Positions 1 through 64,000 of a stretch of 64,000 nucleotides of DNA are shown here, one piece after another. The DNA is from an uncultured delta proteobacterium. GTDB taxonomy: Bacteria > Myxococcota > Myxococcia > Myxococcales > Myxococcaceae. The translations under genes were made by a program, and so were the position numbers. How positions within the stretch are numbered: the first letter of the stretch is position 1; each line of letters starts with the position of its first letter. The stretch spans positions 96,001 to 160,000 of the forward strand of contig CAWCKH010000004.1 of the NCBI GenBank assembly GCA_963796055.1, written 5' to 3'. The notes under the pieces are model-generated. The model was given only the letters and a program-made list of their open reading frames with translations, had not been told where the DNA came from and searched no databases.

Positions 1-1076
1 TCGTCAGGAAGCCAGGGATCTCCGGTGCTGATCGGGCCGGACACCAGCTTGACGTCCTGCGGCGCCATCACCGGCGGGGCGACGAACGGCGTGACCGGCC
101 CGGACTGCGGCGCGGGCGAGAGCGCGTTGCCGTAGGGAGAGTCCCACGGCCGGTAGTCGCCCTGGTCATCCGCCCACACGCGATAGGTGAAGGCCTGGGC
201 GGACGCGGAGAGGTTGGTCCGCACCAGCACCCGGCCGTCACTCCCGGAGATGACGTAGGCGTAGTAGTCGAGCGTCCTCGCCTCCGGGTCCCGCGAGGCG
301 ACCTCGACGTAGTACGCGGGCTCGAGCGAGCCCGGCTGGTGGAAGAGGACCTGCCTGGCGCGGGCGGGGAAGCGCAGCGGGGACGGAGTGGAGACGTCGG
401 CGCGGATCTGGACCCCGCGGTAGTCCCCCCGGATGACGCCGTTCTCCTCGAACGCGCCGGCGCCCAGTGGCGTGCCGGTGAGGTCGCCGTAGGCCGCTGC
501 CACCGCTGCGGCGTGGCTCACCTGGAAGCTCGGCTGCGGCTGCCGGACGCTGCTCGCCGTGGCGGAGAAGAGCGCCGCCGCGGATTCCGGCGTGGAGACG
601 TAGCCGGTGAGCCCGACCAGCCGGAGCTTCCGGTCCATCACCACGTTCAGCTGCTCGCCCCAGACCTCGAGACCGCCGGGACGCGAGACCAGGTTGACGA
701 TGATCGCCCCCCGGCCCGTGTCGTGGACCTGCTTGACGGTGAGCGCGTCGGCGTCTGCCGACCGGAGGAAGTACGCGCCGGCGTACGAGCGCAGGTGCTC
801 CCGCGCTGCGTCCGCAGGCGTGCGCGCGCTCGGCACGGGGCCCACCGCGCTGTACGGCGCACGGATGACCGTCGGCAGCGCGAACCGCGCCTCGGCGGCC
901 TTGACCGAGCTGGTTTGCGGGAGGCGCCGGTTCACGGCCTGCAACGTGCTGCTCGTCGCCGGTCGCGAGGGTCCGGAGTAGACCGCGTGGTAGTTGGGCA
1001 GATCGCGCGCGAGCGCGGGGACGGAGAGCAGCAGAAGAGCGGCCGTCAAGCGGACGCCCGGAGTGCGACGACGCAT
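1..1076 (-). CDS. Secreted M36 (fungalysin-like) myxobacterial metallopeptidase, N-terminal part; runs off the window edge and is absent from the ORF track
   Basis: Manual translation from ATG 1076: MRRRTPGVRLTAALLLLSVPALARDLPNY (signal peptide), FTP/PepSY-like propeptide (VHDTGRGAIIV; PAYYVEV...YAYVISGSDGRVL), then FTYRVWAD...GPISTGDPWLPD. The catalytic HEXXH lies outside the window. Confidence 0.75.
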   Translation of the reverse strand, partial: MRRRTPGVRLTAALLLLSVPALARDLPNYHAVYSGPSRPATSSTLQAVNRRLPQTSSVKAAEARFALPTVIRAPYSAVGPVPSARTPADAAREHLRSYAGAYFLRSADADALTVKQVHDTGRGAIIVNLVSRPGGLEVWGEQLNVVMDRKLRLVGLTGYVSTPESAAALFSATASSVRQPQPSFQVSHAAAVAAAYGDLTGTPLGAGAFEENGVIRGDYRGVQIRADVSTPSPLRFPARARQVLFHQPGSLEPAYYVEVASRDPEARTLDYYAYVISGSDGRVLVRTNLSASAQAFTYRVWADDQGDYRPWDSPYGNALSPAPQSGPVTPFVAPPVMAPQDVKLVSGPISTGDPWLPD

Positions 1077-1344
1077 GCGAACCTCGGCGGGGATGGGAGG
1101 GGCGGCGACGGCGCGCGCGCAATGCACCTGCACGGACCGGCCGTGTTGGCGAGCCATCGACCCCCTCCCTCCAGAGCGACAGGACGCTAGAGGATGGCGC
1201 CGCACCGGGAGCCCGCAGTTTTCCGGGAAATTCAGAGGGACCCACCCCTCCAGCGTTCAGAGGTGAACAAAACCCCTCTGCGCCGAGGTCTTCGGATGCG
1301 GCGTGGGGGGAGCAGTCTCGAATCTCGCGGCCCGGACACCGAGC

Positions 1345-2055
1345 TCAGAGCCCGAGGTACGCCTCGCGGATGCTCGCGTCGGAGATGAGCTGGGACGCCG
1401 CCCCTTCCTTCACCAGCTTTCCGTGCTCGATGACGTAGCCCCGGTCGGAGATCTCCAGCCCCTCCATCACCTTCTGCTCGACGATCAGCACCGTGACCGA
1501 CTTGGAGATCTCCCGCACCGCCGCCAGGGTCTGCTCGGTCAGCTTGGGTGACAGCCCCAGCGACGGCTCGTCGAGCATCAGGAGCTTCGGCTCGGACATC
1601 AGGGCCCGGCTGATGGCCACCATCTGCTGCTCGCCGCCGGAGAGCGTCCCCGCCAGCTGCTTCCGCCGCTCCGCCAGGCGGGGGAAGAGCGCGTACATCC
1701 GCTCGAGGTTGGCGGAGCGCTGGGCTCGGGCCCGGGAGAGCTGCGAGCCGAGGTAGAGGTTCTCCTCCACCGTCATCTCCGGAAAGAGCTGGCGCCCCTC
1801 GGGGACGTGGCCAATGCCGAGGTCGACGATGGTGTCCGCAGCGGTGCGGGTGATGTCCTTCCCCTCGAAGTGCACCGAACCCGACCGCGGCCGGAGCAGA
1901 CCGGAGATGACCCGGAGACAGGTCGTCTTCCCCGCCCCGTTTCCCCCGAGCAGCGCCAGGACCTCGTTGGGCCGCACCTCGAAGCTCACTCCGAACAGCG
2001 CCTGGAAGTCGCCGTAGTAGGCAACGACGTCGCGGAGCTCGAGCAGCGCGGTCAT
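1345..2055 (-). CDS. livF: Branched-chain amino acid ABC transporter ATP-binding protein
   Basis: Walker A GGNGAGKT, LSGGEQQM signature, LDEPSLGL, C-terminal IREAYLG. Confidence 0.93.
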   Translation of the reverse strand: MTALLELRDVVAYYGDFQALFGVSFEVRPNEVLALLGGNGAGKTTCLRVISGLLRPRSGSVHFEGKDITRTAADTIVDLGIGHVPEGRQLFPEMTVEENLYLGSQLSRARAQRSANLERMYALFPRLAERRKQLAGTLSGGEQQMVAISRALMSEPKLLMLDEPSLGLSPKLTEQTLAAVREISKSVTVLIVEQKVMEGLEISDRGYVIEHGKLVKEGAASQLISDASIREAYLGL

Positions 2056-2792
2056 CGCCCAGCCCCGGCCATGAACTTCGAGCCCAGGTAGGCCTCGATC
2101 ACCTTCGGGTCCCGCACCACCTCCGCTGGAGGTCCCTCGGCGATCTTCCGTCCCTGGTCGAGCACCACCACCCGGGAAGCCAGCGACATCACGATCCGCA
2201 TGATGTGCTCCACCCCACCCACGCTGGTGATGCCGAACTCCCGGAGCCGCTTGATCAGCGCCACCACCTCCTCGCCTTCGCGCGGATTGAGACCGGCCAT
2301 CACCTCGTCCAGGAGCAACAGCCGTGCCCCGGTGCCGATGGCCCGGGCGACCTCCAGGAGCTTGCGCTGGGCGAGCGGAAGCCCGCTGGCCAGCTGATCG
2401 GCCCGCGCCCCCAGACCGATGAAGGCCAGGATCTCGTCTGCCCGCGCCGCCGCATCCGCGCGCCGCGGGTGCTGGAGGAACGTTCCCAGCATCACGTTCT
2501 CGCGCACCGTCAGCGCGGGGAGCGGCTGGACCACCTGGAACGTCCGTCCGATGCCCAGCCGAGTCGCCTGATACGGCTCGCCCCCGGTGATGTCCCGTCC
2601 GGCGAAGCGAATGGTGCCCGCGTCCGGCTTCACGAAGCCAGTGATGAGGTTGAAGACGGTGGTCTTCCCCGCACCATTGGGGCCAATCAGAAAGACGATT
2701 TCCCCCTCGTCGACGTGAAAGCTGACGTCGTTGGTGGCAATCAACCCTCCGAAGCGCTTGATCACCTTCTCGAACTCGAGGATTCGCGGCAT
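2052..2792 (-). CDS. livG: Branched-chain amino acid ABC transporter ATP-binding protein
   Basis: FGGL, GPNGAGKTT, RTFQ, LLLDEVMAG, DPKVIEAYLG. Confidence 0.93.
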   Translation of the reverse strand: MPRILEFEKVIKRFGGLIATNDVSFHVDEGEIVFLIGPNGAGKTTVFNLITGFVKPDAGTIRFAGRDITGGEPYQATRLGIGRTFQVVQPLPALTVRENVMLGTFLQHPRRADAAARADEILAFIGLGARADQLASGLPLAQRKLLEVARAIGTGARLLLLDEVMAGLNPREGEEVVALIKRLREFGITSVGGVEHIMRIVMSLASRVVVLDQGRKIAEGPPAEVVRDPKVIEAYLGSKFMAGAGR

Positions 2793-2795
2793 GGC

Positions 2796-3758
2796 CTAGC
2801 CCTGGACCGAGCCGATGGGGCCGGCCTCACGCCTGAACCGCCGACGCCCCTCGAAGAGGGAGATCACCCCCCCGGGAAGGAACACCACCACCACGATCAG
2901 CAGCAGGCCGTAGACCACCAGGTGGGTGTGCTCGAAGTAGGTCTTGAAGATCTCCGCGGTGAGCGTGAGGACGATCGAGCCGAGGATCGGCCCCCACACC
3001 GTCCCCGCGCCCCCGAGCATGGCGATCAGCGCCGCCTGCACCGAGATCTCGATGTTGAGCACCGTGTCCGGGCCCACGAAGCTGAAGTAACTGGCGTAGA
3101 TGCTCCCGGCCAGCGCGGTGAACATCGCGCTGGGGATCAGCGCCAGCAGCTTCTCCCGGGCCGGGTTCACCCCGACAGCCATCGCGGTGTCCTCGTTCTC
3201 CCGGATGGCCCGGAGCCGGTACCCGAAGCGCGAGGAGTGGATCCAGGTCGCCAGGGCGAACGCCGCCCCCAGCAGGGGGATGGACCCGAAGAAGAACTTG
3301 GCGTCCAGATCCGGCGCCTGGAACAGGAGCGGCGCGTTGGTGCCCACCGCGCCATGGGTGAGCTCGTCCTGGTTCTGCACCAGCACCCGGATGATCTCCG
3401 CTGCGGCGATGGTGGAGAGGGCGAAGTACGGCCCCCGGAGCCGGAAGGTGATGCTCCCGATGAGCAGCGCGGCGACGGCCGCCAGCACCGCACCGAGCAC
3501 CACCCCCAGCCAGGGGTTCCAGCCGATGCGCTCGGTGGAGAGCGTCATCGCGTAGGCGCCGATCCCGAAGTACGCCACGTGGCCGAGGCTCAGCTGCCCG
3601 GCGTAACCGCCCACGAGGTTCCAGGCGATGCCCAGGACCGCGAAGACGATGACCCGGAACACCAGCTGCAGCACGTACCCGTCGTGCATCCACAGGGGGA
3701 AGCTGGCCAGGGCGACGAAGAACGCCGCGGTCAGTCCCCAGCGACGGAGCCGGCTCAT
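2796..3758 (-). CDS. livM: Branched-chain amino acid ABC transporter permease
   Basis: WNLVGGYAGQLSLGH, RLRGPYFAL, AIRENE, GGAGT..GP; multiple TM helices. Confidence 0.92.
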   Translation of the reverse strand: MSRLRRWGLTAAFFVALASFPLWMHDGYVLQLVFRVIVFAVLGIAWNLVGGYAGQLSLGHVAYFGIGAYAMTLSTERIGWNPWLGVVLGAVLAAVAALLIGSITFRLRGPYFALSTIAAAEIIRVLVQNQDELTHGAVGTNAPLLFQAPDLDAKFFFGSIPLLGAAFALATWIHSSRFGYRLRAIRENEDTAMAVGVNPAREKLLALIPSAMFTALAGSIYASYFSFVGPDTVLNIEISVQAALIAMLGGAGTVWGPILGSIVLTLTAEIFKTYFEHTHLVVYGLLLIVVVVFLPGGVISLFEGRRRFRREAGPIGSVQG

Positions 3759-4615
3759 GTTTTCCCCCCGAAGAGCCCCTGGGGCCGGAAGACCAGTACC
3801 AGGAGGAAGATGACGAAGTTCACCACCTCGGCGTAGCGGTCGGCCCAGGTGTACGCGGTGAACTGCTCCGCCACCCCGAGCAGCAGCCCCCCCAGCGCCG
3901 CGCCCTGCACGCTCCCCATGCCCCCCAGCACCACGATGACGAAGGACTTCAGGGTGTAGGGCCCGCCCACCGTGGGGTTGGTCCAGAAGATGGGCAGCAG
4001 CAACGCTCCTGCCACCCCGGCGCAGGCGACGCCCAGCCCGAAAGTGATGGCCGACACCCGCTCCACCCGGATGCCCATCAGCGGGGCCACGGTGCGGTTC
4101 TGGGCCACCGCGCGGATGGCCCGGCCCATCTCGGTGTGCCCGAGGAACTGGCGCAGCGCGACGACCAGCGCCAGCGACACCGCGAAGGACAGGATGTACC
4201 CCACGCTGAAGTGCAGCTGGCCGAGGCTGGTGATGCGGTTGGCGATGGGGAGATTGATCTGCCGGTAGTCCGCCCCGAAGACCAGCTGGGCCAGCCCCAC
4301 CAGGGTCAGGCTGATCCCCTCGGTGAGGAGGATCTGCAGGAAGTCGTTGGCCCCCATCACCCGTCGCACCAGGAGCCGGTAGACGCCCACCGCGAACACG
4401 AAGAGCACCGCGCCCCAGACCGGGAACGCGAGGTAGGGGTTGAGACCCAGGAGCACCCAGCCGTAGTAGCTGAGGTACGTCCCGAGCATCAGGAAGGCCC
4501 CGTGGGCGAAGTTCACCAGGCGCATGACGCCGAAGATCAGCGCCATGCCACTGGCGATCAGCGCGTAGACGCCTCCCACCAGCAGGCCGTTGAGAAAGGC
4601 CTGCAGGAATTGCAC
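3755..4615 (-). CDS. livH: Branched-chain amino acid ABC transporter permease
   Basis: GGVYALIASG..LIFGVM..VNFAHG, GRAIRAVAQN, VVLGGMGS, RPQGLFG. Confidence 0.92.
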   Translation of the reverse strand: MQFLQAFLNGLLVGGVYALIASGMALIFGVMRLVNFAHGAFLMLGTYLSYYGWVLLGLNPYLAFPVWGAVLFVFAVGVYRLLVRRVMGANDFLQILLTEGISLTLVGLAQLVFGADYRQINLPIANRITSLGQLHFSVGYILSFAVSLALVVALRQFLGHTEMGRAIRAVAQNRTVAPLMGIRVERVSAITFGLGVACAGVAGALLLPIFWTNPTVGGPYTLKSFVIVVLGGMGSVQGAALGGLLLGVAEQFTAYTWADRYAEVVNFVIFLLVLVFRPQGLFGGKT

Positions 4616-4616
4616 G

Positions 4617-5795
4617 TCAGCGCTCGCTCCACTTCGGGGTGGGGACGATCGCGTCGCCAGTGGCCTCGGCCTTGGGGGAAACGATCACGTACTTTCCCTT
4701 CTGGATCTGGGTCACCAGGACCGGATGCGCGTTCTGCCCCCGGGCGTCGAACTTCACCGGGCCGAAGGTGGTCTGGGGCATGTCGGTGGCCTTCAGCGCG
4801 TCGCGGATCGCGACCGGGTCCCACTTGCCGGCCCGCTTCACCGCGTCGGCCATCACCTTCAGCGCGGTGTAGGCCTGCACCGCGTGGTAGGCGGGGATGG
4901 ACCCGTACTTCGCCTCGAACTTCTTGGCGAACTCGGCGCTCCCCGGCCACTTCGATTCCGGCATCCACTGGGTGACGCTGAAGGTGTACTCGGCGTCCTT
5001 CCCGGCTCCCTTCTCCGCGGTCGGGAACTCGGGGGCGCTGAAGCCGGTGCCCGCCGCGGTGTAGTACCGAGGGTTCAGATCCACCTGCCGCGCCTGGTGC
5101 ATCAGGCTCGTCGCATCCAGCAGGTAGCTGGCGAAGTAGATCGTGTCCGGGTTCTTCTCCTTCACCTTCTGGAGCATGGCGGTGTAGCTCGGGGACTTGG
5201 CGGTGTACGACTCGTCGGCGACGATGGGGATGCCCGCCTCGGTGGCCGCCTTCTTCATCGACGCCCCGTTGGCCTGCCCGAAGTTGGTGTTCTCGTAGAT
5301 GATCGCCAGGGCCTTCGGCACTCCCACTTCCTTGAAGAAGACCATCATGGCGTTGGCGTAGCCGGTGGCTCCGGCGCAGAGCCGGAAGCTCCAGCCCTCG
5401 GTGTTGTCGAGCACGTTGTCCGCGGTGGCGGTGGGCATCAGCAGTGGCACACCGCGCCGGGCCACCAGCGGGACGATGGCCTTGGTGCTCTCCGACGAGT
5501 AGGACCCGATGAGCGCGCTCACCTTGTCCTGGTCCACCAGCTTGGCGACGCCCGAGGCGGCGATGTCGGCCTTGCTCTGGTCGTCGTACTTCACGATCTC
5601 CAGCGGCTTTCCGAGCACGCCACCCGAGGCGTTGATCTCCTCGAGGGCGATCTCGTAGCCCCGGTCGTGGGCCTGACCAAACGCCTGCTGGCTTCCGGTG
5701 AGCGCGGTGATGATTCCGATCCGGCCGGGCTTGCTCTGTGGACAGGCGGTGAGAGCGAGGACGGCGAAGGCGAGGACGAGGCGACGGGGGGGCAT
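4617..5795 (-). CDS. ABC transporter substrate-binding lipoprotein (LivJ/LivK family)
   Basis: Lipobox LTAC; EEINASGGVLG, DDQS, FGPVKFD motifs; first gene of the liv operon. Confidence 0.9.
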   Translation of the reverse strand: MPPRRLVLAFAVLALTACPQSKPGRIGIITALTGSQQAFGQAHDRGYEIALEEINASGGVLGKPLEIVKYDDQSKADIAASGVAKLVDQDKVSALIGSYSSESTKAIVPLVARRGVPLLMPTATADNVLDNTEGWSFRLCAGATGYANAMMVFFKEVGVPKALAIIYENTNFGQANGASMKKAATEAGIPIVADESYTAKSPSYTAMLQKVKEKNPDTIYFASYLLDATSLMHQARQVDLNPRYYTAAGTGFSAPEFPTAEKGAGKDAEYTFSVTQWMPESKWPGSAEFAKKFEAKYGSIPAYHAVQAYTALKVMADAVKRAGKWDPVAIRDALKATDMPQTTFGPVKFDARGQNAHPVLVTQIQKGKYVIVSPKAEATGDAIVPTPKWSER

Positions 5796-6063
5796 CGATT
5801 CACTCCTCTGTGCGTTCCACTCGGAGTAGGTCAGCCCAGGTATCCGGCACCAGCGAAAAAGAGACGGCCGTGCAGCAACCGCACATCAGCATCGTGACGC
5901 TCTGCGTTGATTCCTGCCCGGTGGACGACGCCCCGCGTCTTCTGCGGAACATTGCCTGGTTTTTCGCCCATCGCTGAACGGCGAGGACACCCCGTATCTG
6001 GACTGACCCCGCCGCTCGGGTGGAGAGAAGAGGTTGGAACGCAAAGAGGGAGACAGATTGCCG

Positions 6064-6387
6064 ATGCCGTCGAAGAGGAACTTCGTCGCCCAGGAGACCC
6101 CCGAGCCCTCCGGCTCCCCCCAGCCGACCGAGCAGGCGCCGAAGGGGCGCACGCGCCCGGCCCGGACCCCGCGCCCGTCCCGGGGCGCCGCGGTCATCCC
6201 CGCGCCGCGCAAGGCCGAGCTCCACCGGGTACCCATGCCGCCCCGGCCCATGCCCACCCGGGAGCAGATCGCCCGGCGGGCCTACGAGATCTGGCTGCAG
6301 AGCGGGTGCCTGTGCGGTCGCGACGACGAGAACTGGGCCCAGGCCGAGCGCGAGCTGTCGGCCGGATGCTCAGCGCAGCAGGGCTGA
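6064..6387 (+). CDS. DUF2934-like small protein
   Basis: C-terminal EQIARRAYEIW...G.DDENWAQAERE motif; ATG 6064 follows GAGGGGAG. Confidence 0.75.
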   Translation: MPSKRNFVAQETPEPSGSPQPTEQAPKGRTRPARTPRPSRGAAVIPAPRKAELHRVPMPPRPMPTREQIARRAYEIWLQSGCLCGRDDENWAQAERELSAGCSAQQG

Positions 6388-7401
6388 CCGGGCGGCCCTG
6401 AGCTGCTCGAAGACCCGCTCGGCCTCGAGAACCGAGCGCATGGCCAGCCCGCACGCCGGCGTGGCCACGAAGTGACGCAGCGCCTCGGGCCGGTCCGGCA
6501 GCGCAGCGGCGAACGAGGTCTCCACCGCCCGGGCCAATTCCTGAGGATCCGCCTCCTGGCCGAGATCCGTCGGGACCAGCCCCAACGAGAAGGCCCCGCC
6601 CTGGTCCAGGAAGCGCCGCACCGCCCGCGGCTCGTCCAGCACCGCATCCAGCGACAGCCGGACATCGAAGGACAAGAGATCCACGCCCAGGTCGAGCAGC
6701 GCTCCCCAGCGGGTGTTGCCGCAGCAGTGCACCCCCACCAGCGCCCCTTGCTGGCGGAGCGCGGAGACCAGCAGGCGCAGCTCCGAGAGCACCGCCAGAT
6801 GCTCGGGGTCGGTGGTGTCCAGCGCGTAGAGCCCCGGCTCGTCCAGGTAGAACAGCACCGTCGCCCCCGCCGCCCGGAGCGCCTGCACCAGCGCCAGCGA
6901 GCGCACCAGCACCAGCCGGAACACCTGCGCATCGAGCCCGGGGTGGTCCGAGAGCGGCGCGCCGCCGGAGAGCCGCGAGCTCCAGCGTACCGTCGCCGGT
7001 CCGGCGATCTGGGCCTTGGCGAAGGCGAGCTTCCGCTCCCGGACCTCCCAGAGGAACGGCCGGAGCGCGCGCGCCGCGGTGACGCCGGGGAGGAAGGCCG
7101 AGGCGTCGCCGGTCCGGAGCGCCGTGTCGATGCGCGCGTCCAGCTCCCCGCGCCCTGCCTCCCACGCCCCGAGGTTCACGGTGCACACCCCGTCGTCGGT
7201 GGCCTGCAGCCCGGGGAGCCCCTCCAGGGCGGCCGGCACCATCAGCTCCGAGGGGTTGTCGGCCGGAAGCTGGGGCAGGTAGGGCACGTCCACCGCCAGC
7301 GCCATCTGCAGCGCCAGCTCCATCTGGGTGTGCGGCAGGCTGCCGATCCCGGTGATGGCACCGCGGGGAAGCAGCGCGAGGGCAGCCCGGACGTCGGCCA
7401 T
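6370..7401 (-). CDS. Core (single-barrel) MetE-like methionine synthase
   Basis: TGIGSLPH, PQLP, KAQIAGPAT, DEP, GVHCCG and ATPACGL (Zn ligands H-x-C...C); directly downstream of metH. Confidence 0.75.
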   Translation of the reverse strand: MADVRAALALLPRGAITGIGSLPHTQMELALQMALAVDVPYLPQLPADNPSELMVPAALEGLPGLQATDDGVCTVNLGAWEAGRGELDARIDTALRTGDASAFLPGVTAARALRPFLWEVRERKLAFAKAQIAGPATVRWSSRLSGGAPLSDHPGLDAQVFRLVLVRSLALVQALRAAGATVLFYLDEPGLYALDTTDPEHLAVLSELRLLVSALRQQGALVGVHCCGNTRWGALLDLGVDLLSFDVRLSLDAVLDEPRAVRRFLDQGGAFSLGLVPTDLGQEADPQELARAVETSFAAALPDRPEALRHFVATPACGLAMRSVLEAERVFEQLRAARSALLR

Positions 7402-7442
7402 TCAATGCTCCGACCAGGGTGTGGTGAGCATGGCGGGGAGCA

Positions 7443-10400
7443 TTAGGTCACCGAGAAGTAGAAGGCGTCGGGGTGGTGGAAGACCAGCGCCGACACCGAG
7501 GCCTCGGGCTCCATCATGCAACCCTCGGTCAGGGTGACGCCGATGTCCTCCGGCCGGAGCACGCCGAAGAGCTGGTGCTGGTCCTCGAGCCGCGGGCAGG
7601 CCGGGTATCCAAACGAGTAGCGCTTCCCGGAGTACTCGGCGCGAAAGCGCTCCAGCATCGTCATCTCCGGTCCGTCCGGCGTGCCCCACATGCTCCGGAT
7701 GCGGGAGTGGAGCAGCTCGGCGTAGGCCTCCGCGCTCTCCAGCGCCAGCGCCTGGACCCCGTGCATCTTCACGAAGTCGCCGGAGGCCTTGAAGCGCTCC
7801 GACAGCTTGCGGACACCCTTGCCCGCTGTCACCACGAAGAGGCAGAGGTTGTCGGTGGGCCGGCCGGACTCGAGCGGCTTCACGAAATCGGCCAGGCAGA
7901 TGCCGCCTGGCCGGGCCTGGCGCTGGAACTCGAAGGACGTCACCTCGGCACCGGTGTCGCCGTCGAAGAGGACCAGGCGGTTCCCCTCCGAGCCCGCCCG
8001 GTAGAACCGGAACACCGCCCGGGCCTCCAAGGTCCCCTTCAGCTCGTCCTTGAGCCCGTCCAGCGCCGCCTTGAGCGCCAGCGCCTTCCGCCCGTCCTCG
8101 GTGTCGGCCAGCTTCGCCTCCGCCGGGGTGCCCAGGGCGCGTGCCGCCGAGCCCTTCACCCCGAAGTGGCGGCCGTAGAGCATCACCGGGTTGACGAAGC
8201 GCCAGATCTGCTCCAGCGGGGTATTGGAGATCACGTGCCGTTCCCAGTCCGGCGGGGTGGGGACGGACTCGAGGATGCGCACCTCGCGCGAGCGGGTGGC
8301 CGGAGCGCTCGGCGTGGGCGCCGGGCGGTTGGCCGTCTCCGCCGCCAGCTTCTCCCGGCGGACCCGCAGCTCGTCGTTCAGCCGCTTCAGCCCACCCGGG
8401 TCCACGATCTGCTTGGCCAGCTCCAGCCCGCTCATCGCGTCCTGGGCGTAGGCCACGGTGCCGGCGTAGGCCGGGGCGATGGAGCGGTCCACGAAGTTGC
8501 GAGACAGCGCCGCGCCCCCCACCAGGACCGGAAGGTTCACCCCGGCGCGCGAGAGGTCCTCCGCCGTGGCCACCATCTGGTGCGCGCTCTTCACCAGCAG
8601 GCCGGAGAGCCCGAGAATGTCCGGATTGTGCTGGCGCACCGCCGCCACCAGCTGCTCGGGCGGAACCTTGATTCCCAGATTGACCACCTGGAAGCCGTTG
8701 TTGGCGAAGATGATCTCCACCAGGTTCTTGCCGATGTCGTGGACGTCGCCCTTCACCGTGGCCAGCACCACCTTGCCCCGGGTGGCGCTGGAGGCCTTGT
8801 CCATGTGCGGCTCGAGGTAGCTCACCGCGGCCTTCATCACTTCCGCGCTCTGCAGCACCTCGGCCACGATCAGCTCGTTCTTCCCGAAGAGCCGTCCCAC
8901 CTCGTCCATCCCGGCCATCAGCGGGCCATTGATGATCTCCAGGGGCTTCTTGCCCTTCAGCGCCAGCTCGAGATCGGGGAGGAGCCCGTCGCGGCTCCCC
9001 TCGATGACGTAGCGCTGCAGCCGCTCCTCCAGCGGCAGCGTGTTCGTCGCCCGTGCGGGTGGCTTGCGCTCGCGGAAGTGCGCGGCGAAGGGGGTGATGG
9101 GGTCCGGGCCGCGGTTGAACAGGAGATCCTCGGACAGCCGCCGCTCCTCCTCGGGCAAGGAGGGGTAGCGCTCCAGCTTCTCCGAGTTGACCAGCGCCAT
9201 GTCCAGGCCGGCCTGGGTGCAGTGGTAGAGGAACACCGAGTTCAGCACCTCGCGTCCGGCGGTCGGCAGGCCGAAGGACACGTTGGAGATGCCGAGCACG
9301 GTCTTGCTCCGCGGGAAGCGCTGCTTGATGGCCCGGACGCCCTCGATGGTCTCCACCGCGCTGCCCACGTACTGCTGGTCGCCGGAGGCGCAGGGGAACA
9401 CCAGGGGGTCGAAGTACAGGTCCTCCTCGTGCAGGCCGTACTTCCCGGTCAGCAGGGCGTGGCTGCGCTCCGCCACCTCCAGCTTCCGCCCCCGGCTCAC
9501 CGCCATGCCGGTCTCGTCGATGCAACCCACGATGACCGCCGCGCCATAACGGCGGGCGAGTGGGACCACCTTGTGGAATCGCTCCTCGCCGTCCTCGAGG
9601 TTGATGGAGTTGATGATCGCCTTGCCCTGGCAGTAGGTGAGCGCGCGCTCCACCACCTTCTCGTCGGTGGAGTCGATCATCAAGGGCACGCGAACCTTCC
9701 GGATCACCGCGGCCAGGAAGCGCTCCATGTCCTGGAGCTCGTCCCGGTCAGGGTTGGCGAGGCAGAGGTCGAGCACCTGGGCGCCGCGCTTCACCTGGGC
9801 GCGGGCGATCTCCGAGGCGTCCTCCCACTGCTCGGCGACGATCAGGTCCTTGAACTTGCGGCTGCCGATGACGTTGGTGCGCTCGCCGACGATGACCGGG
9901 CGCACGTCCTCGCCCACCTCGAGGTAGTCCACCCCCGAGAGCCGGGAGGCACGCCGCGGCTGGGCACGGCGAGGTGGCAGGCCCCGGACCGCCTCGGCGA
10001 TGGCCCGGACGTGCTCGGGGGTGGTCCCGCAGCAGCCGCCGACGACGTTCAGCCAGCCCTCCTCGGCGAAGCGGCGCAGGGTCCGGGCGAGCATCGCCGG
10101 TGTCTCGAGATAGCGGCCGTTCTCGTCGGGGAGGCCGGCGTTCGGCACGCAGCCCACGGCGAACCCGGTCAGCTGGGCCAGCGACCGGATGTGGTCGGTC
10201 ATGAACTCGGGGCCGGTGGCGCAGTTGAGCCCGAGGTACAGCAGATCGACGTGCTCCACCGAGGTGGCCAGCGCCTCCACTGACTGGCCGGCGAGCATCG
10301 TGCCCATCGGCTCGATGGTCCCGGAGACGGCGATGGGGATGCGCCGCCCGACCTTGGCCAAGGCCCGCTCGCAGCCGAGCAGCGCCGCCTTGACGTTGCG

Positions 10401-10922
10401 GGTGTCCTGGGCGGTCTCGATGAGCAGGAAGTCCGCCCCGCCGACCACCAGGCCCTCGGCCTGCACCGCGAAGGTGTCGGTCAGAGCGTCGAAGCCGATG
10501 CCGCCGGTGACGCTGATCGCCTTGGTGGTCGGGCCGATGGAGCCGGCCACCCAGCGCGGTCGACCGTCCGCGGCCTCGGCGGCGTCCGACGCTTCACGGG
10601 CGAGCTCGGCTGCCCGGGCGTTGATCCGGAGCGCCTGGTCTTGCAGCCCGTACTCAGCAAGCACCAGCGGCGTGCCGCCGAACGTGTCGGTCTCGGTCAC
10701 GTCGGCGCCGGCCTCGAAGTAGGCCCGGTGGATGTCGCGGATCAGCTCCGGGCGGGTGAGGACGAGGTTCTCGTTGCACCCCTCGAGCTCGGGGCCACCG
10801 AAGTCCGCCGCCTTGAGGTTCTTCGACTGGATGAGCGTTCCCATCGCCCCGTCCAGGACCAGGATGCGCTGCTGGAGCGCCTCCCGTAGCCGCTGGATGC
10901 GCTGGTCGGTGGACGCGCTCAT
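7443..10922 (-). CDS. metH: Cobalamin-dependent methionine synthase
   Basis: [36 protein letters not shown] (B12 DxHxxG), [10 protein letters not shown] reactivation domain. Confidence 0.97.
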
Positions 10923-11812
10923 CGCCGCTCTCCGGATATCAGAAAGACCCGGAAGGGCGAGCTCGCCTGCCGTGGATGCACCTCGCGGGTGAGCGACTCG
11001 AAGCCGGCGGCCAGCAGGGTGGACTCGAGCTCCCCGGGGTCGAAGCCCAGGTGCCGGTGGCCGAGACGGTCACGGACCCAGTTCTCGTCGTGCCGCATCA
11101 GCTCCAGGACCACCAGCTTGCCTCCGGGGGCGAGGATGCGTGCCGCCTCGCCCAGCACCGCCGCGGGCTCCTCCACGTGGTGGAGGCTCTGCGAGAGCAC
11201 GACCAGGCCGGTCCTGCCCGAGGGCAGGGACAGGTGGTGCAGGTCCTCGCGGAGGAAGGTCACGTTGCGGAGCCCCTCGCGCTTCGCCCGGGCCCGTGCC
11301 TGGGCGAGCGCCGCCCGGCTCTGGTCGATGGCCACCACCGAGCGCGCCCAGCGGGCGATGGACACGCTGAGCACTCCGGTGCCGCAGCCGAAGTCGGCCA
11401 CGTCCAGCGGCGGGAGCAGCGAGGCCAGCGCCCCCGCCCACAGGAACCAGGACTGGCCGGGCTCGAGGAGGCGCTCGTTGAGCAGCTGGCGGTCCTCGCG
11501 CTGGCGGAGCAGGTCCTTGAGGCGGGCCAGGTCCCCGGTGCCGTCCTCGGCCTCGCAGGCCATCTTGATCAGCGGCGCCTGAACGTCGCCGGCGTCCACC
11601 GCCAGCGAGTAGTAGGTGAAGCCCGCAGCGCGCTCCTCGCGCACCAGCCCCAGCTGGCGGAGCTTGCCCAGGTGGTGGCTCATCGAGGACTGAGCGACGC
11701 CGACCACCGAGACCAGCTCGGAGACGTTGAGTGGCGCGGCGGCGACCAGGCGGAGGATGCGCAGGCGGGTCGGGTCGCCGAGGGCGCGGAAGGACTGGGA
11801 GAGCGCCTCCAT
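10919..11812 (-). CDS. sahR: ArsR-HTH plus SAM-dependent methyltransferase fusion regulator (SahR type)
   Basis: FRALGDPTRLRIL...QSSMSHHL HTH; VADFGCGTG SAM motif; LHH..HLGF; heads the metH operon. Confidence 0.8.
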   Translation of the reverse strand: MEALSQSFRALGDPTRLRILRLVAAAPLNVSELVSVVGVAQSSMSHHLGKLRQLGLVREERAAGFTYYSLAVDAGDVQAPLIKMACEAEDGTGDLARLKDLLRQREDRQLLNERLLEPGQSWFLWAGALASLLPPLDVADFGCGTGVLSVSIARWARSVVAIDQSRAALAQARARAKREGLRNVTFLREDLHHLSLPSGRTGLVVLSQSLHHVEEPAAVLGEAARILAPGGKLVVLELMRHDENWVRDRLGHRHLGFDPGELESTLLAAGFESLTREVHPRQASSPFRVFLISGERR

Positions 11813-11831
11813 ATCAATGGGTGTTCATATG
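11810..11831. promoter_or_regulatory. Putative SahR operator, imperfect palindrome CATATCAA-tgggtg-TTCATATG overlapping the regulator start codon
   Basis: AT-rich inverted repeat in a GC-rich background; resembles the ATATCAA-N6-TTGATAT SahR-type box. Confidence 0.7.
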
Positions 11832-12119
11832 TCGATGGGAGGGTTCCGGCAAGCTGGGGTGTCGGGAAACGGCCCATCGCGGTGACCAGGGCGCCTGGCC
11901 AGGACGGAAGCCGGGACCTGGCACGACGCGGGCGGGGGGCCGCGGGGCCGCCATGTGTCGGCGCCCCGACCCAGCTCCCCGACCGGTTTGGTATGTGGAA
12001 GCGCCCTGGGCATACCGAATCGGTCGCCCGGCCGGGGCGGCTTGCCGCGCACCCGCGAGTCAAGCAGAAACGGGCCCACGGGCAGCAGCGCTTCTGCTGC
12101 GCCGGAACGCCCGTCCACG

Positions 12120-13289
12120 TCAGCTGAAGAGACTCCAGAACGAGCGCCGCGAGGAGATGCGCTCAAAGGCGTCTTGCAGGTCCTCGTCGTAGTCGGCGCG
12201 GTTGGCGATGTCGGCCATGCTGATGATGCCCAGGAGCCGATCGTTCCGGTCCACCACCGGCACCCGGCGGATCTGCCGGCGACCCATGAGGTCCAGCACC
12301 GAGGTCAGCGGCTCGTCCTCGGTCACCGCCGACACGTCGTCGGTCATCACGCCCTCGATCAGCCGGTCCCCGCCCAGCTCCACCAGTCCACGGACCACGA
12401 TGTCGCGATCGGTGAGGATGCCCTGCAGCCGCCCCGAGGCGTCCACCACCGGCACCACGCCGCAGTTCTCGTCGCGCATGATGATCGCCGCCTCCCGGAT
12501 GGGGCTCTCGCGGTCGACGGTCCTCGGGTTACGGGTCATCACGTCGCGCGCGGCCAACGGCTCGCGCTGCCAGAATCGGCGGCCCTGGCCCTCGTCGCGG
12601 TCGCGCGCCATCTCGCCCCAGTCCGCCAGGCGCTCCTCCTCGCGCACGAAGCCGAACGACGCGCCCGAGCCCGCGTACCCGGTGGACATGCCCGTCGCCC
12701 CGCTCTGGGCGCTCTGCTCGCCCCAGCGCTCCGCGCCCCGGTTCCAGTCCTCCCGGCCCTGCTCGGAGATCCGGGGAAGCCCCCCGCCCTGGCCCTGGCT
12801 GGGGCCCCGCGCGCGCTGACCCAGCGGCTGACTGCCGCGGTCCTGGGAGGACTCGTCGCTGCCCGGGTCCTGACCGTATGGCCGGCCCGTCGTGCCCTGC
12901 CCGTAGTCGACCCTCCCAGTCCCCTGTCGGCTGCTCTGGAGTCGCTCGTAGCTTCCCGCGATGTCGCCGGACGGACCCGCGCGGTAGCTCCGGTTCCGAT
13001 TGTCGCGCGCGCGACCCAGGTCTCTCCACTCGCCCCGGTCGCGGTCGCGGTCCCGGCGCGGGTCGTCATCGTCGTGGCCGGCGATGCGCTCCATCGCCCG
13101 CCGGAAGAAGCGGCCAATCTTCTCGCCCGGGGACTCGTCTTGCCGGGCGCGGACGTCGCGCTCCGCGGTGGTCTCGCCTGGGGCCGCGCCTCCTCCGTTC
13201 CCCCGCGGGTCGGTGAGGCCGTTCGGTGAGGTGTAAGGGCTGTTCAGGACGCCTTCGGGGAGCCGGCTGCTGGGATCTTTGGTCGCCAT
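12120..13289 (-). CDS. CBS-domain protein with a long low-complexity N-terminus
   Basis: ARDVMTRNP, MRDENCGVVPVVD, GILTDRDIV, IRRVPVVD..LLGIISMAD; start MATKD chosen. Confidence 0.85.
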   Translation of the reverse strand: MATKDPSSRLPEGVLNSPYTSPNGLTDPRGNGGGAAPGETTAERDVRARQDESPGEKIGRFFRRAMERIAGHDDDDPRRDRDRDRGEWRDLGRARDNRNRSYRAGPSGDIAGSYERLQSSRQGTGRVDYGQGTTGRPYGQDPGSDESSQDRGSQPLGQRARGPSQGQGGGLPRISEQGREDWNRGAERWGEQSAQSGATGMSTGYAGSGASFGFVREEERLADWGEMARDRDEGQGRRFWQREPLAARDVMTRNPRTVDRESPIREAAIIMRDENCGVVPVVDASGRLQGILTDRDIVVRGLVELGGDRLIEGVMTDDVSAVTEDEPLTSVLDLMGRRQIRRVPVVDRNDRLLGIISMADIANRADYDEDLQDAFERISSRRSFWSLFS

Positions 13290-13433
13290 GCCCTCAGGAT
13301 CGGCACCGCTCACCGCACCGGCCATGATCGGCCGGACAGGGCTCGCGCTCGTCCTACCCCCAGACGGCCGAGCGAGCTTCGGGCCCCGCACACCGGGGAC
13401 GCCTGCGAAGCGGCGCACAGGCGCCGCGCGGGC

Positions 13434-13874
13434 TCACCCGCGCGCGTAGCGCCGGTGGTCCACCATCAGGCAGCGGTCCTGCACCACGTCGATGCCCGCT
13501 GCCGCCAGGCGTTCGGCCACCGCGTCGTTCCGGATCCCCGCCTGGAGCCAGACCGCCTTCGGCTTCTTGGCCAGGATGTCGTCGAGGTGGCCCTCGAGGT
13601 CCTTGGGGCGCCGGAACACGTCCACCAGGTCGAGCTCTCCGGGGATGTCCACCAGCCTCCGGTAGACCGGCTTGCCGAGGATCTCCTTCACCTCCGGGTA
13701 GTACACCGGCACCGGCACCACCTCGATGCCGACCGAGTTCAGGTACTCGGGCACGTAGAACGCCGGCTGGTCCGACTGCGCATCGGTCTTGATGCCCAGC
13801 ACCGCCACGCGGAGGATGCGCCTGACGAGATCCCGGACGGCTTCCTCGGTTTCCAGAAGATGGGGCGATGCCAT
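13434..13874 (-). CDS. CoA-binding protein (YccU-like)
   Basis: VAVLG, PAFYVPEYL, LVDVFRR, VWLQAGIRN, VVQDRCLMV; C-terminal part of track ORF 13434..15074. Confidence 0.9.
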   Translation of the reverse strand: MASPHLLETEEAVRDLVRRILRVAVLGIKTDAQSDQPAFYVPEYLNSVGIEVVPVPVYYPEVKEILGKPVYRRLVDIPGELDLVDVFRRPKDLEGHLDDILAKKPKAVWLQAGIRNDAVAERLAAAGIDVVQDRCLMVDHRRYARG

Positions 13875-13956
13875 GGCCGGGACACTACATCGCCCCGCGT
13901 CAAGGATGGCGGGTGTCGGGAAGGGGCCCCGGTTGACCGCCGGGGGGCGGGCGGGC

Positions 13957-14214
13957 ATGAACCAGGGCGTGGACGACTTCTTCCCCGCCGCGGAGGCACT
14001 GCTGGAGCAGATGATCTCGCAGCAGCGGGTCAAGGTGCTCCGGCTGGCCCGTGAAGCCGTGCCCAACATCGGGCCGGAGGACGTGCTCAACCCCCACGAC
14101 TTCCCGGAGCTGAAGGCCCACCCCACCTTCGAGTTCGAGGACGGACTCCTCAGCGGCCTGGTCGCCGCCCAGATCGCGCTCCGCGCCGAGCACCGGAAGC
14201 GAACGGCTCCCTGA
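13957..14214 (+). CDS. Conserved hypothetical protein (85 aa)
   Basis: LEQMISQQRVKV...EDVLNPHDFPEL..F.FEDG.L.G; coupled to the next gene by TGATG. Confidence 0.75.
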   Translation: MNQGVDDFFPAAEALLEQMISQQRVKVLRLAREAVPNIGPEDVLNPHDFPELKAHPTFEFEDGLLSGLVAAQIALRAEHRKRTAP

Positions 14215-15056
14215 TGCGAAGCCTGACCCTCCACAGCAGCCGGGCGCGCGCGCTCCTCTCCGAGGGGCTGGCCTCGGAGCCTCCCCGGCTCGACCTCGCG
14301 GCCTGCGCCGTCGCCGCGCTCGAGGACGAGGCGCTGGACCTGGGGCGGGTGCTCCACACGCTCGATGCGCTGGGGGCGCGGGTGCAGGCGCTGGAGCCGG
14401 CACGGCTGGACGCGCTCGGCCGGGCCCAGGCGCTGCGGCGCGTGCTGGCCGACGAGGAGGGATTCTGGGGGGACACCGACACCTACGACGCCCCCGAGAA
14501 CAGCTTCCTGGACCGGGTGCTCGCCCGGAAGAAGGGGCTCCCCATCACCCTCGCCGTCGTCTACCTCGAGGTGGCCAGGCGGGCCGGCGTGCCGCTCTTC
14601 GGCGTCTCCTTCCCCGGCCACTTCCTCGTCGCCTGCCCCTCCGAGGAGGGCAAGCTGGTGCTCGACCCGTTCCAGGGCGGGAAGATCCTCACCGAGGCCG
14701 GCTGTCAGGATCTGCTGGCGAAGGTCGCGCCCCAGGTCCGGTTCCAGCCGCGGCTGCTCGCCCCCGCGCCGGCGAAGGTCATCGTCTGGCGCATGCTCAA
14801 CAACGTGAAGCGCTCCTGGCTCGAGCGGACGCAGGGAGAACGCGCCGCGCGCGCGGTGGACCTCTTGCTCCAGCTCCACCCCGACCATCCCGGCGAGCTG
14901 CGCGCCCGGGCCACCATCCTCTCCGCCCTCGGCGCCTACCGCGCGGCGCTGGCCGACGTGGAGCGGTGCCTCGAGCTGTCTCCCGACGCGCCGGACCAGG
15001 CGCAGCTCGAGCTCACCGCGCAGGCGCTTCGCCACCGGCTGGAGTTCCTGAATTGA
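14214..15056 (+). CDS. SirB1 family protein (transglutaminase-like plus TPR)
   Basis: GF.G....Y..PENSFL..VL.RKKGLPITL, GVSFPGHF, LDPF, RMLNN. Confidence 0.9.
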   Translation: MRSLTLHSSRARALLSEGLASEPPRLDLAACAVAALEDEALDLGRVLHTLDALGARVQALEPARLDALGRAQALRRVLADEEGFWGDTDTYDAPENSFLDRVLARKKGLPITLAVVYLEVARRAGVPLFGVSFPGHFLVACPSEEGKLVLDPFQGGKILTEAGCQDLLAKVAPQVRFQPRLLAPAPAKVIVWRMLNNVKRSWLERTQGERAARAVDLLLQLHPDHPGELRARATILSALGAYRAALADVERCLELSPDAPDQAQLELTAQALRHRLEFLN

Positions 15057-15595
15057 GCACCGGCTGGCGGACACTCCGCCGGGGCGAGGAGCACGACTTC
15101 ACCATCCTCCGCATCCGCGAGGACGTGGTGGCCGACCCGCACGGGCACGAGCACCCGAGGGTCATCATCTCCGCCCCGGACTGGGTGCACGTGCTGGCGC
15201 TCACCACCGATGGGCAGGCGGTGATGGTCCGGCAGTTCCGCGCGGGAATCCACGCCGACACCCTGGAGTTCCCGGGCGGCATGGTGGATCCCGGAGAGAC
15301 GCCCGAGGCCGCGGCGGCGCGCGAGCTGGAGGAGGAGACAGGCTTCGTCGCTGCGCGCTGGACGGCGCTCGGCGCCTGCCAGCCCAACCCCGCCATCCAG
15401 GAGAACCGCCTGCACAGCTTCCTCGCGCTCGACTGTCGCCGGAGGACGGAGCCGAAGCTCGACTCGGGCGAGGACGTCCGGGTCGAGCTGGTGCCCGCCG
15501 CCTCGCTCCGCGCACGGGTGGCAAGCGGGGAGATCACCCATGGCCTGGTGCTCGCCTCGATGTGCCAGGCGCTGGTGCGAGGGCTGCTCCCGTGA
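15053..15595 (+). CDS. NUDIX hydrolase (ADP-ribose pyrophosphatase-like)
   Basis: EFPGGMVDPGETPEAAAARELEEETG Nudix box; TTG start overlapping the upstream stop. Confidence 0.9.
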   Translation: MSTGWRTLRRGEEHDFTILRIREDVVADPHGHEHPRVIISAPDWVHVLALTTDGQAVMVRQFRAGIHADTLEFPGGMVDPGETPEAAAARELEEETGFVAARWTALGACQPNPAIQENRLHSFLALDCRRRTEPKLDSGEDVRVELVPAASLRARVASGEITHGLVLASMCQALVRGLLP

Positions 15596-16224
15596 GCGCG
15601 GTGCTGGCGCTGGTGCTCTCGCTGGCGATGTCGCCGGAGGCGGCCCGGGCGCGGCAGGGTCCGCTGCTCTTCGGGGCCGGGCAGGCCCAGTTCCTGCTCC
15701 TTTCTCCGGACGGTCCGGGTGACACCTTGCGCCTGACCCGGGTGCGGGTCCTCCACGACGATCTGGCGCAAGGCCGCAGCTTCGACGACGCCGAGTACCA
15801 CCTCGCGGTCGACGCGCCCCCGGCGCTCCACCCGGGGCAGCACCTCACCGGAGTGCTGTGGCGCTTCGGTGCCGAGAGCCCCGACGGCCGGAAACAGGTG
15901 GACGGGGTGGTGCGCGTGGAGGTCGAGCGCGAGGACCGGATCGCTCCGACCAAGGGCCGGGGCCTCGCCTACCGCGCGATGGGCACGCAGGACCGTCTGT
16001 ACCTGGTGCACGCCGGGATTGGCTTCGTGCAGGTGATCCGCGTCCAGCCGGCGAGCGAGGTGGAGATCCCACCGGCCGGGATCCCGGTCCGGGTCGACCG
16101 TCCGTCCGACGAGCCGGCCACCCGGCTTCTTCCCGGCGAGTACGCGAAGGTCGTCTTCGGTGATGGACGGACGGGCCGGGTCACCGCAAGGAGCGAGATC
16201 TGGTTCGTCGCCGCCTCCCGCTGA
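15592..16224 (+). CDS. Secreted hypothetical protein
   Basis: GTG start overlapping the NUDIX stop; signal peptide VSAVLALVLSLAMSPEAARA; coding-like GC3. Confidence 0.65.
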   Translation: MSAVLALVLSLAMSPEAARARQGPLLFGAGQAQFLLLSPDGPGDTLRLTRVRVLHDDLAQGRSFDDAEYHLAVDAPPALHPGQHLTGVLWRFGAESPDGRKQVDGVVRVEVEREDRIAPTKGRGLAYRAMGTQDRLYLVHAGIGFVQVIRVQPASEVEIPPAGIPVRVDRPSDEPATRLLPGEYAKVVFGDGRTGRVTARSEIWFVAASR

Positions 16225-16257
16225 CCCGGGCCAGCTCGGCCGGGCTATGGTCGCGCC

Positions 16258-16881
16258 GTGGCGTCGGCTGAACCTTCACCGGGCGCCGTGGCGCTCGGGT
16301 TCTCGGTCCACACGGGCTGGGCGGCGCTGGTCGCGGTGTCGCGATCGGCCTCGTCGATGGCCGTGCTCGACCGCCGCCGGGTGGGGATGCTGCCGGTGCC
16401 GCCCACGCCGCGCCAGGACGCCTATCCGCACGTCTATCACGCCGCACGCGAGCTCCCGCTCGAGGAGGCGGAGCGGTTCGTGCGCATCGCCGAGCAGGAG
16501 GCGCGCTCCAAGGCGCGACAGGTTCTCGGGGCGGCCATCGAGGATCTCCGGGAAGCGGGGCATCACGTTCTGGGCAGTGCGGTCATCATCGCCAGGGAGG
16601 GGCCTCCGCGGTCGCTGGAGGAGATCCTCCGCAGCCACACCCTGGTCCACGCCGCGGAGGGCACGCTCTTCCGCGCGGTCATCCGTGGCGCGAGCGAGGA
16701 CCTGGGGCTCGCCGTCCTCCAGGTTCCTGCACCGGAGCTCGTGCAGCGGGCGGCGCGCGCCCTCGGCCTCTCCAAGGAGGAGGTCCCCGGTTACCTGGAG
16801 CGGGTGGGGCGCGAGCTCGGACCGCCCTGGACCGCGGACCACAAGGCCGCGAGCCTGGCCGCGGTCCTCGCGCTGAGCTGA
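16258..16881 (+). CDS. Conserved hypothetical protein, possible RNase H-like fold
   Basis: ALGFSVHTGWAALVAV strand pattern; HTLVHAAEG.LFR; GPPW; TATGGT just upstream of the GTG. Confidence 0.7.
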   Translation: MASAEPSPGAVALGFSVHTGWAALVAVSRSASSMAVLDRRRVGMLPVPPTPRQDAYPHVYHAARELPLEEAERFVRIAEQEARSKARQVLGAAIEDLREAGHHVLGSAVIIAREGPPRSLEEILRSHTLVHAAEGTLFRAVIRGASEDLGLAVLQVPAPELVQRAARALGLSKEEVPGYLERVGRELGPPWTADHKAASLAAVLALS

Positions 16882-16916
16882 GCGCTCCCCGAGCCAGGGT
16901 CCCGTCGTTTCGCGGC

Positions 16917-19865
16917 TCAGTGCCGGACGCCGGCAGCGGGTGCGTGGGGAATCTCCGCCCAGTCTCCCTGGAGCACGAAGGCAGCCCAGGTGTACGGAGC
17001 GTCGAAGGGGCGCGTGCGGGCGAGCTTGCGTTGCGCCTGCCGGAGCGCCGCGGACGGACGCTGGCCTTCGACCAGCATCGCCCGGTAGAGCTCCTTCATC
17101 AGCTCGGCCGTCCCCTGGTCCGAGACCTTCCACAGGCTCGCCAGCACCTGCCGCGCCCCGGCGTGGATGAAGCCGCGGGTGAGGCCCACCATTCCCTCAC
17201 CCCGGATGCGCTTTCCCAGCGCCGTCTGGCAAGCGCTGAGGACCACCAGGTCAGCACCGATGTGCATGCCGTAGATGTCCTGGAGCCGGAGGAACCCGTT
17301 CTGTGGCTTCCCGGCCGGGTCGACCAGGGAGAGCACGAGACCCGAGAGCTCGGGGTGCTGGCTGTTCAGCAGCCCGTGGGTGGCGAAGTGGAGGATGCGG
17401 TACGCGCTCACCGAGGGGTCCATCGCCAGCGCCCGGCGGGCCTCGAACCCCGTCGCAGCGAGGCTCTGACCCCGGGGGGCGAGAGCGAGGATGCCCTCGG
17501 CGTCGAGACGTGTCCCCGGGAGCCGCACCAGCCGCTGCAGGCCCAGCTCGTCCATGGAACGCTGGAGGTCTGCCGGGACCAGCGCCGCCGCCAGGCCTGT
17601 CCTCGCCTGCAGACGCGGATCCCCCCGATCGAACACCGGATCTGCGAGCACCGCGACCGCGCCGGCATGCCGGTCGGCGTGCTCGGCTGCCCGCACTGCG
17701 GCCACGGCCGATGCCGAGGGCACGAGGATGACCTCGTGTTCCTCGACCAGCCGGCGCTGGGTCCGAGGCAGCACCAGCGCGGGAAAGGGCAGCTCGTGAA
17801 GGACACCATCGGCGGCGATTGCCAGGCGCTTGCCACGGATCCGCTCCAGCGCCGGCTCCAGCACCATCCTCCCCAGCCGCGAGGCCAGGCGCCGTTCGGC
17901 GGTCGGGTCCGACACGGGCGACTGCCAGAGCTGGGCGAGCCTGCGCGCCTCTCGCTCGATGCGCCCGCGCGCCGGGAGCACCCGGACGTCGATCGATCCG
18001 GGGGTCACGACGAAGAGGAAGCTCCGGTCGGTCCCCAGGAGGTACTGGAGCAGCACCGTGTCCCCGTCGAGCACCCGTGACTGCACCGCGGACAGGCGGA
18101 GAGGTTCGCCCCCTGCCAGCGCCGCGAGCCGCGGATTGCTCTGACGCATCCGGGCCCGGACGTCGTCGAGCTCGGTCATCACCCGCCGGAGCTCCGGGAC
18201 GTCGGTGGACACCCGGGCTCCCGCGGCTGTGCGCCGGGCCACATCCGCGGAGACACGCTCCGCTTCCTCCAGCAGCCGGCGCTCGCGGGCCACCAGCTCC
18301 GGGTCGGCGCCGCGCCTGATGTCCACCCGCGCCTCGAGTAGGAGATCGAGCAGACTCCGGGCCCGCGCCCGCTCGCTGATCCAGAACATCTCCGCCAGAC
18401 GGGCCGGATCGGGCGCGCGCTGCTGGAGGTCCCACAGCACCGAGACGAGCAGCTCGTAGCGGTCGCGGTTCCGGGCGGTCCAGTCGCTGCGCACGCTCCC
18501 ACCGGGGCGCAGGAGGCGGCCGGAGTCGGTGAGGTCCACCGCCTGGACCAGCGAGTCGCGGCTCTCCTCGAGGCGGCCGAGCGCGCGCTGCGCCTTTGCG
18601 AGATTCGTCAGCGAGACCGCCTGCTGGTTGGTGTCGGGCGCCTCCTGCGCCATCCGCAGCGCGGCACCGTGCAGCGTCACCGCCTCCTCCGGCCGGCCCT
18701 CCAGCTGCAAGATCTCCCCCAGCCCATCGTGGGTGATGGCGAGATTGACCCGGTCTCCGATCGGGGTGAGGAGCTCGATGGCCTCGCGGTAGGCGCGCTT
18801 GGCCTCGGCGAGCCGGTGCGTGTCTCCGTACACCCAGCCCAGATGGTAGAGCGAGACGGCCTGGTTCCGGCGGTCCCCCAGTGCCCGGTGCGCCTCCAGG
18901 GCCTGGCGGAACTGGCCCTCCGCCTCGGCGTATCGCTCGAGATCGTAGAGCACCACCCCGATGACGTCCTTGGTGGTGCCCCGGCGTTCCGGGCGCGGCT
19001 CGGTGCGCTCGGCCGCCCGCAGGAACTCGAGCGCCCGCTCCCACTGCTTGGAGGTCAGGTGGTTGAAGCCCAGGTTGTGGAGGATCATCGCCTTCAGCCC
19101 GGGGCGGGCCAGCGGCTCGGCCAGCTCGCGCGCACGTCGGAGGTCCTCCAGGGCCCCCACCGAGTTGGAGAGGCTGTCCCGGATCACCCCGCGGTCGTTG
19201 TACGCCAGGGCGAGCGCGCGCGGGTCGCCGAGCTGCTCGCGGAGCTCGATGGCACGGGTGATCGACGTCTCGGCACGCTCCAGCTCCCCCAGCTCCCAGA
19301 GGATGCTTGCCACCGTGGCGTGGACGTCGGACTCACCGCGCCCATCACCCGCCTGGCGCGCGAGCGCCGCGGCGCGCGCCTCCAAATCGACCGCCTCCCG
19401 GAGGGTGGGCTCCGCGTGCTCGGCCCAGAGCACCATGGCGCGCTGGTGCAGCCGCTCGGCCTGGATCCGCTTCTCGTCGAGCAGCGTGGGTGCGCGCGGC
19501 GGCTCGATGCGCACCACTGCCTCCCCGGCCGGCTCCGAGGAGGTGCCGAGGATGAGCTGACAGACTCCGGAACGGGTGGGCACCGCGGCCGCCGGGAGCT
19601 CCTCCGGCTCATCCGGGTCCAAGGAGTTTCGCACCTCGGCCAGGATCTCGCCGGATGGATCGCGCAGCTGGACGCGCACCGGCTGGAGATCCGGATCGAC
19701 GGTCGTCCGGAGGAGCACGCCGGCGGTGCAGGGGAGCTCGACGATGCTCGGCTCGCCGGCGGTGAGCTTCACCGTCCGTACCTCCGCGGGGGCTGGTGCC
19801 GGCGCCGCATCGGCGGCCAGCGCTGCGAGGAGGGCCGGGAGAAGGAGCGAGCAGCGCGAAGGCAA
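16917..19865 (-). CDS. TPR-repeat CHAT-domain (caspase-like) protease; start uncertain (TTG 19865 with signal peptide, or ATG 20144)
   Basis: Multiple TPRs, SERARARSLLD, DGVLHELPF.AL, ILHFATHG (catalytic His), LVVLSACQT (catalytic Cys), SLWKV.D, PY.WAAF. Confidence 0.9.
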   Translation of the reverse strand: MPSRCSLLLPALLAALAADAAPAPAPAEVRTVKLTAGEPSIVELPCTAGVLLRTTVDPDLQPVRVQLRDPSGEILAEVRNSLDPDEPEELPAAAVPTRSGVCQLILGTSSEPAGEAVVRIEPPRAPTLLDEKRIQAERLHQRAMVLWAEHAEPTLREAVDLEARAAALARQAGDGRGESDVHATVASILWELGELERAETSITRAIELREQLGDPRALALAYNDRGVIRDSLSNSVGALEDLRRARELAEPLARPGLKAMILHNLGFNHLTSKQWERALEFLRAAERTEPRPERRGTTKDVIGVVLYDLERYAEAEGQFRQALEAHRALGDRRNQAVSLYHLGWVYGDTHRLAEAKRAYREAIELLTPIGDRVNLAITHDGLGEILQLEGRPEEAVTLHGAALRMAQEAPDTNQQAVSLTNLAKAQRALGRLEESRDSLVQAVDLTDSGRLLRPGGSVRSDWTARNRDRYELLVSVLWDLQQRAPDPARLAEMFWISERARARSLLDLLLEARVDIRRGADPELVARERRLLEEAERVSADVARRTAAGARVSTDVPELRRVMTELDDVRARMRQSNPRLAALAGGEPLRLSAVQSRVLDGDTVLLQYLLGTDRSFLFVVTPGSIDVRVLPARGRIEREARRLAQLWQSPVSDPTAERRLASRLGRMVLEPALERIRGKRLAIAADGVLHELPFPALVLPRTQRRLVEEHEVILVPSASAVAAVRAAEHADRHAGAVAVLADPVFDRGDPRLQARTGLAAALVPADLQRSMDELGLQRLVRLPGTRLDAEGILALAPRGQSLAATGFEARRALAMDPSVSAYRILHFATHGLLNSQHPELSGLVLSLVDPAGKPQNGFLRLQDIYGMHIGADLVVLSACQTALGKRIRGEGMVGLTRGFIHAGARQVLASLWKVSDQGTAELMKELYRAMLVEGQRPSAALRQAQRKLARTRPFDAPYTWAAFVLQGDWAEIPHAPAAGVRH

Positions 19866-19911
19866 CGGCCAGGGGCGGTGCGAACCCGAGAAGACCAAGG
19901 GCTCGATCAGG

Positions 19912-20034
19912 GTGGTGGCGGTGATGTTCCTCGCGGTGTCCCTCGTCGGGCTGCTCTTGTCGTTCGCGGCCGCGACCTCGACCGCGGCGCAGGACTCACA
20001 GGACGTCTCGGTGGAGAGCATCCAGGGCACTTGA
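19912..20034 (+). CDS. Candidate 40-aa secreted/membrane peptide, antisense within the ECF-CHAT operon
   Basis: MVAVMFLAVSLVGLLLSFAAATSTAAQDSQDVSVESIQGT: hydrophobic helix plus acidic tail; shares an upstream 12-mer with the 21629/21656 ORF. Confidence 0.4.
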   Translation: MVAVMFLAVSLVGLLLSFAAATSTAAQDSQDVSVESIQGT

Positions 20035-20140
20035 CCAGCGGTCCGAGGACCGGACACGCCACCCCCTGTCGACCCACTCCGGGAGGTCTCCTCGAAAGAG
20101 GGGACCTCCTCGTCGTTGCTGGAGAAGGGGCTCGAGAGGC

Positions 20141-20953
20141 TCATCGCTGCGCAGCAGGAAGGGTCCGGAACTCGTGCGTGGAGACGGGCAGGCGCCGCCC
20201 GCTCCGGGCCTCACCCTCGAGCAGGAGGGTGTACCGGCCCGGGGGCAGCAGCGCGCCGTCGACGACCAGGAGGAGCGCCTCCCGCGTGGCAGGCATGAGC
20301 GCGTCCTCGAGGATGGTGGTGCCCTGCTGCGAGCGGACCGTCACCCGGTACCGCTCGAAGCGCGCCGGCAGCTCCCGCTCGATCCACAGCGCGACGGGCT
20401 GTCCGGGCGAAGGGAGGGTCAGGGTCGGCAGCTGGGCGCCCCGGGTGGTCAGCAGCGCGAGCACGGGCACCGGTGTCCCTCCGCTCGACCTCGGAGCCCC
20501 GACACCGGTCTTTGGCGCCCGCGTGGGGGCCTGTTCCAGCTGCGAGCGGGCGCGGGCGAGCTCCGCCTCGGTGCGGGCGAGCGCGTCCGTCTTCTCCGCC
20601 AGCCTCTGCTCCACCTTCCGGATGCGCAGGGAACTCGCCCAGAGCAGCCCGGCAAACGCCGCGGTCGCGGCCAGTCCCACCGCCAGGCGCATGCGGGTGG
20701 CCCTGCGAGGCGGCGCCCGTCGCTGCGCGCGGCGCGCCTCGGCGGCGGGCGTTCGCTGCTCGAGGGTCAAGAAGCCGTCCCGCATCCTCTCGGCGGACTC
20801 GACCCGGTCGAGGCACTCGGAGCAGCCCACCAGGTGAGCCTCGAACGACGGGCGCCGCTCCGCGGAGAGCTGTCCGGTGGCGTACTCCTCGGGCACACTC
20901 GTCTCGTGCCACTCCGACCCCTGTCCGCGACCGGCGTCCATCTCCCCAGTCAT
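20141..20953 (-). CDS. zf-HC2 zinc-finger anti-sigma factor with TM helix
   Basis: FEAHLVGCSEC (HxxxCxxC), TM LAVGLAATAAFAGLLWA, coiled coil, extracytoplasmic domain with PGRYTL. Confidence 0.85.
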   Translation of the reverse strand: MTGEMDAGRGQGSEWHETSVPEEYATGQLSAERRPSFEAHLVGCSECLDRVESAERMRDGFLTLEQRTPAAEARRAQRRAPPRRATRMRLAVGLAATAAFAGLLWASSLRIRKVEQRLAEKTDALARTEAELARARSQLEQAPTRAPKTGVGAPRSSGGTPVPVLALLTTRGAQLPTLTLPSPGQPVALWIERELPARFERYRVTVRSQQGTTILEDALMPATREALLLVVDGALLPPGRYTLLLEGEARSGRRLPVSTHEFRTLPAAQR

Positions 20954-21537
20954 GTGTGAGAACCCCCCGAATTATCGCTCCGCTCCCAGAGTGCCCGGAA
21001 CCGCTCGCGGGCGCGGTGGACGATGCGATTGAACTGGAGCCGATCGACCCCCAGCTCGGCGCAGAGCAGGTCCTTGTCCTCCTGGCCCAGGTAGAAACGC
21101 CGTAGCACTGCTCGGTCCCGCTCGGTGGGGAGCGCCTCGAGGACCTTCTCCACCCGCCGCGCGTCCTCCTCTCGCTCCAGCCGCTCGGTGGGGGATGGAT
21201 CCGGGGACTCCAGCCGGTCCAGTCCCGCGTCGTCCTCGGGCACCGAGCGGCGCGCCTTCCGGAAGTGCTCGATGGCCAGGTTGCGGGCGAGCCCCGCGAG
21301 AAACCCCCCGAGCTGCGAGGCATCCCGGAGCGCACCCGCGCGGATTCGCTCCAGCCCGATCCGGAAGGTCTCCTGGTGCAGGTCCTCCACCAGCGCCGCG
21401 TCACGCGCGATGTGCCGGAGGATGACCCGGATGCCGCGGCTGAAGGTGTGGACCAGCTCGGCCTCGGCAGAGCGGTCTCCGTCGCGGATGCGCTGGGCGA
21501 AGGTCGCGGCGGCTGCGGCAAGGTCCGTCACCTGCAT
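20950..21537 (-). CDS. ECF sigma-70 factor
   Basis: IRDGDRSAEAELV, EDLHQETF, ARNLAIEHFRK (region 2), HRARERFR (region 4); overlaps the anti-sigma start. Confidence 0.92.
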   Translation of the reverse strand: MQVTDLAAAAATFAQRIRDGDRSAEAELVHTFSRGIRVILRHIARDAALVEDLHQETFRIGLERIRAGALRDASQLGGFLAGLARNLAIEHFRKARRSVPEDDAGLDRLESPDPSPTERLEREEDARRVEKVLEALPTERDRAVLRRFYLGQEDKDLLCAELGVDRLQFNRIVHRARERFRALWERSDNSGGSHT

Positions 21538-21655
21538 CCGATGCTGCCACGATCTGGAGATCCTGAAGTAGCCGCCCGCTCCCGACCGGGGCGGTGCGAC
21601 TTCCAGCCCGGCCCCGACACAGGACCTGGTGATTCACCCAACCCAGGAGCCGCCC

Positions 21656-21892
21656 ATGACTACCGCCGCCCGGAAGCACACGTTCCTCTTCCTCGTCGTC
21701 TTGTCTGCCCTGGCGGTGCTCTCGTCCGCCGGGAGTCGACAGGTCACCGCCCACGCCGCGGTCACCCCGGCCGTCGAGGGCAACCCGGACGGAGCCACGG
21801 CCGAGCGGCAGACGTTCCACATCGCGAGCGGGGACCAGGACGTCGGGCCGGGCGATGCCGAGCCCGCCCTCGCCCGGCACAGCTTCCAGTGA
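21656..21892 (+). CDS. Small secreted protein (78 aa; alternative GTG start 21629)
   Basis: AGGAG RBS; signal peptide RKHTFLFLVVLSALAVLSSAG; divergent from the ECF sigma. Confidence 0.65.
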   Translation: MTTAARKHTFLFLVVLSALAVLSSAGSRQVTAHAAVTPAVEGNPDGATAERQTFHIASGDQDVGPGDAEPALARHSFQ

Positions 21893-22092
21893 ACGTGCGT
21901 GGGATGGCCAGGAAGTACCCGCTGCTCAGGGTCATCGTGCTCAACGTCCTCGCGGTGCTGACCTACGACACCGTCCGGCAGCCCTCGGCCCGCGCGGCCC
22001 TGCTCAGGGCGGCGCGCACGATGACCGCGGTCCAGTCCTCGGCCGGCGCCACGCGGGCGAGCGCGGGCGAGCTGCCGCTGGTGTCCCGGTGA
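21889..22092 (+). CDS. Small membrane/secreted protein (alternative ATG 21904)
   Basis: GTGA overlap with the previous stop; MARKYPLLRVIVLNVLAVLTY hydrophobic segment. Confidence 0.55.
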   Translation: MNVRGMARKYPLLRVIVLNVLAVLTYDTVRQPSARAALLRAARTMTAVQSSAGATRASAGELPLVSR

Positions 22093-22105
22093 GTGGTCGG
22101 ACAGG

Positions 22106-22867
22106 TCAGCGCCGCAGGAACAGCCCCACGGCGCTGATCAGGGCCACCACGGCGAAGATTCCCCGAAGCGCCCGCTCGGGCAGCCGGTGGGCGAGGGCCA
22201 CCCCGAGCGGCATCGTGGCCACCCCGCCCACCGCGAGGGCCAGCCCCCGGACCCAGTCGATGTTGCCCGCCCGCCCGTAGACGACGAGGTTCACCACCGT
22301 CCCCGGCGCCACCAGCGCAAGCCCCATGCCCTGGGCCGTTGCCTGTCCCATGGCGTGCAGGGTGGTCATGAGCGGCACGGTGAGGAGCGAACCGCCGACC
22401 CCGAACACGCCGGAGACGAACCCGCCGACCAGCCCGAAGACGACGGCGATCCGGGGCGGGAGCCGGGCATCGGGGTCAACGCGGATTTCCGCCGAGCGGC
22501 TCCGGAGCCCGTAGAAGAGCGCGAGCGAGAGGAGGAACGCCGCGAACCCGACCCGGAGCGCGCTGGACGGGGCAACGGTCGCCAGCCGCGCGCCGACGTA
22601 GGTGGAGAACGGAGCGAGGAGCGCGAGCAGCTGCGCCCCGCGCGGGTCGAAGCCGCGGTGGCGGGCATAGCGCCAGAGCCCGACGAGGACGTTCGGGACC
22701 ACCATCACCAGCGCGGTGCCCTGCGCGCGCTGCTGGTTGAGACCGAAGAACACGCCGAGCAGCGGGATGATGAACAGCCCGCCGCCGATGCCCACGATGC
22801 CGCTGAGGACGCCGATGCCGGCGCCGAGCACCACATCCAGGGCGACCTCCGCCGGGGCGATGACCAT
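22106..22867 (-). CDS. Sulfite exporter TauE/SafE family membrane protein
   Basis: Two repeats of SG..GIGGG...P and AQG..L; about 8 TM helices. Confidence 0.9.
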   Translation of the reverse strand: MVIAPAEVALDVVLGAGIGVLSGIVGIGGGLFIIPLLGVFFGLNQQRAQGTALVMVVPNVLVGLWRYARHRGFDPRGAQLLALLAPFSTYVGARLATVAPSSALRVGFAAFLLSLALFYGLRSRSAEIRVDPDARLPPRIAVVFGLVGGFVSGVFGVGGSLLTVPLMTTLHAMGQATAQGMGLALVAPGTVVNLVVYGRAGNIDWVRGLALAVGGVATMPLGVALAHRLPERALRGIFAVVALISAVGLFLRR

Positions 22868-22887
22868 CCAGAGCCTCGACCGGTGCC

Positions 22888-23331
22888 CTACCCTGCCGAG
22901 CCGCGGTGCCAGGTGCCGGTGCGGCCGCCGGCCTTGTGCTCCAGCTGCAGCGACTCGACGACCATCCCCCGGTCGACGCTCTTCACCATGTCGTAGATGG
23001 TCAGCGCCGCAGTCGCCGCCGCGGTGAGCGCCTCCATCTCCACGCCCGTGCGGTCGAGCGTCTTCACCTCGGCCCGGACCTGCGCACCGTTGTCGTCGAG
23101 CGTGACCTCCACCGTGACTCCGGTCAGGGCGATGGGATGGCAGAGGGGAATGAGGTCCGGGGTGCGCTTGGTGGCCATCACCCCGGCGAGGCGCGCGGCG
23201 GCGAGCACGTCGCCCTTCTCCACCCGGCCCTCGCGGATGCGGGCCACCGTCGCCGGCTGCATCCGGAGCCGGGCGGTGGCCACGGCGACCCGTTCGGTGC
23301 GCTCCTTGCCGCCGACGTCGACCATCTTCAT
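22888..23331 (-). CDS. moaC: Cyclic pyranopterin monophosphate synthase
   Basis: [36 protein letters not shown]. Confidence 0.97.
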
Positions 23332-24521
23332 GGCCGGCCCACCGCCTGGAGGAGGTCGTCAGCGATGTCGTCCGGATCCTCGAGACCGACCGAGACCCGG
23401 ATCAGGTTCTCGCCGATGCCTGCCGCGGCGCGCTCCTCCCCAGTGAGTCGCCGGGCGCTGGCGCTCGCCGCGTGCATCACCAGGGTGGTCACGTCCCCGA
23501 GCGACGGCGCCGGACGGCAGAGCTTCAGCGCCTCGAGGAAGCGGAAGCACTCGGCCCGGCCCGCGCCGGCAATCTCGAACGCCACCATCCCCCCGAAGCC
23601 GCCCTGGAGGAGCGTCCGGGCGGTCGGGTGGTCGGGATGGTCCGGCAGCCCGGGATAGAGCACCCGGTCGATGCCCCGGTGCTCCCGGAGGCGCCGCGCC
23701 ACGTGGAGCGCGTGCGCGCAGTGCGCGGCCATCCGGACCGGGAGCGTGCGGAGCCCGCGGAGGGTGAGCCAGGACTCGAAGGGCCCGAGCAGAGCTCCCT
23801 CGAGCACCCGCGCACCCCGGAGCGGCTCGATGCGCGTCCGCGTGCCGGAGACGACGCCGCCGGTCGCATCCGAGTGGCCGTTGATCCACTTGGTGGTCGA
23901 GTGCAGCGCGTAGTCCGCGCCCTGGGCAAGTGTCCGCTGCAGCACCGGGGAGGTGAAGGTCCCGTCCACCACCAGCACCGCGCCGGCTGCGTGCGCCGCC
24001 CGGGCGATGGCCGGCAGGTCGGGCACGGCGAGCAGAGGGTTGGTCATGCTCTCCACCAGGACCAGCTTCGGACGGATCGCGGCGATGCGCTCGACGGCCG
24101 CCGCATCGCTGAGGCGGAGCGGGTGCAACTCGACCTTCTGCTGCTCGGCCAGCCGCTTGAAGAGCGCCCGGGTCGCGCCGTAGCCGTCCACCGGCAGCAC
24201 CACCCGGTCACCCGGGGCGAGGCCCTGCGCGTCGAACACCGCCCGGAGCGCCGCCATCCCGCTGCCGAACACCGCCGCCGCCTCGGCGCCCTCGAGCGCG
24301 GCAACCGCGTCCTCGAGCAGCACCGAGTTCTCGCCCCGGATGCGGGTGTAGACGAAGTCCTTGCCGTCCAGCGCCGCGTCGAGCTCGTCGGCCGAGTCGA
24401 ACCAGCTCACCGCCGCGGTATGGACTGCGGGGGTGATGGGGACGGCGCTGCTCTCCGGCAGCCGGCTCCCGGCGTGGATGGCCAGGGTCGCCACGGTGGC
24501 CGGTTTCCGGTCCGAGCTCAC
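23328..24521 (-). CDS. Cys/Met metabolism PLP-dependent enzyme (methionine gamma-lyase / cystathionine gamma-synthase family)
   Basis: [24 protein letters not shown] (PLP Lys), [21 protein letters not shown]. Confidence 0.92.
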
Positions 24522-25480
24522 TCCCCGTGCTCCACCAGGAAGCGCTCGGCCTCGATGGCCGCCATGCAGCCCGTGCCGGCGGCGGTGACCGCCTGGCGGT
24601 AGAACGCGTCCTGCACGTCACCGCAGGCGAAGACGCCGTCCAGGCTGGTGCGGGTGCTGCCGGGGACGGTCTTGACGTAGCCGACGTCGTCGGTCTCCAG
24701 CCAATCGTCGAACAGCTGGGTGGTCGGCTTGTGACCGATGGCCACGAAGACGCCGCCGCCGCTCAAGGACATCACCTCGCCGGTCTTGACGTTCCGCACC
24801 CGGACGCCGGTGACCCGCTTGCCGTCACCGAGCACTTCCTCGACCACCGTGTTCCACACCACCGAGATCTTCGGATTGGAGAGCACCCGGTGCTGCATGA
24901 TCTTCGAGGCCCGGAACTGATCGCGCCGGTGGAGCAGGGTCACCTTGTTGACGATCTTCGCCAGGTAGGTGGCCTCCTCCATCGCGGTGTCGCCGCCGCC
25001 GACCACGAACACCTCCTCGCCCTTGAAGAAGGCCCCGTCGCAGGTGGCGCAGGCCGAGACCCCTCGGTTGGCGTACTCGGTCTCGCCGGGCACGCACAGC
25101 CACTTGGCCGAGGCGCCGGTGGCGATGATCACCGTCCTGGTCTTCACCGCGCGTCCGCTCTCGTCCCACAGCGTGAAGGGGCGGGCCGAGAGGTCCACCT
25201 TCATCACGTTCTCCAGGTGAATGACCGTCCCGAACCGCTCCGCCTGGGCCTTGAACCGCTCCATGAGCTCCGGGCCGGTGATGGCCTCGGGGAAGCCCGG
25301 GTAGTTCTCGACATCGGTGGTGATCATCAGCTGGCCGCCTGGCACCCGGGCCGGGTCATCCAGAGCCGGTCCTCCGGCGTAGAGGACGGGCCGGAGGTTC
25401 GCCCGGGCGGCGTAGATCGCGGCGGTGTAGCCCGCTGGCCCGGAGCCAACGATGGTGACGGAATGCACGGTGTCGGCCAT
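24518..25480 (-). CDS. trxB: Thioredoxin reductase
   Basis: GSGPAGYTAAIY, VENYPGF, CATCDG, GGGDTAMEEA, FACGDVQD..YRQA. Confidence 0.96.
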   Translation of the reverse strand: MADTVHSVTIVGSGPAGYTAAIYAARANLRPVLYAGGPALDDPARVPGGQLMITTDVENYPGFPEAITGPELMERFKAQAERFGTVIHLENVMKVDLSARPFTLWDESGRAVKTRTVIIATGASAKWLCVPGETEYANRGVSACATCDGAFFKGEEVFVVGGGDTAMEEATYLAKIVNKVTLLHRRDQFRASKIMQHRVLSNPKISVVWNTVVEEVLGDGKRVTGVRVRNVKTGEVMSLSGGGVFVAIGHKPTTQLFDDWLETDDVGYVKTVPGSTRTSLDGVFACGDVQDAFYRQAVTAAGTGCMAAIEAERFLVEHGE

Positions 25481-25515
25481 GGCGGAAAGAGTGCTACGAG
25501 GGTGGCACGAATGCC

Positions 25516-25977
25516 ATGAATCTCGACCTGCTCGGGCGGGTGCCACTGTTCGAAGGCTTGAGCCAGGCCCAGCTCAAGAAGCTCGCCGGTGTCTGCGAGA
25601 CGGAGCGGGTCCCCCGCGGCAAGTACGTGTTCCGGGAGGGCGAGCCCGGCGCATCGATGTACGTCATCGTCGAGGGGAGGGTCCGGATCTCCCGGCAGCT
25701 GCCAGGGATGGGGGAGGAGGCGCTGGCGATCCTCGATCCCGGTGCCGCCTTCGGGGAGATGGCGGTGGTGGAGGAGGGCGTGCGGTCGGCGGACGCGATC
25801 GCCCACGAGGGGGAAGCGGTCCTGCTGCGGATCGGCCGGGACCCGCTGGACCAGCTGCTGTTCACCGACAAGGAGCTGGCGTACTCGGTGCTCTGGGCGC
25901 TGGTGCGGACGCTGTCCGGCAGGCTCCGCGACACCAACGAGAAGATGAAGGCGCTCTTCGCGATGTCCAAGTTCTAG
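25516..25977 (+). CDS. Cyclic nucleotide-binding domain protein (stand-alone, no HTH)
   Basis: FREGEPG.SMYVI.EG.V, FGEMA...RSADA. Confidence 0.9.
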   Translation: MNLDLLGRVPLFEGLSQAQLKKLAGVCETERVPRGKYVFREGEPGASMYVIVEGRVRISRQLPGMGEEALAILDPGAAFGEMAVVEEGVRSADAIAHEGEAVLLRIGRDPLDQLLFTDKELAYSVLWALVRTLSGRLRDTNEKMKALFAMSKF

Positions 25978-26035
25978 GACCTGGACGGCCGCCGCTGCGG
26001 ACGGGGTGCTGAACCGGCGTTCAAGAGCACGCCGC

Positions 26036-26051
26036 AGGCACGTGACTTGCT
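26036..26051 (+). promoter_or_regulatory. Sigma-54 (-24/-12) promoter upstream of radC
   Basis: AGGCACGTGACTTGCT, exact GG-N10-GC spacing, 15 nt before the radC GTG. Confidence 0.65.
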
Positions 26052-26066
26052 CTGCTGCGCAGGGCC

Positions 26067-26792
26067 GTGGAGCGGGGATTTGCCGAGACAGAGGACGGAC
26101 GACTTCGAGACTCGCGCGAGCGGCTGCTGGAGGCGCCGGACTCCCTGGACGACGCCGAGCTCCTCGGACTGCTCTTCGGCGGCCGGAGCCGGACGGTGCG
26201 CGGGCTCGGCGAGTCGCTGCTCGCGGCCGCGGGCGGGCTCCGGGCGCTGGCGAGCATGGAGCCGACCGAGCTGTGCACCGCCGCCGGCCTGGGTCGGGAG
26301 CGCGCCGCCCAGGTGCTGGCCGCGCTCGAGCTCGCCCGGCGCGCGCACCTCGCCCCGGACGGACGGCCCCGGCTGCGCACCGCCGGCGAGGTGTACCGCT
26401 ACCTGGCGCCTCGCATCGCCCTGCTCCGGCACGAGGTCTTCCACGTCCTGTCGTTCAACACCCGGAACGTGCTGCTCGCGGATGCGCGGGTGGCGCAGGG
26501 GACGACGGACGCCTGCACCGTGGATCCGCGGGAGGTCTTCCGGGCCGCGCTCGCCGCCCGGGCCACCGCGGTCATCTTCGCCCACAACCACCCCTCGGGA
26601 GACCCGGAGCCGTCCGAGTCAGACTTGATGTTGACCCGCGAGCTGCAGGCCGGCGCCAGAATTTTCCACCTCCGCGTCCTGGACCACGTGGTGGTCGGAG
26701 CCGGGCGGTACGTCTCGCTGGCCCGGGCCGGGCTCCTCCAGGTGCTCCCTCCGGGCTCGGCGGAGGCGTTGACGGCGGGAGGCAAACGGTGA
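26067..26792 (+). CDS. radC: RadC family protein (HhH plus JAB domain)
   Basis: RERL....L.DAELL, GLG...A....AALEL, VDPREVF, AHNHPSGDPEPSESD, LDHVVV. Confidence 0.93.
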   Translation: MERGFAETEDGRLRDSRERLLEAPDSLDDAELLGLLFGGRSRTVRGLGESLLAAAGGLRALASMEPTELCTAAGLGRERAAQVLAALELARRAHLAPDGRPRLRTAGEVYRYLAPRIALLRHEVFHVLSFNTRNVLLADARVAQGTTDACTVDPREVFRAALAARATAVIFAHNHPSGDPEPSESDLMLTRELQAGARIFHLRVLDHVVVGAGRYVSLARAGLLQVLPPGSAEALTAGGKR

Positions 26793-26794
26793 AG

Positions 26795-28822
26795 ATGCGG
26801 AGCATGACGGAGCCGCTCCGGTTCCACGACGACGCGCGCGCGGAGCTCGAGCAGAGTTTCGGTCTCACCGCCTTCCGGCCGGGCCAGGTCGAGGTGGTGG
26901 ATTCGGTCCTCGCCGGTCGCAACGTGGTGGTGGTGATGCCCACCGGTGCCGGGAAGAGCCTCTGCTACCAGCTGCCGGCGGTGATGCTGAAGGGGCTGAC
27001 CCTGGTGGTCTCTCCGCTCATCGCCCTGATGAAGGACCAGGTGGAGCAGCTCGAGGCGCGTGGGATCCCCGCGACGCTGATCAACTCCACCGTCCCCGAG
27101 CTCGAGCGGGCCGAGCGCATCCGCCGGATGCGCGCCGGGGCGTACCGGCTGGTCTACGTGGCCCCGGAGCGATTCCGGAGCCCGAGCTTCCTCGACGCCC
27201 TCGGCGAGGTGGGGGTGGAGCTGCTGGCGGTGGATGAGGCCCACTGCATCAGCCAGTGGGGGCACGACTTCCGGCCGGACTACGCGCTGCTGGGGCAGGT
27301 ACGGAAGCGGCTCCGGCCGCCGCGCACCGTGGCGCTGACCGCGACCGCCAGCCCCGAGGTGCGGGAGGACATCGTCCGGAGCCTGCTGATGAAGGACCCC
27401 CGGGTGTTCGTCGCCGGGTTCGACCGCCCCAATCTCTTCCTGGAGGTGCTGCGGATCTCGGGGGACGAGGAGCGCCGGGCGGCGTGCGCGCGGGTCATCG
27501 CCGAGGGCGGCAGCGGGATCGTCTACTGCGCCACCCGGAAGCAGGCCGACGCGATGCAGGCCGCCCTCCGGCTCCGCGGGCACGACCCGGTGGTCTACCA
27601 CGCGGGGATGGACGAGGCGGAGCGGCACAAGGCGCAGGACCGCTTCATGGGCGACCCGTCGTCCGTGGCGGTGGCCACCAACGCCTTCGGGATGGGGATC
27701 GACAAGCCGGACATCCGTTTCGTCATCCACGCCAACATCCCGCGCGCAGTGGAGGCCTACTACCAGGAGGTGGGCCGGGCGGGCCGGGACGGGAAGGCGG
27801 CGCACGCGCTGCTCCTCTTCAACCACGCCGACGTCTTCACCCAGGAGCGGCTCATCGAGAGCAACCACCCGTCCGAGGCGGTCATTGCCGACGTGTGGAA
27901 CGTGCTCCAGACGGCGGAGGTCTTCGCCCGGGGGCAGGAGGCGCTGGCCGCCGCGGTGGGGGCGAGCGAGTTCGAGATCTCGGCGGCGCTGCGCATCCTC
28001 GAACGCGAGGGGCTCGTCGAGATGCAGGCACCCGGGGCGGGCGCCCACGCGATCAAGGTTCTGGAGACGAAGGTGGAGCTGCACTCCCGCTCGGCGAGGG
28101 CCTTGCTGGAGACGCTCCTGGCGGATGCCGGTGCGGGCGGGACCCTGTCGGTCCAGCTCCGGGCGCTCTCGACCCGTTCCGGCCTTCAGGACAAGGACCT
28201 GCGCCGGGCGCTGTCGGCGCTGGAGCGGTCGAAGGCGATCTCGGTTCGCAAGCCCTTCGCCGGGCGGGCCATCCGGGCGCTCCGGCGCGTCCCCTTTCAT
28301 GCACTGGACCTCTCGCTGGAGAAGGTACGCCGGCAGGAGCGCCGGGCGCTGCTCCTGCTCCGCCGGATGACCGACTACGCCTACGCGAAGAGCTGCCGGC
28401 GGGCGTTCGTGCTTGACTACTTCGGCGAGGACACGCGTCACCTCGACTGCAACGGCTGCGACGTCTGCACCGGTCAGCGGACGCGGATCGAGCTGCCGCC
28501 GCCGCGGTCGACCACGAAGTCCGGGGGCATCTACAAGTCCAGGGAGCGCGTCGCCGAGGGGCCGATGAACGACCAGGCCGCCGAGGCGCTGCGCCGGTTC
28601 CGCCGCGACCTGTCGCGGGACCTGGACCTGCCGCCGTTCATCCTCTTCACCGACAGGACGTTGCAGGCGCTGGCCACGGCGCTGCCGCTCACCCGGGAGG
28701 ACTTCCTGGCGGTGAAGGGCACCGGAGCCACCAGCTGGGAGCGCTTCGGCCCCAAGGTCGTCGAGATCTGCCGCGGTGCCCTGGAGCAGTCACGGAAGGT
28801 GGAGAGCGGAAGCGCGGGCTGA
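26795..28822 (+). CDS. recQ: RecQ family ATP-dependent DNA helicase with HRDC domain
   Basis: FRPGQ, MPTGAGKSLCYQLP, VDEAHCISQWGHDFRPDY, YYQEVGRAGRDG, CRR....YFGE..C.GCDVC, HRDC (PPFILFTDRTL). Confidence 0.93.
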   Translation: MRSMTEPLRFHDDARAELEQSFGLTAFRPGQVEVVDSVLAGRNVVVVMPTGAGKSLCYQLPAVMLKGLTLVVSPLIALMKDQVEQLEARGIPATLINSTVPELERAERIRRMRAGAYRLVYVAPERFRSPSFLDALGEVGVELLAVDEAHCISQWGHDFRPDYALLGQVRKRLRPPRTVALTATASPEVREDIVRSLLMKDPRVFVAGFDRPNLFLEVLRISGDEERRAACARVIAEGGSGIVYCATRKQADAMQAALRLRGHDPVVYHAGMDEAERHKAQDRFMGDPSSVAVATNAFGMGIDKPDIRFVIHANIPRAVEAYYQEVGRAGRDGKAAHALLLFNHADVFTQERLIESNHPSEAVIADVWNVLQTAEVFARGQEALAAAVGASEFEISAALRILEREGLVEMQAPGAGAHAIKVLETKVELHSRSARALLETLLADAGAGGTLSVQLRALSTRSGLQDKDLRRALSALERSKAISVRKPFAGRAIRALRRVPFHALDLSLEKVRRQERRALLLLRRMTDYAYAKSCRRAFVLDYFGEDTRHLDCNGCDVCTGQRTRIELPPPRSTTKSGGIYKSRERVAEGPMNDQAAEALRRFRRDLSRDLDLPPFILFTDRTLQALATALPLTREDFLAVKGTGATSWERFGPKVVEICRGALEQSRKVESGSAG

Positions 28823-28855
28823 GGAGCCATCCGCTCGCCGAAGCAAAATCCCGGC

Positions 28856-29209
28856 TCACGGTTCCACCGGCCGCCGCCGCCGGACCAGGAGCTCCCGCAC
28901 CAGCAAGGTCGCCGCCGCCAGCGCCAGCGCCAGCACGAACACGAATCCCACCGCGGTGGCGCCAAACACCAGCCGCACCATCGACTCGCCGATGCGTCCG
29001 TCGGTGTAGGCCTCCTTGAGGGGGGCGAGCAGCCCCAGCCGCTCCAGCACCCGCGCGGGAAGCGCATCGAGCGCGTACGACACCCGCAGCACCGCGGTGG
29101 ATGGAGCCTGCACGCGCAGCGCCTCCACCATCACCCCGATGGCCAGGTACAGCGCCGACAGCGCGAGCGCGTTGCCGGCGACGACCTGGAGGAAGCGCCT
29201 CGGGTTCAC
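28856..29209 (-). CDS. Small membrane hypothetical protein (2 TM)
   Basis: Two hydrophobic helices; overlaps the stop of the upstream TPR gene. Confidence 0.7.
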   Translation of the reverse strand: MNPRRFLQVVAGNALALSALYLAIGVMVEALRVQAPSTAVLRVSYALDALPARVLERLGLLAPLKEAYTDGRIGESMVRLVFGATAVGFVFVLALALAAATLLVRELLVRRRRPVEP

Positions 29210-32200
29210 GGAGCCCGGGCCGCCCGCTTCTTCAGCGCGGGGAGGAGCTTCTTCACCCGGGCCAGGTCGGGCGACTTCGGGGCGAGGCGGGTGAAGTTCA
29301 CGTACTCGTCGTAAGCCCGGCGGGCATCGCTGTCACCCCCCGCGACGTAGGCATCGGCGAGCGCCAGACGGGTCGGTCCGTCCGACGGGTCGAGCTGCAC
29401 CGCCTTGATCAGCAGCTCGCGTGCCTTGGTCTCGTCGCGCAGCTTGCGGAGCACCAGCGCCTCGGCCAGAGCCGCGTCGGAGAAGTACGGCTGGAGCTCC
29501 ACCGCCAGCTCGGCGCTGTGCTTCGCGTCCTGCACCCGGCCATTGGCCAGCGCCACCCGTGAGGCGGCCACCGCGGCCAGGGCCCGGTCGCTCGCCTTCG
29601 GTGCCGCCGACGAGAGCCCCTGCAGCTTCGACAGCTGCGGCTTGCCTGCGGCGGGCTTGAGCAGCACCTCGCCGGCCAGTGCGCAGACGCTGGTCGGGTC
29701 CTCGCGCCCCGCCGCCTGGTAGGCCTTCTGTGCCTGCTGGAGGTTGCCCTGGCGCGTGTAGGCACGGCCGATGGCGCAGAAGACCTCGCTGTCCTTGGGA
29801 GCCATCGTGTTCGCCTTCTGCAGCGCTGCGAAGCCGGCGCGGCCATCACCCCTGGTGAACATGAGGCTCGCCCGGAGCCGGTGGGACTCGGCGTCCTGCG
29901 GGTCGAGCTTCAGCGAGCGGTTCACCGCCGCCTCCGCCTCCTTCCACTTGCCCTGCTGCGCGAGCGCCAGGGCGATGTCCTTCTGGGCGGCGGCGCTGGA
30001 CGGGTTCTCCGCGGCCCACGCCTCGGCCTGGGCCAGCGAGTCGGCCGGCTTGGCCAGGGCGAGGAATACCCGGGCGAGCGCGTGCCGGCTCTCGCCGTGG
30101 GCGCGGTTGCGCTGGATGGAGAGCTGGAGCGGCTCCACCGCCCGCTCGGGAGAGCCGGAGAGCCACACCAGGCGCCCCAGGGAGCACGCGCCCTCGTAGT
30201 CGCGGGGGTCGCGGCTGGCACCCTCGAACTGGGCCTTGGCCCGGTCGAGGATGCCCCGCTGCCAGTAGACCTTCCCCAGCGCCACTGCCACGTCGGCCCG
30301 CGGGCGCTTCGCCGCCCCCAGGGTGCGCTCCAGCACCGACTGCGCCTTGTCCGGATCACCCTCGGCGGCGTCGGCCAGCGCGAGCCAGGCGACCGCCTCG
30401 ATGGGGAACTTGCCGGCGACCGACGTCCGGGCCAGCTCGGCCCGGGCGCGCTTCCAGTCCTTCAGACGGCCCCAGGCGATGCCCCGGAGCAGGGACATGC
30501 GCCGGCCGGCGTCGTCGGCGAAGCGCTGCAGGAGCTCGCGCTCGCGGTCGCGGCCGAGCAGCACCCGCCCCAGGGCCTCCTTGGCCTCTTCGCTCTTCGG
30601 CCGCTGCTTGACCGCGGCCTCGAGGGACCTCTGCGCCGCGGCGAGGTCGCCGCTCGCCCGCAGCGCGTCGCCGAGCGCCACCTGGAAGTCGAAGGCGCGC
30701 TTGCCGGCGGAGGACGCTCCCTCGGTGAGCACCCTGACCGCCTGGTCGTGCGCCCCGTTCGCCGAGAGCAGCCGGCCGCGGTCGAGCGCGCGCCGGGCGG
30801 CCATCTCCGGGGTCAGCGCGTCGGGAACCAGCTTGTCCACCTCGGCCAGCGCCTGGGTGAGGTCCTGCTCCAGGGCGAACCGGCTCTCGGCCTCGCCGAG
30901 GGCGCGGCCCGGATGGTCGGGCGAGAGCTGCTCGGCGGTGCCATAGACGGTGAGCGCCGCCGCGTCGTCGCCCGCCTCGCGGTAGTAGTCGCCGAGGGCG
31001 ACGAGGGCGCGCACGTTGCCCGCGTTCAGCTCCAGGGCGCGCTTGAAGTGGAGCACCGCGCCCTTGGCGTCACCCTTGGCCAGGAGCAGCCGCCCCGCGG
31101 CGTCGTGCACCTCGCTCAGGTCCAGCGGCGAGTCGAGGATGGCCTTCCGGGCGGCGTCGCGCTCGGTGCCCTCGGCGGCCATCGCCCGGGCGACGAGCAC
31201 CAGCCCGGGGTGGCTGGTACCGATCTTCGGCCGGGCGAGCGCGGCCGCCGCTTGCGCCCGGTCCTGCGGCGTCCCGCCGTGCTCGTCGGCGAGCATCGCG
31301 TGCGCGTAGGCCTTGAAGTCCCACGCCTCGATGCTGTCCTCCTCCATGCGCAGCGCCTGGGCGAGTGACTCGAGGGCGGCCCGGTCCCCGGCGGCGGTGT
31401 CAAGCGCCAGCGCCTTGCGCGCCGACGACAGCGCGTCGGCCAGGTTCCGGCCCTGGTTCACCACCCGGGTGTGCCGGTAGACCAGGCCGCCGGCCACCAC
31501 CGCCACCGTCGCCACGATGGCGATGGCCAGCTTCAGGGCGTGGACCTGGAGCCAGCTCCTCTGCTTCGCCTTCTCGTCGACCCTTGCCCGGAGCGTCTTC
31601 TCGTACTCCTTGGCGATGGCCTCGGTGGTCCCGGTGGTCAGCGGGCGCTTCACCGCCGGCATCGATCCGGTGGGCAGCGGCGCGTCGGGCACGTCGGCGA
31701 GGAGGCTCGGCTCGGTGACGTCGTTCGTGCCCGCCTCGCCGCCGCGCGGCTCGCCTCCGCTGGCGCGGGCGCTGGCCGGGTAATCGGCCGGGCCCGGTGC
31801 GGTCGGTCCGTCGCCCACCGCGGAGAAGGAGCCCGAGCCCTTCCGCTCGGGCAGCGGAGTGAAGCCAGCCGCCTCGCTCAGCGCCTCGGGCGGAGGAGGC
31901 GGCGGCATCGAACCGGTGCGGGTCGGGCGAACGGCCGCCGCGCTCCCGCTGGGCGACCCGTTGGTGCGTGGGCGAAGCGGGCGCTCCGGGGGGTTGTCGA
32001 GCACCGCCGGGCGGATGGTGGGCGCCGGGCCGCCGGCGAGCGCCGCTTGCGTCTGCTCGAGCCAGACCTTCACCTGCTCGTCCCCGGGGGAGAGCGCAAC
32101 CGCCTTGCGCAGCAGCGGCAGCGCCGAGCGGTACAGCCCCTTGCTCACCAGGACCTCGGAGATGAGGTGGTAGGCCAGCGGGTCCTGGCGGTCCACGGCG

Positions 32201-32439
32201 ACGGCCCGGTCGAACTGCTCCATGGCCTCGGCGGGCCGGCCGAGCCCGATGAGCGCCTTCCCCCAGAGCACGTAGCCGTGGATGCTGTCCGGATGGTGGA
32301 CGAGCCCCTGTTGACACACCTCGGCCGCGCGGGCGTTCTCACCCTCTTCGACCAGCACCCGAGCCAGCTCCACGAAGAGGGTGGAGGTGGGATCGGTGGC
32401 GAGGAGCTGCTCGTACCGCTCCACCAGGGATTCGGGCAT
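29206..32439 (-). CDS. Large bitopic TPR protein (N-terminal TPRs, Pro-rich linker, TM, C-terminal TPR array)
   Basis: MPESLVERYEQLLATDPTSTLFVELAR start; TM LAIAIVATVAVVAGGLVY; many TPRs. Confidence 0.88.
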   Translation of the reverse strand: MPESLVERYEQLLATDPTSTLFVELARVLVEEGENARAAEVCQQGLVHHPDSIHGYVLWGKALIGLGRPAEAMEQFDRAVAVDRQDPLAYHLISEVLVSKGLYRSALPLLRKAVALSPGDEQVKVWLEQTQAALAGGPAPTIRPAVLDNPPERPLRPRTNGSPSGSAAAVRPTRTGSMPPPPPPEALSEAAGFTPLPERKGSGSFSAVGDGPTAPGPADYPASARASGGEPRGGEAGTNDVTEPSLLADVPDAPLPTGSMPAVKRPLTTGTTEAIAKEYEKTLRARVDEKAKQRSWLQVHALKLAIAIVATVAVVAGGLVYRHTRVVNQGRNLADALSSARKALALDTAAGDRAALESLAQALRMEEDSIEAWDFKAYAHAMLADEHGGTPQDRAQAAAALARPKIGTSHPGLVLVARAMAAEGTERDAARKAILDSPLDLSEVHDAAGRLLLAKGDAKGAVLHFKRALELNAGNVRALVALGDYYREAGDDAAALTVYGTAEQLSPDHPGRALGEAESRFALEQDLTQALAEVDKLVPDALTPEMAARRALDRGRLLSANGAHDQAVRVLTEGASSAGKRAFDFQVALGDALRASGDLAAAQRSLEAAVKQRPKSEEAKEALGRVLLGRDRERELLQRFADDAGRRMSLLRGIAWGRLKDWKRARAELARTSVAGKFPIEAVAWLALADAAEGDPDKAQSVLERTLGAAKRPRADVAVALGKVYWQRGILDRAKAQFEGASRDPRDYEGACSLGRLVWLSGSPERAVEPLQLSIQRNRAHGESRHALARVFLALAKPADSLAQAEAWAAENPSSAAAQKDIALALAQQGKWKEAEAAVNRSLKLDPQDAESHRLRASLMFTRGDGRAGFAALQKANTMAPKDSEVFCAIGRAYTRQGNLQQAQKAYQAAGREDPTSVCALAGEVLLKPAAGKPQLSKLQGLSSAAPKASDRALAAVAASRVALANGRVQDAKHSAELAVELQPYFSDAALAEALVLRKLRDETKARELLIKAVQLDPSDGPTRLALADAYVAGGDSDARRAYDEYVNFTRLAPKSPDLARVKKLLPALKKRAARAP

Positions 32440-32451
32440 CGTTGTCAGCCG

Positions 32452-32868
32452 ATGAAGGCTACCACGCGCCCCCTCCTCGCCTGCCTGCTCCTCGGTGTCG
32501 TCGGATGTCACGAAGGGGGCGCAACGCAGGCCAAGCTGAAGAGCACGTACGAGGACTTCGAGCTCAAGGCGCGCTGGAGCGAGTCGGCGGCGGTGGCGCA
32601 GATGCTGGTCCCCGAGCGACGCAGCCAGTTCCTCGCTGCGCGCGCCCGCGACGGGTCGAACCTGAACATCACCGACATCGAGCTGGTGGACGTCGTCCCG
32701 AGCGAGAGCGGGGAGCGCGCCACCGTCACCTCACGCTGGCGGTGGTTCCGCCTGCCCTCCACCTCGGAGCAGGCCCAGGAGGCCAAGGCGGTGTGGGTCG
32801 CCCGGGGCGGGGAGTGGCTGCTGGAGTCGATGCAGGGTGGGCCCTACCCGGACCTCTCGCCCCGCTGA
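32452..32868 (+). CDS. Lipoprotein (138 aa)
   Basis: MKATTRPLLACLLLGVVGC lipobox; C-terminal part of track ORF 31471..32868. Confidence 0.75.
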   Translation: MKATTRPLLACLLLGVVGCHEGGATQAKLKSTYEDFELKARWSESAAVAQMLVPERRSQFLAARARDGSNLNITDIELVDVVPSESGERATVTSRWRWFRLPSTSEQAQEAKAVWVARGGEWLLESMQGGPYPDLSPR

Positions 32869-32874
32869 TTCCCC

Positions 32875-32920
32875 AAAAAAAAGCGCCCACCGCCCCGGGG
32901 CCGGCCGGGACGGTGGGCGT
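32875..32920 (-). terminator. Rho-independent terminator
   Basis: Minus strand ACGCCCACCGTCCCGG-loop-CCGGGGCGGTGGGCGC followed by T8. Confidence 0.85.
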
Positions 32921-32953
32921 CAGGCGTCCCCCAATGGGACGCCCTCACATGTC
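32875..32953 (-). ncRNA. Candidate sigma-54-dependent small RNA (~79 nt, two stem-loops)
   Basis: Lies between a near-consensus sigma-54 promoter and a terminator; hairpin GGCGUCCC-AUUGG-GGGACGCC; no ORF except AUG-UGA. Confidence 0.65.
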
Positions 32954-32963
32954 CACATGGACG

Positions 32964-32979
32964 AGCAACACGGGTGCCA
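32964..32979 (-). promoter_or_regulatory. Sigma-54 (-24/-12) promoter
   Basis: TGGCACCCGTGTTGCT on the minus strand, matching TGGCAC-N5-TTGCW. Confidence 0.75.
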
Positions 32980-33153
32980 TGAGCCGCCTTCGGTGTTTTC
33001 AGGAGCTTGGAAGGCGCATTCACTGGTGGTCTTCGTCCGGCGTGGGGGAAACCACGACGTCTGTGTCGTGGTCTCAGGGAAGGAGTTCGAGCGGGCGAGC
33101 TCAGACCGTCAGCAGCGGCTCCGTGGCCCGCCATGCCCTGGTGACAGACCCAC

Positions 33154-33168
33154 AGGCACCGGCGTTGC
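33154..33168 (+). promoter_or_regulatory. Possible second, divergent sigma-54 promoter
   Basis: AGGCACCGGCGTTGC, GG-N10-GC spacing. Confidence 0.45.
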
Positions 33169-33371
33169 CCGTGGGGAACGCGGCGGGGATCGAGCACCGC
33201 ACGCGATCGCCAGGCACGTGGCTGGCCCGCACTCCGGGCCTGGCAGGTTGCAACGTGAGCGACGGAAGCCCCGCAGATTCCCAGGTCGTCACGGAGGGCC
33301 GGGCCGTGCGCCACCCTCCCTGGCTGGCCGGGCGTCGAGGGTGAACCCTCCGGGTGCACTCGATGAACGCC

Positions 33372-33595
33372 AGATTGCGTTCCACGTCCCCGAACGATCC
33401 CAGAGTCGGGTGGGGGTGTCTGGCAGCGGTCGTGTCAGCGCGCCGATTGACGCCTCGGGGACGTGGAATGCGATTCGGGGATGCCGGCTGCAACTCCACA
33501 TCCCGAAACGGACCCTTCCACGCTCGAGAAAGGTCGACTCCACCGCCCCCCCCCCGCCCAAGGGACAAATCGTTCGGGGACGTGACGTGCAATCT
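33372..33595. repeat. Three-copy inverted repeat family with core TCGGGGACGTG
   Basis: 33374-33393 is the inverted copy of 33455-33474 (18/20); 33383-33398 is the exact reverse complement of 33569-33584 (16/16). Confidence 0.8.
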
Positions 33596-33856
33596 CACGA
33601 TCCAAAGTGCTCGCGTGAACGGGCTTTTCCGCTCTGTCGCGAGATGTGTCCGTCCGGATCGCCGAAGCGCTCGGGGATCGCGCAGGCCGCCCGGTCATGC
33701 CTCGAGGTCAGCGCCTCGCAGTCCCCGACTGCTTCAGGGCTCTGCCGGCGCTCGTCCGAGTCGCTCCCGGTCGTGCCTCGAGACCCGCGGCCACGTTCAC
33801 CACGCCGGACACGCGCCCTCACACGCCCGGCCACCGGCCCCAGGCGGCTCAGCCTG

Positions 33857-34804
33857 TCACGCCGCCGCCCGCTCTCCGTCGACCGATCGAATGGTGTCCT
33901 TCATCGAGTGCTGGGGGACCCAGCCCACGTCGGTCCGCCACCGGCTGCCGTCCACCATGCAGAGGAACTGGATGTGGTCCAGCTCCGGCGGGGGGAAGCT
34001 CGCCAGACGGTACCGGAACAGCGTGCCCAGCAGCAGCCGGGCGATGGGGTGCGGCACCGGGATGGGCGTCCTGCCCAGCTCGCGCAGCACGGCAGAGAGC
34101 GGCACCTCCCCGGGACCGACAACGTTGTAGACACCCTTCAGCCCCGGCCGGAGCGCCTCCACCATCGCCCGGGCGGCATCCTCCTGGTGGATGAGCTGGA
34201 GCATCGGGTCGAACCCGGCCAGCACCCACGGGTGCCGCAGCCGCAGGTAGTTCGAAGGGGCGTTCCGGATCGTGGGCCCCAGGATGTGCACCGGCCGGAG
34301 AATGACGGTCTCGATGTCCGGGTGCCGCCAGAAGAATCCGTGGGCGAGCATGTCGACCTCGATCAGGTCGCGGACGCCCGAGAAGCGCGAGGCCGCCATC
34401 AGCGGGGCATCCTCGGAGAGGAAGTTCGAGTTGTCGGGGCTCGGGCCGTAGACGTTGGCGCTGGAGAGGACCACCACCTTCTTCACCCCGTACTTCGCCA
34501 CCGCCTCCAGCACCCGGGTGGTGCCCACCACGTTGAAGGAGTGGTGCTCCTCCGAGGACATCCGGGGGTCGTGCATGATCCCCATGTGGATGACCGCCTT
34601 CACGTCGTGGATGCGGAAGACGTCCTCGGCCTTCTTCTTGCGGAGATCCAGCTGGAAGAGCTCCACGTCCTTCGGGGCACCGGGGAACGGCCGGCGGTCG
34701 AGGCCGACGATGCGCTCGGTCCGGTGGAGCAGCTTGGTGAGCGTGCGCCCGAGGTTCCCGCCGATGCCGGTGACCACCACCACCTGTCGGGCCTCGGCGC
34801 TCAT
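33857..34804 (-). CDS. NAD-dependent epimerase/dehydratase (extended SDR)
   Basis: VVVTGIGGNLG, NVVGT, SSANVYG, LRP..ILGP, G.YNVVG. Confidence 0.9.
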   Translation of the reverse strand: MSAEARQVVVVTGIGGNLGRTLTKLLHRTERIVGLDRRPFPGAPKDVELFQLDLRKKKAEDVFRIHDVKAVIHMGIMHDPRMSSEEHHSFNVVGTTRVLEAVAKYGVKKVVVLSSANVYGPSPDNSNFLSEDAPLMAASRFSGVRDLIEVDMLAHGFFWRHPDIETVILRPVHILGPTIRNAPSNYLRLRHPWVLAGFDPMLQLIHQEDAARAMVEALRPGLKGVYNVVGPGEVPLSAVLRELGRTPIPVPHPIARLLLGTLFRYRLASFPPPELDHIQFLCMVDGSRWRTDVGWVPQHSMKDTIRSVDGERAAA

Positions 34805-34812
34805 CGGCTCGC

Positions 34813-35661
34813 TCACCAGAAGACGCTCTTCCGCTCCTCGAGGCCCTGCTGGAGCAGGCCCTGCAGCGTGGTCTTCACCACCCGGACCTTCTTGTCCAGC
34901 TCGGTGTCCTCGTCGTCCGGGCTCCCGGAGAACGTCAGCGGATCGCCGAAGTACAGCCGGTACTTGGTGGGCAGCGGAATGGGCGTCACCGTCACCGGGA
35001 GCGCCGGAAAGCCGATCAGCTTGCCCACCGAGCGAAGATTCAGCAGGGCCGGGGCCTGCTCCTCCGAGCCGATGATGGCCACCGGCACGATGGGCGTCGC
35101 CGTCTCCAGCGCCAGCCGCATGAAGCCGAGGCCGAACTGCTTGAGCTGGTAACGCTCGGGCCAGAGCTTGCTGATTCCCGGCACCCCCTCGGGGAACACC
35201 ATCACCGCCTCGCCCATGTTGAGCAACCGCCGGCAGTTCTCCGGCGTCCCGACGATCTGCCCGCTCCGGGCGAAGATGGTCGACACGTAGGGCAACGAGG
35301 CGGCCCACTTCTCGGTCATCGCCCGGACCAGGCGCGGCGGATCGTGCTCCAGGAGCATCGCCACGCCCACCATCGTCCCGTCAATGGGGATCTGCCCGGC
35401 GTGGTTGCCCACCAGGAAGACCCGTCCGCTTGGCACCCGCTCGATGCCGTGCGTCTCCACCCGGAAGTACTTCTTGTAGAGCCAGACGAACGGCGCGATC
35501 GCGGCCAGCGCGTAGTCGGGGTCGAAGCCGAAGGGGTCCACCCCGAACTCGCTGTTGCTCCGCTTCGCCATCGCCTCCAGCGCCGGCCCGCGGTCCCCGG
35601 CCAGCTCCAGGGTGAGCCGCTTCAGTCGCTGCCTCGTCTGCTCGCTCCAGCGCTCGAACAT
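34813..35661 (-). CDS. PlsC-family (lysophospholipid) acyltransferase
   Basis: DPFGFDP, NHAGQIPIDG (HxxxxD), VFPEG, GFMRLAL....PIVPV. Confidence 0.9.
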   Translation of the reverse strand: MFERWSEQTRQRLKRLTLELAGDRGPALEAMAKRSNSEFGVDPFGFDPDYALAAIAPFVWLYKKYFRVETHGIERVPSGRVFLVGNHAGQIPIDGTMVGVAMLLEHDPPRLVRAMTEKWAASLPYVSTIFARSGQIVGTPENCRRLLNMGEAVMVFPEGVPGISKLWPERYQLKQFGLGFMRLALETATPIVPVAIIGSEEQAPALLNLRSVGKLIGFPALPVTVTPIPLPTKYRLYFGDPLTFSGSPDDEDTELDKKVRVVKTTLQGLLQQGLEERKSVFW

Positions 35662-35739
35662 GGGGTCCGGGGCGTCCCTTCTAGCTGACTGCGGCCGCCC
35701 TGACCTCACCGACTGCAGCCCGCCGTACGACACCCCGAC

Positions 35740-36687
35740 CTAGCTGCGAGCGCTGTCCTGGACCGCCAGCGACCGGGCGGCCTCCCGGAGCGGCACGAGC
35801 TGGAAGTCCCGGGCCACCCACTCCATGACTTGCCGGAGCCGGGCGAGCTTGGTCGACAGCGGGAGGCGGAGGTCGGGCTGGGCGCGGGCCAGCTCGGGCG
35901 GCAGCCCGTCCTCCGGGCCGAGGACATCCACCGCGTGCAGCTCCAGCGAGAGGAACGGGTCCCCCCGGAGCCGGGTGTAAGCCGCGCGCACCATCGGCCA
36001 CGGCGCGAGCACCACGAAGGTGCCGATGAACGGAATCCGGGCGCCCGGCGTCACCGACATCGGCAGCTCGAGCAGTGGCGCCGCCCCGCGCCGCTCGGGC
36101 CGATCCGGGTCGGGCCGATAGGGCAGGCGCGGGGCGAGCAACACGCGAGGGGTGTCGAGGATGGCGACCGAGCGGCGGCCCCGGAGCCGGAGCCAGCCCA
36201 GGGTGAGCGCCTTCGCCGCCCAGTAGGGCGCCGCGGGGAAGATGCTCGCGTCGTAGGCGTACCCCCGGGCGACCACCGCGCGGAGCAGCGCCGGCGAGAG
36301 CGTGTACCCCGGGGCACGGAACCCGAGCGGAGACACCGCCCCCAGCGAGGCGAGCACCCCCTCGGCCTGAGCGAGGTCGCGGTCAATGTCCCCGGGCGGG
36401 GCGCGCGACAGGGCATAGGCGTGAGCGTGGCTGTGGCTCCCCAGCTCGTGCCCTCGCCGGAGCGCGTCCTCGAGCGGCGGGCGGCCGGCCTGGTCCACCT
36501 CGGCCCCGATGACGAACAGCGTGCCCCGGCCGCCCACGCCCTCCAGCAGCTCGGCGAACCGGGGAACGGCGACTCGATGGACGAGGCTCCGCGCCTCCGC
36601 TGTGACCACCTCCGACCGCAGCCCGTGCAGGGCCGCGTAGTGCGGCAGGCCGTCCAGGTCGATAGAGATGGAAGCCAGCCCGGTCAT
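35740..36687 (-). CDS. Polysaccharide deacetylase (CE4) family protein
   Basis: SISIDLD, TLFVIG, GHELGSHSHAH, GFRAPGY, YDAS, LELHAVD. Confidence 0.88.
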   Translation of the reverse strand: MTGLASISIDLDGLPHYAALHGLRSEVVTAEARSLVHRVAVPRFAELLEGVGGRGTLFVIGAEVDQAGRPPLEDALRRGHELGSHSHAHAYALSRAPPGDIDRDLAQAEGVLASLGAVSPLGFRAPGYTLSPALLRAVVARGYAYDASIFPAAPYWAAKALTLGWLRLRGRRSVAILDTPRVLLAPRLPYRPDPDRPERRGAAPLLELPMSVTPGARIPFIGTFVVLAPWPMVRAAYTRLRGDPFLSLELHAVDVLGPEDGLPPELARAQPDLRLPLSTKLARLRQVMEWVARDFQLVPLREAARSLAVQDSARS

Positions 36688-36695
36688 GCAGCCGC

Positions 36696-37410
36696 TCACC
36701 CGCCCCGGACCTGGATGACCCACACCAGCTTCGCCACCTGTCGGAGCACGTTGGGCACCCGGCGCAGGAGGTGGACGGAGGGCTGCCGCCTCTCCTCGAG
36801 CCGGATGGGAATCTCCAGCACCCGGATACCCGTCGCGCCAGGCGCGGACCACGAACTCGGAGGCGAAGACATCGCGGTCCACCACGCAGGACCGCGCCAC
36901 CGGCACCAGCCGCTCGCGTCGGAACGCCTTCAGTCCGTGGGTGTCGGTGCCCTGGAACCCCAGGAGCAGCCGGAGCAGACCGTTGTGGACCCGCGTCGCC
37001 ACCCGGCGGATGAGGGGCCGACGGTCCACCGCGCCCCGCGCCGCCTTGCTCCCCACCACCATGTCCAGGCCCGGGTCGCCGAGCAGCTTCAGCGCGCTGT
37101 CGTAGAACGTCAGGTCGCAGAGGTCGATCTCGTCGCAGAACACCAGCTCGCCGCGGGCCTGGAGCATCCCCTGCTTCAGGGCCGCGCCGTAGTTGGGCGT
37201 GGAGCAGTGGAACCAGCGCAGACGCGGGTTCGCCGCGGTCAGCCGCTCCAGCAGCGCCGGGGTTCCGTCGGTGGAGCCGTTCTCGGCCAGCAGCACCTCG
37301 TAGTCGAGGCCCCGGGCATCGAGGCCGGCGGTGAGCTCGGCCAGGGCGGAGGGGAGGATGCGCTCCTCGTTGTACACCGGGATGACCACGGTCAGCCGCG
37401 GGGCAGCCAT
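36696..37410 (-). pseudogene. GT2 glycosyltransferase (DPM1/ArnC-like) with a +1 frameshift near 36830 (pseudogene or sequencing error)
   Basis: VVIPVYNEE, ENGSTDGT, DTHGLKAF; span is 715 nt (3n+1); removing one base at 36829-36831 restores RDGIRVLEIPIRLEERRQPS...VRGG-stop. Confidence 0.8.
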
Positions 37411-38759
37411 CACGCGCGCTCGACCTGCTCCGCGGCCGCGCGCCCTCCGAGCAGCGCGTCCTCCATCGACGAGTACTCCCAGTTCCCGTAGCGGCCAGCG
37501 GTGCGAATGCCCACGCCGGACAGGAAGTCGATCACCCTCTGGCGGGCCGGTCCGTAGTGGGCGTCGTACAGCACGTAGGCGTTCCGGATGACGCGCGGCT
37601 CGGTGAAGAGCACGTCGGCCGCGCCGTGGATCATCTTCGCACGGACCAGGTCCTCCACCGCCGCCCGGGCGCAGGCCTGGGGGGAGCGGGGCCCGGAGTA
37701 CTCCACGTAGAACGACGAGGTCCCCTCCGGCGCCGTGCCGGGGAAGACCGCCGAGGGGGAGCCGATGCGGTAGGTCGTGAACTCGGGCTCGGGCGTGTAC
37801 ACCCAGTGCCAGGGCTGGAGGTTGGGCCCGCGCACCCCCACCGCCACCCAGGTGACGTCGGTCGCCCGGAGCTTCCCGGCCGCGGCACGTACCTCGTCGG
37901 GCACCCGGTGGAGCAGATCGACCAGGAGCGGCAGCGGCAACGTCGACACCAGCGCCGACCAGTGGACCTCGCTGCCATCCGAGAGACGGGCCAGCCGGCG
38001 CTCCCAGTCGAGCGCCACGGGCTCCGTTCCGACCCGGACCTCGTTGGCCGGAGCCAGCGAGGCCACCGAGCCCGTCGAGCCCACGGTGACCTCCCGGAAG
38101 AGCGCCCGGGCGAGCGCCTCGATGCCGCCCTGCTTCGGGTACACGAACGTCGCGTTGTAGCCGAGCGCGTCCGAGCCGAGCCCCAGCGCTCCGTCCACCA
38201 CCTCGCGCAGCGTCGGCTTCGGCACGAACCGCCCACACCAGGCGGCGCTCAGCTCGCGCGGCGGCACGCCGAAGAGCTTGGTGTTGTACGGCACCATGAA
38301 GTTCTTCGCGAAGCCCGCCCCGAGATGGCGGAGGATGAACTCCTCGAAGTTGGCCGGTTCCCGCTCGCGCAGCGCCCGGCCGCCCTCCCCCACCGTGGCC
38401 TCCACGAAGCCCAGGAGGTTCTCCGCCACCACCTCGGCCGGCAGACCATGGGTGTTCACCTGGTAGGGAAACCGGGTGAACACGCCCCGGGTGAAGACCG
38501 CCGCTCTCCTGGCGACGGTCACCAGCCCACCCGGGAGCAGCCGCTCGTGCACCAGGGCCTTCATTTCCGGGTCCCGGAGGTGGAGCCAGTGGCCGGTGGG
38601 GTCGAAGCGGAAGCCGCCGTGCATCGTCTCGGTGCGGACCAGCCCGCCGACGCGTGACTCCTTCTCCACCAGCAGCCACGGCCGGTGGAGGTGGAACGCG
38701 GTGGAGAGCCCGGCGAGGCCGCCGCCGAGGATGAGCACGGGCTCGATGTGGGTGTTCAC
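37410..38759 (-). CDS. FAD-dependent oxidoreductase (UDP-galactopyranose mutase / protoporphyrinogen oxidase-like)
   Basis: ILGGGLAGLS, EKE..VGG..RT, FD.TGHWLH, PYN.K, F.YP..GG, AGRYGNWEYSSMEDA. Confidence 0.85.
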   Translation of the reverse strand: MNTHIEPVLILGGGLAGLSTAFHLHRPWLLVEKESRVGGLVRTETMHGGFRFDPTGHWLHLRDPEMKALVHERLLPGGLVTVARRAAVFTRGVFTRFPYQVNTHGLPAEVVAENLLGFVEATVGEGGRALREREPANFEEFILRHLGAGFAKNFMVPYNTKLFGVPPRELSAAWCGRFVPKPTLREVVDGALGLGSDALGYNATFVYPKQGGIEALARALFREVTVGSTGSVASLAPANEVRVGTEPVALDWERRLARLSDGSEVHWSALVSTLPLPLLVDLLHRVPDEVRAAAGKLRATDVTWVAVGVRGPNLQPWHWVYTPEPEFTTYRIGSPSAVFPGTAPEGTSSFYVEYSGPRSPQACARAAVEDLVRAKMIHGAADVLFTEPRVIRNAYVLYDAHYGPARQRVIDFLSGVGIRTAGRYGNWEYSSMEDALLGGRAAAEQVERA

Positions 38760-38828
38760 GCTCACGGCTCGGACGGCTCGCCTAGCACGAGAACTCCCGG
38801 GCAGTCTGCTAGCCTCCGGTCTCTCCCC

Positions 38829-44029
<5,201 letters not shown>

Positions 44030-44038
44030 GCCCCCTGG

Positions 44039-44066
44039 TTGCAACGGAGGCCGAATCGAGTATGAA
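44039..44066 (+). promoter_or_regulatory. Possible sigma-70 promoter for the tRNA cluster
   Basis: TTGCAA-N16-TATGAA, 27 nt upstream of the first tRNA. Confidence 0.4.
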
Positions 44067-44093
44067 GGCGGCCCTTTTCGGCCGTCCTGCCTG

Positions 44094-44180
44094 GGAGGAA
44101 TGGCCGAGCGGCTGAAGGCAGCGGTCTTGAAAACCGCCAAGGGTTCACGCCCTTCGTAGGTTCGAATCCTACTTCCTCCG
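44094..44180 (+). tRNA. tRNA-Ser (anticodon TGA)
   Basis: Acceptor GGAGGAA/TTCCTCC, anticodon arm GCGGT-CT TGA AA-ACCGC, long variable arm, GTTCGAATC; CCA not encoded. Confidence 0.96.
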
Positions 44181-44213
44181 TCGAGCGGTGGTTCTTTGAG
44201 TGGTCGCAGGTTT

Positions 44214-44300
44214 GGAGAGATGGCCGAGAGGCTGAAGGCACAGGTTTGCTAAACCTGCATATCCGAAAGGGTATCGAGGGTTCGAATCCCTCTCTCTCCG
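44214..44300 (+). tRNA. tRNA-Ser (anticodon GCT)
   Basis: GGAGAGA/TCTCTCC, CAGGT-TT GCT AA-ACCTG, long variable arm, T-loop. Confidence 0.96.
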
Positions 44301-44338
44301 TTGCAAGGTGGTGTCCGAGAGGGTAGGAGGCCGCTCGC

Positions 44339-44350
44339 TGCTCTTTGAAA
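44339..44350 (+). promoter_or_regulatory. boxA-like antitermination element
   Basis: TGCTCTTTGAAA in a tRNA spacer; second copy GTTCTTTGAG at 44191-44200. Confidence 0.55.
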
Positions 44351-44364
44351 TCCCCGCCTGGTAC

Positions 44365-44441
44365 GCGCCCTTAGCTCAGTTGGATAGAGCGTCGGACTAC
44401 GAATCCGAAGGCCAGAGGTTCAAATCCTCTAGGGCGCGCCA
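44365..44441 (+). tRNA. tRNA-Arg (anticodon ACG)
   Basis: GCGCCCT/AGGGCGC, TCGGA-CT ACG AA-TCCGA, GTTCAAATC, encoded CCA. Confidence 0.97.
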
Positions 44442-44460
44442 TTTCCCCCCTCGATCCCCG

Positions 44461-44928
44461 ATGGAAGACGACGACGAGCGGTGCATGCGCGAGGCACTCC
44501 GGCTGGCCGACGAGGCCGCGGCCCTCGGCGAGGTGCCGGTCGGCGCCGTCGCCGTGCACGAGGGCGTGGTCGTCGGCCGTGGGTCGAACCGCCGCGAGAC
44601 CGACCGCGACCCGTTCGCTCACGCCGAGATGCGCGCACTCTCCGAAGCTGCCCGGGTGCTCGGCCGGTGGCGGCTATCGGGCGTGTCGCTGATCGTCACC
44701 CTCGAGCCGTGCTCGCTGTGTGTCGGTGCGGCGCTGCAGGCCCGGGTCGACCGGATCGTCTACGGCGCACCGAGCCCGAAGGCCGGAGCGCTCGGAGGGC
44801 TGTTCGACCTGAACGCCCTGCCCCACAATCACCGGCTCGAGGTCCGGCGGGGCGTGCTGGAGGCCGAGTGCGGGGAGCGGCTGACCCGGTTCTTCCAGGG
44901 TCTGCGGGGGCGGGACGTTGAAAACTGA
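44461..44928 (+). CDS. tadA: tRNA-specific adenosine-34 deaminase
   Basis: GEVPVGAV, AHAE, WRL, VTLEPCSLC.GA, NH, FF..LR. Confidence 0.93.
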   Translation: MEDDDERCMREALRLADEAAALGEVPVGAVAVHEGVVVGRGSNRRETDRDPFAHAEMRALSEAARVLGRWRLSGVSLIVTLEPCSLCVGAALQARVDRIVYGAPSPKAGALGGLFDLNALPHNHRLEVRRGVLEAECGERLTRFFQGLRGRDVEN

Positions 44929-44934
44929 ATCGCT

Positions 44935-45021
44935 GGAGAGCTGGCCGAGTGGTCGAAGGCACCTGACTCGAAATCAGGCGTACCGGCAACGGTACCGTAG
45001 GTTCGAATCCTACGCTCTCCG
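44935..45021 (+). tRNA. tRNA-Ser (anticodon CGA)
   Basis: GGAGAGC/GCTCTCC, CCTGA-CT CGA AA-TCAGG, variable arm with GCAA loop, T-loop. Confidence 0.96.
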
Positions 45022-45027
45022 CTCGCT

Positions 45028-45114
45028 GGAGAGGTGGCCGAGCGGTTGAAGGCACACGCCTGGAACGCGTGCATATCTGAAAGGGTATCGTGGGTTCGAA
45101 TCCCACCCTCTCCG
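45028..45114 (+). tRNA. tRNA-Ser (anticodon GGA)
   Basis: GGAGAGG/CCTCTCC, CACGC-CT GGA AC-GCGTG, variable arm, T-loop. Confidence 0.96.
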
Positions 45115-45144
45115 CTGCTAAGGAGCTCTGGAGCAACAGCTTGT

Positions 45145-45224
45145 GGTCGGGACGACGCGGGGACGTGAACCCCGCCAGATCCGGAAGGAAGCAACGGTAG
45201 CGCACCTTCGCGTGTGTCCCGGCC
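45145..45224 (+). ncRNA. ffs: Signal recognition particle RNA (small 4.5S type); ends approximate
   Basis: Domain IV motif CAGATCCGGAAGGAAGCAAC with GGAA tetraloop; closing stem GGTCGGGAC/GTCCCGGCC; upstream of dnaX. Confidence 0.92.
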
Positions 45225-45284
45225 GTTCCCATCTCGTCGGTCCGTTCGCATCTTCGGGGCTCTCCCCCGGAGGTGCGGACGGAC

Positions 45285-45632
45285 ATGGCGGACACCAGCG
45301 TCACCAAGGTCGACGGCGAGAAGAGCCCGGTCGGGCGCATGGGACAGCGGTATCTCGCCTCGGGAGTTCGGCTCTCGATGCGGCTGTGGCTCGATGAGGA
45401 GCCCGGCGAGGCAAAGCCCGCGGTGCGGAGGGACTACGAGACGGTCGGGTACGTGCTGCGGGGGCGGGCCGAGCTGACCCTCGAGGGGCAGACCGTGCGG
45501 CTCGAGCCCGGGGACAGCTGGGTGGTGCCGAAGGGCGCCGAGCACAGCTACCGGATCCTCGAGACCTTCTCCGCGGTGGAGGCCACCAGCCCGCCGGCGG
45601 AGGTGCACGGGCGAGACGAGGAGGCGCGCTGA
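45285..45632 (+). CDS. Cupin domain protein
   Basis: YETVGYVL.G.AEL..EGQ...L.PGDSW.VPKGA.H.Y; GGAGG RBS. Confidence 0.9.
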   Translation: MADTSVTKVDGEKSPVGRMGQRYLASGVRLSMRLWLDEEPGEAKPAVRRDYETVGYVLRGRAELTLEGQTVRLEPGDSWVVPKGAEHSYRILETFSAVEATSPPAEVHGRDEEAR

Positions 45633-45670
45633 ACAGGGGCGCTGGCGCGCGGCCGTCATCCGAGCGGTTT

Positions 45671-47122
45671 TCAGCGGCCCAGGATCGTCTCGCGTCCATC
45701 GCGCCCGAGGATCCGGAACCCGGAGGCCTGCAGCTCGGCCAGCGCGCGGTCCTCGAACGTCACCACCCGGTTGAAGCGCCGGTCACGCATCGCCACCTGG
45801 AACGCGCCGTCCTGCGGCCAGTCGCAGGTGAGCCAGGGGATGCGCTTCCCCACGTAGAAGAAGCCACCCGAGCCCCAGAGCCCCTCGTTCACGATGAGCA
45901 GCCCGGTGACCTCCGCCGGCCGGGTCGCCTTGACGATTGCCCGGAACTCATCGCCGCGCAGGTCGCGGTACGGCGCCGCCGAGAAGACCGTCAGCAGCAG
46001 GGCGACGGCCGCCAGCCCGACGCGGTGCCACATCGCCCGGAGTCGCTCGAGCAGCGCAGCCAGCCCCGGCGCCGCCTCGGCGACCAGCAGCGCCTCCACC
46101 GGATAGAGGAAGCGCTCCTCCTTGTGCGTCGTCTGTAGAAGCGCCACGAGCATGAGGGCCGCCATCGCTCCGGCCACGCCCACCCGCGGCCGTAGCCATG
46201 CCACCCCGAGCACGAGCGCTGGCCACACCCAGAGGGGCACCTGCTTCCACAGGAACGGCCAGTAGTAGCCAGGCGGTTCCGCTCCGAACGTCCGCGCCGC
46301 CCCGCTGCTCCCCACGTTGAAGGTGAACCACGCCCGGACCGAGTGCCACGGCGCCCCCCAGCTCGCCCAGTCCAGCGCCCCCAGCCCGAGCAGCACGACT
46401 CCGAGCCCGACCGCCGCCCACCCGAGCAGCGCCCAGCGACGCCACGCTGCCACCCAGGCCAGCGCCGCCGCCACCGCCGGCAGCGAGCCGTAGCGCACCA
46501 CGAAGGCCAGCCCGAGTGCGGCGCCGCCCAGCAGCCCGGTGGAACGCGGACGCTCCTCCCGGCAGAGCGCCTCCGCGGCGACGAGCAGCAGCGCCACCGA
46601 GAGCGCCTCGCCCAGCGTCCGTCCCGCGACCACCACGAAGACCGGGAGGCAGCCGAGCGCGAACACCGTCACCCACCCGCCCGGCACCCCCGCCCGGCGC
46701 CTGCCGAGCCGCGCCGCCGCGACCAGCCCCCAAGCCTGCAACGCCCAGAGCGGAACCGCGATGAGCCCCCGCGCCACCCAGGGATCCGTCAGCCCCAGCC
46801 AGCCGCCCACCCGGAGCACCGCCGCCAGCACCAGCGGTACCGCCCAGTTTCGCAGGCCCTGCTTCCACTCCCAGGCCAGCACGCCGTAGCCGTGCACCCG
46901 CGCGTACGCCGGCTCGAGGAACTGGTACACCTCGTCCGGGTGCAGGCGGCCGAGCACCGCCACCGCTGCCACCGCCGGCACCAGCGCCAGGACCACCGCC
47001 CAGCGCGCGGGGGTCACCCACCGCCACTGCGGGGCGTCGAGCACGCCTCCGGCTGGCACGCCAGCCGCGCGTCCGGGCTCGGTCCGCCCGGGTGGAAACG
47101 GTGCAGCTTCGGCGTCGGTCAC
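45671..47122 (-). CDS. GT-C fold mannosyltransferase-like membrane protein (Alg9/PIG-B, GT22-like)
   Basis: HPDEVYQ.LEPA, WEW..GLR, HKEERFLYP; many TM helices; start uncertain. Confidence 0.85.
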   Translation of the reverse strand: MTDAEAAPFPPGRTEPGRAAGVPAGGVLDAPQWRWVTPARWAVVLALVPAVAAVAVLGRLHPDEVYQFLEPAYARVHGYGVLAWEWKQGLRNWAVPLVLAAVLRVGGWLGLTDPWVARGLIAVPLWALQAWGLVAAARLGRRRAGVPGGWVTVFALGCLPVFVVVAGRTLGEALSVALLLVAAEALCREERPRSTGLLGGAALGLAFVVRYGSLPAVAAALAWVAAWRRWALLGWAAVGLGVVLLGLGALDWASWGAPWHSVRAWFTFNVGSSGAARTFGAEPPGYYWPFLWKQVPLWVWPALVLGVAWLRPRVGVAGAMAALMLVALLQTTHKEERFLYPVEALLVAEAAPGLAALLERLRAMWHRVGLAAVALLLTVFSAAPYRDLRGDEFRAIVKATRPAEVTGLLIVNEGLWGSGGFFYVGKRIPWLTCDWPQDGAFQVAMRDRRFNRVVTFEDRALAELQASGFRILGRDGRETILGR

Positions 47123-47137
47123 GCTCGGCCGGCCAGT

Positions 47138-47166
47138 GTAGACGCTGGGAGTGGCGCTGTTACATT
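47138..47166 (+). promoter_or_regulatory. Putative sigma-70 promoter of dnaX
   Basis: TAGACG-N16-TACATT with extended -10 TGn, 12 nt before the ATG. Confidence 0.45.
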
Positions 47167-47178
47167 GGCCGGCTCCAC

Positions 47179-48396
47179 ATGGGCTACCTCGTACTGGCGC
47201 GGAAGTGGCGCCCCCAGACCTTCGACGACATGACCGGCCAGGAGCACGTGGTCCGCACGGTGGCCAATGCCATCAAGCTGGACCGGGTCGCCCACGCCTA
47301 CCTCTTCTGCGGCCCCCGCGGCGTCGGCAAGACCACCGCCGCCCGCCTCCTCGCCAAGGCCCTCAACTGCGTGAACGGCCCCACCGCCACCCCCTGCGGC
47401 GTCTGCCAGCCCTGCGTGGAGATCGCCGCCGGCACCTCGGTGGACGTCGCCGAGATCGACGGCGCCTCCAACAACGGCGTGGAGAACGTCCGGGAGATCC
47501 GCGAGAACGCCAAGTACCTGCCCCAGCGCGACCGGCACAAGATCTACATCATCGACGAGGTGCACATGCTCTCGGGAGCGGCGTTCAACGCGCTGCTCAA
47601 GACGCTCGAGGAGCCGCCGGGACACGTGAAGTTCATCTTCGCCACCACCGAGCCCCACAAGCTCCCGGACACCATCCTCTCCCGCTGCCAGCGCCACGAC
47701 TTCCGGCGCATCCCGGCCGAGCGGATGCTCGCCCGCGTGAAGCAGATCGCCACCGAGGAGAAGGCCGGCCTGTCCGACGCCTCGCTCGCCCTCATCGTCC
47801 GCCAGGCCGAGGGTGGGATGCGCGACGCCCTCTCCCTCCTCGACCAGGTGATGTCCGCCTGCGGGCCGGGCGCCAGCGACGCCGCCGTGGCCGAGGCCCT
47901 CGGGGCCATCGACCGCACCGTGGTCCAGCAGATGGCCGCCGCGCTCGTCCGCCGCGACGCGAAGGCCCTCCTCGATTCGGTCGAGGACCTCTTTCAGCGT
48001 GGAGCCGACCTGCGCCGGCTGGCCGAGGAGCTCGCGCTCGAGCTCCGCCACGTGCTCGTCACCCGCGCCACCGGCAAGCCCCCCGCCGAGCTGGCCGAGG
48101 TGGAGCAGAAGATGGTCGTCGAGCTCGCCCGCGAGGCCGACCCGGCACAGCTCGCGCGCCTGTTCGACGTGGTGCACGGTTCGGTCTGGGACGTCGGCCG
48201 CGCCGCGCAGCCCCGGCTCGCGCTGGAGATGGCTCTCCTCAAGGCCATCCAGCTCGCCCCCACCGCCTCCATCCCCGAGCTGCTCACCCGGGTGGAGAAG
48301 CTCCTCGGCACAGGCGCCGCGCCCGATGCGCGTGCGGCCGCCCGGCCCGGCGGGACGCCTGGAGGTCGTCCCGCTCCCCAGCCCTTTCGCGGCTGA
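47179..48396 (+). CDS. dnaX: DNA polymerase III gamma/tau, zero-frame part (gamma-sized, 405 aa)
   Basis: YLVLARKWRPQTF, GPRGVGKTT, Zn module, EIDGASN, IIDEVHML, NALLKTLEEPP, SRC, GGMRDALSLLDQ. Confidence 0.97.
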   Translation: MGYLVLARKWRPQTFDDMTGQEHVVRTVANAIKLDRVAHAYLFCGPRGVGKTTAARLLAKALNCVNGPTATPCGVCQPCVEIAAGTSVDVAEIDGASNNGVENVREIRENAKYLPQRDRHKIYIIDEVHMLSGAAFNALLKTLEEPPGHVKFIFATTEPHKLPDTILSRCQRHDFRRIPAERMLARVKQIATEEKAGLSDASLALIVRQAEGGMRDALSLLDQVMSACGPGASDAAVAEALGAIDRTVVQQMAAALVRRDAKALLDSVEDLFQRGADLRRLAEELALELRHVLVTRATGKPPAELAEVEQKMVVELAREADPAQLARLFDVVHGSVWDVGRAAQPRLALEMALLKAIQLAPTASIPELLTRVEKLLGTGAAPDARAAARPGGTPGGRPAPQPFRG

Positions 48397-49153
48397 GCCG
48401 GCTGCCGCGCGCGCCGCACCCGTCTCGGCCCCCCGCGCGAACGCCGTCCGGTCCTCGCCCGCCGTCGACCCTTCCCCGAAGCCCGCTTCCACCCCGGCAC
48501 CATCTCGCCCTGCCCCCGCCGCCACGCCGTCGACCGACGCCGCCCGACCCGGCTCGAAGACCAGCGCATCCGAGACCCGCGCGCCGACACCGAGACCGGC
48601 CGATGCCCCGCTGGTGGTCGACACCAGCCCTGGTGGCTGTGCCGCGGGTGAATGCCTGCCGGAGCCTGCTGCGCCGGCCCGCGGACGGGACGATCCGTCG
48701 CGCTCGCTCCTCGACCGCTGGCGCACCGCGCTCGACACCGTGGCCGCGGAGTCGCCCCGGCACTCGGCCTCGCTGAAGCAGGCCCGGCTCCTCTACCTCC
48801 GCGAGGGCGAGGTCGGAGTCGCCTACCGCGGCGACGCCAGCTTCCATCGCACCACCGTCAGCGGGCAGAGCGGGCGGCCGGTGGTGGAGCGCCTGCTCTC
48901 GGTCCACTTCGGACGGCCCACCCGCCTGGTGGTGGACGAGACCGCGGGGGCGGCCGCGGGTGGAAAGAGCATCGCGGAGCTGGACGCCGACGCCCGCGCC
49001 GAGCACGAGCGCGCCACCGGACAGTCCGTCCGCAACCACCCCGCCATCCTCGCCACCCTCCGCGTCCTCGGCGGCGAGCTGGAGCACATCCAGGTCCTCG
49101 AGCACGAGCGCACCGGCGCCCCCGGCAGCGACGTCATCGACGAGCAGCCCTGA
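48389..49153 (+). CDS. dnaX: Tau-specific C-terminal extension of DnaX in the +1 frame (Pro/Ala linker plus C-terminal domain)
   Basis: No ATG/RBS of its own; P/A linker, then RWRTALD.V...SASLKQARL and VRNHPAI...LRVLGGEL; fills the gap between dnaX and ybaB. Confidence 0.75.
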   Translation, partial: AAEPAAARAAPVSAPRANAVRSSPAVDPSPKPASTPAPSRPAPAATPSTDAARPGSKTSASETRAPTPRPADAPLVVDTSPGGCAAGECLPEPAAPARGRDDPSRSLLDRWRTALDTVAAESPRHSASLKQARLLYLREGEVGVAYRGDASFHRTTVSGQSGRPVVERLLSVHFGRPTRLVVDETAGAAAGGKSIAELDADARAEHERATGQSVRNHPAILATLRVLGGELEHIQVLEHERTGAPGSDVIDEQP

Positions 49154-49172
49154 CCAGAGCACGGAGCCAGCC

Positions 49173-49493
49173 ATGCCCGGAGTCGATCTCAACTACTTCA
49201 TGCGCCAGGCCAGCAAGCTGACCGAGAAGCTCGAGCAGCGGAAGAAGGAGCTGGCCGAGGAGACGGTCGAGGGCCAGGCCGGCGACGGTCGGGTCAAGGT
49301 CGTCGCCACCGGCGCGGGGGACGTCCGCTCGATCAAGATTGCCCCGGAGGTCCTCACCGCCGGCGACGTGGCGATGATGGAGGACCTCATCGCCGCCGCG
49401 GTCAACGCCGCCCTCACCCAGGCTCGCGAGCTCAGCGAGCGCGAGCTGGGGAAGATCTCCGGCGGTCTGAAGATTCCCGGAATCACCGGATGA
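49173..49493 (+). CDS. ybaB: YbaB/EbfC nucleoid-associated protein
   Basis: VEGQAGDG.VKV...G......I.I, MMEDLIAAAVN.A; dnaX-ybaB-recR synteny. Confidence 0.93.
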   Translation: MPGVDLNYFMRQASKLTEKLEQRKKELAEETVEGQAGDGRVKVVATGAGDVRSIKIAPEVLTAGDVAMMEDLIAAAVNAALTQARELSERELGKISGGLKIPGITG

Positions 49494-50083
49494 CGCCGGA
49501 CCCCCTCAACCGCCTCGTCGCCCAGCTGTCGAAGCTCCCCGGCATCGGGGAGAAGACTGCCCAGCGGCTGGCCTTCCACATCTTGCGAGCACCGCCCGAG
49601 TACGCCGCCGAGCTGGTCGCCGCGCTGCAGGAAGTGAAGAGCAAGGTCCGGCTCTGCAGCCGATGCTTCGCGCTCACCGAGGGACAGCTGTGCGGCTTCT
49701 GCACCGACCCGCGCCGTGACGACCGGCTCCTGTGCGTGGTGGAGGGCATCGCCGACTTGATGGCCCTGGAGAAGACGCGGGAGTTCAAGGGGCGCTACCA
49801 CGTGCTCCACGGCGTGCTGTCGCCGCTGGAGGGCGTGGGCCCGGAGCAGCTGCGGATCCAGGAGCTGCTCGTCCGCCTCGAGGACGGCAAGGTGGAGGAG
49901 GTCATCGTCGCCACCAACCCGGACGTCGAGGGCGAGGCGACGGCGCTCTACTTGATGAGGCTGCTCAAGCCGATGGGCATCCGGATCACCCGGCTTGCCC
50001 AGGGGCTCCCAATGGGCGGCGACCTCGAGTTCGCGGACCAGGCCACCTTGGCCCGCGCACTCTCCGGGCGCAGGGAGCTGTAG
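49490..50083 (+). CDS. recR: Recombination mediator RecR
   Basis: LPGIGEKTAQRLAFH, C4 zinc finger, YHVLHG.LSP, ATNPDVEGEATA, G.DLEFAD. Confidence 0.97.
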   Translation: MTPDPLNRLVAQLSKLPGIGEKTAQRLAFHILRAPPEYAAELVAALQEVKSKVRLCSRCFALTEGQLCGFCTDPRRDDRLLCVVEGIADLMALEKTREFKGRYHVLHGVLSPLEGVGPEQLRIQELLVRLEDGKVEEVIVATNPDVEGEATALYLMRLLKPMGIRITRLAQGLPMGGDLEFADQATLARALSGRREL

Positions 50084-50098
50084 GGACCACCCGGGCAG

Positions 50099-53000
50099 TC
50101 AGCGGGCGTCGCTCGGGGCGCAGACGCGGAATCCCAGATAGACGGCCCGCGTCTGCGCTTCGAGCGGTTCGTGACTGGTGATGCGTGCGCTGAACGGGGC
50201 GTCGAAGTACCAGCTTCCTCCTCGTCCGCTCGCAGCCGCACCGGGACGCCCTACCGCGACGATCTCCAGCGCATTGCCAAGCAGGTCGTGAACCCCGAAC
50301 GGACTGTCCGACTCGGGGTGCGAGCCGACTTCGTCCGGACCGAAGGCCACCGAGTTTCGCCCGTAGGTCAGATCGACGTTGGTCATGCTCGCCGGCAAGA
50401 TGTCTCCTGTGGTGTACGTTCGATCATCGGCACCCCTCGCGGCTCGTTCCCACTCCCATTCGCTGCACAGGCGCGCGCCGGGAACACGACCCGTGGCCCC
50501 GAGCCAGGCGAGGTACTCGTGGATATCCACCAGGGAGATCCCGGTGACCGGGAAACGCCGCCAGTCCTGAACCGCGAGCCGGTTGCGCCCCTCGTAGTGA
50601 ATCGGCTCGCCCCACCGAGCGACGTACTCCTTGGAGGTTGGCCGGAGGCGGAGCTTCCAACCCTTCGGGTCGCGTTCGAGGCGGACTGATCCCTTGGTGC
50701 TCTCGATGTTCGGGAGGCGTTCTAATGCATTCGCCTTCAACGACTCTAGGAAATCAATCCACTGCGCAAACGTGACCTCGAACTCGGAAATGAAATAACC
50801 CCTCGTCTCCACCTCGTGGATGGGCGGTGCCGTCTGGGCGATCCGGAGACTCTCCTCGTCCGCGCTTCCGACCAGGAACCGACCTGGGGGGACGAAGATG
50901 AAGCCTGAGGGGACGCTCGCGGGGTCCGGGAAGTGGAGAGCGAGCTGTCGCTTTTCACCTGCCTGAAGGACGAAGGGATACCTGAGCTTGCTTCCCTCGT
51001 TCGAGGTCAAGACGAGACGATAACTTCCTGGGGCCAGGGGAAGCTCGATTGAACCTCCAGGCACGAGGTGCTGGATCAGCTGCGGCCGAAGAATCCCGCC
51101 CACGGTGCCATACCGCTCGAGGACGATCTCTTTCGGGGAGGGGCTGATGGAGAGCGTCACGGCGCCCTGAGCCTCGAGCTGCTCTCGAAAGCGGCCCTCG
51201 GTATCGAAGGCAATCAATCGCTGGCGCAGCTCTTCGCTCGAGCCGGCGCGGCGGCGAGTGTTGCTCAATTGCCCGAAGAGCAACGCGGCAATGTCGGTCC
51301 GCCGGGACGTGCGTTCTGGCTCGAGGGACAGGGCCAGCTCCAGTGAGGCGGCGGCGCGGGCATAGGCGGCCTCCGCCTTGTGCTGCAGAGCGACCGACTC
51401 CGCCCACACGGATTCCGCGTCATCCCATCGGGCGTGCTCTGGCGCGGGCCGGCCAGGAGGCTGCATCCAGGTTCCGTCGAAGAGGCCCAGCGCTTCGGCA
51501 CGCTTTTCCTGACCGGCCGCAGCCGCGGCCCGAGCCTCCCTCGCGCTCTCCTGCGCCAGCGCTTCATAGCTCCGGAGCCTCGTCTCGAGGCCCGCCCTGG
51601 TTCGGGCGTTGGCGATCAAGGCCACGAGAGCGATGAGCGGCGCGGCGGCGATCGCCAGGCCCACGGGCAGCAGTCGGTGCAGGCGAGCGCGACGTCGAGA
51701 GGCTTCCACGAACAATCGTTCCTGCTCGTCGAGGGTGTGGGTGTCGAGCTCCCGGATCTCCCGGAGCTGGCGGCGATGCCAGAGAGCGTCGGGCGACCGC
51801 CCCAGCCGCTTCCACTCGTCTGCCGCATCGCGCAGCCGCTGCCGCGCCCGATTGATCCCCGAGGACTCGGCGAGCCATCCGGCGAGCACCGGCCAGATCG
51901 TAGGGAGCGACTCGTGGGCGAGCTCGTACTCCGTTTCCCCGACCCGGCTCCGGGCGACGACCAGGCGTCCGACAACCAGGGCATCCAGTGCCTCGGCCGC
52001 CGGGCCCCGGTCGGCTCCGATCTCCTGAGCGCTTCGCCTGACCCGCGTGCCGTCGCTCTGCACCAGGCTGAGGAGAATCCGCCGCGCCTCCTTCTGCTGC
52101 TCGGGGAGGAGCTTGGCCAGGACGGAGTCGGCATGCCGCGCCAGCGCCCCGTTGACTCCCCCGATGGCTTCCAGGGCTGCGCTGGTGATACCCACCTCCT
52201 TGGAAGAACCTGCTTCCCAGAGCTCGGAGAGCGCGAATTGAAGCAGGGGCAGCGATCCCGTGGGGGCCTGGCCGGCCATCACCAGCCCCTCGACCATCTC
52301 TTCGGATTCGAAGCTCACACCGTACGCTCGGGCCGGCCCGACGATCGCCTCGCGCAGGCGTTCCGGGGAGAGAGGCCGGAGGAAGTAGAGCGACCGTTGC
52401 AGCTCTTCGCCCAGACCGGGGAGAGCGGCGAGCCGGGTGACGAAGTCGCCCCGAACGGTCATCAGCCAGTGGAGACTCGGCGCCAGCGAGAGCGTGATCG
52501 CGCAGCACTGGGCGAACCGAGAAGCCTCCTCGGTCGAGCTGACGGAGACGAGCTCCTCCGCCTGGTCCACGAAGACCAGGATCATCAGCTCCTCTCGCGT
52601 CTGCCGCTCTCGCTGCACCGCGCGAGCGAGGGCTGCGGGCTCGGATCGAATCCAGGCCTCCAGAGCGGCGGCATCGATTCGCAGGAGCGGCCCCAGGGCC
52701 GTCGCCAGGTGCAGGAGCGGTTCTCGCCCCGGGACGAGGCGGGCGGTCATCCCCGGACGGGAACCGGCCAGCCCCAGCTCCGTGACCAGTGGCAAGACCC
52801 CGGCCCGGCAAAGAGAGGACTTCCCGATGCCCGACTCACCGGCGATGACCACCAACGACTCGGCGCGGACTCGCTCGAGCACCGCCCGGATGTCGGAATC
52901 CCGTCCGAAGAACACGGCTCGATGCTCGCTGTCGAAGGCGCGCAGACCGCGGTAGGGGTTGCCCTCGGGAAGCCCGACCATCCGATGGGTCGGAGCCACC

Positions 53001-53860
53001 TGCTCCAGGGCCTCGAGGACTTCGTCCGCGGAGGCGTATCGGCGCAGAGGGTCGACTTCCAGGCAGCGATCGATGGTCTGCGCGAAGCGTTGGTTGATTC
53101 CCGGCGCTTCGTTGGCGGTTGGTGGAACTGACCAGTCGCCAGGCTCGCGACGAGGCGGATGACCAACGCAGAGCTCGTAGAGGACCGCACCGAGCGAGTA
53201 CAGGTCGCTTCGCCGGGAGGCTGACTCGCCTTCCAAGACCTCGGGGGCCATGTAGAGCGGGGTTCCGGGCATTTGCCTTCCGGGCCGAGCTCGACCGGTG
53301 GAGAGCTCGTCGGTGACGGCGTCGAGCGTGCGAGTAGTTCTCCGCCACGAGGCAGAGCCGCGGCTTGTACCACTCGGCTGGGACTGCTCTTCGAGCTTGG
53401 CGATCCCGAAATCGAGAATCTTGACCTCGCCCTTCTCGCTGAGCACCGCGTTGGCCGGCTTGATGTCGCGATGGAGCACGCCTTGCCGGTGCACGGCGGC
53501 AAGACCGCGGGCCAGCTCCAGTCCGATCTTGAGCGTGCTCTCCCAGGGCATGGGGCGGCTGAGAGCATCCAGGCTCTGGCCGCGGACGTACTCGGAAACG
53601 AGGTACGGATGCCCCTCGATCTGGCTGACGCGATGAACGGAGACCACGTTCGGGTGAGCGAGCCGGGCCAGCGCCCGTCCTTCAGCCAGGAACCGGTCCT
53701 CGAGCGTCGGCGCCGACTCCGCCCCGGCGGTGAACTTGATCGCCACCAACCTATCGAGGAGGAGGTCCCTCGCCAGATAGACGTGGCCCATCCCCCCTCG
53801 TCCGAGAGGACGGAGAACCCGATAGCCGTCGAAGTCCGAGGGTGGACTCCACGTTTCCAT
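50099..53860 (-). CDS. Ser/Thr protein kinase - STAND-type NTPase - TM - FGE/sulfatase-modifying (C-type lectin fold) multidomain protein
   Basis: LGRGGMG.V, HRDIKPAN, DFG, GTPLYMAPE; NPYRGL..F, GESGIGKSSL, FVDQAEEL, LPLLQFAL, HESL..W; TM; EWERAARG.D.R, SPFGV.D..GN, RGGSW, GFRVC. Confidence 0.92.
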   Translation of the reverse strand: METWSPPSDFDGYRVLRPLGRGGMGHVYLARDLLLDRLVAIKFTAGAESAPTLEDRFLAEGRALARLAHPNVVSVHRVSQIEGHPYLVSEYVRGQSLDALSRPMPWESTLKIGLELARGLAAVHRQGVLHRDIKPANAVLSEKGEVKILDFGIAKLEEQSQPSGTSRGSASWRRTTRTLDAVTDELSTGRARPGRQMPGTPLYMAPEVLEGESASRRSDLYSLGAVLYELCVGHPPRREPGDWSVPPTANEAPGINQRFAQTIDRCLEVDPLRRYASADEVLEALEQVAPTHRMVGLPEGNPYRGLRAFDSEHRAVFFGRDSDIRAVLERVRAESLVVIAGESGIGKSSLCRAGVLPLVTELGLAGSRPGMTARLVPGREPLLHLATALGPLLRIDAAALEAWIRSEPAALARAVQRERQTREELMILVFVDQAEELVSVSSTEEASRFAQCCAITLSLAPSLHWLMTVRGDFVTRLAALPGLGEELQRSLYFLRPLSPERLREAIVGPARAYGVSFESEEMVEGLVMAGQAPTGSLPLLQFALSELWEAGSSKEVGITSAALEAIGGVNGALARHADSVLAKLLPEQQKEARRILLSLVQSDGTRVRRSAQEIGADRGPAAEALDALVVGRLVVARSRVGETEYELAHESLPTIWPVLAGWLAESSGINRARQRLRDAADEWKRLGRSPDALWHRRQLREIRELDTHTLDEQERLFVEASRRRARLHRLLPVGLAIAAAPLIALVALIANARTRAGLETRLRSYEALAQESAREARAAAAAGQEKRAEALGLFDGTWMQPPGRPAPEHARWDDAESVWAESVALQHKAEAAYARAAASLELALSLEPERTSRRTDIAALLFGQLSNTRRRAGSSEELRQRLIAFDTEGRFREQLEAQGAVTLSISPSPKEIVLERYGTVGGILRPQLIQHLVPGGSIELPLAPGSYRLVLTSNEGSKLRYPFVLQAGEKRQLALHFPDPASVPSGFIFVPPGRFLVGSADEESLRIAQTAPPIHEVETRGYFISEFEVTFAQWIDFLESLKANALERLPNIESTKGSVRLERDPKGWKLRLRPTSKEYVARWGEPIHYEGRNRLAVQDWRRFPVTGISLVDIHEYLAWLGATGRVPGARLCSEWEWERAARGADDRTYTTGDILPASMTNVDLTYGRNSVAFGPDEVGSHPESDSPFGVHDLLGNALEIVAVGRPGAAASGRGGSWYFDAPFSARITSHEPLEAQTRAVYLGFRVCAPSDAR

Positions 53861-53863
53861 CTC

Positions 53864-54814
53864 TCAATGAGGGCACTGCGGGCAGTCCGGGTCGAACGCG
53901 CCGCGGGGACAGGGCGAAATGTTCAGGGTCGACCCGTTGCAGGAGTGAATACGGGAGCGATTCCAGAGCACGGCATTTGGTGGCGTCATCCCCCTCCGGC
54001 ATTTGAACACTTTCTTCTCGTACTCGACGGTGTCTGGAAAGGTCGACTTCATCATCTCTCCTGCCTTTGGCCCGAGGATCGTGGTGACGCGGGTGACGAC
54101 CTCTTTCCAGCGGGGATGGAAGATGCAGATCGCTCCCAGGTCGGTCCAGTATGCCTCCAGACAACTCTCACAGTCCGTGCAGTCGCATCGATCCGCGGAA
54201 CTTCCCGGTTGGATGTGCGTCCCGACCCGCGTCGCGCTCGAGCCGTTGCCGAGATAGTCCGCGCGGGCCATCCGCACACAGGCATTGAAGCGCCTCTGGT
54301 CTCCCGGGGTGGTGGGTCCATAGTTCCAATCGATGCAGTCCCCGGCGGTGCTGAAGAGCTCCGGCTGCGGTCCAGCACAGGAGGGCGTCTGTGGTCCGTT
54401 GCCATCGTTTCCGCCGCAGACGAGCGTCAGAGGCGTGCCCATCGAAAACGTGAAGCCTCCGCTCAACAGCTTCGCCTTCAGTACGAACACTCGGAACGAG
54501 CCCCGGGGCGGGGCTTTACAGAAGCCTGGACGGCTGAAGGTTGGGCTCGGGCAATCCCAGAACCCTCCCTTGTCCGTGCAATTCGCGACCGTGACGGTGG
54601 TGCTCCCCGGGTCGGCGAGTGTCAGCGTTGCCGCTGCGGCTGTTCCCGTCGGGGCGCCGTTCGTGACCCCGTAACAGTTTCCGGCGGGCTTGCCGCCCGC
54701 GAGCATCTCGAGCCCCTCTCCGCACACGTACGTGCCTTGTGTCCTGTCACCAGCTGCCTGCGCAGGTGCAGCGAGGAGCCAGCACAGCGCCCCGACCATT
54801 GCTGCAGTCCTCAT
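53864..54814 (-). CDS. Secreted cysteine-rich ADYC-domain-like protein
   Basis: Signal peptide (...LLAAPAQA), QGTY, C.DW.Y, ACVRMARADYLGNG...TRVGT.I, EA.W...GAIC; AAAGGGGG RBS. Confidence 0.8.
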   Translation of the reverse strand: MRTAAMVGALCWLLAAPAQAAGDRTQGTYVCGEGLEMLAGGKPAGNCYGVTNGAPTGTAAAATLTLADPGSTTVTVANCTDKGGFWDCPSPTFSRPGFCKAPPRGSFRVFVLKAKLLSGGFTFSMGTPLTLVCGGNDGNGPQTPSCAGPQPELFSTAGDCIDWNYGPTTPGDQRRFNACVRMARADYLGNGSSATRVGTHIQPGSSADRCDCTDCESCLEAYWTDLGAICIFHPRWKEVVTRVTTILGPKAGEMMKSTFPDTVEYEKKVFKCRRGMTPPNAVLWNRSRIHSCNGSTLNISPCPRGAFDPDCPQCPH

Positions 54815-54973
54815 GGTGCCCCCTTTGGGGTGGCAGCCGCGCTCGAGAGCGATCTCCACTCGGGCCCACCCACCCCGAAAGACCACGGGCCCCTGATGTG
54901 TCGCCGGCAGAGGCGGACTCCACGCCAGTTCCTCGGTCGGTGCAACCGCCACCGCGTCCCAAGGACGAAAGAC

Positions 54974-55543
54974 TCACGCAGGACCGTATTCCGCGGAATT
55001 CGTGCACGCCTGGATCCGGATCTTTCGGTGCTGCGGATGCGGGGACCGGCCCTGCTGGCGCGGCTCCGGAAGCGCCTCGAACCGCGTGGCCGCCGAGAAG
55101 TCCTCGAACGGGAGCGCCGACTCGGTCTGGTACTCCCGCCACCGGCTTATGCGCCCATCGCGGAGCTGCACCATCACCACGCCGTGGTACTGGCGGTTCA
55201 GCCGGAAGGTGCACTCGCCGGCGCCGATCTGCGTCCGCGCGTCGAAGACCAGGTGGTGCCAGGTCATGTGCATCGGTAGGTCGGTGCCCTTCGTCCCGCC
55301 GAAGAACTCGAAGAGGTTGGCCCGGCCGGAGTGGAACTGCTTTCGTGGCGGCTCCTCGTAGAGCGCGTCCTCGGTGAAGCACTCCACCGCCTTGGTCGCG
55401 TTCCCTTCCCGCCACCCCTCGGCCACCCGCTCCATCAGCGCCCGGAATCCGTCGGCGTCGAGCCCACCTCCGGCCGCCGGGAGAGGGGGTCTCGCCGCTG
55501 CGCAGCCCACCAGCACGACCACGGACAGGAGCCATCGACGCAT
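54974..55543 (-). CDS. NTF2/SnoaL-like domain lipoprotein
   Basis: MRRWLLSVVVLVGC lipobox; FTEDA.YEEPP, DG.I..WREY. Confidence 0.8.
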   Translation of the reverse strand: MRRWLLSVVVLVGCAAARPPLPAAGGGLDADGFRALMERVAEGWREGNATKAVECFTEDALYEEPPRKQFHSGRANLFEFFGGTKGTDLPMHMTWHHLVFDARTQIGAGECTFRLNRQYHGVVMVQLRDGRISRWREYQTESALPFEDFSAATRFEALPEPRQQGRSPHPQHRKIRIQACTNSAEYGPA

Positions 55544-55642
55544 GCGACCACTCCCGGGGGGGCCGACGATTCCCTGCGAGGAAGCTCCCGCATGCAGCAA
55601 CCCCGTGTCCACCCGGCTCCGCCCCGTGTCATCCCCACCGTC

Positions 55643-55957
55643 ATGCCAGTCTTCAAGATCGCCCGGTTCGCGGTTCGCCCCGACGCGCGGGACGAGGTCG
55701 AGCGGGCGATGCGCGAGTTCGCCCTCTACGTGGGGCTCGAGCTCGAGGACTCCGCCTGGACCGCCTACCGCGACCGGCGGAACCCCAACGTCTACGTCAC
55801 GCTCATCACCGCCGACGACGGCGACGCCGCCGAGCACCAGCGCACGGCCGGCGCGTCGGTCCAGTTCGCCCGGGTGATCCAGTCGCGGCTTCTCACCGAC
55901 GTCGAGACCCGGGAGTACGAGCTGGTCGCCACCAGCCGCGGCGGGCTGCCCCCCTGA
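55643..55957 (+). CDS. Small ABM-like (dimeric alpha/beta barrel) protein
   Basis: ARFAVRP.AR.EV, Y........YV......D..A.EH pattern. Confidence 0.65.
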   Translation: MPVFKIARFAVRPDARDEVERAMREFALYVGLELEDSAWTAYRDRRNPNVYVTLITADDGDAAEHQRTAGASVQFARVIQSRLLTDVETREYELVATSRGGLPP

Positions 55958-56051
55958 ACGTCGGCGGGCTAGCGCTGCGCCATGGTCGCCAGCAAGAGCC
56001 GCCACCTCCGGGTCGCCCCAGGTGGCGAGCGCCGCCGGAAACGCCTTTCGC

Positions 56052-57605
56052 TCAGGCCCGCCCGAGATCCCGGAGCACCCGACGCGCAGCGTTGTGCCCT
56101 GCCGCCCCGATGACCGAGCCCGCCGGGTGGCAGCCGGCGCTCGCCGAGTACAGTCCGTCCACCGGCTGCGCGTACGCCAGCCGGTCGGCGAAGCCGAAGG
56201 CGTTGTCCACGTGGTGGATGTGGCCCCCGGTGATGCCGAAGTGCGTCTCGATCTTCCGCGGGTGCAGGGGGAAGGTGTCCACCACCAGCCCGCTCGTCCC
56301 CGGGGCGAAGCGGTCGCAGATCGACAGGAGGTGGCGCACGTAGCGCTCCTCCTCTGCTTCCCAGGTCGTCCCGGAGAGCGTGTGCGGCACCCACTGCACG
56401 AAGAGCGCCGAGTTGTGGTGCCCGGCCTCGTCCCGCATCGACGGGTCCACCGTGGTGTGGATGTACCACTCGATGGTCGGGAACTCGGGCAGCCGACCCG
56501 CCTGCACGTCGGCGAAGCTCCGGGTCAGGGACGCCATCACCTCGCCCTCGTCCGGAAGGAGGTGCATCGTCGAGCCGAACTGCCCGCGATCCTCCGGCAG
56601 GCAGCGGAAGCGGGGCAGCCCCTTCAGCGCCATGTTCACCTTGAAGGTGGTCCCGGTGCGCCGGTAGCCGTCCACCCGGGCGTTCCACGAGGCCGGGAAC
56701 CGCGGCGCCCCGACCAGGTCGCGCATCCGGAACGGGTCGGCATTCACCACCGCCACCCCCGTCCGTACCTCGCGGCCGGAGCCGCAGTGCACCGCCTCCA
56801 CCCCGCCCGCGCCCACCGCGATGCGCGAGACGCGGTCCGAGGTCACGATGCGCGCCCCCGCCGCCTGCGCCAGCTCCGCCAGCCGCGCGGTCACCGTGCC
56901 CATCCCGCCGCGGACGATCATCCACGTCCCGTCCGCCCCGGGCAGCCGGCACATGTTGTGGACCAGGAAGTTCATCCCGCTCCCCGGCGTGTGCCAGGTG
57001 CCGGAGAGGCCGCTGAAGCCGTCGGTCACCGCGTACATCGCCCGCAGCAGGTCGCTCCGGAACTCGAACCGGTCCAGGTACGGGCCCACCGGCCCGCGGC
57101 ACAGCGCGACGAACACCTGCCGCAGAGCCGGCCGCACGTACCGCTCGGCGGTGTCCTCGATCGAGAGCGGCTCCTCGAGCCAGGTGGGGGCGATGTCCTC
57201 GCGCAGCTGGCCCAGCTCCTCTTGCAGCCGCTGGTTCGCGCGCCAGTCCGCCTCGGAGAAGAAGGAGGTGAACTGCGCCTTCATCGCCGCCTGGTCCGAG
57301 CCGAAGAGGAGGTAGCGCTCGCCGGTGGTGGGCAGGAAGTAGTGCGGGTCACGGCGCAGCAGCGGCAGCTCCAGCCCCAGGGTCTGGAGCAGCTCCGGTG
57401 GCATCAGCCCTAACAGATAAGCCCCGGTGGACGTCCGCAGCCCGGGCGCCTTCCTGAACGGCGTCTCGGTCTTCGCCGCCCCGCCCACCGTGTCCTTCTC
57501 CTCGAGAACCAGCACCGACAGCCCGGCGCGGGCGAGCAGGGTCGCCGCCACCAGGCCGTTGTGACCTGCCCCCACCACCACCACGTCCGCGCGCTCGGTG
57601 CTCAT
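56052..57605 (-). CDS. Phytoene dehydrogenase-like FAD-dependent oxidoreductase
   Basis: VVVGAGHNGLVAA, LE....VGGA, GGMG, GGHIHH, GCHPAGSVIGAAGHNAA. Confidence 0.9.
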   Translation of the reverse strand: MSTERADVVVVGAGHNGLVAATLLARAGLSVLVLEEKDTVGGAAKTETPFRKAPGLRTSTGAYLLGLMPPELLQTLGLELPLLRRDPHYFLPTTGERYLLFGSDQAAMKAQFTSFFSEADWRANQRLQEELGQLREDIAPTWLEEPLSIEDTAERYVRPALRQVFVALCRGPVGPYLDRFEFRSDLLRAMYAVTDGFSGLSGTWHTPGSGMNFLVHNMCRLPGADGTWMIVRGGMGTVTARLAELAQAAGARIVTSDRVSRIAVGAGGVEAVHCGSGREVRTGVAVVNADPFRMRDLVGAPRFPASWNARVDGYRRTGTTFKVNMALKGLPRFRCLPEDRGQFGSTMHLLPDEGEVMASLTRSFADVQAGRLPEFPTIEWYIHTTVDPSMRDEAGHHNSALFVQWVPHTLSGTTWEAEEERYVRHLLSICDRFAPGTSGLVVDTFPLHPRKIETHFGITGGHIHHVDNAFGFADRLAYAQPVDGLYSASAGCHPAGSVIGAAGHNAARRVLRDLGRA

Positions 57606-59611
57606 CGGCCTCCCGCCGGTCCCGGGCCCCCGCCCACCAGCTGCTCCCGGAGGAAGAAGAGCATCGTGGCGCTGGCGTAGTCGCGGGTCTCCTTCTTCTT
57701 GAACCCGTGCCCCTCGTCCAGCGCCAGGAGGTACCACACCGTCTTCCCCTGGTCGCGGACCGCGCGGACGATCTGCTCCGCCTCGCTCTGGGGCACCCGC
57801 GGGTCGTTCTTCCCCTGCAGCACGTACATCGAGGCGCGGATCTTCCCCGCCGAGTTGAGCGGGGAGATTCGCTCCTGGACCGCGCGGACCTCCGGCACCC
57901 GCTCGTCGCCGTACTCCGCCCGGCGGAGGTCCCTTCGGTACGGGGCGGTGCTGACCAGGAAGGTGGCAAGGCTGGAAACGCCCACCACGTCCACCGCCGC
58001 CCGGAAGCGCTCCGGGTAGAAGGCCACCGAGGCCAGGGTCATGTACCCCCCGTAGCTGCCCCCGAATGCGGCCACCCGCGATGGATCGAGGTCCGCCTGG
58101 CGGCCGATGAAGTCCAGGGTGGCCCCGATGTCCTTCAGCGCCTCCTCGCGCTTCACCCCGTCGTCGGCGGCGAGGTACGCCTTCCCGTAGCCGTCCGAGC
58201 CCCGCACGTTGGGGAGCAGAACCGCGAACCCCAGATCGACCATCGCCTGGAACGTCGCGGTGAACCTCGGCCGCTCCTGACCCTCGGGCCCGCCGTGCCA
58301 GTAGACGACCACCGGGGCGCGCGTCCCAGGTCGGAGCCCCCGGGGACGATAGAGGAGCGCAGGGACCTGGACGCCGCCCGCCGACGGGTAGCGGACCAGC
58401 TCTGGAGCGACGAAGTGCGAGGCGTCCATCCCCCCCACCTCGCTGCGCGTCCACCGGAGTGGCTTGCCGCGCTTCACCGGCACCTGCCACACGTCGCCGG
58501 GCGAGGTCGGGGTATCGATGCCGAAGGTCAGCACGTCCGACGTCCGGCTCGGGAAGCGCATCTCGCCCATCACCCCCGGGGGGACGTCGACCGGGGTGCG
58601 CTTCGTGGTGCCCCGCGGGAGCAGATAGAGCTTGCTGAACCCATCCTCGTTGGCGGCGAAGGCCACCGTGCCGTCGCGCGCCACCGCCAGCGCCTCCACG
58701 TCCCAGCGGAGGTCCCGGGTCAGCGGCGTCCACGGGGCGTCCGGCCGCCCCGCGTCCACCCGGAAGAGCTGCGCGACGTCGGCGCCTCGATCGGTGACCA
58801 GGTAGATCGCCTTGCCGTCGCCGGAGAAGGCGGCGTGGCGCACCGAGGCCTTCCCGGCCTTCTCCGGATCCGGCGTCACCCGCGTGCGCTGCCGGGTGCC
58901 GAGGTCGACCAGCCAGAGGTCGGCGTCGTCGATGGCCCGCCGCTGCAGCACCAGCAGGCGCTCGCCGTCCGAGGAGAAGTCCACCGGCGTCCAGGTCCCC
59001 TTCTCCTCGGTCAGCCGCCGCGCGGTGCTGGGGGTGGCCACCTCGGCCAGGTAGACGTCGGTGTCCGTCCCGTTCCGCCCGGTGCCCGAGTACGCCAGCC
59101 GGCGTCCGTCACGCGACAGAGTGAACGTCTCGTGCCGGCTCTTCCCGTCGGTCAGCAGCTGGCGCTGGCCGGTGCGAACGTCCAGCCGGTACAGCTGGAA
59201 GTACTCGCCCCCTCCGGTGTCCTGGAGGAAGAACAAGATCCGGGGATCTCCGGGGAGCCACCGCGCCTTGGCCACCGGCTCCTTGCCGAAGGTGAGCTGC
59301 TCGCGCATCCCCAGCGGCGCGCTGATCCGATGCAGCTGGTTCACCGACGCGAACCGGGTGAGGATCAGCAGCGACTTGCCGTCCTCTCCGGGGTCCGCCA
59401 GGAGCGCCGAGCGAACCTCGTTGTACGGCGCGAGCCAGGCCTCGAAGTCCGCCGGCACCACCGGCACCCCGCTCACCAGCACCCGGGACAGCCCGGGGGC
59501 GGCCTCGACGGCGATCGACGACGGACGGGCTGTTCCGGCATCGGCCCGGGCCGGCGCGGTGGACTGCGGCTGGGCCAGCAGGAGGAAGACGGTCGCGGCG
59601 GGTAGGATCAT
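57602..59611 (-). CDS. S9 prolyl oligopeptidase-family serine peptidase with beta-propeller, secreted
   Basis: HGGPE, PNVRGS.GYG, GGSYGG, G.NDPRVP..E, DEGHGF; signal peptide. Confidence 0.93.
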   Translation of the reverse strand: MILPAATVFLLLAQPQSTAPARADAGTARPSSIAVEAAPGLSRVLVSGVPVVPADFEAWLAPYNEVRSALLADPGEDGKSLLILTRFASVNQLHRISAPLGMREQLTFGKEPVAKARWLPGDPRILFFLQDTGGGEYFQLYRLDVRTGQRQLLTDGKSRHETFTLSRDGRRLAYSGTGRNGTDTDVYLAEVATPSTARRLTEEKGTWTPVDFSSDGERLLVLQRRAIDDADLWLVDLGTRQRTRVTPDPEKAGKASVRHAAFSGDGKAIYLVTDRGADVAQLFRVDAGRPDAPWTPLTRDLRWDVEALAVARDGTVAFAANEDGFSKLYLLPRGTTKRTPVDVPPGVMGEMRFPSRTSDVLTFGIDTPTSPGDVWQVPVKRGKPLRWTRSEVGGMDASHFVAPELVRYPSAGGVQVPALLYRPRGLRPGTRAPVVVYWHGGPEGQERPRFTATFQAMVDLGFAVLLPNVRGSDGYGKAYLAADDGVKREEALKDIGATLDFIGRQADLDPSRVAAFGGSYGGYMTLASVAFYPERFRAAVDVVGVSSLATFLVSTAPYRRDLRRAEYGDERVPEVRAVQERISPLNSAGKIRASMYVLQGKNDPRVPQSEAEQIVRAVRDQGKTVWYLLALDEGHGFKKKETRDYASATMLFFLREQLVGGGPGPAGGR

Positions 59612-59807
59612 GTGGTCGCGGCTTTCCAGACCCGGGGCGCGGGCGCAAGCGCCGGGCCGCGGCCCGCGCTGCCGATCCTTGCCGCATGGCTTTGCCGCCT
59701 GCTACCGTCCCCGCCGTCCGGACGAGGCCGCGGCGGCGCGAACTGACGCGGAATCCCTCAGAAAACGCGGTCGATCCCTCGGCAGCGAAGGGGACAATCT
59801 CACGCCC

Positions 59808-60290
59808 ATGGGCACGCAACTGGTGATGTATGACGAGGAGTACAATCGCATCAACGCCGTCTGCGATCGCCTGACCAAGGACGCCAACGCCAAGGTCGTC
59901 TTCATCGTCGACAAGAACGGACAGCTGATCTCCGCCTCCGGCCAGACCCAGAACATCGACACCACCTCGCTGGCCTCGCTCACCGCCGGCAACGTCGCCG
60001 CCATGGGCGGGCTGGCGAAGCTGATCGGCGAGAACGAGTTCCCCAACCAGATCCACGAGGGAGCGCGCGAGTCGCTCTACATGACCATCGTCGGCAGCCG
60101 AGTGGTGCTGGTGGTCATCTTCGACACCCGCACCTCGCTGGGCCTGGTCAGGCTGCGGGTGAAGAAGGCTTCCGACGAGCTCGGCAAGATCTTCGAGGCG
60201 CTGGTGAAGAAGACCGAGAGCCCGGGCGGGATGGGCTCGCCCTTCGCCGAGATCTCCGACGAAGACATCGACAACCTCTTCAGCGAGTGA
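59808..60290 (+). CDS. mglB: Gliding-motility regulator MglB (roadblock/LC7 GAP)
   Basis: [11 protein letters not shown]...[16 protein letters not shown]...[17 protein letters not shown]...SLGLVRLR...[13 protein letters not shown] tail. Confidence 0.97.
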
Positions 60291-60309
60291 CAGACCCCCA
60301 GGTCACGAA

Positions 60310-60897
60310 ATGTCCTTCATCAATTACTCATCCCGCGAGATCAACTGCAAGATCGTCTACTACGGGCCTGGTCTCTGCGGGAAGACGACCAACCTCCAGT
60401 ACATCTACAACAAGACCAACCCCGAGACGAAGGGCAAGCTGATCAGTCTCAGCACCGAGACGGACCGCACCCTGTTCTTCGACTTCCTCCCCCTGTCGCT
60501 GGGCGAGATCCGCGGGTTCAAGACCCGCTTCCATCTCTACACGGTCCCCGGTCAGGTCTTCTACGACGCCAGCCGCAAGCTGATCCTCAAGGGCGTGGAC
60601 GGGGTGGTCTTCGTCGCCGACAGCCAGGTGGAGCGCATGGAGGCGAACATGGAATCGTTCGAGAACCTCCGCACCAATCTCGGCGAGCAGGGCTACGACC
60701 TGAACCGCATCCCCAGCGTGGTGCAGTACAACAAGCGAGACCTGCCCAACGCGGTGGCGATAGAAGAGCTCCGCGCCTCGCTCAATCCCCGGTCCGTCCC
60801 CGAGTTCCAGGCCGTCGCCCCCACCGGGGTGGGAGTCTTCGACACATTGAAGGCCGTGGCCAAGCTGGTCCTCACCGAGCTGAAAAAGGGCGGGTAG
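60310..60897 (+). CDS. mglA: Gliding-motility Ras-like GTPase MglA
   Basis: [52 protein letters not shown]. Confidence 0.98.
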
Positions 60898-60986
60898 GCA
60901 GGAAGGGCGGCGGCCAGTCGGACAAGGGGGTCGTCCGGCGCCCCGTGGTATGTAATGACAGGGTTTTCGCCGCCTCGGAGCCGTCC

Positions 60987-61850
60987 TTGCGCCCAGGTCA
61001 GTCCGCACTTCTCGCAGCCCTCACGGTGCTCGCCAGCGTCTCGGTCCTCGCCCAGTCCAGCGACGCGCTCCCCCCCCTGCCCGACTCCCGCGCCGATCCC
61101 GCGGGCGGGGCAGGCGAGATGGCCCCGATGCGCACCGGGGACAAGTCGCTGCAGGCCACCCCGCCGGCCCCCGCACCGGCGAAGCCCGGCTCCACCGCCG
61201 CACCGCCTCCTCCGCCGGGGTCCGCGCCCGCCGCCGCCGCGGTGAAGGCCAGCCCGCCCGAGGCGCTCCCTCCGGTCACCTCCGACGAGGCGTTCCAGAC
61301 GCGGGTGAAGACGCTCGAGGAGCAGGTGGTGGATCTCAAGGAGAAGATCTACCGCACCAAGGCGCGGCTGCTGCTGCTGCAAGAGACGGTGCTCGGAGGA
61401 GACCTGTCCTCGGGAGCCCGCGCGGTGCTGGTGCACAAGAACGACATGGGCGGCAGCTTCCGGCTCGAGTCGGTGGCCTACGCCCTCGACGGGGCGCCCA
61501 TCCTGACCCGCACCGACAAGGACGGCGACCTCTCCAAGCGCCCGGAGTTCGAGATCTTCAACGGCCGCATCGTCCCCGGCCAGCACCAGATCGCGGTGCG
61601 GCTCATCTACCGGGGCAAGGGCTTCGGGGTCTTCAGCTACCTCGAGGGCTACAAGTTCACCGTCAGCTCCAGCTACACCTTCACCGCCGAGCCGGGAAAG
61701 GTCACCACGGTCAAGGTGGTGGGCTACGAGAAGGGCGGGATCACCACCGAGCTGAAGGACCGGCCCGCGGTGCGCTACGACGTCGAGGTCAACCGGGAGG
61801 TGGCTCCGAAGCCCACCTCGGCGCAGGTGGAGCAAAAGGAGACGAAGTGA
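60987..61850 (+). CDS. Secreted Pro-rich / coiled-coil / beta-sandwich protein downstream of mglA
   Basis: TTG start after GGAG; signal peptide; LEEQVVDLKEKIYRTKARLLLLQETVL; G.GVFSYL.GYKF. Confidence 0.8.
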   Translation: MRPGQSALLAALTVLASVSVLAQSSDALPPLPDSRADPAGGAGEMAPMRTGDKSLQATPPAPAPAKPGSTAAPPPPPGSAPAAAAVKASPPEALPPVTSDEAFQTRVKTLEEQVVDLKEKIYRTKARLLLLQETVLGGDLSSGARAVLVHKNDMGGSFRLESVAYALDGAPILTRTDKDGDLSKRPEFEIFNGRIVPGQHQIAVRLIYRGKGFGVFSYLEGYKFTVSSSYTFTAEPGKVTTVKVVGYEKGGITTELKDRPAVRYDVEVNREVAPKPTSAQVEQKETK

Positions 61851-64000
61851 ACCCCGCCAGGGCCGCGGCGCTGCTGGCGCTGCTCGCCGTGGAGACGCCC
61901 GCCCTCGCCGCCGAGGTCAAGGTCTCGGCCTCCAGCGGGGCCAAGCTGGACCAGGTGGCGGCCCAGCTCCGCAACGCCACCGAGAACCTGGGCGTGGTCG
62001 AGACCCAGTACGTCGGTCGCGCGGACCCCTCGAACGAGCTGGTGCTGGAGCGGCGCTTCTCCGACGGGGAGATCCAGTACCTCCTCCAGGACTGGGCCAC
62101 CGCCTCGGTGCTCTTCTACGATCTGCTCGCCGACAAGGCATTCGACCACAACCCCCGCCGCCCGGATGCGCTCTGGTACCTCTCGGATGCGCTCTACCAG
62201 CAGCAGAGTTACGGCAGCGCCCGGCTCTACCTGCGCGAGCTGCTCCAGCAGGACACGCCGCGCTACCGCGAGGCGCTGAGCCGCTACCTCGACGTCACCA
62301 CCAAGCTGAACGACTGGGGGAACCTCGAGCCGTACCTGGCGAAGGCGCGCGGCCCGGACGGCCAGCTCCCGCCGGACATCGCCTACGTCCACGCCAAGTG
62401 GCTGGCCCGGAGGACCGACCTCTCCCCCGCCGAGCGGCAGCGCCAGGCCACCGAGGCCTTCCTGCCGCTCACCGGGCAGGGCAACCGCTTCCGCCTGCCG
62501 AGTCTCTACTTCCTCGGCGTCCTGCGGGTGCAGGCCCAGGACTACGAGGGGGCCATGGTGCGCTTCAGCGAGGTGGCGAACAGCAAGCCGGCCGACGAGC
62601 GCGAGCAGCGCATCGTCGAGCTCGGCCACCTGGGGCTGGCGCGGCTCCTGGTCGAGACCGGTCACGTGCCCGAGGCGGTCGATCAGTACCAGGCCATCAG
62701 CCAGGATTCGCCGGCCTTTCCCGAGGCGCTCTACGAGATGGCCTGGGCCAAGGTGCGGGCCGAGGACTGGGTCGGAGCGCGCAACGCGACCGACATCCTG
62801 CTGCTGGTGGCCCCCGACTCGCCGCTGGCCCCCGAGGGGCAGATCCTCCAGGGGCACCTGCAGCTCAAGCTCAAGAAGTACAAGGAAGCCACCGAGACGT
62901 ACAACGGCGTCATCAGCACCTACGCCCCGGTGCGCGACGAGATCGACCGGATGCTCGCGGTTCAGAAGGACCCGGTGGCCTACTTCGACAACCTCCTCGC
63001 CCGGAACGAGAAGGCCCTCGACGTGAACACGCTCCTCCCTCCGCTGGCGCTGAAGTGGGCCAGCACCCAGGATGACGTGGGCCAGGCACTGCGGGTGGTC
63101 GGCGCGCTCGAGGGCGGCAAGAAGGGTGTCACCGACAGCCGGGCCATCGCCGATCGCATCCTCAGGGCGCTGGACGAGCGCGGCGCCGAGGCCTTCCCCG
63201 CACTTCAGGAAGGGACCACCCGCGCCGAGGCGGTGGCCAACGCGCTGGCCTCGGCCGAGACCACCCTGGATTCGACCGAGGTCGAGGTCCTGGACCCGGT
63301 GCTCACCCACGACGAGCGGCTGGAGCTGGGTCGCATCCAGGCCAGCCTGGCAAGCAGCCGTGCGCGGCTCGGCGCGTTGCCCGTCACCCCTGACGAAGTC
63401 GCCGCCCGCCGCACCAAGATGCAGGCCCTGATGGACGCCGTGGACCGGGAGGCGTTCCGCCTCGGCACCGAGCTGCAGAGCATGACCGCGATGCTGGTCG
63501 CCACGCAGAAGTGGGTGGCGGACACGCGGGGGACACGGCGCGACGGGCCGGAGGACGAGAAGAAGTTCACCGAGCGGCTGCTGTCCGAGCAGCGTTCGCT
63601 GCAGGCGCTGGAGCAGGACGTGGCGAGGCTCCGCGGAGAGCTGATCGCCCAGCGCGGCCTGGTGGACACCACCATCGGCGGGGAGCAGGCCATCCGCCAG
63701 GAGATGGCCCAGGCCAGCTCCTCGATGCGGGGCATCCTCTCCGGGGTGGAGCCCCGGGCGAGCGGCGAGGGCGCGCAGTTCGTCGTTCGCACCCGGGACC
63801 TCCGCGCGCAGATCGGCACGCTCCAGCAGCGCACCACCGCGGCGCAGTCCGCGCTCCGGGATCGGGTCCGGCAGAAGGGCGTGGAGATCCGGGAGAAGGT
63901 GGTGACCGAGGCGAAGCTGCTGGACGGCTACGGCAAGGACGTGGGCCACGTCTCGGGCGACGCGCAGCAGCTGGTGGGCCGCATGGCCTACGACAGCTTC
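61847..64000 (+). CDS. Large secreted TPR / coiled-coil protein, truncated at the window end and absent from the ORF track
   Basis: GTG overlapping the previous stop; MNPARAAALLALLAVETPALA signal; DALWYLSDALY, EALYEMAW TPR-like motifs; open to 64000. Confidence 0.85.
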   Translation, partial: MNPARAAALLALLAVETPALAAEVKVSASSGAKLDQVAAQLRNATENLGVVETQYVGRADPSNELVLERRFSDGEIQYLLQDWATASVLFYDLLADKAFDHNPRRPDALWYLSDALYQQQSYGSARLYLRELLQQDTPRYREALSRYLDVTTKLNDWGNLEPYLAKARGPDGQLPPDIAYVHAKWLARRTDLSPAERQRQATEAFLPLTGQGNRFRLPSLYFLGVLRVQAQDYEGAMVRFSEVANSKPADEREQRIVELGHLGLARLLVETGHVPEAVDQYQAISQDSPAFPEALYEMAWAKVRAEDWVGARNATDILLLVAPDSPLAPEGQILQGHLQLKLKKYKEATETYNGVISTYAPVRDEIDRMLAVQKDPVAYFDNLLARNEKALDVNTLLPPLALKWASTQDDVGQALRVVGALEGGKKGVTDSRAIADRILRALDERGAEAFPALQEGTTRAEAVANALASAETTLDSTEVEVLDPVLTHDERLELGRIQASLASSRARLGALPVTPDEVAARRTKMQALMDAVDREAFRLGTELQSMTAMLVATQKWVADTRGTRRDGPEDEKKFTERLLSEQRSLQALEQDVARLRGELIAQRGLVDTTIGGEQAIRQEMAQASSSMRGILSGVEPRASGEGAQFVVRTRDLRAQIGTLQQRTTAAQSALRDRVRQKGVEIREKVVTEAKLLDGYGKDVGHVSGDAQQLVGRMAYDSF

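Follow-up and report, generated by a model that had tools for sequence, protein, structure and literature searches.

The window, a stretch of 64,000 nucleotides from an uncultured delta proteobacterium, carries on its forward strand a dnaX gene followed by ybaB/ebfC and recR (Table 1). The zero-frame product of dnaX contains the AAA+ clamp-loader domains I-III within its first ~370 amino acids, with the Pfam families DNA_pol3_delta2, DNAX_ATPase_lid and DNA_pol3_gamma3 all above cut-off, and the +1 frame is free of stops from 47852 to the stop at 49151-49153, with no methionine past 48386. Third-codon-position GC reaches 0.90-1.00 in the zero frame until ~48360 and in the +1 frame from 48720. 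The linker of the +1 tail includes a two-cysteine motif that is also found in single-ORF relatives. Across the 2697 ORFs of the window's genome, TTT makes up 4.3% of Phe codons, occurring in the zero frame of dnaX only at 47992 and 48385, and GGA-GGT accounts for 114 of 9570 Gly-Gly pairs; the combination of GGAGGT and TTT at the dnaX junction exceeds chance. CGC is common, at 40% of Arg codons, and the genome has one tRNA-Phe gene, with anticodon GAA. Two further loose matches to the junction cassette occur elsewhere in this genome. The initial annotation had already described a zero-frame stop after 405 amino acids, a +1 tail without ATG, a rare TTT, a GGAGGT 18 nt ahead of it and a tau of ~657 amino acids predicted from a slip, all of which were recovered when the frames were read again. 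The hairpin around GGAGGT was missed at that stage. Members of the 90% cluster of the window's DnaX protein are labelled Myxococcaceae; since database entries for this group call the 405-amino-acid product 'gamma/tau', the real tau is probably absent from these proteomes.

Table 1. Features of the dnaX locus, in positions of the window; negative numbers count back from the TTT of the predicted shift site.
Feature	Position	Strand	Basis
dnaX zero-frame ORF from ATG to TGA, 405 aa, gamma-like clamp-loader subunit (AAA+, lid, domain III)	47179..48396	+	ORF call; Pfam
Hairpin 5' arm, -33 to -28	48352..48357	+	conservation, covariation, fold
Hairpin loop, 9 nt; its two leading bases are able to pair with the final Shine-Dalgarno Gs	48358..48366	+	fold
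Internal Shine-Dalgarno sequence GGAGGT, 18 nt before TTT	48361..48366	+	full complement of own 16S 3' end
Hairpin 3' arm, -18 to -13	48367..48372	+	conservation, covariation
Spacer, 12 nt, fixed length, variable sequence, final base C in 97/98	48373..48384	+	gap-free alignment (n=99)
Predicted shift site: UUU in the P site, UUC as +1 codon, CGC in the zero-frame A site	48385..48390	+	TTTC invariant
+1-frame tail, 255 aa, Pro/Ala-rich linker and tau C-terminal domain; predicted tau of 657 aa after a UUU-to-UUC slip	48386..49153	+	
Gamma stop codon TGA	48394..48396	+	ORF reading
Two-cysteine linker motif GCxxGECLPE, +1 frame, conserved	48635..48664	+	C..G.C in 73/81 tails
Tau C-terminal (domain V-like) fold, sole copy in genome	48716..49105	+	Pfam across alignment, structure model, Foldseek, hmmsearch
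ybaB/ebfC, next gene after dnaX	49173..49493	+	Pfam YbaB_DNA_bd
recR	49490..50083	+	Pfam RecR domains

Work in E. coli has established tau as essential. Tau is described as the subunit that binds the polymerase and the helicase, which gamma does not (PMC4756838, PMC11470591). Across the aligned members, the tail matches Pfam DnaX_C in 33 of 108 and DUF3646 in 16 of 108 (E <= 0.01), the window's own tail scoring 18.5 bits, below the curated cut-off. The structure predicted for the tail domain (pLDDT 87.7) found its best Foldseek match in 5fku_E, the 120-amino-acid chain E of the E. coli Pol III complex (E 0.017, TM 0.60/0.71, rmsd 2.1), while the tau C-terminal domain 2aya ranked sixth with E > 0.001; the search with this model returned zero matches at E <= 0.001, and a sequence search of the PDB with the tail placed DnaA N-terminal domains on top, a tau chain appearing only at E 0.77. 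Pfam matches across the alignment and the fold matches together identify the C-terminal domain of tau that is expected of a long form of DnaX. A profile of the tail domain, run with hmmsearch against all six frames of the genome, retrieved the dnaX locus alone (E 3e-50; next 0.22), and the +1 tail of dnaX is the only tau C-terminal domain in the window's genome.

Orthologs were chosen through protein similarity, the motif playing no part in the choice. A total of 102 genomes of the window's family (Myxococcaceae, going by named records), including the window's own, were picked across genera and from genomes that had failed a strict motif search; two without the gene end in view and one with extra indels in dnaX (G004, which has the cassette with a spacer of 13 nt) were left out, leaving 99 countable genomes. 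In all 99 an in-frame TTTC occurs once, and only once, between residue 375 and the stop, a GGN-GGT precedes the TTT, and the tail domain lies in the +1 frame in each of the 88 that show both halves. The distance from TTT to the tail domain takes 76 different values between 31 and 1279 nt and is always 1 mod 3 (n=88), the +1 frame of the linker being stop-free in 88/88 and each other frame open in just 29/88. The gamma stop lies three codons past TTT in 80 of the 99, four in 13 and five to nine in six, and is therefore not an A-site signal. The A-site codon after TTT is CGC in 90, CGT in 5 and CGA, CGG or CTG in one each (n=98). C precedes TTT in 97/98, compared with 645/1115 of the in-frame TTTC occurrences across the window's genome, a preference that is suggestive only, because related genomes are not independent. 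The initial annotation had proposed the motif CCC_UUU_CGC_GGC_UGA, of which the core C_UUU_CG stands; neither its CCC nor its GGC codon is conserved, and the stop does not belong to the signal.

The cassette occurs in named records, among them Myxococcus, Corallococcus, Pyxidicoccus, Cystobacter, Hyalangium, Archangium and M. xanthus AM003. Among 80 named loci matching the pattern, the stem is present in all 53 that are dnaX and absent from all 27 that are not; 45 of the 53 are +1, seven have no tail in view and one (L234) has a further indel downstream. The conjunction of TTT_C, a nearby stop and a +1 continuation, which the initial annotation had suggested looking for in an alignment of dnaX, is conserved in the family wherever both halves are in view, and the comparison identifies a real and deeply conserved signal in myxobacterial dnaX that, judged by its sequence, would serve recoding.

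The conserved hairpin comprises 6 bp, spans 48352-48372, holds the Shine-Dalgarno sequence in its loop and ends exactly 12 nt upstream of TTT. The 99 junction sequences align without gaps and pair in 99.6% of cells, with two-sided changes in three pairs; none of 500 shuffles (0/500) matches this level of pairing, controls in which the stem was slid reach 37-55%, and RNAalifold recovers the identical stem. Because relatedness may inflate raw counts, covariation was counted on a tree of 95 of the 99 genomes, where pair -31:-15 gave eight independent contrasts, with a mean of 7.2 compensatory and 0 opposite (median p 0.016), and pair -30:-16 gave only three (p 0.25); out of all 353 pairs of columns that vary, these two from the stem hold the top two places in the tree-based analysis. 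Some of the compensations alter the protein, Ala becoming Thr or Val, Ser becoming Pro and Arg becoming His, which indicates selection on the RNA. The Shine-Dalgarno sequence reads GGAGGT in 87, GGGGGT in 10 and GGTGGT in 1 (n=98), and the pair between loop base and Shine-Dalgarno sequence (columns 13:20) is compatible in 97/99. The RNA folds favourably on the upstream side (median z -2.0) but not on the downstream side (median z +0.64), the window's hairpin by itself having a modest z-score of -2.3 to -2.5; folding across the family revealed no conserved 3' structure downstream of the shift site, and the site itself has no Rfam match. RNAs bound by CsrA/RsmA share a GGA hairpin motif. A CsrA-type protein factor was considered and rejected, as PF02599 has no match in the 98.5% complete genome.

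In the sister family, sampled with 13 genomes and 14 loci, eight loci are +1, five genomes have tau in the -1 frame and one locus is cut off. Seven of the +1 loci carry GGAGGG at the identical 18-nt distance together with a 9-bp stem in another register, 98.4% paired with three two-sided pairs (7 loci). In either register the 3' end of the stem stays at -13 or -12, and the final Gs of the Shine-Dalgarno sequence are engaged by the closed hairpin.

From this anatomy we infer that dnaX mRNA probably yields both gamma and tau through programmed +1 frameshifting, with the 5' hairpin and the Shine-Dalgarno sequence as stimulator. Unshifted ribosomes would stop a few codons past UUU and release gamma, of about 400 amino acids, while in a fraction of ribosomes peptidyl-tRNA-Phe (anticodon GAA) would move from UUU to the overlapping UUC and read the tail, producing tau. 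The initial annotation had envisaged just such a slip of tRNA-Phe, and the invariant TTTC and the consistent +1 tail make a +1 ribosomal slip at UUU_C very probable; that the hairpin plays a functional part in it is, overall, likely. The stimulator would sit 5' of the shift site, not 3'. A classical pause is not evident, because the A-site CGC is common and the stop lies outside the A site. Known Shine-Dalgarno spacings are given as 3 nt where the shift is +1 and 9-14 nt where it is -1, and the duplex is reported to break after 5-7 nt more translation (PMC5009743); a Shine-Dalgarno sequence at 18 nt is therefore unlikely to act in the known way.

Since the closed hairpin takes the last Shine-Dalgarno Gs, hairpin and anti-Shine-Dalgarno would compete, and a hand-over between them is proposed. 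The translating ribosome would unfold the hairpin, and the 16S anti-Shine-Dalgarno would capture the freed sequence and retain it for a few codons. Once UUU occupies the P site, mRNA leaves the ribosome at about -13, where the 3' end of the stem lies. At that moment the 3' arm would be just out of the ribosome and the hairpin could reclose, retaking the last Shine-Dalgarno Gs and pulling the mRNA out by one base. We give this hand-over a little less than an even chance. A pseudoknot of mRNA and anti-Shine-Dalgarno, in which stem and duplex coexist, ranks lower, because the last Gs pair inside the closed hairpin in both registers. Engineered upstream hairpins are reported to raise +1 shifting in yeast (PMC3639245) and in 70S translation (PMC6321510). 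However, attenuation of -1 shifting by synthetic hairpins was about halved when the spacing grew from 2 to 5 nt (PMC3639245), compared with the 12 nt of the myxobacterial hairpin, and the +1 effect in the 70S assays is described only without RF2, at a stop-codon site (PMC6321510); the close spacing of the engineered hairpins, the fall-off with distance and the need for RF2 to be absent count against a simple version of the hairpin model.

The distance from the shift site also favours an alternative in which the slip is real and the hairpin does not push. In this case, the duplex of Shine-Dalgarno and anti-Shine-Dalgarno alone, or the nascent Gly-Gly-Arg peptide, would stimulate the shift, and the hairpin would hide the Shine-Dalgarno sequence from initiating ribosomes or space the trailing ones. 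Consistent with this, both families keep GG-x-GG-x at a constant 18 nt although the stem register differs, Gly(-8), Gly(-7) and Arg(-6) hardly vary, and a peptide effect has been suggested at the FseA site (PMC5009743). However, the 3' end of the stem is likewise fixed in both registers, the rare Gly codons GGA and GGT are retained although the peptide permits any Gly codon, and the Shine-Dalgarno duplex is reported to break once translation has gone on for 5-7 nt (PMC5009743). We consider this alternative unlikely.

An alternative to the ribosomal slip moves the event to RNA polymerase, where the nascent hairpin would cause the loss of one base and the shortened mRNA, read normally, would give tau. 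Precedents are described in Roseiflexus IS630, with hairpin-dependent removal of one base (PMC5009743), and in Thermus dnaX, which uses transcriptional slippage (PMC3711429, PMC5009743). Yet the IS630 stem adjoins a T5C5 run (PMC5009743), whereas dnaX offers only three Ts behind a 12-nt mixed spacer, and the variable sequence preceding them could not re-pair after a shift; the codon phase of the cassette and its Shine-Dalgarno sequence are, moreover, kept in all 99 genomes. RNA contigs from three studies (X7, X12 and X16), ~97% identical to the M. xanthus AM003 locus, span the cassette without an indel, although contigs report the majority sequence only, dropping minor variants, convey neither strand nor level, and may derive from DNA in the libraries. 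Contigs from a fourth source (X18) cover the cassette and break 2 nt beyond the gamma stop, a break that was given no weight. Polymerase slippage is accordingly improbable.

The tail could also be a separate small protein, started internally through translational coupling, with the Shine-Dalgarno sequence serving that start. A strong Shine-Dalgarno sequence near the stop, a GTG at 48614 in the +1 frame, which the initial annotation had named as a possible start, and tail-only gene calls in databases (P0003, P0019) would fit such a protein. Nevertheless, no start codon in the +1 frame follows the Shine-Dalgarno sequence at 5-10 nt, frame and openness are held from TTT through the entire variable linker, and between TTT and the C-terminal domain 54/88 lack ATG and 9/88 lack ATG, GTG and TTG altogether, so that an independent start fails as a general explanation and is very improbable. 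A -2 slip, or a +1 slip at a different codon, would reach the same frame, and long Shine-Dalgarno spacing is said normally to favour backward slips (PMC5009743); but TTTC alone is invariant, the two preceding bases vary (A, C or G at -2) and thereby bar re-pairing of tRNA-Phe, and the codons before the stop are variable, which leaves this reading scarcely credible. Assembly error, the refutation by indel that the initial annotation had foreseen, or a decaying pseudogene is negligible: stray dnaX indels do occur in some related assemblies (G004, L234, G236), but the identical site recurs in 99 genomes, complete chromosomes of named isolates included, the split in 88/88 of them, with a conserved tail domain present in sole copy and RNA contigs of three studies free of indels.

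The +1 arrangement has a traceable history. The initial annotation had regarded continuous orthologs as grounds for refutation, and these exist only in other families and in one small derived clade. Among seven other families of the order, the zero frame extends to at least 500 amino acids in 30/30 loci with the stop in view and the cassette is found in 0; four of the 34 loci sampled are cut off, and one genome (G236) has probable assembly indels. Outside the order, 61/65 matches lie in open frames of at least 500 amino acids, and the other four are shorter. Of the five sister-family genomes with tau in the -1 frame, three (G193, G185, G189) present C_CCU_UUU, preceded at 8 nt by AGG and followed at 7 nt by a GC-rich hairpin, while two have C_CCU_UUC and the old hairpin one base nearer, and their shift site is uncertain because no clear 3' stimulator is seen. 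Trees were built by a quick method and with FastTree; in the quick tree each family forms one clade (98) and the five -1 genomes cluster inside the sister family with weak support (81). The simplest history that we would infer is a single +1 origin with a later switch to -1. Additionally, a re-fused form is represented by four proteins of 647-696 amino acids, in which tau is read as one ORF and the cassette peptide is absent. The three of these that were placed on a tree group together as sister to the window's genus (support 99), and the signal was therefore lost there, so that, judging from these protein sequences, at least one clade appears able to dispense with the +1 signal. Neither a metagenome scan nor a genus search found DNA of the re-fused clade; one close locus met in that search (L391) carries the +1 cassette. 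One site thus displays an evolutionary series of continuous, +1, -1 and re-fused forms.

A dnaX gene in two ORFs is not new in itself. Antonov et al. 2013 describe 17 such genes, all -1 and 12 at poly-A, for which transcriptional slippage is suggested (PMC3711429), and a 2016 review repeats the account and names Chlorobium (PMC5009743). As in those genes, gamma ends in the zero frame and tau requires recoding (PMC3711429), so that the 'inverted logic' noted initially applies here and, as a novelty, is already in print for the -1/poly-A type. The difference lies in direction and signal: the published genes shift by -1, mostly at 7-10 As, whereas myxobacterial dnaX is +1 in 88/88, at UUU_C, with no homopolymer and with a 5' hairpin. 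Poly-A sites of the -1 two-ORF type are visible in three loci of the present collection (L044, L073, L468). The name Myxococcus is absent from the main text of PMC3711429 and from two of its three supplements, the third of which may bear on novelty, and the available text of bioRxiv 2025.10.02.679949 does not mention myxobacteria. In the literature searched, which included few subscription journals, no report was found that described a +1 dnaX, frameshifting in a myxobacterial dnaX or a naturally occurring 5' stimulator with the Shine-Dalgarno sequence in its loop; what we could not find in print is therefore the +1 form of two-ORF dnaX and the layout of its 5' hairpin/Shine-Dalgarno stimulator. 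If the reading is true, M. xanthus and other myxobacteria seem to obtain the long form of DnaX only via the +1 slip, which would join -1 shifting, transcriptional slippage and proteolysis as another way of producing gamma and tau.

E. coli dnaX, which shifts by -1 at A_AAA_AAG, likewise draws two clamp-loader subunits from one mRNA and has an internal Shine-Dalgarno sequence upstream, but its direction and wiring are opposite and its stem-loop is 3', whereas the myxobacterial hairpin is 5', holds the Shine-Dalgarno sequence and has no conserved 3' counterpart. Neither a conserved X_XXY_YYZ heptamer nor the 9-14-nt spacing of an E. coli-type signal is present in the myxobacterial family; the three sister-family genomes with the downstream hairpin do have an E. 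coli-like -1 layout, yet they use it for tau. With prfB (RF2) the cassette would share a +1 slip in the P site, and it shares an internal Shine-Dalgarno sequence; in prfB, however, the latter is 3 nt away and UGA occupies the A site, while dnaX has 18 nt, a sense A-site codon, a stop 3-9 codons past TTT and no sensing of release factor.

The shift site itself, with TTTC in 99/99 and CGN in 97/98, conforms to the UUU_C(G) type. A bacterial parallel is msi172-msi171 of the Mesorhizobium ICE (FseA), where a +1 slip of tRNA-Phe on UUU_C is reported at 4-13% (PMC4755241), likewise with a conserved G-rich stretch upstream and with one-ORF and two-ORF variants (PMC4755241). FseA is a mobile-element regulator held low, its conserved element lies ~4 codons upstream and the text available for it mentions no hairpin (PMC4755241), whereas dnaX belongs to the core of replication and its covarying stem stands 12 nt upstream of the site. 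In influenza PA-X the slip of tRNA-Phe from UUU to UUC has been shown, UUU_CGU alone giving ~1% (PMC3498833); PA-X and the amalgaviruses share the core C_UUU_CG, the preference for CGN in the A site and an E-site codon ending in C (PMC3498833, PMC5052127), but they depend on eukaryotic ribosomes, work at ~1% and, as described, have no evident stimulator (PMC3498833, PMC5052127). At such efficiencies, a replicase in need of tau would probably be undersupplied, which would explain a dedicated stimulator.

For that stimulator the nearest models are refolding upstream hairpins (PMC3639245, PMC6321510) and the 5' structure of gene 60 bypassing (PMC5009743), in which a stem re-forming behind the ribosome is described as favouring forward movement; the 2016 review allows only that 5' structure can 'perhaps' stimulate +1 shifting (PMC5009743). 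A new class of +1 stimulator may be represented here, although we put its chances slightly below even: a hairpin switch with the Shine-Dalgarno sequence in its loop, acting at the trailing edge of the ribosome, first gripped by the anti-Shine-Dalgarno and then refolding to ratchet the mRNA ahead, that would shift efficiently on a plentiful sense codon with neither a stop nor a hungry codon, on which myxobacterial tau would depend, and whose CCCUUUC site would, inside a single clade, have changed its wiring from +1 to -1 and back to one ORF. Whereas the engineered stems are described as standing beside the E site (PMC3639245, PMC6321510), dnaX would provide a natural, conserved case at 12 nt and, in the genetically tractable M. 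xanthus, which carries the cassette, a covariation-supported test of whether 5' mRNA structure drives +1 shifting.

The region surrounding dnaX comprises several features, whose positions, together with that of a cysteine motif encoded in the tail of the gene, are collected in the table below. The tadA-like ORF was assigned by eye, from motifs, and the arrangement of the tRNA genes, this ORF and the SRP RNA next to dnaX is old. The decoder of an A-site CGC codon is made by TadA together with tRNA-Arg(ACG), and CGC is the A-site codon at the predicted dnaX shift site; the placement of these genes beside it is probably coincidental. The membrane protein ORF is divergent from dnaX, with the two starts separated by about 56 nt.

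Features near and within dnaX (window coordinates)
Feature	Position	Strand	Remark
Four tRNA-Ser genes, tRNA-Arg(ACG), tadA-like deaminase ORF, SRP RNA	44094-45232		Just upstream of dnaX
Membrane protein ORF, 483 aa	45671-47122	-	Mannosyltransferase-like by eye
Two-cysteine motif GCxxGECLPE	48635-48664		Within the otherwise free linker of the dnaX tail

Elsewhere in the same genome, a candidate tRNA-Arg(GCG) lies at C4:3496587 and a tRNA-Sec on contig C3, and an array of nine tRNA genes, of a kind seen in mobile elements, occupies C4:3118970-3121462, outside the window. The pattern of stem, SD and TTT finds two loose matches elsewhere in the genome, at C2:133889 and C4:1323879, which are probably due to chance in GC-rich DNA.

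The GCxxGECLPE motif is kept in 73 of 81 tails as well as in single-ORF forms of tau, and may possibly serve as a metal, redox or partner-binding site. Tau exists as a natural single ORF of 647-696 aa in P0001, P0002, P0004 and P0018, four entries known only as protein sequences, whose clade is sister to the window's genus.

The full cassette is also present in a dnaX of Myxococcus type that is filed under the name Comamonas sp. KCTC 72670 (loci L243 and L369), probably a mislabelled myxobacterium. Outside the order, four genomes (G315, G286, G322 and G326) carry dnaX open frames shorter than 500 aa, which may reflect either contig ends or further split genes. The dnaX genes of three loci from other bacteria (L044, L073 and L468, two labelled Opitutaceae) stop at about 390 aa, directly after 9-10 As, and represent the known -1/poly-A two-ORF type.

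In the sister family, L325 and L329 (genomes G177 and G039) retain the 5' hairpin and SD, one base closer, with UUC in the zero frame and tau in the -1 frame, possibly a transitional form linking the +1 layout with the -1 layout. At L332, L333 and L334 (genomes G193, G185 and G189), tau is encoded in the -1 frame after the sequence C_CCU_UUU, which is preceded by AGG 8 nt upstream and followed 7 nt downstream by a GC-rich, covarying hairpin. Together these elements form a -1 cassette of the classical kind that occupies the position of the +1 site.
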